A DNA stretch of 64,000 nucleotides from the human T2T-CHM13v2.0 reference genome, Homo sapiens. The notes below the pieces were generated by a model. That model was given only the letters and a program-made list of their open reading frames with translations, was not told the origin of the DNA and searched no databases. Both the position numbers and the translations under genes were made by a program. Below are positions 1 to 64,000 of the stretch, piece by piece. Where the stretch lies: NCBI RefSeq assembly GCF_009914755.1, contig NC_060926.1; one strand, written 5' to 3'. How positions within the stretch are numbered: position 1 is the stretch's first letter; each line of letters starts with the position of its first letter.

Positions 1-799
1 TTTTAATATGAATATTTTATATTCTTTTCACCTGCTGTCGATATGATGTGAAAATTGTACCAAGTTGATATGTTCAGATAAAAACTATTATTTTTAACAA
101 TTGCCTTGTTACCTATTATTTTAATGTTAGTGTTTACATATAAAACAATCTATTTAAGCAGTCTACAACTGTTGGACTTATGGATTTTCCACATCTTTTC
201 ACTATTATTAGAACAACAAAAATAAATATTCTAACTTTGATTTCTTTTCTGATAACTATTTTAGAATATACAGCTATAAAACAAGGTATATATAGTTCTG
301 ATTCATTACTAAGCATAAGTTTTTATATAAAGCTTTATGTTTTATTTTATAATTTTATATTACAGGTGCTCATTATTCCAGGAGTAATTCAGTAGATTGT
401 ATGCTGGCTTTGAAATTATTGTATCTTTGACAATTATTTGTTTTCAATTTCTAATTTTATTATGAGATCATAACCATTCCATTGCCAAATAACAGACTGA
501 CTTTTGTAAATTTTCATGGATATAAGAACTATGTATGTTCTTTAATTACAACACACAAAATAATATAAACTTCCCTTTAAATAAATTTGTCGATTATTTA
601 AATCCTCTGTTTCTTTGCTCATGTACTACATTGTCGCTTAATCCAATAATTACTAAAATAGTAAACACACAGATAAATATTTTGATGTTGTATATTACGG
701 GGGAAAAGCTAAAACTGAATTGTGATATATACTATGCAAATTTATGGAGGCAAATTTTAAAGGTGTTTGTACTATATGATCCTATTTTTAATTCATATC

Positions 800-2110
800 C
801 AAAAGTGAATAAGATAGAAAACTTACGTACAGGCTGACAACCTGGAACATATGGAAAATATCACCTTTCCCCTGCTTCTGAGTACATAACGATTTAGCAG
901 AGTATTGATGAGCACATGCATGTAAGGAAACCTCCTGAGGCTGAGAAAAGACCATCTGAAAGCATTAGAGAGAATGGTACTCAGTGTTCACACAGGGCTG
1001 GAAATAGTGTCTGTTTTTACCAATTAGACTGACAAACCTCGTAATTCAAGCGGTAGTAGACGGAGATTTCAGATGGGTCTCGCCTTAATTGTGGAGAATA
1101 ATGAGCCCTTTGGTTCCACCAAACACAAGACCCTGAATGATCACATTTTCCAAGTTACTTAATGTATCCAGAATAAAGATCATGAAAAAGAAAATCACCA
1201 ACCAAAAAACTGAAATTTGCAATATCTGGAATTCCATGAAAGATTACCAGGCATGAAAGAAGGAGGAAGTATGACCTTAAGAAAAATAAAAATCAATTTA
1301 ATGAATCCAGCCCAGAGCTGATATGGATGTTATAATTAGTACACAAAAAATTCCACGTATCTTGTTATCTTTTGAACAGAAGAAATACAGAACTTCCAGG
1401 TATCTCTTTATCTTTTAAACAGAAGAAATACAGTTGTTATAACTATAACTATATAATTATGTAATTTATTCTGTTCAAAAGATAAAGAGATACATGGAAG
1501 TTTTTTTTTAAGACCAAACCCAGACTACTGTAGTATGAAAACTACAGTTACTAAGCTGAAAATATACTAGATGTGATTAGTAGCAGATTAGGCAGCAGAC
1601 AAAAGGATTATTGAACTTGGTAAGTGAACCAATAATTTCCACCTAGGTTTACACCTCTCCTTTTAATATGTTCACTAAAAGACATATACATACATATATG
1701 CTCCGAGAAGCTGTATTTATATCTCAAAAATGGACAAAACCCAATGTCCATAAATATTAAAGTGAATCAATAAATCATGGTACATCTATACAATGGAGTA
1801 ATATGCATAAATGAAAGTTAACAAAAATATCCATCTATCAAAAGAATCCAGGCCCAAAACAATACATACTGTATGATTCTATTTACATGACATTTAAAAC
1901 AGGTATGGTGGTAGAAATCAGGGTAATGTGTACCTTTGGGTGGAGAGTTGCTTAGAGAGGGCATACATGAGCATCTGGTGTGCTGGATAAACCATATTTC
2001 TTGATAAAATTGGTGGTTGCAAGAGTGTGATCACTGTGATAATTCATGGAGCTGTATGTTAATGCTGTTAGTACCTCTGTGTGCCTGTGTTATAATTCAA
2101 TAAAATAAAT
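800..2110 (+). mobile_element. Old L1M fragments (5'/ORF1-like part followed by an L1MC/ME-type 3' UTR end)
   Basis: L1M-like phrases, e.g. 'aaaacccaatgtccataaat...aataaatcatggtacatctatacaatggagta', 'catactgtatgattctatttacatga', ending 'tgttataattcaataaaa'. Boundaries approximate. Confidence 0.6.
1345..1509. repeat. ~43-bp unit present as two tandem copies plus one inverted copy
   Basis: Copy 1 (1351-1390) 'ttccacgtatcttgttatcttttgaacagaagaaatacag'; copy 2 (1391-1433) 'aacttccaggtatctctttatcttttaaacagaagaaatacag'; reverse-complement copy 'ttctgttcaaaagataaagagatacatggaagtt' (~1469-1502). Confidence 0.9.
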
Positions 2111-3537
2111 AGACTGGAAAAATCAAAGGCAGACCAGACATACATACACATACACACAAAAGATGAGCAAAGCAAAAGACACATGATATCAAGACAATTG
2201 AGATTATAACATGGTTGGGCAATGATAAGCAATTCTGATGAAGCTGGATTCCAGGATATTTTTGGAGGGGGAAGAGAGGTAGAAAAGCCTGTGTATTAGC
2301 TAAAAGTGAGAAGTAAAAGACTATGCTAGCAGCAGGAATTGCAGGACCTCTTTAATTTCTCATTGATCTTTTGTTTGGATTATCTAGAGGACACTCAATA
2401 GGTAGTTCTAGATTTTTTAATATCATTTAAAATTTTTCTCATCCTGCAGAAATAGAAAACTTACTCCTAGGCTAAGCATATTGAAACAATCTATGACAAT
2501 CAACTTAGTGACATTTCTCTAAAGTTTTTATTTCACCAGTCATATTTTTATTTTTGAATCATGTTTTCATACTATGCATCATTCATGTCTTTCTGTGCAT
2601 TCATATTTTACATAAAAAATTAAATACCATGCTTCATATCAACATTCCTATGGAAGTGTCAGTGTTATTTAAAGTCATTCAGTGTCATATTTAATTTGCT
2701 AGATTAAGAAAGATGATCGTTAACTTTTGACAGGCCAGAATTTTTGGAAAGAAATTGTCTGGCTTTAAGCAACTAATTAAATTAACAACTACATCATTCT
2801 ACATACATTTTAGGAACATATCTGCTGTCAGCAGTTTTCTTTGCATTGCATTTGCCCAATTTATTATAGTTTCCAGTGTAATGTAAATTGACTGACAACT
2901 CTATTCTCTTTCCAAGGCTCTAATACCAATGCTTGACCCTAAAGTTTCCAACATTTCAGGCTCTTTGTTTGTATCTTCAGAACCTTTCTGGTGAGTCTTC
3001 TGCTAGCCTTTCCTCTGTGAAAGAAGAAATTTTGAGTCATTTTCCTTGAATAATTATTAGAAGTTATACTTTTCTTTTTTTGCCCCAAAACAGAAATTAA
3101 TGTTAATGATGTTGATGACATTGAATTGATTAATCTAATTAATTCCTTCAAAGGCTGCTTGCCATTATTTTTCAATCCATTATTAGTGAGCAAATGTCAC
3201 CACAAATTGTTATTAAAGAATGTATTTACAACATATTATTATACATTTATCACTTACCACCACAACACTGGCAAACACAGTCACAAACATACACAAACAC
3301 TCACACACACACATAATTTATAATAGCACCAGTTTAAATCTACACAAGAATATTCTAAAACATTCTCCATTAGCATGAAATATACCTTTATATTTTGTTT
3401 AAAGGAGTATTTCTGGAGAGCATAACTGTACCTTCTGTTTAGATAACTACACAAAATTTTTAATGCCCAAGGTATTATTTTGATACTTTGTACTGGGAAT
3501 AAATAATGAAAACATAAAAGAAAAGGAACTGAATTTT

Positions 3538-3630
3538 TATATATAACTAATAATCAGCATTTATTGAATGTTCTTCGTGTTATATATAACTAATGATTAG
3601 TTTCTATTGAATGTCCTTTATGTTATATAT
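3538..3630. repeat. Degenerate ~43-bp tandem duplication
   Basis: 'tatatataactaataatcagcatttattgaatgttcttcgtgt' followed by 'tatatataactaatgattagtttctattgaatgtcctttatgt'. Confidence 0.75.
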
Positions 3631-5379
3631 TTCATGTTACTTAGGGTGGCACTTCTAGGAATTTTGATACTGACAGCAGCTTCGAACATGACAAAGATGT
3701 GACTGAGGTACCGGTACGTCCTGTGGAATTACCGTCTGAGCTGGTGTTGCTATCAAACCTGCATTGCTTACCACGGTGATATCTCTCTTCTAAAAAAGAA
3801 AAGAGAGAGAGAAACAGATGAATTCCCCAGAAACTTCTTTTTAGCTGTAGACTAATCACCTGCTTGATCCCAAAATGTGAGACGAGTTCCATTTCCCATC
3901 GCTTGTCCTGCTTCCCTCCATTAAAAATAGTAGGTATTTGAGCTAACTTCTCTCAGCACATCATTTTCACAACTTCTCTGTAAAATGGGAATGATTTCCC
4001 TGGTGACTTTGTAAATTGTGTTTTATTGTTTATTTCTATTTATGTCAAAGAAAGATAATGTGAAATTGTCAAAACTTGCTAAATGTAATATACAAATAAA
4101 TGTTGGTAATTAACTAGAGTCTGCATTTCAAAAATATCAAATAAGTCATTTTGGAATATTCCTTATATAACAGCATTATATTGTTTGTGGAAATCAGATA
4201 AGAGCACTATTAGATGTAAGTCTTCTGTTTTGTAAACCCATATTTAGTGGGGTGGACAGGTACTCTCCTTCAAAGGAAAAAATATTAGAAACCCGTTAGA
4301 GAGTGACAAAATACGTAGAATTCTGATAACATTTATACACTCTTCGCAGTGAGTATCTTTTAGCACCACAGTCTCCGATGTTTCGGATGTGGCAGTCCTT
4401 GGCTGCTCTGTTTTACGTCTGCCACACTTCCTCACTTCTTTCCTTCCCAGAGTGGTGGGTTAATGGAAGCCACACACTCAGAGGCCATTCTACCTAGTTT
4501 TCTCTAGAGTCACATTGAAACTATTGGTGACTTTGCCTTTTAGTTCTTTTTCCCAGTGCTTTTTTTTTTAATTATCTCCTTAGGATAAATTATATATATT
4601 ATTAAACAAAGAAATCTTTCTCTACCTAAAAGAAGAAAAGAAGTAAAGAAGGAGTTGAAGGAGAAAGTGAGCAGAACACTCTTGTTGGTCAAATGTCTGA
4701 TTTATTTAGTCTTCCTGGTAACCTCTAAATCTCAACCAGCACTGCACTAAGACAACTACTCAGCAGGAAACACATTCTGCACTGTTTCTTCTATTTGTCA
4801 GACACTCATGGGCCACTTTCTCTGAATTATTAGTGTGGAACACCACAAATCAACACTTAAGATTGAGTCATTTGTCTTTAGAGGATTATAAGCAGAGCAA
4901 ATAGTCAAATAAGAAAGTGAAATTCACTGCTTTAACTGGTAGATATTTTGTTTGAGGATTATACTTCTAGTCTCTAAAACAGAACTTTTTATGCATTCAT
5001 ATTTGTTTCTAAATTCTCCACTTGGCCATCCAAATTTTCTTTCCTAGAGGCATATACAAGAGAGGATTCTGAGGAAGATGTGTCCAAAATGAGGACTAAA
5101 TCCTGCAAAGGCATAATTCTCATATAATGTTTTAAAATGCATATTGTACTTGCTATTGTTTTCCCCGAAAAGTCATCATGTTAATATTTGCATGCTATAA
5201 AGTTCACTTTTCATGGCTGTCAGACCATTGGCAAAACATTTACTTTTGTCTTAGAAAATAATTTTTTTCTAGGAAACTTTCTTACCCTAAAGCTTTTTAT
5301 AAAATTCAGCAACAAAGAATTGCAGGGGTGGGGTGGGAAAAGATGAGTTACAGAAGTTTAGATTTAAACCCTCGAAAGT

Positions 5380-5575
5380 GCAGCTTAAAGTACCAGTTTA
5401 GACAAAGAAGTTTGTTTACTCCTCCAACTATTAGTTGTAGAAACGTAGGCAACTTACTTATCTTCTCTGTCTTTACACCCTCATCTATAACATGATCATT
5501 CTACAAATGCTCAGAGGAAATTATGAAAATTGTATTATTTATTATTTAAAAGGTGCTTAAAAGAGCATAGGTAAA
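5380..5575 (+). mobile_element. MIR SINE fragment
   Basis: MIR core-like 'taggcaacttacttatcttctctgtctttacaccctcatctataacatga'. Confidence 0.5.
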
Positions 5576-5588
5576 ACATATATGAGTT

Positions 5589-5591
<3 letters not shown>

Positions 5592-5619
<28 letters not shown>
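5592..5619. repeat. (TG)n microsatellite
   Basis: Directly visible gtgtgt run. Confidence 0.95.
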
Positions 5620-6956
5620 AAGTCAATCTTTTATTATACAAGTCAGTGTAATTCTAAATCACCTGGCTTAGGGTGATTGTCTCAAACAGAAAAATATGGT
5701 GCTCAAAAAGCATCATATACATTTGTGTTTATTAATCTTAGAGTTTATCTTAGAGTGTCTTATAACCTAGGTAAATATTACATTTATCTTAGAACATTTG
5801 TTGAAGTTTGTTACAAAGGCATAGAAAGCACTTCAACAGGAAAATACTTTTGAAAGTAATAATACATAATGAAGGAGTGCTGTGGCCTTTTTGGGGGAAA
5901 GAGTTCTATAGTGAATTGGGATAACCCATTATTAAATGATAATTATCTGTGAAAAAAATCAGTAAATTACTTTTTCGCATTTGACTTCTATTACTTCTAC
6001 TGCTTATTTATGTATAATAAGGACTTGATTAGATTATCTTTAAAGTTACCTTTCCTTCAAAAGTTTCTGAGTCTCTAATGTAAGCGTATGCTGACTAATA
6101 ATTCAAAAATACTGTGACATCACTCTACAGAATATTTTGATAACTGTATATATTTTAACCAGATGGTTATATGTTATGTTTAGTCTTATTGTAGAATATA
6201 GTCTATATAACTCTTAACCAATTATTTTATTGTGTTAAAAAATTCTCTCTCATTTAAAAATATAAAGGAAATTTGGATAAAAAAGAAGGAATGCCGAGAA
6301 GAGAGAATCCTATACCATATGTCACATTCTGAATTAAAACTGTATAATAAATGCATTTTCTCACCCTCTGTAACAAGTAAATGAGGTAAATAGTATGCAT
6401 GAAGCCTCGTTGTCTGGGCCTGTTGACATTCCATACATATTCAATGAATTAAGTGGAAAAGAAGTAAAAACAACGCACCATTATATACGATTTCAACACA
6501 AAAACTGTATTCATTGATTTCCAAATGCAGGACTCATGTTATTCAATACAAGCTTATTGAAACTCTGCTATGTGCTAGAGACAGTGTACTCTCCTGAGTA
6601 AATTTTACCACCACCAACAAATAAATACATGAATGTGCCTATTTTTGAAAATGCTCTGAGAATTATAAAATTCGTATAAAATATGGCACTATTATTGCAA
6701 TGGTGAATATTTTCCTTATTGACATTTTCATCACATTGCTATTAATTATGATGTCTCTCATTTTGAAATAATGCAATTTTTAGAAACCCAGTAATTAATT
6801 ACAGACTATATTTTCAAATAATATATATATTTTTTCAAAGTTCTGCCCTGTTTTCTTAAATATAGGGTAGATTCTTAGGGAAGAAAATGTGCCTGCTCAT
6901 GACACTATATGCTCCAAAATATTTAGCATGGCATGTACCTTGTACATTTAATACAT

Positions 6957-7076
6957 GATTTTTTATTTTAATTTTTATTTGTTTTTTGGAGGGGTAGGGT
7001 AAAGATGAGATCTCACTATATTGCCCAGGCTAATCTTGAACTCCTGGCCTCAAGCAATCCTCCTTCCTTGGCCTCT
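6957..7076 (-). mobile_element. 5'-truncated Alu left monomer (FLAM/AluJ-like)
   Basis: 'gagatctcactatattgcccaggctaatcttgaactcctggcctcaagcaatcctcc' after a decayed T-rich tail; 12-bp TSD catttaatacat at 6945-6956 and 7077-7088. Confidence 0.85.
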
Positions 7077-7378
7077 CATTTAATACATACTTATTACATT
7101 TCTCTTTTATTTGCATCCTAAAGTTTCTCATATATTATTTTATCCGAACTGTATTTCTACTACCTCCAGCACACACGTGTGCATGCGTGCGCACCGACAC
7201 ATACACATTTTTCAAAATGAAGTTAGCATTAGTAATTTATATAGTAAATTTGTAATTAATGCTGTTGAATGAGGATGGTATGGAAAGAGGTTATAAAAAC
7301 TAAATTTATCACATTCCAGATTCTGACTCTCATATTCTTGATCATCTTTTATTATAGTTTAAAGGAGATTATTTATTA

Positions 7379-7915
<537 letters not shown>

Positions 7916-8608
7916 TATAAAAGTCGGTAAATTAAAAAGCGCATATTTTTAACTGAGCTATAAAGGCATTTAAGTCTGTTTTGTTCACTTAGATATACCT
8001 ATATTACCTAAGAATGATAAGTTACTTTTTGATCCTTATGTTTCTTATCTGTCAAAAGAAGATAATATCTCTAAGTCTTAAGATTTCTGAAAATATTAAA
8101 TGAAGACTTCTGTATTGTATAATTTTGAACTAAATAATTTGGACCTTACCATGAATTGTGAAAAACAACAACCAAAAAATCTGGGTAACATATCAACATT
8201 TACTTTAAGACATCAGAGAATCAACAAGAAATTAAGTAAGTAGCAGGCCATAAGTTGAAGGAAAATATAGACCCAGGGAAGCGAGCTTAGTATTTACGGT
8301 TAGTTTTTACCTGCAGAAATATGAAAATCTCAGAACAGATAATTTAGAATTTGAAATAAAGATTAGAACTTTCGGCTGCCTCTCTGGTAGAACAGTATTG
8401 ATTAAAGCCTAAGACCCACCAAAGGAGAGATCTATCCCTTTGTGCTGGGATCCAAAATGAACTCCCATAAGATGGGTAACCTGAAGCAGAATGTCTGCTG
8501 TAGAAATTGCATACCAGCTTCCAATGATATTGGCCTATGAGATTATGTGTCTCCTCTATGGAGGAAAATAACATCATTCTTGTTCCAAAATTATTCCTAC
8601 ATATATTT

Positions 8609-8611
<3 letters not shown>

Positions 8612-8664
<53 letters not shown>

Positions 8665-8671
8665 TATATAT
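8612..8671. repeat. (TA)n microsatellite
   Basis: About 20 TA units followed by TACA variants. Confidence 0.95.
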
Positions 8672-9889
8672 AAAAATGGATTAAAACCAGAAAGAAAGAA
8701 AATTAAATCAGAGCAATTGGAGAACTATATATTTAAGTAATCAAATAGCACATTTAAAATAAATATGTTTAATCTGTACAAGGTGATAGACTGATTTTCT
8801 CAGGGTTTTGAAACTATCTTTCAATTTTAGTACAAGTCTCTGCCTCTATTTTTTTTCTTTTTATTATTTTAAAAACATTAAAGGCAGAAGACTTTTCTCA
8901 AATTATGGTTTTAATATTATCTTTTTCTATGGTTATAGATTCATTCCTCATGAACTCCTATTATATCTATGTATATCTATATCACACGGAATCTCATAAA
9001 ACTTAATTTTTGATTAATTGATCTTTTATTTTTTAACTTTTAGTCCTTTACACGTTTACTGTTTTAAAAATCATTTTCAGGCAGGTGCTATCAGCTTTAT
9101 GCTCCTTCCCATTTATTCCTTATTATGGAAAATCAATCTAGAATAACCAACACTCTCTTGGCTTTAAAGGAAAATTAAAATCCTTTGAGTATTTTGGGAT
9201 GGAAGAGGAGCTTAAGTTATTTATAATGACAACAAAATTAGATTATTAGATTTTGTAATAGTAATACTTTATACCAGAAATCAAGGGCATAATGTAATTA
9301 AGATATACAAAGAGAGAAAACTTAGCTGAGGGTTTTATATCCACTAAAGTGACCTTCAAGTATAAATGTCTCAATCAAATTCTTATGAACATGCAAGGTA
9401 TTATGAAATATTGATTCATTGTCCTTCTCACAGAATCTAGAGAACAAACTTAATATGATCAAAGTGGCTGAAATGGCAACAACATGAGGATTAATAGTGA
9501 GCATTAAATATAGATTTACATATAGAATTAAGGCCAGATAACAGTTATGAGTAAGAAAGTACCGTATTTAATGTCTACATACTCTACTTAGATGCATTTC
9601 AACTATCAAATATGCAGCAGGATGTGTTTAAAATTGTGAAAAAATAAGTAACAAATATGAGAAAAAAATGGAGAGTAATCTTGCTCTTAGCTTTATATGT
9701 ATTAATTGGAAGTAAATTTTTTTTCAAATTAGATGCTAAAGAAGAGATACAGGAAGAAAGAAGAGCTCACTAGCTCATCTGATATTGTTTCTAAAGCAAA
9801 ATCTAAAGATAAAGTCAATTAAAGAGGGAAAGTGTATAATGTACAGGTAATAACATAAATATCATTAGAACCAAGATATAAACCTCCTA

Positions 9890-10262
<373 letters not shown>

Positions 10263-10937
10263 ATTCATATATCTATATAATAGCTTTACAGTATTTAAAA
10301 ATATAGACAAAAATATGAGGTTTATTAAACAAATTATTACCTATTGGAGAAAAAAAAGAAAATAGAGGACTCAGGAGCAGCTTTCTATAAATAGCTCATG
10401 TCTTCTGGAATTTACTTTCAAACTGGAACATACATAATAATTTACAAAATACAAAAAATAATTTACATAACATGAAAAATAAATAATTTTTTTTACTACA
10501 AAAAATTTAGAAAACAAACTCAGAAGTGAAATGAGAAAAATGAGCCTCTGTATCCAGTTAGTGATGTTATCAGCACAGTGTGAAACACATAATTCAGTTT
10601 TATATACTTGACCAGAAATAAGAACAAAAAGAATAATCGAAAACATTTTAAACTCTCTTCAGTAGTCACAATGTATCATTCTCAGAGCATTGGGATGATA
10701 ATTTGGCATAAACCAGTGCATAATTATTTTGGTGTCATTGAAAAAATTTAAATGGCTTTTCATCAGGAAAGAATGGCTTTATCTATCTAGCATCATCTAC
10801 CTACCTATCTATTTATCCAGTCTCTGAGATTTAATAATTCTTTGGTTACATGCAATTTTTCCTAATTCTTCCCATTGAAAATAATTAGGAACAATGGCCA
10901 ACTCAGTAGCAACAAGCATCACTAATAACCTAATATG

Positions 10938-11100
10938 GGGCTTGGCACAGTGGTGCATGCCTGTAGGCCCAGCTACTCTGGAGGCTGATGTCGCAGGATC
11001 ACTTGAGTCCAGGAGGTTGAGGGTACAGTGAGCTATGATCACGCCACTGCACCCTACACTGGGTGACAGAGCAACACCCTATCTCAAAAGATAAAATAAA
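10938..11100 (+). mobile_element. Free Alu monomer (FRAM/FAM-like)
   Basis: Single arm 'ggcacagtggtgcatgcctgtaggcccagctactc...ggatcacttgagtccaggagg...gtgagctatgatcacgccactgcac'; degenerate TSD aataacctaatatgg / aataatccaatatgg. Confidence 0.85.
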
Positions 11101-12283
11101 ATAATCCAATATGGTCTCTAATACCATAACATATCCTCTTGAATGAATCCAGGGTTTTTTAGAGAGATGGCTGATTGCAGCTAATAGTCAAAGGAATGTG
11201 CAAGATGAATGTCACACCAGAAAGTAAGACACTATCAATTACTTCTAGGGTCATGTCAAACAGTGGGAACTGCATAGTATCAAATGCTTACATTAAAAAA
11301 GAAGGTGCTCTAATTATTAATCTAAGGTTCTTAGGAAAGAAATTAGGAAACCAGGAAAAACAAAAGAAAGAAATTAGGTAAACAAAAAAGGAACTCATAC
11401 CAAATACACAAACAGGAAATAAAATATGAGAGATAAGAGCAGAAATTGATACAATGATAATGAAAAATGAGGAACAAGTAATGAAAGCAAATTTTGTTGA
11501 AAAAAAATCAATAAAATTGACAAATTTCGAATGAGATTGATCCAGAAAAATGGGAGAAGATACAAATCACCACTATTGAGCATGAAAGAGAGGACAACAT
11601 TGAAGATGGAACGATGGAATCATTCTGTATGGAACCATGATTCTAGATACATCATACATAGAACTATGATTTTAGATACAATTGTCAAAATTTATAGAAC
11701 TGCACACCACAAAGTGTACATCACTGTAAGTAAATTTTAAAAATCAACTAGAATGTGGGAAAGGGGAAAGACCCAAGTGAAATGCACATATGAAAAGTAG
11801 AATCAAATTGTACTATAAATGAAATATATACACTTACGGGGAAGAGAAAGAGAGAAGTTGATCCAAGTTGCTTTGAGTGGGAATAAAATGCTTTGAAATG
11901 ATGCGATTAGACGAAAGAACACAAATAACTTTACACCACATTGTACTATAGTTGGTAAGCTTGTTCTACACAAGGCTGTGAAATATAAATGGCATGTATG
12001 CATACTTAATACACACAGGTTTACCAGCTCTGTACCCTAAGAGAGTATAGACACATTTATTATTATATTTTTACATTTCACCTTGTGAAATGTAAAAAAG
12101 TAAAACGAATTTCTCAAAACAACTTATAGTGAATACATATTTGAAGGTGTTATTTCAATACAGGGAAGCATGCTTCTAAATAGAAGTTCAGAAATGTAGA
12201 AAGAAATAATGAATAATGAAAATTGTGTGCATATATGTATGTTTAAATTATATTTCACTATATTTATGATGTAATCAAGAAAA

Positions 12284-12657
<374 letters not shown>

Positions 12658-13451
12658 TGATAAACAGGTTGCTGGTTGTAATTTCTAGAGTAATCATCTA
12701 AAGAATATCAAAACTGTATGGTACAAACTGCCAATAAAGAATGAAATTGAAAAATCAGATTCACAATTTAAATAAAAACAAAGAGGAAAGAAAAAACATT
12801 GAGCAGAAGGGAAAAATGTACTGAATAAAAGTATGCATAGAAAAGTCCTAATTATAGGTGAAAGGACTAATAAATACAGGTGCATTAAAACTATGGAATT
12901 TTGTTTATCAAAAGACACGCCTATGGTTAAGTAATTTGGCTAAATCACTTTAGACAAGAGGGAAGAGGAGAAATGCTTGGGGTAGAGGGACCTAAAATGT
13001 AGATGTTCTGGTTTGGGAGCTTTCTTGATGTATTTAAAGAAATATCAAAAGGCTGTCTGAGACAGATTTAAGGAGAATACTAGGAGTAATAAAAAATGAG
13101 GTTAGAAATTAACAGAGAGCTAGACCAAGAAAGCCAATTTTTTTTTGTATGGATTTTGCCTTTCATTCTGAAATATGAAAACTGAGACTTCACCATTGAT
13201 TTTAGCACCCTGTAGTCCATTGAAACATAACAGATGTTACAGCACAATGTTGGTGGTGGTGTGTAGGTGGGTGGGTGAGGAGAAGGAGTAGTAAGAATAT
13301 TACGAAAGCCTGACTGGAGATTTAGAAAGGAATAAAGTAAACTGAAGACAGTGAGTACTGATGACTCTTCTAAGAGCTTTTGATATAAAAGAAGTGGAGA
13401 ATTAGGGTCCTGGCTCCAGTGTAATTGTTTTTTCCTTTTACTGAGAGAAAT

Positions 13452-14002
13452 TGATATAGGAGTTAAGAAGGAATTACTTAGGCAGATAGCAAGGGTATGG
13501 GAGTCCTCGGTAAGGCTTTTCTTCTTAATGAAAAGCAACCCCAAATCATTTTCCAACGAAGAGCAGCCTGCAAACTGGGAGCCAGCAGGAACTAAGGATT
13601 AGACATTTTCAAGATGGCGGCTCCGTCTTCCCTTCTCTGCTATCCGTGTGTGCTCTAAGGAGCAGACAAGGTGGGCCTATCAACTGGAAAGCCCATTTGC
13701 ATAAGATTAGGTTGGGGCCACAAGTCTTCCCTGTCCACTATGTAAACGTCATACATTATCGAACCAATCTATGAGCCCTGTGTAAATCAGACACCACCTT
13801 CTCAAATTGGACTATAAAATTCGGGGCATTTGCGGCCAGATGGTCCTTTCGGATCAGAGACGCCTTGCTCTATAGAGGAAGCTGTTTCTCTTTCTCTAGT
13901 AAACCTCTGCACCTACACTCCTCGTGTATGTCCTTGTTTTAAATTTTCCTGGTGCATGACAATGAACCCAGGGTATATACCCCAGACAACGTAGCCACTT
14001 CA
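13452..14002 (+). mobile_element. ERV1 solo LTR (MER50-like)
   Basis: TG...CA ends (tgatataggagttaag...gtagccacttca); 4-bp TSD aaat (13448-13451, 14003-14006); octamer ATTTGCAT at 13695-13702, CCAAT, TATAAAA, AGTAAA poly(A) signal. Confidence 0.85.
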
Positions 14003-14260
14003 AAATAACAGATTAATCAGCATGGTTATGTTTTTCTTTGTCAACATTCAGCTGCAAGGGTAAGTACACTGAGAAAGTGGCAGACTTAACAAGGCTTGTT
14101 TTTTAGCTAAACATTTAAAACGATGGTGCAAGTATTTTAGGATATACATAAATGAAGTGAGGACATAAGGCTTTAAGAGACACTGAAAAAGTGGAACAGC
14201 TCAATGAATTATGGGTCCTTGTGGGGACAGTTTTCTTGGTGTGGAGTTAATGGATGTTAT

Positions 14261-14687
14261 TGTTGCAGAACTTTCTCCTTTGTTCAGCTAAAACCAGGTT
14301 CTTGTCACACGACCAGGAAAGATTAGACTCGCAGACACATAGAAAGGTGAGTAGCAGAATTTACTGGGCAAAAAGGAAAAAGGGGAAAAAAAAACTCAGC
14401 AAAGTGAGATAGAGTCCTGCTAACCAGCCCTCCACCTCGCAGATTGATTCCCAGGTCACCACAGGAGCTGAAGAGGGCAGGCTCCTCCCCTGCATAAGGC
14501 AGGCATTCCCCATGGCTCCACCCAGTTCCCCCAGTGCACACGTTGGGCTCCAGTGCACTATGGGCATGCCCAGAAAAGCCCTGGGCAGGTTCCCTAATCT
14601 GCACAAAAGTATCTGATGTAAACTGTGGGGCAGGTGGGAGACTCTCTGGGGACCCCTTTTTATCTGCCTAGCCATTTGGCTGTCTCA
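14261..14687 (-). mobile_element. ERV1 solo LTR (MER61-like)
   Basis: tgttgcagaac...gctgtctca ends; 4-bp TSD ttat (14257-14260, 14688-14691); contains the GGGCATGCCC p53-type half-site characteristic of MER61. Confidence 0.8.
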
Positions 14688-16177
14688 TTATCAGCTGAAA
14701 AGATAAGAAGTGATAGTTGGAGGTACTTGAAATTGAGATACTGGTGGCATAGTTATTGGTAATGAAAAAATATTTTTTATGACAACAGGAAATACACATA
14801 TATGTGTGAAGACAAGATCATTGCAAAAGAGGTACAATTATCCTGCATGCTTGCATATTAAGGTCATAATGAGGTCATCTATGAGGATACTGAAGTCACT
14901 GAAACTGATGACATAGTGCTGAGTTCGTAACAGTAAGTCAGGGGCAAAAATCTTCCAGGAAAAGAAGGCAGTGGGCTGAGACTGCAAATATTGTTGCAAA
15001 TAGGTGGAATAAGGAGAATGAATAATAATGTTGGTGTTTACCAATAATAGTATATCACTATTTTGGAAAAGCCTTGAGAAAATAGAAAATCAGATATAAA
15101 TTTTGACAAGAAAGTTTTTGACTAGGCAGTAAGACACCAATATTTAATTATTAGTCAGTGGATATTCATATAACTATAAATTATGACAAGCATTTAGTAA
15201 ACTTTGCTTTTCCCTATCAGGGGCATACAACACATTGCCATCTATGAAGGTGACCACTAGATTCATAACTAGATAGCAAAGAGCTGTTTCATTATATCAA
15301 TAAGAATTGAAAGAACCAAAGTAGAGCTGAGTCCATAAAAGGGAAGTAGGAAAGCATTTAGAAAAAAACATCTTAATTATACATATTTTTCCATATGGTT
15401 GTTTGGTTAAAGCTGTTAGTCGTTAGTGCCTCAATATGGGGAAATAAATTAGTGATTTCTAAAGGACTTCAGCCTTGTATTAAGTGATAACTTTACTAAA
15501 TACTCATCTTTATTATTTTTAACTTAATAAATGCATCTATTTTATGATAGCTTCTCCTTATTATTTCATATACATTCTTGCTTTTACCACATTCAACAGT
15601 ATCCAATTCTCTTTCAGAAGTACAACTTTACAGGTAAAATTAAAAAGCTGGGAATGGCTGCTATTTACTATCTCTATCTTATGCAAATTAAGCCATAAAG
15701 GAGTAGTAAAACAAATGGCAGTTTTACATTGAATAAATCTTGAAGCTAAAGAAAGCTGGGAATAAGAACCATGGAATTTGCTTAGGTGGTTAAAGCGATT
15801 AAGGTTAACGCCCTCTGTATGCATTACAGACTCTGTCTAGTCATCTGTGTCTGAGTATAGAGTAATCTAATGAATCAATCAGATCCTACATTTCAGCTCA
15901 GCTGGTGGAGGGATAACAATAAAACTTGTGGGACAGAATTGTTCTATTGATCCCGCCTTAATCTAATCTCCCCTGCAGTATCTACTGATCACTGGGTGTC
16001 CACCCCTGCAGGACTCTTGCCCTAAAGTAATGACAGCTGAGGTTGTTATTAGGTCAACAATGCTTGCTAGCTCTCTCATTAAGTCCTGTCATCCATTATC
16101 AGAATACAGCCATCAAAAACATGACAGCAAGCACTTCTCATGAGTTTGAACCATTCTATAAGAAAAACAGAACTGAA

Positions 16178-16218
16178 TACACACACACACACACACACAC
16201 ACACAAAACAAACACACA
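16178..16218. repeat. (CA)n microsatellite
   Basis: Directly visible. Confidence 0.95.
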
Positions 16219-17965
16219 TACGCACATTTTCTAGTCTAGGTTTATTGATAGGAAAAGATCTTGGTGCCAAATCATGTAAGAAAAAATATCTAATTCCCTC
16301 TTTCACATCGATCAAATTAGAATTGCAGGAGTCAGAAGTTGAAAACGTAGGTGCCTTCTTACCTTCTATTTTTTAAAAATCGCTTTATTCAAGACATTGA
16401 TTATCATTTTTAAAAGGAAATAGAAGCTCATTTCAGTGACAGTATGACCTTCAATAATGCCAGACTCCTGCTGCCTCTAAAATGGCTTTTATGTTTCAAG
16501 GGGATTTTTTTTTTCTTTCTTCAGCTAAGATTTAAAACTACAGTTGTGAGATCAGGTGTCTTGTAGAAAGAGATTCAAAAAGAAATACTGTAATACTTCT
16601 AGTTAATAATTTTGAGGATAAAAAAACTAAGCAAATTATTGGCATGTTTATTCAGTGTGCAAATGTAATTTCTGCATTATTTTTAATAAAGGGAACTACT
16701 AAACAAAATCAGTGGAGAGTAAAGCTATTATTTAATTATAAAGTATAATCAATATGTATAAATGTTAAAGTTGTGGTGTATTCCCCATTGAGGATTACGT
16801 ATCATTTTAATGAGGCTTGGAAAAATCCACTATTTTGATTGGAAGTCTTCAATGTAATATAAAAACCTTAAAAATGGTATTATTATTCTTAAAATCTTTG
16901 AAAATTTAAGAACATTTTAAAACATTGACTTCTTCATTTGTGTCTAGTTACAAAAAGTGTAATAAATATGTTGAAAGGGGGCTAATGACACCTAGGCATT
17001 TAACATTCTTATTTTAAGACGTTTATGAACTACAATTAGACAATTACTGCTAATTGGTATGCTAGGATAATAGAACTATTAGTGTATAAGAGAGTTAGCA
17101 ATATGTTGAATGTATGGCATTCATCCAAGGATCAGTGGCGCTGATGTTTTCTTTGCTCTTTTTTGTTAACATTGAATAAAGAATCACTCTTGCTCTTCAT
17201 CAGCTCCAAAAGTGATTTTGCTTACAATTTTCACTAGTTCATGTTTTACACTATTCATGTTTATGTCTTCGATATATTGCTTTTTTCCACAGTTGAAGGG
17301 AGTTAAACAATTTATTCACTGAGAGCTAAAACCTAAAGCCAACCTTGCAAACTAAACTGTGAGGACTTTTTGTATTTTGAAAGTTCTTTCTCTCTTCTTA
17401 AATTGTGGAACTATTTTTGAATACATTTTTATAACAAAATCATGCTTAAAATCATGAATGCTTTCTAGGGATATGACCATCATGTTAATACTGTCATTAT
17501 CTCAAATGTGAAGGCAGCCTGAATTATGTGTGAAAGACAGGATGAAGATAACCAGGTGTATTCAAATATAGCAATGGACACAAGATAGAGAAAGATCTGT
17601 ACCAGTAATACTAAACTGTTAAAAAGGAGATTAAAATATCTAGTGGTCTCTTCTATATTCTTCTTAATATGTAATGTTATTTAGACCATTTAGAAGGAGT
17701 TAATTAATATAAATGAATACATTCCTGTTGGCTCTGATTTACAGTTACAGGGCTAGAAAACTGTCTTAAGAACAAGAAACAACTATGAACACATCTATTG
17801 TAAGATATTCAAAGATACTGACTTCCTCATGGACAAACCAAATGAAGCAAGTTAGTCCCTAAAGGCAGTAATAAGAATTGCTAGATACTCTCCATCATCT
17901 GAGCTACAATATTCAACATTACAATTTCTCTAGAAAAGTTTGCTTCATTTAACTTGGTTTCCCCT

Positions 17966-18001
17966 ACACACACACACACACACACATACACACACACACA
18001 C
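17966..18001. repeat. (CA)n microsatellite
   Basis: Directly visible, one TA interruption. Confidence 0.95.
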
Positions 18002-18493
18002 TTTTCAGAATGAATAGTGTAGGATTCTGAGATATAATTTTGCACATAACTCAATACCCAAGAGCACTTCTTTATTCCAATGTTAAAAGACTCATTTTAG
18101 GCCAACATTAACATTGCTGCATTATGCTGTAAAATGTCAGGCATGTTCTGCTTTAGAGTCATCTTAATAGACCCGTCTTCCTTGCTAGTTATTCATGGCT
18201 TCTAACACCAATAGAAATGCAATGCCTAGAAGCATAATGACATGCCTTAAGAAAATATTACTTGTGCCATCATTCATTAATTCACTCAATGATAGATGCA
18301 CCCATTTACGATGAATTTAACCATAGGTCATTAAGGCAGCTATAATTTTTTTGAAAACATTATTTCCTCCACTAATCCAAATCTGCTATATAATTATTAC
18401 ATTCAAATTATTCCTTTTTCTGGATCTGTGTCCATTTGTCTAAATGAGCCGTGGTTTTCCCCCACCTCTGGCCATGCATCACCTGTGTAGCAC

Positions 18494-18534
18494 TTTTTTT
18501 TTATTATAGTTTAAGTTCTAGGGTACATGTGCAC
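18494..18534 (-). mobile_element. Ultra-short L1PA 3' terminal insertion (~40 bp)
   Basis: 'ttttttttttattatagtttaagttctagggtacatgtgcac' is the reverse complement of the last ~30 nt of L1PA plus tail; right flank 'gcactgttttaa' provides a TT/AAAA endonuclease site. Confidence 0.8.
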
Positions 18535-18827
18535 TGTTTTAAAGACGGTTGTTAGAAACCCATTTCATTAAATAAAGAGCACCCTGGACTGAGGGCTAGA
18601 TTTTGGTGTGGTTTTTAAAATCCAGAGGTGTTTGTCTTCTCTTTTAATCCACAAAGTCTTATTTTATTCTTTTTTTTGAATTATAGTTTGTTTTTATTAC
18701 AAACATGGAAAACAAGAAAGGGAGAAAACATTAAATATCTCACCAAAATTTTTTCCAGTCTTCAGCTACAAAGATTGCAAGTCTAAACAATGTGTCATGC
18801 ATCTTTCTGGGCTATTTCTATATATTC

Positions 18828-19840
18828 TACAAAGAGAAGAATTTTACAGCTGGGCTGCTGGGGGTGACATCACATATCAGCAGGTTCCATGATGCCCACC
18901 TGAGCCACAAAACCAGCAAGTTTTTATTAGGGATTTTAGATGGGGGGTGGTGTACAAACAGGGAGTAAGTCACAAAGATCACATGCTTCAAAGGGCAATA
19001 AAAGATCACAAGGCAGAGGCAAAAATTAGAATTACTGATGAGGGTCTGTGTCCCGCTGTGCATGCATTGTCTTGATAAACATCTTAACAGGAAACAGGGT
19101 TTGAAAGCAGACAACCAGTCCGACTAGAATTTACCAGGCTGGAATTTCCCAATCCTAGTAAGCCTGAGGGCACTGCAGGAGAAGAGGGCATCTTTCAGTC
19201 CTATCTTAACCGCCTAAGACAGACACTCTCAGAGCAGCCATCTGTAGACCTACCCCCAGGAATGCATACCTTCCCCAGGATTACTCCATGCTGGGAAAAG
19301 AATTCAGCGATATTTCTCCTATTCACACATCCATGTATAGGCTTTCTGTGAGAAGAAAACTATGGCTCTATTCTGCCCAACCCTGCAGGCAGTCAAACCT
19401 TATGGTTATCTTCCTTTTTTCCCTGAAAATCGCTGTTATTCTGTTCTTCTTCAGGGTGCACTGACTTCATATTGTTCAAACACCCATGTTTTACAATCAG
19501 ATTTCATATTGTTCAAACACACATTTTACAAACAATTTGTACAGGTAACACAATCATCACAGGGTCCTGAGGTGACATACATCCTCAGCTTAGGAAGATA
19601 ACGTGATAAACAGATTAAAGACAGGCATAAGAAATTATAAGAGTATTAATTGAGGAAGTGATAAATGTCCATGAAATCGTCACAATTTATGTTCAGAGAT
19701 TGCAGTAAAGACAGGCATAAGAAATTATAAAAGTATTAATTTTGGGAACTGATAAATGTCCATGAAATCTTCACAATTTATGTTCTTCTGCCACTGCTTC
19801 AGATGGTCCCTCCATTCAGGGTCCCTGAATTCCCGCAACA
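18828..19840 (-). mobile_element. MER11 (HERV-K11/HML-8) solo LTR, 3' end missing
   Basis: Right end 'cagggtccctgaattcccgcaaca' is the reverse complement of the MER11 start; internal duplicated 'ataaatgtccatgaaat...cacaatttatgttc' blocks; left end stops at 'tacaaagag' without a CA terminus or TSD. Confidence 0.9.
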
Positions 19841-19882
19841 AATGAGTAAGTTAGTTGCCTGATCTCAAGGATATTTTAATGT

Positions 19883-19912
19883 TGTGTGTGTGTGTGTGTG
19901 TGTGTGTGTCTG
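19883..19912. repeat. (TG)n microsatellite
   Basis: Directly visible. Confidence 0.95.
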
Positions 19913-20235
19913 TGTTGCACAGAAATAGTACAAGGTTATGAAATAGAATGGCCATAAACTAAGTAGATGAGAGATATATTTAAAATAAGACTTGAGCTTT
20001 CAGAAAAAATAAGAGGCCTCTTCTAACTGTGTCTAACTATGTACAAAAGTAACATTGAGTTGGATTATGAAATAGGGGATCGTGGAAGAAATAAATATGA
20101 AGATAGTCTTAAAAGCTTGAGGAGTACAGTTTGACAGGGGAATAGGGATAGAGATGGGAGAAATTCAAGTTACCACTGATAGGGCAGTTTAGATCACAGA
20201 GAGGCTTATGAATGTCAAGTACCAGAATTTGAATT

Positions 20236-20273
20236 TTATTTTAGCATATGGTAGTTATTTTAGCATATGGTAG
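20236..20273. repeat. Perfect 19-bp tandem duplication
   Basis: ttattttagcatatggtag x2. Confidence 0.95.
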
Positions 20274-21679
20274 CCAAACAAATGTACTACATTTAAGAAC
20301 TTTGTTATGCGTCTTTTAATGTAAACTGAAGGAGACTATCAAGAATAAATACCTATTCCATTTATTAAATATTTAAACATTATTCTTATTAGGTAGAATT
20401 GTTTAAAAGAGGGAGAGATTAAGTAAAACATAGTAAAATGTATATCTTCTAAAGGCATTGGTTTAGTCATTCTGCCTTTCCCTTTATTTATTTGACAAAG
20501 GTATATGAAATAAAATTTAGAAATTTCAAATGCATTAGGAAAACAAATGGAGGTGTCAGCTCTCTGCACACACCATTTCATGCTCACCTAGAGTGGACAA
20601 TGAACAAACTGTCATCCATCACGTTTGTTTGCCTTGTAAGATACACTCAAAGTGTCCAGACACAGTGGTTTCTTTGCTGTAAATGCTGTTTAATAAAATT
20701 GTTTCTTCACTTGCTACACCTGCTATGTTCTGACAGTAAATAGTGCTATCTACCTAGTAAAATCAGCGACATTAGGAAGCTAAGCAGATGTTTTAGGGCA
20801 CAGAAACAAATCTTATCATGAGTGAGTTAAAAAATGAATTTTAACACCAACTTGTCATTTTGCTCATTTTTTTTTTCTTCTTGATCTGTCTTGTAATTAA
20901 AGGGACAGAGTGCAATGGTTTGAATATGGAGAGACTTCTAAAATATGACACCTTGGTAGGGGCATTTTGTAGACTGTCTGATTCACAGACGCACTTTCTT
21001 GTACTTTAGCTCGAGAAAATTTGTAATTCAAAAAGCCTCAAGAAAGAGTTCTTGCACTGATATACTTTGATACAGATTATCTCCATAAAAATGTTACCAC
21101 ATGAGACTTTGGAGTGTCCGGAGTAATAATTAAACATAGCACTTTGCATTTCAGCAACAACTGATAGATTCTTCCATCATCCTTTAGAGCAGGAAGGCTA
21201 GAATTTGTTATTTCTCTGATACAGAAAAGTCTTTCAAGTGTGATAGAGATTATTCTATTACATCTTTAATATAATTCTATAACCACACCGGACATGTGGA
21301 ATTTATCATTTCACCTATTTGAGAAATAGAAAAATAAAGGCATGCTGATGAAATACATGAAATTATTATTACATAAAATATGTAGAAAGAAGAGTATGGG
21401 ATTCCATATTAGAAAATCAGTACTCAATTCAGGTTCTGCCATTTACTAGTTAGGTTATCTCAGTGGATAGTCAAATGTCTGGATCTTTTCCTCATGTATA
21501 AAAAATTCATAGAATGCTCTCAGAATGAAATAAGTAGTACAAAGCATGTGGCTTAACTTACTCTTCCTAAACAGGTAATTCAAAAGTTTCGTGTTTAGAA
21601 GATAATTGATCACATTCACTTAATATTTTAGGTTACCTATAATCTTGAGGAATTTAACAAAAATTATATATTGTATTGA

Positions 21680-22070
21680 TTTGACCAATATTTATTGTGT
21701 TTCTGTTTTGTGTTATGTACTTTTCTTGGCACTAAGGATAAGGCAGCGAATAAAATAGATTATCAGCTTTTGTAGCGCTCCTGTTCTAATAAATGCAGAG
21801 CCACAGCAAGGTAAACTAACAAAATACAATATTTGAGGTGATAATAAGTTTTATGAAAAAAAGGTTAAGCAGGTTAAGGGAGGAGGGAGTGACATAAACT
21901 AGAGGTAAATATTAATTTAGAATAAACCTGTTAAGAAAAGAAACTCAGATTAGAAAAACAATTGAGCAAAGACCCAAATGAAGCAAGTATTGTAAATATT
22001 AGAGATCATTCTTAAGCAAAGCAAATGAGCATAAACTGGGCCTTAGGTGAAAAAGGCCCTGGCATGTTTA
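21680..22070 (-). mobile_element. L2 3' end fragment
   Basis: 'ccaatatttattgtgtttctgttttgtgttatgtacttttcttggcactaaggataaggcagcgaataaaataga' is a typical antisense L2 tail. Confidence 0.65.
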
Positions 22071-25000
22071 TCTCCCTCGTATTCTATTAGGTACTACATT
22101 GCTTGCCCCAACAGGTCTTAAAAGGTATTAATTAAAAAGCAAGCACACTGAAGTCAGAAAAAGCTTCATGATGCAATCATGTCAAAAGTTCTAGGTAGCA
22201 GACTAATGCACAGGATGAAAAGTCCATACACATCTCACATACAGAATATTTAAGTTCAATGAATAAATTTCATTAGACTATACCACTCAAGGATTTAAAT
22301 GTTGGAGCACTAAAGAATCTTAGAAATTATAGTGAAGGAATTATTAACCCCCAAACTGTAATTACTTTGTGTATATGTATTTAAAATTAATCTTTTCTGA
22401 TTTCTTCAACTTTTTCATATACCGTTTTCCTCTAGTATATTTAGCTTTTGTTTTGTTTGTGTTTTGCATATTTGTTTTTTATTTTGGTTATTGTTTTTGT
22501 TTTAAGTAATAGAGACGTAATGACCTACAAGATGAAATCTGAGACATGCATGCATGCATATAGGTATACAATTTGTTAGGTAGCGATAAAGTCATACCTT
22601 CCCAGACTGTAAAATTTTAAAAGCTCTGATACTGTCTTTCTTCTGAAAGAGTCTATTTTGTAGATGATGTTATTTCTGGCCACATTTTGCCTTAATTTAT
22701 GGATTTTGGTGTGATATATATAATACACTAGAAATCAGCTCTACTCAATATGTAGCATTGTGTCTAATGTCCTTTTCTTTCTTTTATCACCTATATTTTT
22801 ACTTTCAGGTACAAGATTTCTATCTGGTATGGATAACAAACAAATCACAATTTTTTCACTCTGTAGGAATTAGGCTGATGGAAAAGAGCTTGCATTTCTG
22901 TGTTTTCAAATTCTGTTTTATGGTAGCCTCATAATATAATGCAGGGAGAGACAGTAAAGTCTGTGGAAAGGGCTGTTCTTAAAGCCAGGAACTTGAGTAT
23001 CCTTATGTTTGCTGCTGACTAACTTGAGCAAGTCATAACTTTCTGAGCTTCAGTTTTCTCATCTAGGATATGAGGTCCTTTGAGTGTTTCTACACTTTAT
23101 CCCTCTATGATTCTGTAACATTTAAGAAGACTCATAGTTATTCTGTTGTGTTGACTATTACATGTTTCAAATAATTTCAGAAACCCAAATATAACGTTGA
23201 ACACCAGTTATACCTTGACATTCTCAACTTCATATCTAGAATTGACTATCATAATGTGTGAATATGATTTAACATTTTCAACTTATCTACTCACAAATGG
23301 GGGTAGGTGCCCTACACTCATATTTTATTTACCTTTGTACCAACCTAATGTGACCTGTTTTATTAGTTTGAACTGTTTTTACCCTTAGTTATTATATTTT
23401 TCTATACATCTACTTTGTCTTCATTATGAGATTGTAAACTTTATGAAGATAATGAATATAACTTTTTGTTACAGCCTGTGATTTTCAGCATAATGTGCAA
23501 AGCAGTCACATACAAATAAGTACTTGGATGGATGCTTATTTAACCAAGGACACTGAATAACAATTATTTTTAAGTTGGTCTTACTAGGACATTCATTTAC
23601 TATGGTTGTCAGGTAAAAGGGCCATATACAGAAATCCAACCACAAATCTAGTGATACATTTCCTTAGACATCTTACATTCAAAATCAATTTGTGTCTTAT
23701 TAAATTAAGGGGAAATAAGTCAGGTAATGTCATGTCATGTAAATACCTGAGCTTACCAATATTTCTATAGAAACTTGATTTAATGTAAATATCATTGTAC
23801 AAAAAAGCTAGCTTAAAGCAAATAAAAATGGGATAGGAGGGGGAAAAAGGATTTTATCTAAAACTATTACTCTATCAGTCTCTTCTTTCATATTTTCTCC
23901 AGAATAAAATCACTATTTCAAAGGCAATATGGCATAAGAATACACATCCTTTGCTAGCATAAGATTACATTTACTCATTTATTTAATTGTTTTTTTTTTC
24001 TGATAAATTCCACTTATAGGCTAGGGTAAGAGTAAACAAAGTTCTTTGTTCTTCTAATATATTTCTTCTTAGAAATTCTGTCCTAGAAACAGAAAGCTGA
24101 GCTTATGTTAATCTTGATTTGTTTGCATTTTTAAAAATTTCAGTAAACAAATGCATAAGAATTATAAAAACAAGTAATAAGCAATTCTATTCACTTTTTA
24201 ATGCCCATAGAAGTTTGGTAGTTGAAATTCATTTTAAATATAATTGTGTTGCAGACTGCCATTTCATTTACATTTTTAGAGTACTTTCAGATAAACTTTT
24301 GACCACTTTCTCTTTATGAAAAATAGAAAAAACTGCTAGTAGTCATTCACACCACCAGACATAACTTATTGTTAACAACAAGAACAAAAAGTCTCAATTT
24401 AATCATTCTTTTTTATACAAATGGATTTTTTTAAAATCATTGTTAGGATCCTACTAGCTGGATGTCCTCTTGTGGCTTAAGTAGGTATCAGATATTTGAA
24501 TTTAATTATCTTCCTGGTACCTACAATTTATTCTCTGTGGGGTTTAAGCCTATACGAATTATTCACTTTTTGAACTAGTTATATGTTTTCATAACCAAAC
24601 ACAAAGATATATGCTTGTTGATCATTTAATCTGAAGAACTGTATGAAAGTTAACTGATTTAGAATATATTTGTAACATGATAGATGATCATTTAATATAT
24701 GTGGAAATATTCTTCTCCTCTTTCCAGATTACTTCAACCTCCTACTTCTTTTTACTACCATAGTTTATTAATGACAAGGAGGAAACAATGAACTAAGGAT
24801 AGAGTGAAAAAATTGAAAGATGTAAAATATGTTATTTCCTGAATAATAGTTGGATTATTTGGGGAATATGTTCACTCATTCCATTAAGATTTTATCCCCA
24901 GAATCATCCTCAAAATATGGGTTGTCTGTGTATTATATTCTCCTTTATCAACATAGTGATAGAATACTTTCTCATAGGGTAATTTTAAGTGTCAGATGAT

Positions 25001-25660
25001 TCTAAATATCATAATCAGTAAATAATGTTATTAGATATTGATATTATATTATCATTATCATTAATATTACTGGGCTTGTTATTATATGGCAAATTCAGTT
25101 ATTTACATGAGAATAATCATTTTGGCGATTTTGGAACAATGATTTAAGTAAACTTCTGGCTGAAAGAAAAGAGATGGCTCTGACCATCAAATGGTACAAT
25201 TTCCTGTGGTTTATAACATGTACACATACCAGTGTTGGGTTGTGTTTTCCTCTTCATTTTACCATATGCCTTTTAGCTTTCTTCGTTTTATGAAATAATT
25301 TCTCACTCAAGTATTTTTTTGACATTCATATTTTTTCATCTGTATAAGAAAAGAGTTATGTGAGTTAAGGAAATAACGCATTTCTCTTTGTTCATACCTC
25401 TATGGATGACCTTAGCCTCCCCACACCTCGAGTGGGACAATTCCTGTATGCTCAAGTTTCTAACCAATTATATGACATCTTCCTATTGATTTCCTTTCTA
25501 TTCTGGTACTTTGTAAATTGAAACTTGCTTTTATTCTTCTGGGAATATTTTCCCTATCGTTAACAGTAACTTATGTTTCCCAAACTAGTTTACTATGATT
25601 ACGTAGGTAAATCCTTTCAGTTCTTCCTGAAAAAGGTTGTCACTACAATCTGCATTTTTA

Positions 25661-25695
<35 letters not shown>

Positions 25696-25720
25696 GCACT
25701 TCAATAATATATATATATTT
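25661..25720. repeat. (TG)n(TA)n compound microsatellite
   Basis: Directly visible. Confidence 0.9.
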
Positions 25721-27335
25721 ACTCATCATCACTATTAGAGGACATATATATATAAAACAACATATATAAATAATATATAATAAGTATACATAACAACATT
25801 TAGAATATCTACCTATTGATTGTTAGTTCTAACTTGTTTATACTTACTAACTCATTTATAATTATAATTAGTCCACAAATAACGTTCTACTATCATCTTC
25901 ATTTTATAGGAAAATTGAGTCACAGGGTGGCTAAGTGAATTCCCTGTGACAAAAGAGGGGGAAAAGTTGGAAAAATAACACAGTCTAAATTCACTCAGTA
26001 AAAGTATATGATTACATGGTTGTCAAAAAGCTGACTATGACCTAGATTGCTATATATATATATGCTATACTCTTTATGGCATATATTTTGTAGCACTCCC
26101 TTTAATATCTTGAAATATTATATAATCATAATATAAACAATTTATGTATCTAGTTTAAATAAAATTTATATATTATTCAATCTTTAAAGGAAAACTTGAG
26201 GGAAAATAATTTATAATACACATTATTTTAAGTTTTAAATGCTTGTACTCAAATACGGGAAAAGATTTAAATAAGTATATCTGATTCTTGTATGTATACA
26301 TGCTATACAATCAACATGAGTGGGTCAGGCATATTGTATTGCAGAGTGATACAAGTGTGTTCTATTGGTTGTATGATTTTTCAAAGTGATGAACAACTCT
26401 TGGTAAAACTCCGATTAAAATAAAGTACAACTCCTCTAGTGATTTACACAGTAATTACACTAATGAAAATTCAGCATGTATAACTCAGCAAAATGCCCTT
26501 TGTGTTGACATCAAAAATTAATTTGTTTCTATGTTTAGATAATTACATGCATGTTTCTTATTTCATGAATGAATGCCTAGTGGGATATTTAGAAGATGTG
26601 AGAGATACAGAGTAACACTTTTTTGGGGGTTACTGACCCATGGATTTTATAAAACATAGTATCTTTGGTCCCATTTCATAAAATGCCAACTGCCCTTCCC
26701 CAAATTACTCCTAGACATTTCTAGGACATCATATCTAGAGCATGATATCACACATGCCGAGAACATCCAAATTGGTTGCCTTTTGTCAATGTAACTCAAA
26801 ACTATGTACATTTTTATAAGACACATCTCATGTTTATTTTTCCTTGTGAATTTAGAAAGTATATTAATAAAGCACATACACACTCTCAGGTCAAAAGTTC
26901 ATCCCTTTTATACAATATTGGGTTACTAGAAAATGAATTCTTATATCTTTAAAAGCAGAACAGTTACTGAAGGGAGAAGGAGTAGTCAATAATTTATTGT
27001 GCATTTATTTGAAGTCACGCTTTCAAATGCTAAAGTTGAGCACTCTTCATTTTAAATGCTTTTTGATCTTTTTACTTGCTGTCTTCACCTTTGCTTATAA
27101 AGTAAAATCTAAGGGAGAAGACATGTAACTAGTTTGCTCTTAGTTTGGTAGCAATGTGATAGTAATAAGAAAACAATAATCATCATAATAATTTAACAAT
27201 TAGTACCCAAATTCCTTTTATGAGATAAAATTGTCATTGTTTATGAAAATAACTTCTAGAGCCACCCCAGAGAAGGACTCAGCAAAAGACAATAAAATGA
27301 AGAAAGAGAAAATGTTATACAAACAAGTTACCCAG

Positions 27336-27887
27336 TGTGACGGTTAATTTTAGGTGTCAAATTGACTTGATTAAGGAATACCCAGATAGCTGGTAAAGCA
27401 TTAGCTCTGGATATGTCTGTGAAGATGTTTTCAGAAGAGATTGGACAAAGTCAAGAAGATCCACCTCCACCCAATGAGGAGAGGCATCATCCAATCAGCT
27501 GAGGGCCTGGAATCGAACAAAAAGGCAGAGGATTGGCAAATTCATTTTCTTTGCTGGAGCTGGGACAACCATCTTCTTCTGCCCTTGGACATCAGAACTC
27601 CAAGTTCTCTGGCCTTAAAACTCAGGGACTTGCACCAGCAGCACTCGAGCTTTCCAGGCCTTCAGCCACAGACTGAGTTACACGATTGACTCACCTGGTT
27701 CTCAGCCTTTGGACTACAACTGATTAATGAAATAGCTTCCCTAGTTCTCCAGCTTTCAGACTTTCAGACAGCCTATCGTGGGACCCCTCAGCCCCTGTGA
27801 TTGCATGAGTCAATTCCCCTTATAAATCCCCTTTCATGTATATGCAGCCTGGTAGTTTTGTTTTTCTGAAGAACCCTGAATAAGACA
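27336..27887 (+). mobile_element. MLT2B-like (ERVL) solo LTR
   Basis: Start 'tgtgacggttaattttaggtgtcaaattgac', end 'gaagaaccctgaataagaca'; 5-bp TSD cccag/tccag. Confidence 0.88.
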
Positions 27888-27947
27888 TCCAGGAATTCAG
27901 TGGATGCGTGGACAGAAAGACTAAGATGAGAGTTATGGGGACACAGC

Positions 27948-28665
27948 TGTCACCGGTAGAGGGTCGTGTCTACAAGTTGTCCAGGTTCTTGTTGTTTTGA
28001 ACAAAGGATTGGACAAAATGCCCAGCAAAGCAAAGAAAGAATGCAGCAACAAAAGAATGAAAGCAGGGATACTTTGAAAATGAAAGTACACTCCATAGTG
28101 TACCGGGAGCTGGCCAAGCAGCAGCTCAAGGGCCCAGATACAGAATCTTCTTGGGTCCAAATACCTCCTGGAAGTTCCCCATTGGCCACTTTATGCTCAC
28201 CTCATGTAAATGAAGGGGTAGCTCGCAATCAGTTTGATTGGTTGCAGAAAACAGCTAACCAGTGGCTGAAGTGGAATTACAAAGGTCACAATACTGTGCA
28301 AACATCTGATTGGTTGCAAAAAGCAACAAATCAGAGGCCGGAGTGAAGCTACGAAGTTATACCTCTATGCAAATGAAGACTCGGCCTATAATCAGTCTGA
28401 TTGGTTGTGAACAACAACCATTCAGAGGCTGGAGTGAAGTTACAAAGTTGCAAACGAAGACTCAACTAGCAATCAGTCTGATTTGTTGCAGGACACTGAA
28501 TTTCCCATCTGCCAGCACAGAAAAGGTGGTGGGTTTGCAGAGTAGCCTCTGGTCCTTTTGCTACCTAGGAATGAAAAGTTGGGGTTTTCCTTTCAATTTA
28601 GTTCTGGGAAGTCGGAGTGAAACAGCCTTAGTTTCCCTGCCTTCAGACCCTATTCTCCTGCCTCA
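27948..28665 (-). mobile_element. MER51-like ERV1 solo LTR
   Basis: Right end 'cagaccctattctcctgcctca' is the reverse complement of the MER51 start TGAGGCAGGAGAATAGGG; repeated tgattggtt (CCAAT) units; TSD cagc/cagt. Confidence 0.88.
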
Positions 28666-29469
28666 CAGTAGTAGAGACTGTGCAGGAACTGAGAAACCAG
28701 GCGTTCAGTGAATAGTTTCTGGTGGCCTTCGCATTATTCTTTTTAAAATGAAATAGTAATAGACACGATTTTTAACAACAAAGATTAATGACTTTGTAAA
28801 GTAAGTCTATAGCAATTATAGCATTGTGTTTAAACTTAAGTACTTAATCGTTCCTTTTCATTTTGAGAATTAGTAGTTAAAATAAAGTGCTTTAAAATAA
28901 ATTTTTTCATATTTTTCAGCTATTTATATAAAATATAATCAAAGAAGATTTTTTATTTATCATGTATTTTCTTTTGTCTGACAGAATATTGAGTCAGATT
29001 CCATTTCTCAATCGCATGTATAGTTGTATCTATCTCTGGACTCTATGTGGTTCTTAACCTCTTTTCTCGCCAGCACATACAGAGTATGTCATTGACTTTG
29101 GATCTGCAAAGTAGGCATAAAAAACAGATTCTCTGGGCTGAGGGAAGTGGATGTATGTTTCTTGGTTTGGAAACTCTTTACCCACCCCCAGCAATGCAGG
29201 CTTTCTAGAATGAGAATCACCGAATCTAAATAATTAAATCATTAATTATATTCTTGATCCTGGCTTACACAGTTCAAAATTGCTGTCTTATAAATGTTTG
29301 AAAAGGTGTTCTGGTATTTGTGTCCTGGTATGTTTATATCAAATAATGTATTACATTGTAGTGTTTCCTAAAGGATTGTAACAATATCAATCAGTTATTT
29401 CAACTTTATTCTAATTTTAAACGTACTAGGTGATTGCAGCTATTCCTTTCATCCTGTGATTTCTCCACT

Positions 29470-30480
29470 CACTTTTTTTCAACTTAAGAGTAAACATTTC
29501 AGAAACTCAGAAAGCTGAGAGACTAGCACAACAAATAACTTTTTTTAGACTCTACAACTCATATTATTTTTCCGTCTTTGCTTTGTCTCTCCCAGGAAAA
29601 TTTAGTTTTTCAGAACTGTTTGAAAGTAAGTTGCATGTATTATGGCAATTCACCCTTAAATACCTCAATATGCATCTCCAAATAAACACAATACCTGTAG
29701 CACACCAAAGAAGATTAAATGTTCTGTAATACCATTGAAATCAGTCTATGGTCAAAATGCCTCAATTTTTTTCCATAATATATGATATAACTTTCTAACT
29801 TTTTTTGGAACCAGGATTGAATTAGGTTTCCAACACTAAATTTGATTTTGCATCTCTTGAATATTGTTTATGCTAAAGTGTCTCTCCACCTTTTTATTTA
29901 AACTAACTTTAGAAGTGTCCTGGTCAGTTACTTTGTAGATTGGTGCTGCTAAAATGTTAGTGTGCTCATGAATTAACTAAGAGTCAGCTGAAAAGCAGAT
30001 TCCTATTGAGTAAGTCTAGCTTGGGGTATGAAAGTGTACAATTCTAAAAAGCTTCCAGGTGATATTATAGGTCTGAGGACCAAGCTTAAGGTTGTAGAAG
30101 GTCCTACATTCCTAATTTATTTCTCCATTTCTATTTCCTCCTAATAGGTGTTGTTTTTATTATTTTTTACTAGGATCTCTACTTTTAGTTTAATGTAAAC
30201 TGGAAAAAAAGATTATGCTTGATTGGATTCATGTTAAATATTTTTGGCCATAATACATAATAAAAGGTATTATGTTCTTCATATTGCATCATTTGAGGAG
30301 TTACTTGTTATGATATTCCCAAGTCAGTGATGCTAGTTTTATCACTTAATGAAGGTGATGATTGACAGATCTCTCCATTGTTAAGTCATGTTCTTTCCCT
30401 TTTGCAATTGGCCTGTTATCTGTGGGGTGCTATTTTAGCTTATGCAGATATCTTGATTTGCAACAGTCTTCCCTCTGTGT
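29470..30480 (-). mobile_element. L1MC-type 3' region (left part), with a MER5-like insert at ~29941-30090
   Basis: 'cacccttaaatacctcaatatgcatctcc', 'tgatgctagttttatcacttaatgaaggtgatg...ctctccattgttaag' are antisense L1MC phrases; the element resumes after 33795. Confidence 0.6.
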
Positions 30481-32626
30481 TTGTTTTAACGTGATTACTT
30501 TTATTTTCATGATGGTTTAAATTTGTACTAAAACACTATATTTAAATACCACCACCAATAATAATAAATCCACTACATTGTAAACCTATATATAATTTAT
30601 TGAGTAGTAGGCTTAAAAGGAAACAATTCATTCAAGACTTTGGATCTGCATTTAGTTTAAAAACATTGTAAACACTCAAACCTTATCATGCCAAAGTAAA
30701 ACTTAAAGAGCTATTAAAAACAAATACATTGTTATTTTGGTTATAATTCCTCCTAGAAGAAGTCTACCAGATGCATGCACAACTACCAGGGGAGTGAACA
30801 TAGCAGCCTTCAGAAAGTGTCATGAAAGCATAGACCCTCATTTTTCCATCCTCAGCCTCCAGCAGGACAATACGGGGCCTCTTGATGACCACGAGCTTCC
30901 CTTGGTTCCTTGTGCTGGCACTTGCTTGGTTTTGTAGTTTAAAACCACCATTAAGAAAAGACTGTTTGACTGTTTAAACAGTGAACTGCCATGAACTGTC
31001 CTTCAACTCACTTCAGTTGGATGTGAAACAGTAAGATGACCAGGCAGGCCTGCGGCTTCTCCCCAAGTTCAAAGCCCTGTGAGAGAGGTGCAGGAGCCAT
31101 GCCTGCATGGAGATTGGAAACATGCAGCTGGGGGCAGCAGCTGAGGGGCTGTCTTAGAAGGCCAAATGCTGGACCCTGTAAACTGGACACTGGAACCCAG
31201 GTTTGGAACATTGGCAGTTGTGCAGCTGGACTCCATCCATGGCCATTCTGATAGGCTGCAAACTCCAGCACCATCCTGCTGTACTTTGGTGCAGGAACGC
31301 TTCTCCCTTCCTATACAGAGTCTGGGAAAGAGTGGCCAAGGTTGCTGTACCTGTTTTTCAACCAACAGCTCATCCTTGCCAAGGCCAATGGGGCATTTCT
31401 GCCAGTCCACCCGAGACTTGTCAGAAGACCTGAACTAGATGGTGCTCCTGTTGCTTGAATACATTCTAGATGAGCAACTCCACCGAAGACCTCAAAGATC
31501 TGGCATTACACTATGGGATTATTTCAATGGTGAAGATTTCTTGGCCTTTATCACCAAGGGTGGAGAGAGAGGCTAAGGAGAGAAGAGAACCAGACTTTTG
31601 GAGGTAAGTGTCAAAATCTCTTCAAACCCATTAAAGCCATTACTTTGTTAACTGTCTCCTTAGGTCATTATTACGTGGGACCTGCTTTTTTACAGACAAC
31701 TCAATCTCCATTTTACCATAGGAGGTGTTGAAAGTTAAAACATACTTTTCTGGAGAACCTCAAGATCCAGGCATAGTTTGGATGCCTGTAATCAGAAGGC
31801 AAAAAATAATCAGATGATTATTTTTTGCCTGCTATATGCTATGTGGTTGTGACTCATTTTGATTATATATGCTCACAAAATGCTTCTAAATTCTTTTGCC
31901 TTTATCCACTGAGTCTCTCTCCAAGGTTTCACTAGTCTGTTTGAGTGATTTATTCTTAATCTTACATGTTGTGAAAACCGATTGAGTCCCCATCCACGAC
32001 TCTCCTCTTTAGTCTAAATTTCTCAGTCATAACCTACTGATACTTGAGCTCCAAGATATCAGTTACCTGCTCTTGACCTAGATTTTAGGTGTGTTCTTTA
32101 AGTCAGCTCTTCCATTTCTTCAAGTTGGTTTTTGGTTTTCCCACTACGAAGTCTTCCTACCACCACATCCTATGTGTTCAATAAGTTTATACCATTATTT
32201 TCACCACAAGACACGTAACTTCCATACAGCCTTGTGATTGGGCTGCAGTTTTATAGGAGCCGGAGTCTTCAGGCTTCTCCTGATGAAGGCCCTAACTTGC
32301 TCTGATGGAGGCAGTCATTCTTGTGCAACATTGACAGGGGTCCTTTGCTCATGTGGACACTAGACTATTGCAGACATAGATTCTGCAACTCCATTAATTT
32401 GCCTCTGGGACCCTTGATGAATTGAATATTAAAAAGAGTACCGCTTGCTTCCCAGAAAACCCACTGAAATTCAGAAGTTGCCTTTCCTCCTAGAGTAACT
32501 GATACCACACTATCTGCTTTTGGTTGGTACATTCCCCTTGTAGATACATCATTTTCCTTTCTTTAACCTTTTGAGTACATCTTTCATTCAGTTTTGTGGA
32601 TGCTTTCTTTAGTAGGCATTCCAAAC

Positions 32627-32647
32627 GTGTGTGTGTGTGTGTGTGTG
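32627..32647. repeat. (TG)n microsatellite inside the putative retrocopy
   Basis: Directly visible. Confidence 0.9.
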
Positions 32648-33290
32648 CCCGGTGCATCTGTTTTCTGCTAAAGTATTTTATCACTTCCATGGCAAGACTA
32701 ATCTGGGCAGTTTGCAGCATCTAAGAGTCTCTTCACTGGAGTTATTGACTGGCCACTAGGACGGGCCTTGTAATGGAGCAGAAGTTGTTAGTGTTAAATA
32801 GCCCTTGCTGACTGCCCTTAGCTGTTGAACTCTCTGCTCTCATTTTTGAAGAAGATTCATGGACTGGAGACACAGATCAATGTTGCTAGGGTAGATGAGG
32901 CTAGAAAAACAGGGATTCAACCTGGGAGAGCCTGATGCTGCACCTTCCACTCTGGTGTCCTTGAGGGGCCTCAATCTCTTCTTGGTACTGATGAGTACCA
33001 TTGGTACCATTTTCCAGGACAAAGGACCTGTTTGTAATACAGAAAATGAGCAGCAGTGCTGAGCCCAGGAGAGGGAACAGATAGGGGTGCTACTCCTGTG
33101 GTTTGACCCAGATCAGCTGTAACCACCAGATGAGTCTTATCTTGTCATGCCTGTTGATAACAGAACGTCCAGTTATTTTACAGGCACAGAGCTAAGAAGC
33201 TGTAAAATCATGTCCCAAATGGTTAAAGAAACAAGTGACTATGAGGAATTACTGAGTTTATGGGATGGCATATGAGAAAAAGAGACAGAT

Positions 33291-33710
33291 TGCTGAAACT
33301 TTCTCTACTTGTAAGATAACAAAACGAGTTGAAATTCATTGGAACCAATATGACCAAATGGAGAGCGCACAGAATGAACTTGCTGATGTCACACTCTGAA
33401 TATCCATCGCATATAGCGTACTAATTCCCCCCAGAGTTACACATGAAGAGGTATTAAGAGACAACTGCACATGCCAGGAGACTTCTCAGACCTCCCCTTT
33501 TTACCAGTCATCTGCTAATCCCAGAACTCACCCCCTAAACCTTTACTAATAAATGTACTGTTTTAAAGCCAACATGGAGAGACAGATTTGAGCTTCACCT
33601 CCTGTCTCTTTGCCAGTCAACTTCACAATAAAGCCTTTATTTTCCCCAAACCGGTGCCATAGTATTGGCTTCTATGCGAATCAGGTGGGAAGCCCTTTTG
33701 CTTGGTAACA
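33291..33710 (+). mobile_element. ERV1 solo LTR (MER72/MER4-group-like) nested in the retrocopy
   Basis: TG start 'tgctgaaactttc', AATAAA signals, end 'agtattggcttctatgcgaatcagg...cccttttgcttggtaaca'. Confidence 0.7.
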
Positions 33711-33795
33711 CAGTAACTTCTGTTGGCTGGCTCCCGAGCTCACTCTGAAATGGGCTGTCAGCTAATTGCCCAGGCCTCCCAGTTGTAGATATATG

Positions 33796-34310
33796 ATGCC
33801 TACACCTAACATCTTTGGCTTTATTGATGAATCACTATTGAATCAGTTATCAAATCTGGGCTCACAAAATAATGATTTCTTAATTGATAATTGACATTTA
33901 ACTAGAAAAAAGAGCTTTCTATTTCTCCTTTAAGTTGGTATTGCTATGTGTTATTTATTTATTTTTAATTATTTAACAGTTTTAACTTATTTGAAGTTTT
34001 TTTTCCCCTCATTGTCACAAGTTAGCCACATTAGCCATTTAGTCAGAAGGGACTCCTTCAAGCTGGCTTCTAGGTTCTTTTCATATAACCATAGGTTATT
34101 GTTCTTCATATTTTAGTACTTCCTCACTTTCTGCAACTACTACATCTAACATGCTTAACTTGTATTTTCCCTACTTCCGATCAGCCATATTCCCAAGGAT
34201 CTCTGATCCTTTTAATGGGGAGCAATATTTAGAAAACAAGACGTGGTGACTAGGTGAGCTCATTGCCAGTGGGGTTTCATTGCTTCTAGGTTGTTTTAGT
34301 GGATCATTTA
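33796..34310 (-). mobile_element. L1MC-type element (right part)
   Basis: 'ttgatgaatcactattgaatcagttatc...tgatttcttaatt', 'tcagccatattcccaaggatctctgatccttttaatgggg'. Confidence 0.6.
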
Positions 34311-34694
34311 TTTATTTTTATCAGATCTTATTTGTCTCATATGAGTCATATTATGTTTGGCTGGATTACAACTCCAAATAAAAATTTTGAAGAACATATA
34401 AATAGCACATTATTCAGGCTGTGATAATGTTATGAACCAGAGCATAATCGAAAGGTTTTGAAAATATTTTTCTGTCGCCTTCGCACATGGTTAAATGTCA
34501 TCGGATATAGAACCCAAGCACCACATCTTTTTCTCTAGTTCAGTGATGATGGATGTTGTACTTTCTTCTGTTTCTATATTTGATGAGGAGTCTGAAGTGA
34601 GCCCCTATTGTGGTTGATTGGTTGTTGGTTATTTTTAAAGAATAATGTCTACCCAGTTAATAGAATTCCTTGAAATCAGATGTATTCATGAGGA

Positions 34695-34983
34695 TTTTTT
34701 TTTTTTTTTTGAGGTTGGTTCTTGCTATTGCCGACTCTGGAGTGCAATGGCACATTCACAGTTCACTGCAACCTCAACTTCCAAGGCTAGAGTGATCCTC
34801 CCACTTCAGCTTCTGGAATAGCAGGGACCACAAACACATGCCACCATGCCTGGATAATTATCTTTTGTAGAGGCCAGGTCTCCCTAGATTGGTAAGGTGG
34901 TCTTGAACTCTTAGGCTAAAGCAGTCTTTTTGCCTCAGCTTCACAAAGTGCTGGGATTACAGGTGTGAACCACAGTGACAAGC
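34695..34983 (-). mobile_element. Diverged AluJ (Jo-like)
   Basis: T17 tail then antisense dimeric Alu ending 'aaagtgctgggattacaggtgtgaaccac'; degenerate flanks tcatgaggattttt / tcataaagaattttt. Confidence 0.88.
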
Positions 34984-36299
34984 TCATAAAGAATTTTTGA
35001 ATTTAAATGGATTCATTTTCATATTTATGTGATTATACCTTTAGTACCCTCTCTAGTAACTTGGAGGAACATTTATAATTTCACTCTAGCACTCGAGCCA
35101 GAGAGCTACATTTATTTAAGGTTGGGGTAGGGAAGAAAATAGCATCAGAGGCAGCATTAGCTTGTAAAATTTTCTCTGTGATTTCCCTCTCAACTTATTA
35201 AGTATTAATACCTGTTATCATCTTTGAGAGGTAGCCCTTTTGTTTAATCCCACTGCATTCATAGAAGCCAGCTACATTTTTGGTAAATTAGATAAGACTC
35301 ACTCCCTGAAGCACAGTGACATGTTTATTTTTTACTTTGCCATGCATTTTCATCTCATCATTACTGCTATTTCATAGCTGCAAATTTGACTTCCTTAAAG
35401 TTCTTATCTTTCCTAGTTTAGAAAGTTGTGGTTCAGGCATAGAGCAAGGGAGAAGAGGGGACAACGTAGCCAAATATTTTCTGAAACTATTTCCCCTAAT
35501 ATCTTCTTTTCCGTTGTGATGAAGGAAGGGCCCAAAATGGTAAAGAGTTTTCAACCTGCTTCCTGCTAATTAGAAGATCATTTTACTAGCTTCCTTCAGA
35601 CTTCTCTCCGGATTAACCCACAATACTATATGGTGTTTATTTGGGGCTGGATGAGTGTTTGCTACTGGTTAATCCTTTCAGTTTTTTTTTTTTCTAGATT
35701 GTATATTTTTCTGGCCAACATATTTTGAACTTTGTGTTCTTATTAGTTTGAGGCTTTCTCCACTTTGGGTATAGGACATTTTATTTTGTGGGGATTTATT
35801 TCAGAGGTTACCATGGAAAAGGAACAGGTTTTAAATGTTTATTTTGTTGCCTCTATCTTCAAAGCCGGAGAAACTTAAAGCTTAATGATTTTATCACTCT
35901 AGAAATCAGAATCACTTCAGTATAATTTCAGATGCATTCCGATTTGCGCTTCAATACCATAAAGTTCAAAATCCAAGAGCAGTTGGGATGCAAAAGAAAA
36001 TTGTGCCTTCCTCTACTTTTTCCCAGTTTAGAAATCACAACACACAGTACCACTTTAAAGAGCCTTGTTACAGGTAGCAAAATCTATCATATGCTAAAGA
36101 TTTTAAAATTTCCTTTTCAAAACACATGACTATGAACATCAAAGGTAAGCAAATCAAATCACTGTTTCAATGCTCCACATTAGTCAGACCTAAGAAAAGA
36201 AATATGCTTTTTTCACATTGTGAAACAATTTCTCAATCCAGAAGTTGGAGTCAGGTATTTCTCCTATTGATACATACCAGTCCAGGCTGAATGTTACAT

Positions 36300-36392
36300 T
36301 GCAGTCAAGTTCTAATCTAGAACTTTATGTAACTGAAACAAGGTATCTCCTTGTGTCTGGCTTTTTTTATTCTGCATAGTGATTTCAGATCC

Positions 36393-36430
<38 letters not shown>

Positions 36431-36800
36431 TGTGTCTCTGTGTGTGTGTGTGTGTGTAAGCAGGCCTCTCCTTTTTATCCATGAGTAGAATTCCAGTGGA
36501 TCAATATGTCACAGTGTATCCAATCTCCTAATGGTGGACATCTGGAGTGCTCCAGCTTTTTGCCATTATGCATAAAGCAGCTCTGAACAGTTTTGTATAT
36601 CTTTTCATATGTCCTCATTTCCACTGGATAAACTCTTAGAAATGACATTGCTCAGTCACCAGATAGGTAGGGTATGTTTGTTTTAATAAGATACTGCCAG
36701 TTTTTTAAGGGCTTGTGCCATTTTACATTTAGCAAAGTATATATGTGAACTTTGTTCCATATCTTTCTAATATCTGGTATTGTCAGGTTGTTTTATTTGT
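36300..36800 (-). mobile_element. L1M 3' fragment containing a (TG)n microsatellite (36395-36457)
   Basis: 'tgtgtctggctttttttattctgcatagtg', 'gtggacatctggagtgctccagctttttgccattatgcataaagcagctctgaac'. Confidence 0.7.
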
Positions 36801-37371
36801 CTTTTCCAAAACTGATAGTTGAATATGACATCACAAAACAAGCCTAATGTAATCTGTAATTACAAGAGTTTAGTTATTTATGCAGTAAAATGTTATTTAT
36901 ACTTTTTAAAGGATAATTTCCAACAAGTAGGTAAAATATCACGACCAATATATAAACATAGAATTTTATTTGATTACTGAGAGAATCAATAAGAAGTTAC
37001 AACCAATTCACAGGAAAATTTTAAAAATCATGGACCTATATGGGCCAAAAATTTATACATAAATGCAAAACTGGATTTTTTTCATGAGGGTAGGGTAGCA
37101 GGAATCCATTGTTTTCCCACTGAACAAAAGTTATTTCTGTGACTATAAATGAAAATTACTTGGATTGCTGTTATCTATAACTTACAGAGTAGTAAATAAA
37201 TAGCTTGAAAACAATTATATAGAGGCATAAAATCAGATAACCTTTAAGCATGTATTCCAACCAATGCATGTTTTTCTTGTGGTTGTTGAAGCCATTCAGT
37301 AATTTTTTGTTTCATTACAAAAACTTCCACAATTTTTTCTACATCCTATACTTAGTATTAAAATGATCTGT

Positions 37372-37622
37372 TTGATTTATTATAACTCCTCTTCTTCTCT
37401 ACACAGGTGGTATGCATTTAAAAGACTTATCGTATCATGTTATTTGGAGGCTAAATCTATATGGATAACTCAGAGAATAGTGATATAGTCTCTCCAATAA
37501 GTATGTTATCTTTAAAGAAAAAAAAAACATTCTTCCAACATGAAGCTGATCTAGCCAGTAATAGCTGTCTACTTGAGGTTCCATAACTGCTCCTGGATGA
37601 GGATGACAGAGAACTGGCCACG
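37372..37622 (+). repeat. Inverted repeat, left arm (~250 bp)
   Basis: Base-by-base reverse complement of 38359-38610. Confidence 0.97.
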
Positions 37623-37772
37623 TCAAGAGATAAAAATACCTAATTGCCAGTTCCATATGTGTGTGTCTGTGCATGTGAGAGAGAGAGAGAGCAAGAGAGA
37701 GACAGAGAGAGCGTGCGTGCGAGAGAGCACATTATTAGGAAGCATCCCTACTATTCTTTTTGAAATGAGGTC

Positions 37773-38131
37773 TGATATGGTTTGGTTCTGTGTCCCCACC
37801 CAAATCTCATGTCGAATTATTATCCCCATGTGTGTAGTGGCCTGGTGGGAGGTGATTGAGTCTTGGGGGCAGGCTTCCCCCTTGCTATTATTGTGATAGA
37901 GTTCTCATGAGATCTGGTTGTTTGATAAGTGTCTGGCACTTCCTCCTTCTCTCTCATTGTCTCCTACTGCCATGTAAGGATTGTCTTGCTTCCTCTTTGC
38001 CTTCTGCCATGATTGTAATTTTCCTGAGGCCTTCCCAGTCATGAAGAGCTGTACATCAATTAAACCTCTTTTGTTTATAAATTACCCAGTCTCCGTAGTT
38101 CTTTATAGCAGTGTGAAAATGGACAAATACA
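37773..38131 (+). mobile_element. THE1D/MSTA (MaLR) solo LTR
   Basis: 'tgatatggtttggttctgtgtccccacccaaatctcatg...caattaaacctctt...gcagtgtgaaaatggacaaataca'; 5-bp TSD aggtc/atgtc. Confidence 0.9.
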
Positions 38132-38358
38132 ATGTCATACTAATTCCTGTAGAAGTTAGGCACCATATCAGGTAGTACATATACATTTTTTTCTGACATT
38201 TTGTTAATATTAGGAAAATACTTACAAAGAAAATTGTATATCATACACACAGAGAAAGACACACATATTCTCTTAACAGAATCAGAACTATTGTTAGGGA
38301 ATTTTAGCAAAATCCAATAACTATAATTTGACTATTTAAAAAAGTGATTAATTACCTG

Positions 38359-38610
38359 CATGGCCAGTTCTCTGTCATCCTCATCCAGGAACAGTTACGG
38401 AACTTCAAGTAGACAGCTATTACTGGCTAGATCAGCTTCATGTTGGAAGAATGTTTTTTTTTTTCTTTAAAGATAACATACTTATTGGAGAGACTATATC
38501 ACTATTCTCTGAGTTATCCATATAGATTTAGCCTCCAAATAACATGATACGATAAGTCTTTTAAATGCATACCACCTGTGTAGAGAAGAAGAGGAGTTAT
38601 AATAAATCAA
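38359..38610 (-). repeat. Inverted repeat, right arm (~250 bp)
   Basis: Reverse complement of 37372-37622; differences only in one A-run length (10 vs 11) and 4 substitutions in the inner ~46 bp. Confidence 0.97.
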
Positions 38611-39119
38611 CTAATGAACACTTCAGGCTACCAAATGAGGGTTAGTTTGGAGAGGAAAGACACATGCTATTAAGTTAGATAATTATTTTTTGTTTTACCC
38701 CTAATTAATTCATCAATTTAATCATTTACTGCTGGTTTTAATATTGGATTGATAACCTATAATTTATTCAATCATTCAGTATAATTGTATTGTGATTTTC
38801 CTGAAAGCTAGCTGTAGTTTTAGGTATTGGGGGTATGAAAATGTAGTGTTCTTAAAAACAGCCTGTCAGAGGAGATGGACAAGTTTAAAATTTTTGCTAA
38901 AATGTAATATGGGTTAAAATAAAAATTATTTTCTTAAATAGTGATGTCAATTTTAAATGAAGTATAAATTATGTGCTAAATTCTCTTTGAAAAACAGGTG
39001 GTTTAACTTTGAAAGAAAACACTAAGTTTAAATTTAAGTAAATTAATCCATTTAAGCAATACCTTTTTTGGCATGCTAGAATAGACTGAAGTTATGATTC
39101 AACTTTTTAAAAAATGAAA

Positions 39120-40265
39120 TTTTAAATAAAATACTGTGTCACAATGTGGATACAGATGTATTTGTAAAAAAATAATACAAGAGATTCTGTGCCTTGCCTA
39201 GTTTCTCTCAGTGATATCATCTTGAAACCTGTAGTACAATAGGGCAATCAGGATATTGACACTGATATAGTCAAGGTACTGAAAAGTCTATCATCACAAG
39301 GATACTTACTGTTGCTCTTTTACAGGCATACCCACCTCCCAAATCCCTATCTCTGACCCCTGGCAACCACTAATCTGTTCTCTATGTCTATAATTGTACC
39401 ATTTCAAGAATGTTTTATAAATGGAATCATACAGTATTTGAGCATTTGGAAGTGGCTTTTTTTCACTCCACACTATTATCTGGAAATTGATCCAGTTTGT
39501 TGTTATTAATAGTACATTTGTTATTATTGCTGGGTAGTATTCCATGGTATTGTGTAAGCTTTCACCTGTTGAAGGGCATCTGTGTTGTTTCCAATTTGGG
39601 GTCATTATGAATAATGCTATGAATATTCATGTGCAGAATTTTTGTGTGTGGAAATACATTTTTATTTCTCTATAACAGTGCACAAGAGTACATTTTGCTG
39701 GATCGTATGGGGGTTGCATGCTTTGTTTTATAAGAAACTTTCAGGTTGTTTCTAGAGTTCCCTTATTATTTTACATTCCTCTCACCAATGTTTGAGTATT
39801 CCAATTTCTCCACATCCCAACAACATTTGGTGGTGGTATTATATTTTATTTTAGCTATTTTGATAGGAGTGTAGTGATAGTTCCTTGTGATTTTTATTTC
39901 CATTGCCCTAATAGTTAATGATATTGAATATCTTTTCATGCACTGATTTGTCATCTATGTATCTTCTTTGAAAAAAACAAGTCTGTTCATGTTTTTTGCC
40001 TATTTTCTAATTTGATTTTTTTTTACTGTTGTTTTGAGAGTTCTTTATATATTCTTGATATGAGTCCTTTCTCAGATAATATGGTCTGCAAATATTTTCT
40101 CTCAGTCTGTAGATTTCCATTTCATCCTTTAGAATGAAGTTTCTCAGAATAATTTTAAAAAATTTTAATGAGGACCAACTTACTAATTTTTATGTATATG
40201 GACTGTAATTTTGGAGTCAAGTCTAAGAAATCTTTGCCTAGCACTAGATCCAGAAGATTTTCTCT
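39120..40265 (-). mobile_element. L1MC/L1MB 3' portion
   Basis: 'cctggcaaccactaatctgttctctatgtc...aatggaatcatacagtat', 'tttccaatttggggtcattatgaataatgctatgaatattcatgtgca'; minus ORFs 39306-39605 and 39766-39954 resemble the L1 ORF2 C-terminus. Confidence 0.85.
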
Positions 40266-40430
40266 ATGCATAAATGATTCAGGAAAAGCTATTACTCTGG
40301 GATCTGTGTCATGTCTGTCTAATTTTGTAAGGTGCCTAGCAAAGTTAAGAATAGTTAGTATTTAAGGTAAATTATGGGGCACCAAAAGCCTACTCTACCC
40401 TATGTTTTTCTGGCATTGTTATTTTACCTT

Positions 40431-41830
40431 AAATACATATACATATATACATGTATATATATGTATATACATATATATACGTGTATACACGTGTGTATAT
40501 GTATATACATACACGTGTGTATACGTGTGTATATGTATATACATACACGTGTGTATACGTGTGTATATGTATACACATACACGTGTGTATACGTGTGTAT
40601 ATGTATATACATACACGTGTATATCTATGTATATACATACACGTGTATATCTATGTATATACATACACGTGTATATACGTGTATATACATACACGTGTAT
40701 ATACGTGTATATACATACACGTGTATATACGTGTATATACATACACGTGTATATACGTGTATATACGTGTATATACATACACGTGTATATACGTGTATAT
40801 AAATGTATATACATACACGTGTATATACGTGTATATATGTATATACATACACGTGTATATACGTGTATATATGTATATACATACACGTGTATATACGTGT
40901 ATATATGTATATACATACACGTGTATATACGTGTATATATGTATATACATACACGTGTATATACGTGTATATATGTATATACATACACGTGTATATACGT
41001 GTATATATGTATATACATACACGTGTATATACGTATACACATATACATATACGTATACCTATATACGCATACGTGTATACGTATACCTATATACGCATAC
41101 GTGTATACGTATACCTATATACGCATACGTGTATACGTATACCTATACGCATACGTGTATACGTATACATGTGTATATACGTATATACGTATATATGAAT
41201 ATGTATTTACGTATATACGTATACATGTATACGCATACTCACGTATATACGTATACATGTATATACGCATACCCACATATGCGTATACATGTATACGCAT
41301 ATCCATATATGTGTGTATACATGTATACGCATATCCATATGTGTGTGTATACATGTATACGCATATCATATGTGTGTGTATACATGTATACGCATATCAT
41401 ATGTGTGTGTATACATGTATACGCATATCCATATGTGTGTATACATGTATATGCATATCCATATGTGTGTATACATGTATATGCATATCCATATGTGTGT
41501 ATACATGTATATGCATTCATATGTGTGTATACATGTATATGCATTCATGTGTGTATACATGTATATGCATATTCATGTGTGTATACATGTATATGCATAT
41601 TCATATATGTGTATATACATGTATATGCATATTCATATATGTGTATATACATGTATATGCATATTCATATATGTGTATATACATGTATATGCATATTCAT
41701 ATATATGTGTATATACATGTATATGCATATTCACATATATGTGTATATACATGTATATGCATATTCATATATATGTGTATATACATGTATATGCATATTC
41801 ATATATATGTGTATATACATATATATATAT
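40431..41830. repeat. ~1.4-kb alternating purine-pyrimidine minisatellite (28-34-bp units built from TA/CA/TG/CG)
   Basis: Units such as tatacatacacgtgtatatacgtgtatatatg and atacatgtatatgcatattcatatatgtgtat; source of the many spurious Y/T/C/I/V/H ORFs. Confidence 0.97.
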
Positions 41831-42049
41831 GGGGAGAGAGAGAGAATCATTGCTGAAAATCAAACATTCTACGGGGAAATCAACACGCCTAAGGCATTAA
41901 TAGATAAATTGAATTAGTTAAGCAAATTTCTGAGAAAATGGGCCAAAATCGAATATGTCTGACAATTTGATAAAATGGAAGCAGATGGGGGGATACTCAT
42001 CACTAAAGATATTGACCATTCCATTGATAATACATAATAATGTATTAAA

Positions 42050-43320
42050 ACATAATACTTTTTAATTCTTATTAATATAAGGCAGTTAAGTTAACTTTAA
42101 AATATTTTGTATCCAGCAGATGAAGTAAATCTATTAAATTTTCTCCTTAATTTTATTAGTACATCAATTTACTAAATTAAATTTCACTATAAGTATCATT
42201 TTCCTGCTTTTAATGAGAATGTCTCTCATGTTTAATCATTAAACATTATGCTCATCTTTGATTTGAGATGGACAATTTGTATGCTGTTCATCGTATAATG
42301 GCATGACTTAAAACTCAAGAATGGATATATAATTTTATTGAATATCTCTTTGGAATGTATAAAGCTGTTTTCTCCATATATGATTTCATATAGTATAGCA
42401 TTTCCTAAAACCGTGATGACTTTGTAATCATCCTAAAAGTATTCTCTGAGATGAATATAATTATTTTAACACAGTGCTTCAGTTTATTTGCTGGTATTTG
42501 TTTCATGATTGTTACTTCTATACATGTAAGATTAGTCTGAAGTTTCTTTTTCCTCTGTGGTTTTTTTATAGTTTCTGCTGACAGTTTTATTGTAGCTTCA
42601 TAAAATTAATATAAAATGTCTTTATTAAAATACTTTAGAAGGATGAAATTTTTGTTTGTTTGTTTAAACTCGTCAAGGCCCAGATGTAACTTACTCATGA
42701 AACTACTCTGGAGATTTACTATCTTGATATAAGAATTATAACATATTCTAATTTTTCTTTATAACTGATTTATTCAAATATATTCATAATTCTATGTTAA
42801 ATTTTGTTAGTGTTTGACTTTGTGAATTTAAACATCTTAGCACCAAATTTTATATTTTACATATTTTATTTTATTAACGTATCCTCATAAAACTCTAAAT
42901 GTAATTTTATCATCATTCTAGCTATTATAATTTTTCAAGTGGACTTCACATTTAGTATTTTATTATCAAAATATAGCTTACTGCATTATAGAAAAAATTG
43001 CCATTGTCATTTATGATACATTGAGGTTTTGATTTGCCCAGTGCATAATTTCTTTTTAAAGTGATTTTTAATGATTTATAATAAATGAAATGTCCTGTTT
43101 ACAAAGCCCCAAATTTAGTGCATTTTAATTAATAGAACAATCTTATGTATTTAATTTTTAGCTACATTTTTAGTCTTCTATTGACTATAAATAATACCAA
43201 TTCTTGTCTGTTTTATAACTCCTCTCTTCTCTTGGATTACAGAGATCATACCTTTGTTTTTTAATATTTTCAACTTTAATTATATCTTTAATTTTGACTA
43301 ACATGTCAATGGCTTCCATA
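42050..43320 (-). mobile_element. Highly degraded L1M (ORF2 region)
   Basis: T-rich antisense L1 phrases, e.g. 'cagtttatttgctggtatttgtttcatgattgttacttctatacatgtaagattagtctgaagtttc'. Confidence 0.5.
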
Positions 43321-43539
43321 ATTTTTTAAAAGTATTTTTCTCTAAGAATACTACATGAGTGATGTGGCAGACATTCTTGGTTGCTTATAAATACCTGTAT
43401 ATCTTTTCTTCCATCTAAATAAAGAAAATATTTAGTAGGTAGGCATACTTGGTACTTTGTCCAATCTCCTCTTTTTCTCTGAATTTTGGATGTGATGTCT
43501 GAAAGTGGAATAGCCATGTTGCAACCAGAAAGACTACAA

Positions 43540-43965
43540 CAGTTTCTATGGATCATGAATCTGGGGCATGACTTAGTTGTGTGCCTATGTTCAAAGTTTC
43601 TCATGACATTGTGGTCACAGAGTTAACCTGGACTGTGTTCTCATCCAGAGGCTCAGATGAGGGAGGATCCACTTCTGCGTTTACTCATGTTGTTGAACTA
43701 AAGGCCTTAGTTTCTCTCTGACTCTTCCTCATCATGTGTGCTTCTCCATCAGAAAACTCTCAACATGACAGCTGGCTCAGTTCAGAGTGAATGAGAGAAA
43801 ATTCCCAGATGGAAGCCAGTCTTTTCATAATCTTATTTCAGAAGTGATATCACATCATCTCAGTGACATTCCATTCACTGTAAGTCAGTAAGCCTGACCC
43901 ACACTCAAGGGGAGGAGAAGAAACAAAGATACAAATTCTAGGAAGCCACCTTAGAAGGTGTTTCC
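43540..43965 (-). mobile_element. Old MLT1 (MaLR) LTR
   Basis: 'ggaggatccacttctgcgtttactcatgttgttg...agaagtgatatcacatcatc...cccacactcaaggggagg' is typical of MLT1G/H. Confidence 0.65.
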
Positions 43966-44984
43966 AAAAAATTGATACCACAAGCTTAGAATGACAAAGT
44001 GTCATTCCTCTACTCATAAGGGGAAAACATTTACAATTACCAATTATCTATATCATTAGGCTCTCTCATAATTGCCATCAAGAAGTTTATAGATTCATGC
44101 TACATAGATCACTTTACATTGGTCTCTTTGGATCTTTGAGAATGTCTGAAGGATCATTAACTTAGTCCCTGATAGTATCACTGAGCAGCTGCATCAGTTC
44201 TGACATTCTACTTCTGGAATTATTGTTATGTGATCCCTACTCCTATACTCCTCTGGCTTCCCCAAAAAGGGAAACATAATTTAATAGGCTTGTTGAACCT
44301 CTGTAGTCAGCCCAAATGCAATGCTGAAGTGATACGGTGGCATATTCTCTGAGTTTTTCTATGACTGAAAGTATGATACATTACACTAACTAGATGTGCT
44401 TCTTTCTTCCTCTTTTCCTCTCTTCCTCTCCTCCCTTTTTTGCTTACTCTGTTTTTCATAAGTCTTATTTATCATTTTGTATAAAGCCTGTGAGAATTGC
44501 TTAAACAGATTTTTCAGTACCTTGAGCTGGTTTTCTACAGTATTAAAACTACTGTTTAATATCTCTGCAAATAGTTTGGCAGAATGTGTTTGTGTTTTTA
44601 TCTCTGCAAGTGCTTCTACCAAAGCATTCAGAAATTATTCCTTTTTTTTTTTTTTACAAATGTGATGAATTTTCAAATTATATGGAGAGTAAAAATAAAA
44701 ATCTTAATATCTTTTTCCTCATTTGGGGGCGTACTATCTTTCTTAGGGCTCAAATTTGTTTGATTTTTAAGAAGAAAAGACTTGTGATGTATTAATTGAT
44801 TGGCTTTTTTTTTAAAAAAAGATAGAGGTTTATATTTATTCCTATTTGGGATCAAAATTGATTCTTTTAGACACTATGGATGTTTTAGATACATAAATTG
44901 AGGATACTATTGCATATCAGGGAGATCCACTGCTTTTGCAACAGTTTCTTGTTTCAGTTAGGGCTTTCAGGTGCTCTTGCACAT

Positions 44985-45458
44985 TGTATTATTTTCCTAT
45001 GGTTGCTGCAACAAATTACCACAAACTTGGTGGCTTAAAAACAGAAATTTATTCTTTCACAGTTCTAGAGGCCAGAAACTGTCTGAAGTCATTGTCACTG
45101 GGCTGAAATCAAGGTGTCAGCAGGGCTGCACTTTCTCCAGAGGCTTTAGGGCAGAAACTATTCATTGCTTCTTTCACCTTCTGGTGCTTGCTGGCATTCC
45201 TTGGTTTGTGAGCATATTTCCCCAATCCCTGCCTCTAAGGTCACATTGCCTTCTCCTCTTGTGTGTGCTAATTCTCCTGCTGTCATTCTCTTTTAAGGAC
45301 TTGTGATTGCACATAAGCCCACCAATAATCTAGGAATATTTTAATAGCTCAAGATAATTTAATCACATCTGCAGTCTTTACCATATAAGGTGACATTCAT
45401 AGGTTCCAGGAATTAGGACATGGGCGTAACCTTGGGAGCCATTATTTAGCCTACTACA
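44985..45458 (-). mobile_element. MLT1C/D LTR
   Basis: 'tgtattattttcctatggttgctgcaacaaattaccacaaacttggtggcttaaaaacagaaatttattc...gccattatttagcctactaca'. Confidence 0.85.
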
Positions 45459-46403
45459 GACACTGCAGCCTTTTCCTTAATATGCTCATTAGTACTCTGC
45501 TTTATTTACCATGTCGTTTCTATTCAAAATAGTTCCCAATTGCAACCACTGGTGGGCTCCTGAAGTTATGTAATTCTCCCTGCAACCTCCTTTTACTATT
45601 GCCTCATAGCCTTTCTTTACTTACAACAAATGCTATTTTGAGCTTAGAGGCTCAGATTATTTTTCTGGGAAACCTCTTCTGTTTATTTCCCAGTGCAGCT
45701 TTCCTTCACGTGGTTTAAATTTCAAATTGGATGATCATTTATTCTTTAAAAAAATGCACAATGACATTATCAGAATTATGCTTGTTCTAGATCCTACTCA
45801 TATTCTATTTTACAAAAATTTATCAAGGTTTGTGCCTGCTAATTAAAGCCCCCCATGATTTGCACTGATGGAGGGTATACAAAAAAGGCTTACCTCTATT
45901 TGAATTATTTTTTGGTCATTTTACTGTTATGCATAAAGAGAAGGAAGCTGAATGCAAAACCGTATGTCATCATCCAGCATGTAAAATATGAGACTAAGCC
46001 CACAATAGTGACCTGAGAATTTTTGTTTAAGGGAACTATTTTAATGTTTACATGTATTTTTAAGTTAAATTTCTATTTTGAGTAATTTTAGATTTACAGA
46101 ATAGTTACAAAGATAGTACAGAAAGTTTTCATATACCCTTTACCCAATTTCCCCTTGTTGCTAACATCTTACATTTCCATGGTACATTTATCAAATTAAG
46201 AAACCAGTACTGATATATTATCATTAGCTAAACTTTGGACTTTTTTGGATTTCATAGCTTTTTCATGAGTGTCCTCTTTCCATTCCAGGGTCCAGTTCAG
46301 GTTGCTATATTGCATTTGGTTGCCATGTCTACTTCAACTTCTCTGGTATGGGACAGCTTCTTGTCTTGCATTGTTTTGTATAACCTTAATAGTCTTCAGG
46401 AGT

Positions 46404-46683
<280 letters not shown>

Positions 46684-47314
46684 TGTTTTTGTTTGTTTGT
46701 TTTTAATTATTAGACTGGGTTTATTGTTTTTTTCTTAGAATATGATCAAGGTAAGGTAAAGAGCCCTTCACGTTACATTATATCAGACATTCTATAATGT
46801 CCACATGAAATCTCAGGTAATGTTAATCTCCTTCACTAGGTGAAATTGTCAGCCAGATTTCTCTACTGTAAAGTTACCTTATCCCCTTTTTTTACTACTT
46901 TTTCAGAAGTAGTAAGTGTCTAACCCTGGCCCACATATGGAGAGAGTTAAGCTCCACTTCCTAGCATGGAAGAATATCTACAGATGTTATTTAAAATTAT
47001 TCAGTAAGAAAGACTTTTCTGCCACTAAATTTATGAATTTATTCAATTATTTATTTCTATCATCCTGAACTCATGCTTATTTATCTTTTACTTTGGGTTA
47101 TATTTTGTCTATATTTAGAATATATTTTAATATGTGTTTTTAAAATATTTTTATCACATTATTTCCATTTTGGACATTAGTAGCTCTTTCATGTTGGTTT
47201 CTGTGCTCACTTGACATTCACTTGACATTTCTGTATCCTTTTGCTTTTGAAGAACTTTCTTACTTTTTGGTACTAAAAGGTATTCTAGACATATCTTACA
47301 TATTTTTTCTACTG

Positions 47315-47653
47315 TAATATGTTTTGGGCCTGTCCCCACCCAAATCTTGTCTTGAATTCCCACATGTTGGAGGGACCTGGTGGGAGGTAATCGAATCACG
47401 GGGGGTCAGATCTTTCCCATGCTATTCTAGTGATAGTGAATGAGTCACATGAGATCTGATGATTTTAAAAAGAGGAGTTTCCCTGCACAAGCTGTCTTCT
47501 CTGCTGCCATGAGAGATGTGACTTTCACCTTCTGCCAAGTTTGTGAGGCCTCTCCAGCCTCATGGAACTGTAAGTCCAATAAACCTCTCCTTTTTTGTAA
47601 ATTGCACAGTTTTGAGTATGTTTTTATCAGCAGAGTGAAAATGGATTAATACA
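47315..47653 (+). mobile_element. THE1A/B solo LTR
   Basis: 'taatatgttttgggcctgtccccacccaaatc...ggaactgtaagtccaataaacctc...gtgaaaatggattaataca'; perfect 5-bp TSD tactg (47310-47314, 47654-47658). Confidence 0.92.
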
Positions 47654-47777
47654 TACTGCATGCCTAGAATCCACTACATCTCCAATGAGCCATGGTTTCC
47701 TTTACTGAAGAATGACATTTAGAGATAAAGATATAGGCACTGTGCTCATTGCTACTGGGGCATCAATGCTAACCATG

Positions 47778-48127
47778 TATACTAGTTTGTTAGGGCTGCC
47801 ATAACAAAGCATTGCAGACTGATGGCTTAAAAACAAAAATGTATTTTCTCACACTTTTGAGAAAATAAAACTAAGGCTAAATGGCCAACATCAAAGTGTC
47901 GGCGGGTTTGGTTTCTCCTGAGAGCTCTCTCCTTGGCTTACAGATGATCACCTTCTTTGCTGTTTCCTCCCATGGTCTCCCCTCTGCATGCACATCCCTG
48001 TGGTCCAAATTTCCTCTTCTTATGATACCATTCAATTGATTAGACCTGCTCTGATGGCTTCAGTAAGGTAGTGGAAGTTAGAACTTCAACATATGAACTT
48101 CAGGGGGACATAATTCAGCCCATAACA
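47778..48127 (-). mobile_element. MLT1A-like LTR
   Basis: 'ctagtttgttagggctgccataacaaagc...cttcaacatatgaacttcagggggacataattcagcccataaca'. Confidence 0.85.
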
Positions 48128-49020
48128 CTATTTGCACACATGTATCTATAATTAAATTTGTATCTGTTCATTACTGTGCATATGTATATATGATCTGAAC
48201 CACCCAGATGTCTTCCTGAGCCCTCCCTTCCCTCATGTAAACTCACATATGTGAGCTAAAAGTAGGAGTGCTAAGTAAGTGTCATAAGTTATAATCCATG
48301 CTATAGAGTACCTTAAATTTAGTAAGTAAAGTGATTAAAAGCTTAATGAATAATGTTTACTGTCAGTGTTTTTGTGATGCAGGGAATTTGGGAACCATCT
48401 TTTTAAAAGTTACACTTCTTTTTACAAATTTTGTATTGATTATGTATGACTTACTTATAAGTGTTGAGGACTTGAAATACTTATATTAATGTTCCAAAGA
48501 GATTTACATAAATATCAAGGTAATTCTATAAACCTCCTGGAGGCATTCATTAAAAAACCTAAAGAAATACAGAAACGGTGCCTTAAAATTTTCCCTGCAT
48601 ATGTACTGAAAGTAGTCATTATTAAGCTAATACTTTATGGAGTTTGGATAAATATTTTAATCATTATTATTCTAGGCTATAGAAATAATTATTTTAAAAA
48701 TAATTTAACTAAATAAGTTTTATATTTTCCAGAGATAAGGATTATATTTTTAGGAAAAAAATACATTGTCTCAATACTTTTCTTTTTAGCTCATGAATAA
48801 AAATTTTTTAGTTTAAATTAATTCCCTTTTTTGACACAGATTATAGCTACATACAAAATCAGGAAGCAGGCCAACATTTGGTGTTTCCATTCTATTTCTG
48901 CATCTGCCTCCTTTTTTCCCCTTTCAGACTCCCCATCTCCTCTGGTAACCAGTGAATTTATATTTGTTCATCTCCACTTGAGAAACATTTCCTAAAGAAA
49001 TGTCTTGATAAAAAATTAAT

Positions 49021-49326
49021 GCTTAAGACTGAGGAGTACAAGAACAGCGTGTTATTCCCACTGCATTAAAAAACTATGGTTTAAACTAAAAAAATTGGAA
49101 AGAAGTAGGTTTTCTTTTTTTTTCTTTCTATAGCAGAAGTTGGTGAATAGATAGAGAAATATATGTTCTAATTCAGCTTAAGACTGAGGAGTACTAGGAA
49201 CAGCATATTATTCCCACTGCATTAGAAAACTATGGATTAAACCAAAAAAAGTTGGAAAGAAGTAGGTTTTCACTTTTTTTCTTTCTATGGCAGAAGTTGG
49301 TAAATAGAGAAATATATATACTAATT
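49021..49326. repeat. ~155-bp tandem duplication
   Basis: Copies start 'gcttaagactgaggagtac' at 49021 and 49176 and run to 'ctaatt'; scattered mismatches. Confidence 0.93.
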
Positions 49327-49382
49327 TATCATATACTCTGGTTAGTCACAATACTAGGGATTTTTCATATTCTTTTACATGG

Positions 49383-49723
49383 CCATGGTGAGTTAAACAG
49401 TGCCCCCTACAAATTCATGTCTATCCAAAGCCTATTAATGTGACTTTACTTAGAAATAGGGTTTTTTTTTGCATATATAATCAAATTAAGGTGAGTTCAT
49501 ATTGGAGTAAGGAGGGCCCTAAATTCAATATGAATGGTGGCCTTATAAAATGAAGGAAATTTAGACAAAGAGAAATGGGTATGCAGAGAGAAGAATGCCA
49601 TACAATTATGGAGGCAGAAACTGGAGTTAAACTGGTACAAGCCAAGAAACACCAAAAATTGCTAACAATCGCCAAAACCTAGAGGAGGCATTTTGGTTAT
49701 GACAGCTCTAAGAAACCAATACA
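49383..49723 (+). mobile_element. MLT1B/C LTR with internal deletion
   Basis: 'aattcatgtc...atgtgactttacttagaaatagggtt...ggccctaaattcaatatga...ggaggcagaaactggagt...aagaaaccaataca'. Confidence 0.8.
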
Positions 49724-50891
49724 ATGGCTGTTTCACCATCCTGACCAAAGAGGATTCAGAGACAGAAAACTGAGTTTTGAGAGATTAAATAATATGTTCT
49801 AAATTATATAATTTTGTAAGAAGTGAGACTATAACTTAAATTGAAACTGAGTTTCAGAAAAATATTCATGCTACTACCATTATCAAAGCTAGTGGATCTT
49901 TTTAAGAATATATAAGATATAGAGAGAGCTAAATTTATTCCTAGAATTTCTCTGAATTTGCAGTTCACCCAGCATACATGTTCATATATATACATACACT
50001 CTCAAACATGTCACTTTATATTTAATAGATATAAATAGTTTAATTAGCCTTATTAAAAGACCAGCATTTATAATCACAAAGCAAATCATTAAGATAACCA
50101 CGAATATAAGAATACTAACAATATGTGACATATGTAATAGATTTTTGGATGGAATAAACAGTTGGTATAAAAAGAAGGTATGGTTACTGTCAAAATGAAG
50201 TCATAAACACAGGGAAGCAGAGCTAATGTGTCTGATTCATGTTACTATATAATTGATTTCAGTGTATAGTGGATCAGATGGTATTTCTGACCTTTTTAAG
50301 CAAGAACTTTCTCGGTAAGAGAAAGAATAAAGAAAGATAAAATATCTAAGCCAAAATTAAAGAGGTGACAAGCACTCTCAGTAAAATCTTGTTACAATCT
50401 GACAATGATCTCTGAACAGTGCTTTTTATATGTTAGGTACTCAGTAAGACAGTGTTTGATAATTTAATGACCGAAGGTCACGGTTCTTATGGAGTATCCA
50501 ACTCTAAATTAAAAGAAGACTTTACTGTTTTATTGTTGGAAATTAATCCATGTATAAGACTTCTACAAATATTTGCCTCCTGGTATGTTGTCTGTTCTTT
50601 TTCTGCTCCAATTCCCTCATGGTATTTCTATGTAAAAACCGCTGATCTGAAAGATCCATAGGGTTAACACCATTCAGGCATCACTAAAAGAAATGGGACA
50701 CTGTTATTCTCTTGTTTATTTCATAATTGATCAGACAACAGTCAACAAGAAACAGTCTCTATTGTATATTGAATTTTCAGATATATTGCAAGTGAAGAAT
50801 GACATAAAATAAGTTACAGCTACTAAACAGATAAGAGATTGCAGAGCATTTCTTACCAGGACAGGTTCCTCCTCTACTCCTGTCCTTTCTT

Positions 50892-50978
50892 TCTTTTTTT
50901 TTTTTTTTCAGGTTCCCTTGTACTTTAATAAGAGATTGAGTGGCAAATAATTTTCTAGAACTAAAATAGCACAATCTC
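50892..50978 (-). other. Putative L1 3'-transduced unique segment with ATTAAA and poly(A)
   Basis: T15 (50894-50908) and tttaat (50924-50929), i.e. ATTAAA 15 nt before the tail on the minus strand; enclosed with the L1 by a 17-bp direct repeat tactcctgtcctttctt (50875-50891, 51812-51828). Confidence 0.8.
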
Positions 50979-51807
50979 GGGCGAAGGATATGAACAGACA
51001 CTTCTCAAAAGAAGACATTTATACAGCCAAAAGACACATGAAAAAATACTCAGCATCACTGGCCATCAGAGAAATGCAAATCAAAACCTCAATGAGATAC
51101 CATCTTACACCAGTGAGAGCGGCGATCATTAAAAAGTCATGAAACAACAGGTGCTGGAGAGGATGTGGAGAAATAGGAACACTTTTACACTGTTGGTGGG
51201 ACTGTAAACTAGTTCAACCATTGTGGAAGTCAGTGTGGCGATTCCTCAAGGATCTAGAACTAGAAATACCATTTGACCCAGCCATCCCATTACTGGGTAT
51301 ATACCCAAAGGATTATAAAACATGCTGCTATAAAGACACATGCACATGTATGTTTATTGTGTCACTATTCACAACAGCAAAGACTTGGAACCAACCCAAA
51401 TGTCCAACAATGATAGACTGGATTAAGAAAATGTGGCACGTATACACCATGGAATACTATGCAGCCATAAAAAATGATGAGTTCATGTCCTTTGTAGGGA
51501 CGTGGATGAAGCTGGAAACCATCATTCTCAGCAAACTATCACAAGGACAAAAAACCAAACACTGCATGTTCTCACTCATAGGTGGGAATTGAACAATGAG
51601 AACACATGGACACAGGAAGGGGAACATCACACTCTGGTGACTGTTGTGGGGTGGGAGGAGTGGGGAGGGATAGCATTAGGAGATATACCTAATGTTAAAT
51701 GACGAGTTAATGGGTGCAGCACACCAACATGGCACATGTATACATATGTAACAAACCTGCACGTTGTGCACATGTACCCTAAAACTTAAAGTATAATTTA
51801 AAAAAAA
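50979..51807 (+). mobile_element. L1PA (approx. PA3-PA5) 3' 830 bp: ORF2 C-terminus plus 3' UTR; the inverted segment of a minus-strand insertion
   Basis: ORF 51221-51592 'WKSVWRFLKDLELEIPFDPAIPLLGIYPKDYK...FSLIGGN' is the L1 ORF2 end; canonical 3' UTR ending 'ccctaaaacttaaagtataat'. Confidence 0.97.
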
Positions 51808-52019
51808 TTAGTACTCCTGTCCTTTCTTCATGTGTTCTGGGCCAGCTCCTGCTTGCCTCTCAGCTTTCCTGAGCATCTCCTTGCCCTAGGGTACAGTACC
51901 TGCCCAAAGCCCAAGAGTTGGTTGATTATTTTTTACTCCATTATGAGATTCTATTATGAGACATGTCATTTGTGTCTTTTTTTAAGGATGCTTGTTAACA
52001 CGATTGTCACTACAGAAAA

Positions 52020-52250
52020 CATTATAGCAGAGTGATTAAGAATGTAGTCTCTGGAGTCAAACAGGCTGGATTTAAAGACATGCTCTAAAAATTACTGGTT
52101 GTTTGCCTTTTCCTTATGTACACCTTTATACTCTACATTTCATTTTCCTTATCTATATTCTATAATGATATATTCATGGTGACTAAATTTGATATATTTC
52201 ATCAAGTGCCTGGTTTAGACATGTAGTAAGTATGCAAAAATCTTAGTTTG
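52020..52250 (+). mobile_element. MIR SINE
   Basis: 'atagcagagtgattaagaatgtagtctctggagtcaaacaggctggattt...agtgcctggtttagacatgtagtaagt'. Confidence 0.7.
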
Positions 52251-55200
52251 TTTATTCTTTTTCTTTAAAAAAGTCTCCACATTCTCATACACATACTCTC
52301 TACTACCTATGCAATAAGACATTCATGCAATAAAGTGAGAAAACATTGCTCCATGTTTGGGCTGTACAGTTTAAAATAACATCATAGTGTTTCATCACTA
52401 TGACCATTGGATCTGCACAAATATTAGCTCATTTTCTTTTGAGCTTCACTCATCAAGTGGCTAAAAATCATGGAATACAGCATCTGAGAAAATGAGTTAT
52501 AGTTACTTCAGAAAATAAAACATAAACTCTATAAGATGAGAAGTAAAACGATCACGATTTACTAGAATAAAGTGACTGAATGACCATAAATATATAAGCG
52601 GTTGCTCATGGAAGTGTATAAGGTGATTGGCAAGAAATTGATGCACATAGGTATGTGGAGAAAAAGAAAACTAATATTGAATGGTCCGCTATTACTTACA
52701 TGACATTTTCACAAATAGTATTTCATATAAAAAATATAAATACTACAATAATCTTGTAAATTAGCAAATATAATTTTTCCATGGTAGAGAAAAGGAAATA
52801 GGCTTAGAAAAGTTGTGCATACCACATAGATAATAAAGAAAGGATTGTAATTTAAGCATAGGTCCCTGTGTCACCAAAACACATGCTAGGAGTTAAAAGG
52901 GGGAAAAATATTGCTATAAATAAGGGAGTAAAACGACTCAGTGGTTGAGGCTTCTAGAAAGACAAAGTTTTTCCATAGTATGTGGAATTCATGGCTTAAG
53001 AACATAAAATCCCATGGACAGTAATTACTGAAGATTCCTGTCAATAACATTAAGATCTGTCAGAAGAGAGGTAAGGACATTTAGAAGGGGCAAGCATCAA
53101 TATGTTTTTTGGGGAGAGGTGAGCATAAAAGGAGAAATATTTAAGGGATTCTGAGGAAAGAACCAAAGAAAAAGTGTTAATGAGTATTGTGGGTTTGTTT
53201 TGGGATGGCAAAATGGAAGTCTCAAAGATAAGTTACAGAAACACTCTCAGTGAAAAGAATAGTATGTGAAAAGCATGTAATTGTGGAGTGGCATGATATA
53301 TTCACAGAACTATAAGAATTTTCCTATTACTAAAACAGAAAAGTGTGAACAAAAAAACACTATAAGGTTGGGGATAGCTTTTAAAGACATGTTAATCCTG
53401 AATGTAAAAATATATTTGTTACGTGTTTAGAATGATAATTTGATTTGGAAATATCAGTGATTCATCCTTAAATCTATCTAGAGAGTTAGTAATCTCTTTC
53501 TTACTTTTTTGTTTATAAGCAAACAGTAGTTGCTACAGAATCCTGAATGACTCTTTGGGTCATGCTTAAAACATATAAGCCAGAAATTTAGCAATCAGGT
53601 TAGGTAGACAGTTTTATTTCTTTAAGGGAAACTTTTTTTTTAATCCAAAGAAAGATTAACTATTGTAACAAGAAAAGCTTCATGTTTGATGGTATAGAGT
53701 TAAGAATACCTGAACTTTTACTTATAGTGTCAGAGCGATTTGACTGAAAGATGAAATTGGAGACAGTGTAATGTTATAGGGCACACATCTAAGATACATG
53801 CAAAATCTCTCAACAGTTAAGTCCTCCCCTCCCTGTGCCCTGTTTCTTGTTCAAAGGGAACAGTAAATTAGTCAGCAAGAACCTTTCCAGTCCCTTTTTG
53901 TGGCAGTAGCAGGTGAGGCAGAGGGCTGATTTTCATCAAGACCAATACCTTTCTACAGCAATGAGAGTGGAATAATAAATTAGGATTGGTCCACTAGTAT
54001 TAGGAGCAGTAGGGAAGTTAACTTTTAGATCTAAAAATACACACAAAAAAATCAAGTTGATCAGAATGTGAGTTCTCTATATACCAATAATCTAGTGAGA
54101 CTAAGTAGTAAATATAAGTGGTTTTTGGAAAAAAAAAACAAACAAAAAAACCCAATGCAATCTGCTTTTCTTGCTTACAATGGCAAAGCCTTGCAAACTC
54201 ACTATAATGGTGGAGGAGGACAGCTTGCTTCTTTACCCAGACACTTACAGAGTTGCATTTTAAAACACATTCATAATGACAAGTATGACAAATCATATAA
54301 AAATATATTTTTGTTTTGTACAGTTCTATTAGATGTTGTTAAATTAAAATAATCAATATGTCCTTCATAAGAAGGACAAATATATGAAAAACCACTGGAA
54401 TAAAAACTTCACATTATGCTAGGCTATTAATTCTGTTTTATTATTACATAGAATAATAGCTTTAGAAAAATATTAAAGACATTATATTACCAAGTGTGGT
54501 TCAAACTGAATTTTGTGATTCATACTAGATTTTGTTTTAAATTTAAAATCAATAAAAACTACAAATGTTTAAATAAAAGGATAGATGAGAGAGACCCTTA
54601 AATAGACTTAATTCTAGAATAACCTTGGTTAAAAATTATAAAGTGGTTATGTCACATTAGTACTAATTATATACTTAAAATATAATGTTAATTTAAATAG
54701 TTAATAGTGATTGGAAGAGTTTTATTTTTAAGCAACATGACTAGATTTGTTTTTATAATGAAGATTTGACAGTAGAAATATGTAGAGATAGTTAGACTGG
54801 AGAACAGGGTCACCAGTCGGGTAGCTTCAGAAATTATGCCATGATATGAAAATTAATGGAGTTGTACCTTAGGTATTTGTCTGTTTGTACTGTTTATAAG
54901 CTATGGATATTTCATTGCATAAGCCAGAGACCTCCTTGAGGTCTGGGATTTTACTTGCTTTTGTCATTAAGGGCGTAAATGGAACAAAGTAGGTTTGAGT
55001 ACATCTGTTAGTTTTTCACTTTCCCTCTCTATTCACCTTTTCCTTTGAAAATCATAGCTCAGATTACCTGTGGGTATTTATGTTCTTCTCTCTTATGTTT
55101 CTAATAAATTAGCTTGATCCCTAAGCCTGAAGACATGAAGGAGCAAGTATGGGTACACAGATTTGGGAAAATCAGAATATAACCACAACAATTTGTTATG

Positions 55201-56497
55201 TAATCAGAGCCAAGGAGTGCATTGAGATATTGTTGTGACTTCTAGGAGACATAATTACACTATTTCCTCTAGAATTAAAATGGAACCTGAGAGTATATAA
55301 TGTACGTTATAATATACATAATATAAAAAGCTATCTTTTACTGTGCTAAGAGTGTTTGCACAAAAATGGAGTCTACCTAAAAGAAAAGGGTTTCATATGT
55401 GAAGAGAAATAATTCTGGTAACATCGTTAGATGTCTTGGATCTGATTTTGCATACAGTCTGCCCTACTGATCTTCAGTTTCACTTTCTTAAGTGAATCTG
55501 AGTTGGATTTTCTGTTATTACCATCTTAGCTGATACAAAGTTAAGCAATTCACTTGTGTTCAGTGAGCGTTGAATTAATAAAAAAAATTGCTTTGGAGGC
55601 TGGAGAGTTGTATTCTTAAATTATTAAGTTATAGGACAGAAATATTTAACTTAGTGTTGATGGGTCTGCATATACTTCTAATAGTTTACTACATGCTCTC
55701 CCCCTTCAACTATATGCAAAATTTTGAGAGGGCATGCTGATTTGCATTTCTCTGGGGTGAGGGAACAACATTTTCATCAGGCTCAAAGAATTATCTTGTA
55801 ACTTTGAAAGGAAAATGAAATGCAGAAAACTATAAATAAGAAATTATCAGCATTTGCATGATACGTATTTATAATCTAAATGACTGTTAAAAACAATTTT
55901 CAAACATTTTTAAAATTTGATTGCTAGAAGATATATTAAATACCATCTTACATATTTAGCCTAAATTCAAAGTAAGACCCTTTAAAATATGTTGATTTTT
56001 ATTCTGAGATATAAGACATTCAGACTAAATTGACTTTAGATTATTATAAAATCAATTATCCCTTAGATTAGATAGCACTGACACTTACAGTTGTGGTGAC
56101 ATATTGACCACCAGCTTTCGACAGATGTAGATACACTTTTTGAAATAGCAACAAATTAAAGATCAAACTGAAAAATTTGATATATAGTAATAAATTTCAG
56201 TAACAAATTTAAACTTAATCTAAAAGTATTTTGCATAGTTATAAAATATGTTTCTCACTATCACTGTGACTCTGTCTTATTTTCTACCTAAATAATTTTT
56301 GCCACAGTAATTTTCACATAATAGATACGCCACCTGTTTATCTTAATATGTTAGTTTGCATAGGACTCCTTTGGATATGGATTTTTGTCATTAACTTGAT
56401 TTTGGTTAATACAAACTGCCATTGGAATGTTTATATTAGGATTTTTCTTCATTGCTATTTCACAATATCTGTTTTCAGTTCCAAGACAAAGACTTTT

Positions 56498-56834
56498 TGT
56501 ATTAGTCTGTTTTCCATGATGCTGATAAAGACATACCAGAGACTTGGTAATTTATATAGGAAAAAGGGTTTAATTGTGAGGCCTCACAATCATGGCGGAA
56601 GGCAAGGAGGAGTAAGTCACGTCTTACATCGATGGCAGCAGGCATAGATAGAGCTTGTGCACGGAAACTCCTGTTTTTAAAACCATCAGATCTCATGAGA
56701 CTCATTCACTATCACAAAAACAGCAAAGGAAGACCCACCCCCATAATTCAGTTACCTCCCACCGGGTCCCTCCCACAACATAACATGTGGAATTCAAGAT
56801 GAGATTTGGGTGGGGACACAGCCAAATCATATCA
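56498..56834 (-). mobile_element. THE1B-like solo LTR
   Basis: 'tgtattagtctgttttccatgatgctgataaagacatacc...gagatttgggtggggacacagccaaatcatatca'; TSD ctttt/cttct. Confidence 0.92.
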
Positions 56835-56867
56835 CTTCTTAACCAAAGAATTTAAATATCTGGAGAA

Positions 56868-56927
56868 ATGCAATTTGAAGGAGGAAAACACAACTAACAG
56901 TAAAATATGCAATTTGAAGGAGGAAAA
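56868..56927. repeat. 21-bp direct repeat with 18-bp spacer
   Basis: atgcaatttgaaggaggaaaa at 56868-56888 and 56907-56927. Confidence 0.9.
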
Positions 56928-58624
56928 AAAATTCTCAGTAATCATTTTGTCCTTTAGTGGAAAACAGATTGTATTACAAATTCTACTCAGATTTAAATAA
57001 CAAATCATTAAGAGATTCCTTTTTGTTTAAATATATTTTTAGAGTATACTTTTTCAGAGAACATAGTTAAACCTATAACATGGTATTTTTAATGTGATAC
57101 AAGAGATAGTTATCCAAGGTTTATTCTGTTGTGTAAGTAGTGTTGACTGAAGATCTCTTTTCCTATTCCCCCATTTGTAACAGCTCAAAAATTACTTAAA
57201 GGTTGGTGGGAGCTAATAAATGAAAATGCCAAGAAAGCCTTTAGGGTATATTAGATAAATGCTTGACTAGTACAATGGACACTTTCCAGGGGGTCTTGAT
57301 AGATTTCAGGGGTGATGTAAACCAAGTAGAGAAATATATGCTTAGAGAAGAAAATAGAAGATTTTAAGTAAATGCATAAAAACTGATTAGTTCACTTTCA
57401 TAAACTTTATGAAAATTTACCCATGTAACAGTATTACATGGTTAAATTTAACTCTTGGAAAGTGTGGGATTGACTGTGGCTCTGGGAACCCGAACTCTCC
57501 TCTCTCAGGATCCTGGGCCAGTTGAGATAATAATTTTTTCACATCTCATTATGATTCTAAGGAATTTCCTGCAAATACATCCTTGCTAGGGGATCCTAAC
57601 ATACTGACTACAGCTTAATGGACCAGAAAAGATCACATAGCCCACGCGAGTACAATCACAAATGTGTGTAACAAGAGGAATGCTATTAATTTACTGATCC
57701 ATTTAGATTCTCTCTCAGGAGCTTGAACAAGATAAACACAAAACTGACCAGTGGTCTCGAAGTAGAAAATGAGGGAAGAAAAAAAGAGAAAGACCGTGGG
57801 CATATCTGAGTTGTGCTAAAAGTAGATTACTAGAACAGGGACAAGAGCATTTACACTGCTAAGTGGTCAATGAAATAACTCAGGAGTTAGAGATGAGAGT
57901 CCATTTTTCTAAATCATATTCCAGTTTCCATAAGCATTGTTTGTCACAGACTTCCATCATGTCTAAACTTCCATTTACAGAATAGGCAATATATCACCAG
58001 TTTCATAGGTATTCTGATCATCACCATCCCTTGAAATTTAATAAAACCAAATACCATTCATGGCGACATTCCACTACCCATCGTGGTTGTGGAATGACAG
58101 CAGTGAAGTTTTCCAGAAAGGTGTAATCTCCTTGAGGGAAAGAACTGCACTATCTTCTTTTTCAGTACTTAATACGCAGTGCCCAATGCATATTTGTAAA
58201 ATAAATGTGAGAAATAACTGTGTTCTGGATATGGAAGTTGAAATAGAAAAAAACTATGAAGCCAAAGAAATGAAAACTTGATATTCATGATAATCAAATA
58301 TGTCAGAGCAATTTTGAATAAGAGACATGCATTGAACATTTTCCTTTAACCAATATCCATAGATCTCTGGTTATGTTACATAATGAAAGAAAATTCAGTA
58401 TTAAATTGAAAATATTGTTTAGAACTTCCTTAAGACCTGTGTATTGAGTATCCTGGAATTAAAGAACAGAATTGTAGAGTTCATGTTTCCTTTCCCTCTG
58501 TTGATTTGTTTTCCTCAATTGCTTTTTTGTTGTCTATGAGTGAATGAAAAAGACACGTTTAATGCATCTTTGTCCTTTCTTGTGGTTTGGTGTTTGCTTG
58601 TGGTTGAAGAATCTTGTATTTTCT

Positions 58625-58708
58625 TTCTGGCTTCTAGAATTACGAAAATAAATTTCTGTTTTTCAAGCCACCCAATCCATTGTATTCTTGTTATAGCAGT
58701 CCGAATTT
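58625..58708 (+). mobile_element. MLT1/MST LTR 3' fragment
   Basis: 'ggcttctagaattacgaaaataaatttctgttttcaagccacccaatccattgtattcttgttatagcagtccgaa'. Confidence 0.65.
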
Positions 58709-60853
58709 ACCCCATTCACCCCAAAAGTAAAATTTATTTTAATAAATAAAACATTATACTCACTTTGATTTTGAAATTGTGAAATATGGAGACTGTTAGG
58801 AAAGTTTGGAAAAATGACCATATTTTATTTAAGATAAATAAATCAATATTCTTCCAGATGTTTTTAATATAGCACAAGTACAAAGAATATATTTATTCTT
58901 GAAATTTGAGTATTTTAAACTAAATTTATTTCTTGTTATAAGTCTAGCTGTGTACACACATTTGAAAGCTATTTATTTTTCATGACTATTTTTGGTAATA
59001 TTAGACGATCTTCTTCCTACCACCACTAGCAGTGATATTTTAAACTACCAATAATGTTGATAGGGTTTGTTCCTGTGAGTAGGCTGAAAATTTATCTTCA
59101 GCCAAAAGATGATATTACTAGAATCTTAATTATTATTATTTTTCTTTTTCTTTGTCTTTGAGACTTCAGGCATAAAAATCTGTATTGGAATTAATACCTC
59201 CCTATGTATTTGGTTTATAATTGTTATATGTATGCAAATTGCTTGCTGTTAGCATCCATTATTTTATTTTCTTTAATTTGTGAAACTAAATTAAATGCTC
59301 TTCTTTATTGAATGCATAGATCACAGACTTAGATAGTGCAAATGACCTCCAAAGTTTACAACAAGTGAATATTATGGCTTCAAGCCACTACTACAACTTT
59401 ACATTGCTTTCTCTCTTTAATCTTCAAAAATAATTGCTATCATATATAGACATACGATTAAACATTACGAAGCTATCATTTATTCTTTTTATATATGCTT
59501 GTAATGTATTAAAAAGTATGACTAATCTTTATTCCAAGTTATGCCATATGTATTGCACAACTTCTAGGTATGATGATTCAGGTTTCAGGGTCAACTGCCA
59601 TTAATCTACTAGTCTTATTCAGAACAACAGATAATAGAGTTGAAAAGGGGAACAATTCTAGATAGCACTGATATACATTGAGAACTGTACAAATACTTTT
59701 ACCTTGATTTAAGTGAGATATGTAGTTGAATTCAAGTTCAAGGTGACAGTTTGAGACTATTTGCCTGTCCTCTAATCATCCTATACCACCTGTCAGGATC
59801 CTGTTTATATAATTGCAAATTACACTTAAATAAGCTAAAGATTCCTGGGTGGAAAAAAGGATGTATCATAAGACTAAATGTTTGGATGATTTCTTTTGGG
59901 GGATAAAGCAAACAAAATTACCTAGGCTGAGATCTCCATAGGAAACAAACACTAACTCTAAAACTAATTGGTTCTTTTCCAGGCAGCTCTTCAAAAGATC
60001 CAGTTTACAGGCAATAAATACAAAGTGTAAGAATAAGTCATCAGAACAGCATCATTGCCATTAATTTAACACTGCAATGAAAACAGGTGAACCAGTTAAT
60101 TCCCTACATTCTTATTATATTTAGCTCCATTACTAGCAAGAGCTTCCCCTCTTTATTATAATAGCACTTAAACTTCTCTCTAAAATAAGTAAATAGTCTA
60201 CCCGGGCGTTTGCCCTTTCAGTGGGATCAGAAAGGCAATTTAAGCACATTTAGAGGTAATCCTGTATCCTCCCAATAGAAAGGGAGGGGAGAAAAGGAAA
60301 GAAAAGGCAACTTTATTCAAGATGGAAAGATACTAAGCAACTTGAATCCCAAATTAAGGAGCTTTTCACCCTGGATGTTACACAGGTATTCAAACTGTCC
60401 AACGGTTTTCTGTCTACATGCCCCAGAGTAAAAATGAACATCAATCCTCCATTCAACAGTTGTTCGAGAACAGATCTGCTGAACTATGGAAAAAAATACA
60501 AGTCAGCTGTTATCATTAAAAGCTAATATGTAAATGGATGATCAGGATCACTAATATGAAACAGGACAAGATGAACTAACAGAAGTCTCCACAGAGGAAA
60601 TATGAATAATTCAATAAGGAAGAGAAAACTTAAAATAAAACTTTAATATTCTTATTATTTGAGAGGCTATTTTAATCTAGAGTAGGAAAGCGCTGCAAAC
60701 CAAAAGGAACAATTAAAGAAAAAGTGTCATTGAAAATTAAAATTATTTGCTAAATATAATTATGTGGAGGGACCAAAAAATACAGTTAAGCTGGAAGTCC
60801 AGAAAATAAAGTCAAAGGAATAAAGGAATTCTGAGTGAAGACTAAAGATCTCA

Positions 60854-60854
<1 letters not shown>

Positions 60855-60899
<45 letters not shown>
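60855..60899. repeat. (CA)n microsatellite abutting the MER44 end
   Basis: About 22 CA units, directly visible. Confidence 0.95.
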
Positions 60900-60900
<1 letters not shown>

Positions 60901-60902
<2 letters not shown>

Positions 60903-61715
60903 GTAGCCCCCTCTTATCTACACGGATATGTTTAAAGACTGCCAGTGGATGCCTGAAAATGAAGATAGTATTGAACTCTGTACATACTATGTTTTTTTTT
61001 CCTATACATGCATACCTATACCTATAAAGTTTAAGTAATAAGTTAGGTGTATTAAGAGATTAATGAGAATTAATAATAAAATAAGACAATTATAACAAAA
61101 TTCCAGCATCACTACTTTTATGCTTTGAGTTCATTATGAAGTAAAATGAGGGTTAATTGAATGCAAGCATGGCATTATGGGTTTCATAACCAAGACAGCA
61201 ACTAAGTGACTAATGAGCCGGTAGCTAGTACACAGCTAACCCCTGAGCAACTCAAAAGTTAGGAGTATCAACCCACCGCACAGTCATAAATTTACATATA
61301 GGTTTTGACTCTTCAAAAACATACCTATTATTAGCCTACAATTATTGATCATAAGCCTTATAGGTAACATGAACTGTCTATTAACACATACGTTTAATGT
61401 TATATGTATTATGTACTGTCTTCTTTCAATAATATAAGCTAGAGAATAGAAAGTGTTATTAGGAAAGTCATAAGGAAGAGAAAATATATTTACTATTCAT
61501 TAAGTGGAAGTGGATCATGATAAAGTTCTTCATCCCATCCTGAGTGGATGGCCGGGGTGATGCGAGATTTCCTTATGCTACTCACAAAGACATGCCATTT
61601 AAAACGTATGGATTGGTAAATTCTAGAATTTTCAATTTAATATTTTTGGACCATGGTTGACTTCAGGTGATCAAAACCATGGAAAACAAAACCACAGATA
61701 AGAAGGGACCTACTG
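60901..61715. mobile_element. MER44-like (Tc1/mariner Tigger-family) DNA transposon
   Basis: Terminal inverted repeats 'gagtagcccccctcttatc' ... 'gataagaagggacctactg'; internal 'ccagtggatgcctgaaa' typical of MER44. Confidence 0.8.
61233..61534. mobile_element. Tigger2-like fragment nested in MER44
   Basis: 'cagctaacccctgagcaac...ttttgactcttcaaaaac...aagagaaaatatatttactattcattaagtggaagtggatcatgataaagttcttcatc' matches a Tigger2 terminal region. Confidence 0.8.
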
Positions 61716-62254
61716 TTTATATATGGCATAGATTCAGGAGCTCAATCTCTGGACAATAGTAATTTCAGAGTAGAAGAATAAACAATGAAGAGAAAAATAA
61801 CAAATATTTTTAAGTATAGGGTTGACATTCTTGACATACTGTGATGTAAAGAACACCCTAAAATCTTCCAGAGAAACGGTTAACATCAACATGAACAGAA
61901 TCATAATTGAAGCAACCTGTCATGAGCAACACTGAATGCTAGAGTTCAAAAGCAATGCCTTCAAAGTTTCATGTGGAAAGTTCTTATGAACATGTTATTA
62001 TTATCTTATAAATCAAGAGTGATCGTAAATAAATACACTTTCAGACATTCACATAATTAGGACATTTACCAGTGCCCCCACTCTACCTCATGAAAACTGT
62101 ACAAGACTGTTTGATAAAGCATAGAGAAAAAAATAACCCAAGAATTAGAAAACATGGGGTCATAGGAGCAATGGAAGCTTGGATTGGCCCCCAAAGGAAC
62201 AGAAAAAGCTAAGAGATAATGAAAGCTTAGGCAAGCTAACCTTGATACGAGCCA

Positions 62255-62590
62255 TATAAATATATATATATATAAAATATGAATATATGTATATATTCAT
62301 CTTAAAGAATCTATCTAAATGTAAAAGAATCTGTCTAGCATATTTATCTAAATATATATTTTAGATTTAGATTGTATAAATATATATATTTAGATAAATA
62401 AATATATACTTATATTTATATATTAGATAAATACATATGTATTTAGATAGTTTATTATAGGTAAGTATTTATATGATCTATACATATTTATATAGATAAA
62501 TATATATTTAGATAGATTCTTTAAGATGATGAATATATATATGCATGTTATATATATATATTTAGATAGATTCTTCAAGGTGATGAAGCT
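62255..62590. repeat. AT-rich low-complexity tract bracketed by a 24-bp perfect inverted repeat
   Basis: tcatcttaaagaatctatctaaat (62297-62320) vs atttagatagattctttaagatga (62506-62529). Confidence 0.85.
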
Positions 62591-62914
62591 AGGGCTTGAG
62601 TTTATTATTGAAAATTATAAAATTAATCACAAAAGAAAATTTAAAAATAAATTGTTAATAGTTTTCAGCAGCATCATAAAGAGATTCAGGATGATATATT
62701 TAACTTTTTCTTTAATATTCTGTTACATAGGATTTTTGAAATCTATTAATATCATGAATGATAATATCAGTAATAAAGATTCAAAAGGATTAAAAATTTA
62801 TGTTTGCTGTTTACTACATTTACTCAATACATATTTACTGAGTGCCTAACTCAGGTCAGGCATGCTGCTAGATGCTAAGCAGTGAACATACACATTTCTT
62901 AGCACTCAAAATAG

Positions 62915-63200
62915 CAGCATGGTGGTTAAGAATGCAAACTTTAAACTCAAACTGCTTGTGTTTTTATTTCTAATAACTAGTCCTTTTGTGGCGTTTTGGG
63001 TTTTTATTTCTATTCTAATAACTACTCATTGTGTGGCATTAGAGTTGAATAATCTGTTTCTCAGTTTCTTATTCTGGAAAAGAGTAACGGTGGCACCTAC
63101 TTTCTTAGGGTTGTTGTATTACATTAGTTCATGTAAAAAAAGCATTTAGAAGCATGCTTGTCACATGACAACTGTTATAAAAATGCAACCTATTATTCTA
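62915..63200 (+). mobile_element. MIR SINE (preceded by an L2 tail at ~62810-62890)
   Basis: 'gcatggtggttaagaatgcaaacttt...ctgtttctcagtttcttattctggaaaagag...cacctacttcttagggttgttg...aagcatttagaagcatgcttgtcaca'. Confidence 0.75.
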
Positions 63201-63620
63201 TCATTACTATCTAATGGGAACAATGTACAATTCTGAAAATATCTACAATAAAGTGAGATGAGCCTATTAATTCGAAATATGTTTTTTCATGAGAACACAT
63301 ATCAGTGTAATGGAACATGTGCCTTCATTTTTAAAGTATTGTTTGTAAGGGAGAAAAAAATAGCTCCTCTTTTAAAAACTAAACACTGAAGTGATGAAGA
63401 ATGCTGTAGAAATACACTTATCCTGACAGCTCAGAAACCTAGACTCCAGGCACCAAACATATTCTGTGCAGTCATTTACATGAACCATCTGGAATCTGGC
63501 ATCTGCATTCCAGATTTATGATTTACAGCCTTAGAAACTTTTTAAAAAGCTCTAAACCTTCACTTTTTTTTCACTAAAGTCAACTTATTTTAGGGTGCCA
63601 TCTTCTGCAATACAATTAAA

Positions 63621-64000
63621 CAGTCGACCCTCCATATCTATGGGTTCTGTATCTATAGAGTCAACCAATTGTGGATGGAAAATATTTGGGAAAAAATGTC
63701 TGTACTTAAAACAAACAGAAATTTTTCTTGTCACTATTTTCTAAGAAATATATCATAACAACTATTTATATAGAGTTTACATTGAATTTACAATTCAATT
63801 TACAAATTACATAGAATTTACAATAGAAATTTACTATTGTAAATTCTATTTCCATTGTAAATTCTATGTGAAGGTATAAGTAATCTAGGTATTATAAGTA
63901 ATCTAGACATGAGCTAGTGTATACAGGAGGATGTGCATAGGTTACACTCCTCATTTTATATAAGAAACTTGACCATCCATGAATTTTGATATCTACAAGG
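63621..64000. mobile_element. MER2 (Tigger-family) DNA transposon, runs off the window end
   Basis: 'cagtcgaccctccatatctatgggttctgtatc...tcaaccaattgtggatggaaaatatttggg', 'tatacaggaggatgtgcataggtta', 'aacttgaccatccatgaattttgatatc'. Confidence 0.85.

What the first reader, a model, noticed from the sequence alone, without database searches (positions are those of the whole stretch)
37372..38610. 250-bp inverted repeat with a perfectly homogenised outer 205 bp enclosing an old LTR: candidate flip-flop inversion or gene-conversion unit
Seen: 37372-37622 and 38359-38610 are reverse complements separated by ~736 bp. The outer ~205 bp are identical apart from one A-run (10 vs 11), even keeping a shared CpG. 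All 4 substitutions cluster in the inner ~46 bp. The arms are not a repeat family I recognise, and the spacer holds a diverged THE1D/MSTA LTR. Inference: the step in identity suggests an older duplication whose outer part is repeatedly homogenised by arm-to-arm conversion or recombination. That is the architecture of small recurrent polymorphic inversions, which would flip the LTR. If transcribed, it would form a ~250-bp dsRNA stem (ADAR/Dicer substrate).
Basis: partly seen in the sequence, partly recalled or inferred. Interest (0 to 1): 0.8.

Follow-up and report, generated by a model that had tools for sequence, protein, structure and literature searches.

The report
Small inverted duplication around old LTR
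A 251-base stretch of ordinary single-copy human DNA lies twice, in opposite orientations, on either side of a much older retroviral LTR remnant in a gene desert; it looks like a neutral copying accident rather than a working device.

Summary
Arms 37372-37622 and 38359-38610 are reverse complements 736 bp apart. They differ by four transitions, all in the inner 46 columns, and by one A10/A11 run. The T2T genome holds only these two copies of the arm. Homology stops sharply at all four ends, and the joins are blunt.

The spacer carries a real, complete solo LTR of the ERVL-MaLR group (37773-38131). It has TG..CA ends and flanking 5-mers matching at 4 of 5 positions. By pairwise distances it sits between labelled MSTA and THE1D copies (net K2P 0.034 and 0.041). 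Print dates these families to after the simian-tarsier split and before about 40-45 Myr ago. The LTR is far older than the repeat and is a bystander.

The identity step is real but rests on four sites, two at CpGs in a GC-richer zone. The chance probability is 0.005-0.008 for the inner end and about 0.02 for a cluster anywhere. Later arm-to-arm re-copying and chance are about equally likely.

A flip-flop inversion is untested: no ape or other human haplotypes were available. It is a priori unlikely, since validated human cases have arms of 654 bp or more. No transcript is annotated. Low interest.

The parts
37372..37622 (+). Left arm of the inverted repeat (251 bp, single-copy DNA)
   Evidence: pairs with 38359-38610; only two copies in the genome.
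38359..38610 (-). Right arm of the inverted repeat (252 bp)
   Evidence: 98% identity over arm-query positions 1-249.
37577..37622 (+). Inner 46-column zone of the left arm holding all 4 substitutions. Its partner is 38359-38404. G+C is 57% against 32% in the outer zone.
37518..37527 (+). A10 run in the left arm. The partner T11 run at 38454-38464 is the only length difference between the arms.
37623..38358 (.). Spacer (736 bp): unique DNA plus a microsatellite plus the solo LTR
   Evidence: no arm-like homology inside. The right-hand 227 bp hit only itself in the genome.
37655..37730 (+). Compound (TG)n/(GA)n simple repeat, starting 33 bp from the inner end of the left arm
   Evidence: read by eye; family D1
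37773..38131 (+). Complete solo LTR (359 bp) of the ERVL-MaLR group, MSTA/THE1D grade. No inner retroviral sequence is attached.
   Evidence: 7830 first-look candidates; 38 paralog rows scored at 79-83% identity; TG...CA ends; distances
37768..37772 (+). Left flanking 5-mer AGGTC. The right flanking 5-mer ATGTC is at 38132-38136. The 4-of-5 match is read as the LTR's target-site duplication.
   Evidence: That MaLR makes 5-bp duplications is recalled, not from a call.

Best explanation
A replication or repair accident copied 251 bp of ordinary single-copy DNA in reverse orientation to a spot 736 bp away. It was either a template switch or a small inversion made by staggered breaks with fill-in and end joining. 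The DNA between the two copies already held a solo MaLR LTR that had been there for tens of millions of years, so the LTR is a bystander. The unit has no detectable function and lies in a gene desert about 70 kb from PCGEM1. Shown: the repeat, its uniqueness, its sharp blunt ends, the LTR's completeness and its far greater age. Inferred: the mechanism of origin and the date. One internal clock gives about 4-5 Myr (95% range 1-14 Myr) if the arms have simply diverged. If the inner zone alone keeps the true age, it gives about 22-29 Myr. For the identity step I give about even odds. Either the outer 205 bp were re-copied once or more between the arms (gene conversion or template switching), or four hits fell by chance in the GC- and CpG-richer inner zone.
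For: Arms. Only two copies in the genome. No weaker homology inward (best E 0.087 over 23 nt) or outward (best E 0.009, 64-66% identity over 53-75 nt). The four joins are blunt, with at most 1 nt of microhomology and no filler copied from within 5 kb. The LTR is complete, with TG..CA ends and 4 of 5 matching flank bases. The LTR's own branch is 0.090 K2P, against 0.008 per arm for the repeat. Print: inverted duplications of unique DNA flanking inversions have a median of 321 bp, range 46 bp-1.9 kb, and 12 of the inversions with duplications carry sequence from one breakpoint only (PMC1885836, passages). Template switching creates and homogenises inverted repeats (PMC5453318 and PMC8604942, abstract starts in the listing; PMC8755829, passages). 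No gene, transcript or regulatory feature lies within 20 kb. No Rfam match inside the unit.
Against: No outgroup or second haplotype was available, so the ancestral state, the date and the mechanism are not shown. Blunt joins fit end joining better than microhomology-driven template switching but exclude neither. The clustering (P 0.005-0.02) is awkward for simple divergence. Both inner CpGs have decayed, one in each arm, which looks like elapsed time rather than copying error. The clock uses an LTR branch measured against its 29 best-matching paralogs, a biased subset. It also uses a print bracket of 45-60 Myr that I chose inside the printed limits of under 70 Myr and about 40-45 Myr.
Confidence: 0.72

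Rival explanations
1. An old inverted duplication, catarrhine-age or so, has its outer 205 bp kept identical by repeated arm-to-arm conversion. Crossovers between the arms flip the LTR-bearing spacer recurrently, so the orientation may be polymorphic today.
For: All 4 substitutions lie in the inner 46 columns (P 0.001-0.008 for the inner end, about 0.02 anywhere). Both inner CpGs have decayed while the outer one is kept. Arms of 251 bp are at the upper end of the 50-250 bp minimal homology quoted for eukaryotic recombination (PMC8755829, passages). Alu-sized inverted pairs did mediate 28 of 252 human-chimpanzee inversions (PMC2603318, passages). The ratio of repeat length to inversion length correlates with inversion frequency (PMC6748972, passages).
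Against: The case rests on four sites seen after the fact. The arms are below the 654 bp-24.2 kb range of the 24 validated NAHR inversions. The 28 Alu-Alu inversions arose among roughly 1.2 million Alus (number from the same paper), so the rate per pair is very low by my inference. No orientation data of any kind could be consulted. Conversion does not require inversion.
Confidence: 0.12
2. The arms are the footprint, not the cause, of one small inversion. A staggered break on one side of a segment was filled in and rejoined in the inverted order, leaving the 251 bp duplicated at both ends of the now inverted roughly 736-bp segment. This is one of the two origins allowed in the best explanation, listed separately because it predicts that the LTR's present orientation is the derived one.
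For: The architecture matches the model exactly: unique DNA is duplicated in inverted orientation at both ends of a segment, from one breakpoint only. The size lies within the reported 46 bp-1.9 kb range (PMC1885836). The joins are blunt. A (TG)n/(GA)n tract lies 33 bp from one junction.
Against: The model was documented in Drosophila. In the papers I read I saw no human example of this size. A 251-nt stagger is long. The one old repeat that could have served as an internal marker ends at its natural terminus before the arm, so nothing here shows that the spacer was ever in the other orientation.
Confidence: 0.3
3. The whole 1,239-bp unit is a foldback or long-terminal-inverted-repeat DNA transposon.
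For: It has long terminal inverted repeats with sharp outer ends.
Against: The genome holds only the two arms. There is no target-site duplication: the flanks read ...ATCTGT and CTAATG.... The interior is unique DNA plus an LTR with its own flank duplication.
Confidence: 0.02
4. The second arm is an assembly artefact, for example a chimeric palindromic read.
For: None found.
Against: The arms differ at 4 substitutions and 1 indel and are separated by 736 bp of unrelated DNA containing an old LTR. Palindromic read artefacts are expected to be exact and unspaced, which is my own knowledge.
Confidence: 0.02

Closest known systems
Inversion-associated inverted duplications (staggered-break model; Ranz et al. 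2007, PMC1885836)
   Same: Ancestrally unique DNA of a few hundred bp is duplicated in inverted orientation at the two ends of a segment, often from one breakpoint only. The joins are blunt.
   Different: Those cases were documented in Drosophila for inversions of chromosomal scale. Here the enclosed segment is only 736 bp, and the ancestral orientation is unknown.
Short-range template-switch mutations and repeat homogenisation (PMC5453318, PMC7954356, PMC8604942)
   Same: A local replication error writes a reverse-complement copy of nearby sequence. Later switches between arms make them identical and can invert the spacer.
   Different: The events I know of are typically tens of bases long and close together (my knowledge; only the abstract starts were seen). 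Here the copy is 251 bp long and lies 736 bp away, and the joins show no microhomology.
Human NAHR inversions between inverted repeats (PMC6748972, PMC3961182)
   Same: Highly identical inverted repeats flank a short segment, and conversion between the arms is expected.
   Different: The validated cases have arms of 654 bp-24.2 kb, and both orientations were observed. Here the arms are 251 bp and no orientation data exist.
Retrotransposon recombination-mediated inversions between inverted Alu pairs (PMC2603318)
   Same: The homology is about 300 bp, in inverted orientation, within a few kb.
   Different: Those arms are independent insertions of a mobile element. Here the arms are a local duplication of unique DNA and are far more alike (98.4%).
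MSTA / THE1D solo LTRs of ERVL-MaLR (PMC10735291)
   Same: The spacer LTR has the length, the ends, the flank duplication, thousands of paralogs, and distances that place it between labelled MSTA and THE1D copies.
   Different: It is 359 bp, against 375-391 bp for the labelled THE1D and MSTA copies. It could not be assigned to one of the two names without a curated LTR library.

Membership tests
ERVL-MaLR LTR (MST/THE1 group) | LTR of roughly 350-390 bp with TG...CA termini | tested here: met
   359 bp, starting TGATATGG and ending CAAATACA. Labelled copies are 343-391 bp.
ERVL-MaLR LTR (MST/THE1 group) | Short target-site duplication flanking the element (5 bp, recalled) | tested here: met
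   AGGTC and ATGTC match at 4 of 5 positions. One mismatch is plausible at this age.
ERVL-MaLR LTR (MST/THE1 group) | Full-length colinear similarity to many genomic copies and to copies named in print | tested here: met
   7830 first-look candidates. Of 39 rows scored, 38 are non-self at 79-83% identity over about 355-370 of the 371 query bases. Labelled LTRs were found at 7 of the 8 gene loci fetched first, with IL23R a miss. Further copies were found at RHOBTB3 and DNAH7.
MSTA versus THE1D (subfamily name) | Smallest net distance to copies of that name | tested here: inconclusive
   Net K2P of the window's 29-paralog group is 0.034 to the MSTA group, 0.041 to the THE1D group and 0.077 to the THE1B group. 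MSTA to THE1D is 0.078. The copy is intermediate. Labelled THE1A copies are farthest (0.27-0.28). The printed ZNF430/100 core is present with 1 mismatch at LTR position 195, but a 9-mer with mismatches is weak evidence.
Full-length MaLR provirus | Inner region and a second LTR | tested here: not met
   The LTR is flanked directly by its duplicated 5-mers and by DNA that hits only itself. It is a solo LTR with no retroviral gene, so there are no breaks to count.
IR-mediated (NAHR) recurrent inversion | Inverted repeats more than 90% identical at both ends | tested here: met
   247 of 251 aligned columns are identical.
IR-mediated (NAHR) recurrent inversion | Arm length in the range of validated human cases (654 bp-24.2 kb) | tested here: not met
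   The arms are 251/252 bp. The range is from PMC6748972.
IR-mediated (NAHR) recurrent inversion | Both orientations seen among haplotypes or species; arms grouping by species | not testable with these tools
   No ape genomes, reads or pangenome were available. Supplements of the inversion catalogues were closed.
Inversion with breakpoint duplication (staggered breaks) | Inverted duplication of ancestrally unique DNA flanking the segment, tens of bp to about 2 kb | tested here: met
   size range from PMC1885836
Inversion with breakpoint duplication (staggered breaks) | Outgroup with a single copy and the opposite orientation | not testable with these tools
   There is no outgroup. The internal marker attempt was uninformative.
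Foldback / long-TIR transposon | Target-site duplication and multiple genomic copies | tested here: not met
   No duplication at the outer joins. Only the two arms in the genome.
Long dsRNA (ADAR/Dicer substrate) | Long uninterrupted intramolecular stem | tested here: met
   The arms pair end to end in the predicted fold, MFE -617.2 kcal/mol.
Long dsRNA (ADAR/Dicer substrate) | The locus is transcribed across both arms; editing or small RNAs are present | tested here: inconclusive
   No transcript is annotated within 20 kb and the window has no gene. Expression, editing and small-RNA data were not on hand.

The most novel reading that the evidence does not exclude
The repeat is catarrhine-age. 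Its outer 205 bp are kept identical by ongoing arm-to-arm conversion, and the 736-bp LTR-bearing spacer still toggles. That would make it the shortest-armed recurrent inversion known in humans, below the 654-bp floor of the validated set, and a natural gauge of the minimal homology for human ectopic recombination.
Probability: 0.06. Interest if true: 0.45.

Novelty: new member of a known kind. Interest (0 to 1): 0.18.

Why it matters
It matters little on its own. It is a tidy example of how a short inverted repeat of unique DNA arises and ages in a neutral region. The two age models make clear and different predictions about which primates carry the second arm. If both arms proved old and co-evolving, the locus would be a small natural test of how short a homology can sustain conversion in the human germline. 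The LTR adds nothing unusual: it is one of tens of thousands of MSTA/THE1D solo LTRs.

Tried and rejected
Internal outgroup. I hoped an old interspersed repeat in the left flank (36886-37360) would run into the arm or be cut by it, which would reveal the ancestral order. It ends at its natural terminus in the window and in all 3 paralogs compared, so it is uninformative.

Residual homology. I looked for weaker similarity inward and outward of the arms, as a larger decayed duplication would leave. None was found.

Junction clues. I looked for microhomology or templated filler at the four joins. There is at most 1 nt of microhomology, and one 12-nt chance-level hit (E 4.2).

Transposon reading. 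Rejected.

Known RNA. There were 123 sub-threshold Rfam hits and none at gathering score. None lies inside the unit: 122 lie in the 40432-41000 minisatellite and 1 at 36318-36441.

Locus in print. A search for coordinate numbers returned 4 papers, all irrelevant. It used the T2T number, plus hg38 and hg19 numbers that I derived from recalled PCGEM1 coordinates. The terms 'chr2' and '2q32' had 0 occurrences in PMC13629690, and 'chr2' had 0 in PMC8755829. The supplementary tables of the inversion catalogues were closed and may list this locus. These include Supplementary Data 1 of PMC6748972, the tables of PMC13629690, and Porubsky et al. 2022, which I did not open.

Labelled LTRs. The gene-LTR pairings in Table 1 of the review PMC10948482 disagree with the primary paper PMC6908575, so I used the primary paper. 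IL23R gave no LTR in the 10 kb fetched. DNAH7 gave three candidates, so its THE1C label is uncertain. The THE1D label for the IL2RB copy is from my memory. The THOC5 copy lies about 5.5 kb inside the annotated gene, so its THE1A label is less sure.

The printed 9-mer core was too short to discriminate subfamilies.

Full report
**Observation**

The tool finds 37372-37527 paired with 38455-38610 (156 nt, 100% complementary) and 37511-37620 paired with 38361-38470 (110 nt, 95%). A local alignment gives 249 columns with 246 identical, three mismatches and a single one-base gap in an A-run.

The four substitutions (37577, 37583, 37590, 37621) are all transitions and all lie in the inner 46 columns. 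The outer 205 aligned columns are identical. The A-run is 10 against 11. One CpG (37431-37432) is kept in both arms. The spacer is 736 bp.

In the 64-kb window this is the only inverted pair of that quality. The other pairs of 80 nt or more within 10 kb are 71-75% matches inside a minisatellite, one 80-nt 89% pair and one 85-nt 73% pair.

**Anatomy**

From left to right the locus reads as follows:
- An old interspersed repeat (36886-37360; 64-67% identical to paralogs) that ends before the arm.
- The left arm (37372-37622).
- 150 bp of spacer containing a compound (TG)n/(GA)n tract (about 37655-37730).
- A 359-bp LTR (37773-38131).
- 227 bp that match nothing else in the genome.
- The right arm (38359-38610).
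- Unique DNA, then another old repeat from about 39145.

The window has no annotated gene, and the nearest genes are TMEFF2 (about 484 kb away) and PCGEM1 (about 70 kb away). No transcript or regulatory feature is annotated within 20 kb; only masked-repeat intervals are listed.

**Is the virus remnant real, and what family is it?**

The LTR is real and complete. It begins TGATATGG and ends CAAATACA. It is flanked by AGGTC and ATGTC, which match at 4 of 5 positions. I read these as its target-site duplication; that MaLR elements make 5-bp duplications is my recollection. A genome search gave 7830 first-look candidates. Of the 39 rows scored, the 38 non-self rows align almost end to end at 79-83% identity.

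Because its flank duplication directly abuts unique DNA, it is a solo LTR. No inner retroviral sequence is present, so there are no gene breaks to count.

To name it without any consensus, I located copies that papers name:
- THE1A at SQOR and THOC5 (PMC10735291, section 11 read).
- THE1B near CRH (PMC10204343, passages) and at CSF1R and TNFRSF11A (PMC6558280, passages and abstract).
- THE1D 20 kb upstream of WNT5A (PMC6558280) and at IL2RB (label recalled).
- MSTA about 25 kb upstream of RHOBTB3 (PMC6908575, passages).
- An uncertain THE1C near DNAH7.

Labelled LTRs were found at 7 of the 8 gene loci fetched first; IL23R gave none. RHOBTB3 and DNAH7 gave further copies.

The mean K2P distances from each labelled copy to the window copy's 29 best paralogs are:

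| Labelled copy | Mean K2P |
|---|---|
| MSTA | 0.218 |
| THE1D | 0.223-0.226 |
| THE1C? | 0.228 |
| THE1B | 0.249-0.254 |
| THE1A | 0.269-0.283 |

I then compared groups of ten paralogs of the labelled MSTA, THE1D and THE1B copies. The net distances from the window's group are 0.034 to MSTA, 0.041 to THE1D and 0.077 to THE1B. MSTA to THE1D is 0.078. The two smallest distances add up to the MSTA-THE1D distance, so the copy lies on the path between those two names.

I did not look at inner sequences.

**Age of the LTR**

The window copy's own branch is 0.090 K2P (0.086 without CpG sites). I estimated it from all triplets with its 29 paralogs. This is a lower-biased figure, because the paralogs were chosen for similarity.

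Its best paralogs are less similar (79-83%) than those of the labelled MSTA (82-85%), THE1D (82-86%) and THE1B (86-88%) copies. That puts it at the old end.

[quoted passage not shown] Print also states that MaLR activity ran until about 45 Myr ago, with THE1 more than 40 Myr old (PMC10735291, passages and sections 3 and 11; PMC10204343, passages). THE1B and THE1A have Kimura divergences of 10.2% and 8.4% (PMC10204343). An insertion roughly 45-65 Myr ago fits all of this.

**The arms**

The arm query hit only the two arms in the whole T2T genome. The tool warns that it skips very common words and that some regions are closed, so this means 'no recognisable family', not proof of absence.

Homology ends abruptly. 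Between the inner flanks the best match is 23 nt at E 0.087. Between the outer flanks there is nothing better than E 0.009, at 64-66% identity over 53-75 nt. The four joins show at most one base of microhomology and no filler copied from within 5 kb. There is no target-site duplication around the unit. The duplicated piece was therefore about 251 bp of unique DNA with clean ends.

**The identity step**

Placing four substitutions at random, the chance that all fall in the inner 46 columns is 0.0012. Two of the four are at CpGs, and the inner zone is GC-richer (57% against 32%). With CpG sites weighted 10-15-fold and other G/C sites 2-3-fold, the chance is 0.005-0.008. The chance of a cluster this tight anywhere in the arm is about 0.02.

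The step is thus probably not pure chance, but it rests on four sites noticed after the fact. The two inner CpGs have decayed in different arms. I infer this because loss of CpG is far likelier than gain. That looks like elapsed time rather than copying error.

Using the LTR as an internal clock (0.090 taken as 45-60 Myr), the ages are:

| Part of the arm counted | Point estimate | 95% range |
|---|---|---|
| Whole arm | 4-5 Myr | 1.1-13.7 Myr |
| Inner zone alone | 22-29 Myr | 5.9-74 Myr |

The two models therefore differ on whether Old World monkeys should carry both arms.

**Mechanism**

Two origins are on offer in print.

The first is an inversion made by staggered breaks, fill-in and end joining. 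It leaves exactly this picture: unique DNA duplicated in inverted orientation at both ends of the inverted piece. In Drosophila the duplications have a median of 321 bp, range 46 bp to 1.9 kb. In 12 of the inversions with duplications, the duplicated sequence comes from one breakpoint only (PMC1885836, passages). In that case the arms are the result of an inversion, not its cause.

The second is a replication template switch, which writes a reverse-complement copy of nearby DNA. Later switches between arms can make them identical and can invert the spacer (PMC5453318 and PMC8604942, abstract starts in the listing; PMC8755829, passages).

The blunt joins lean toward end joining but do not decide. 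My attempt to use the left-flank old repeat as an internal marker failed, because that repeat ends at its natural terminus in all copies.

**Inversion toggling**

Arms of 251 bp sit at the upper end of the 50-250 bp minimal homology quoted for eukaryotic recombination (PMC8755829). Alu-sized inverted pairs did produce 28 of 252 human-chimpanzee inversions (PMC2603318). But those 28 arose among roughly 1.2 million Alus. The 24 validated human NAHR inversions have arms of 654 bp-24.2 kb (PMC6748972).

I therefore think an occasional conversion between the arms is plausible, and a recurrent or currently polymorphic flip is unlikely. Neither could be tested: no ape genome, no second human haplotype and no reads were available, and the catalogues' supplementary tables were closed.

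**The dsRNA idea**

Folded as RNA, the 1,239-nt unit pairs its arms end to end (MFE -617.2 kcal/mol). Any such repeat must do this. No transcript is annotated nearby and no Rfam family matches inside the unit. Without expression data the idea has no support.

**Verdict**

The unit is best read as a neutral local inverted duplication of unique DNA around a much older MSTA/THE1D solo LTR. Whether the outer part was later re-copied between the arms is an open question at about even odds. The flip-flop reading is possible but unsupported. It is a new instance of known kinds of event and of low interest, unless ape and pangenome comparisons show old, co-evolving arms or both orientations.

Noticed in passing
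window 40433-41824: A self-complementary TA/CG-rich minisatellite of about 1.4 kb (periods 26-34, up to about 45 copies). It is masked in the annotation. It produces many sub-threshold miRNA-like Rfam hits, none at gathering score, and 71-75% inverted-repeat calls.
   Followed up: partly
window 36395-36457 and 37655-37730: A (TG)31 microsatellite lies 0.9 kb left of the unit. A compound (TG)n/(GA)n tract lies inside the spacer, 33 bp from the inner end of the left arm, and is a possible fragile spot next to one junction.
   Followed up: no
window 36886-37360: An old interspersed repeat of about 450 bp (64-73% identity among copies). It ends at its natural terminus 12-30 bp before the left arm. 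The family was not named.
   Followed up: partly
window 39145-39600: Another old repeat (1695 first-look candidates, 69-78% identity to paralogs) in the right flank. Not named.
   Followed up: no
window 47414-47493 and 56652-56731: An 80-nt inverted pair, 89% complementary and 9.2 kb apart. It is probably two copies of a mobile element.
   Followed up: no
G000 chr5:96207449-96207839 and 96214520-96214909 (in L055): Two MSTA-like LTRs upstream of RHOBTB3, 7 kb apart in the same orientation, are 99% identical (K2P 0.01). That is far closer than any other pair, which suggests a recent local duplication or conversion.
   Followed up: no
G000 chr3:45039149-45039520 (-) and 45039586-45039954 (+): Two THE1D-like LTRs lie in opposite orientation only about 65 bp apart (rows). 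This is another closely spaced inverted pair, here made of a mobile element.
   Followed up: no
literature: PMC10948482 Table 1 versus PMC6908575: The review's table pairs genes with oocyte LTR promoters differently from the primary paper. For example, RHOBTB3 is given as LTR12C in the review and MSTA in the primary paper, and SCIN as THE1C versus LTR12C. It looks like a row shift.
   Followed up: partly
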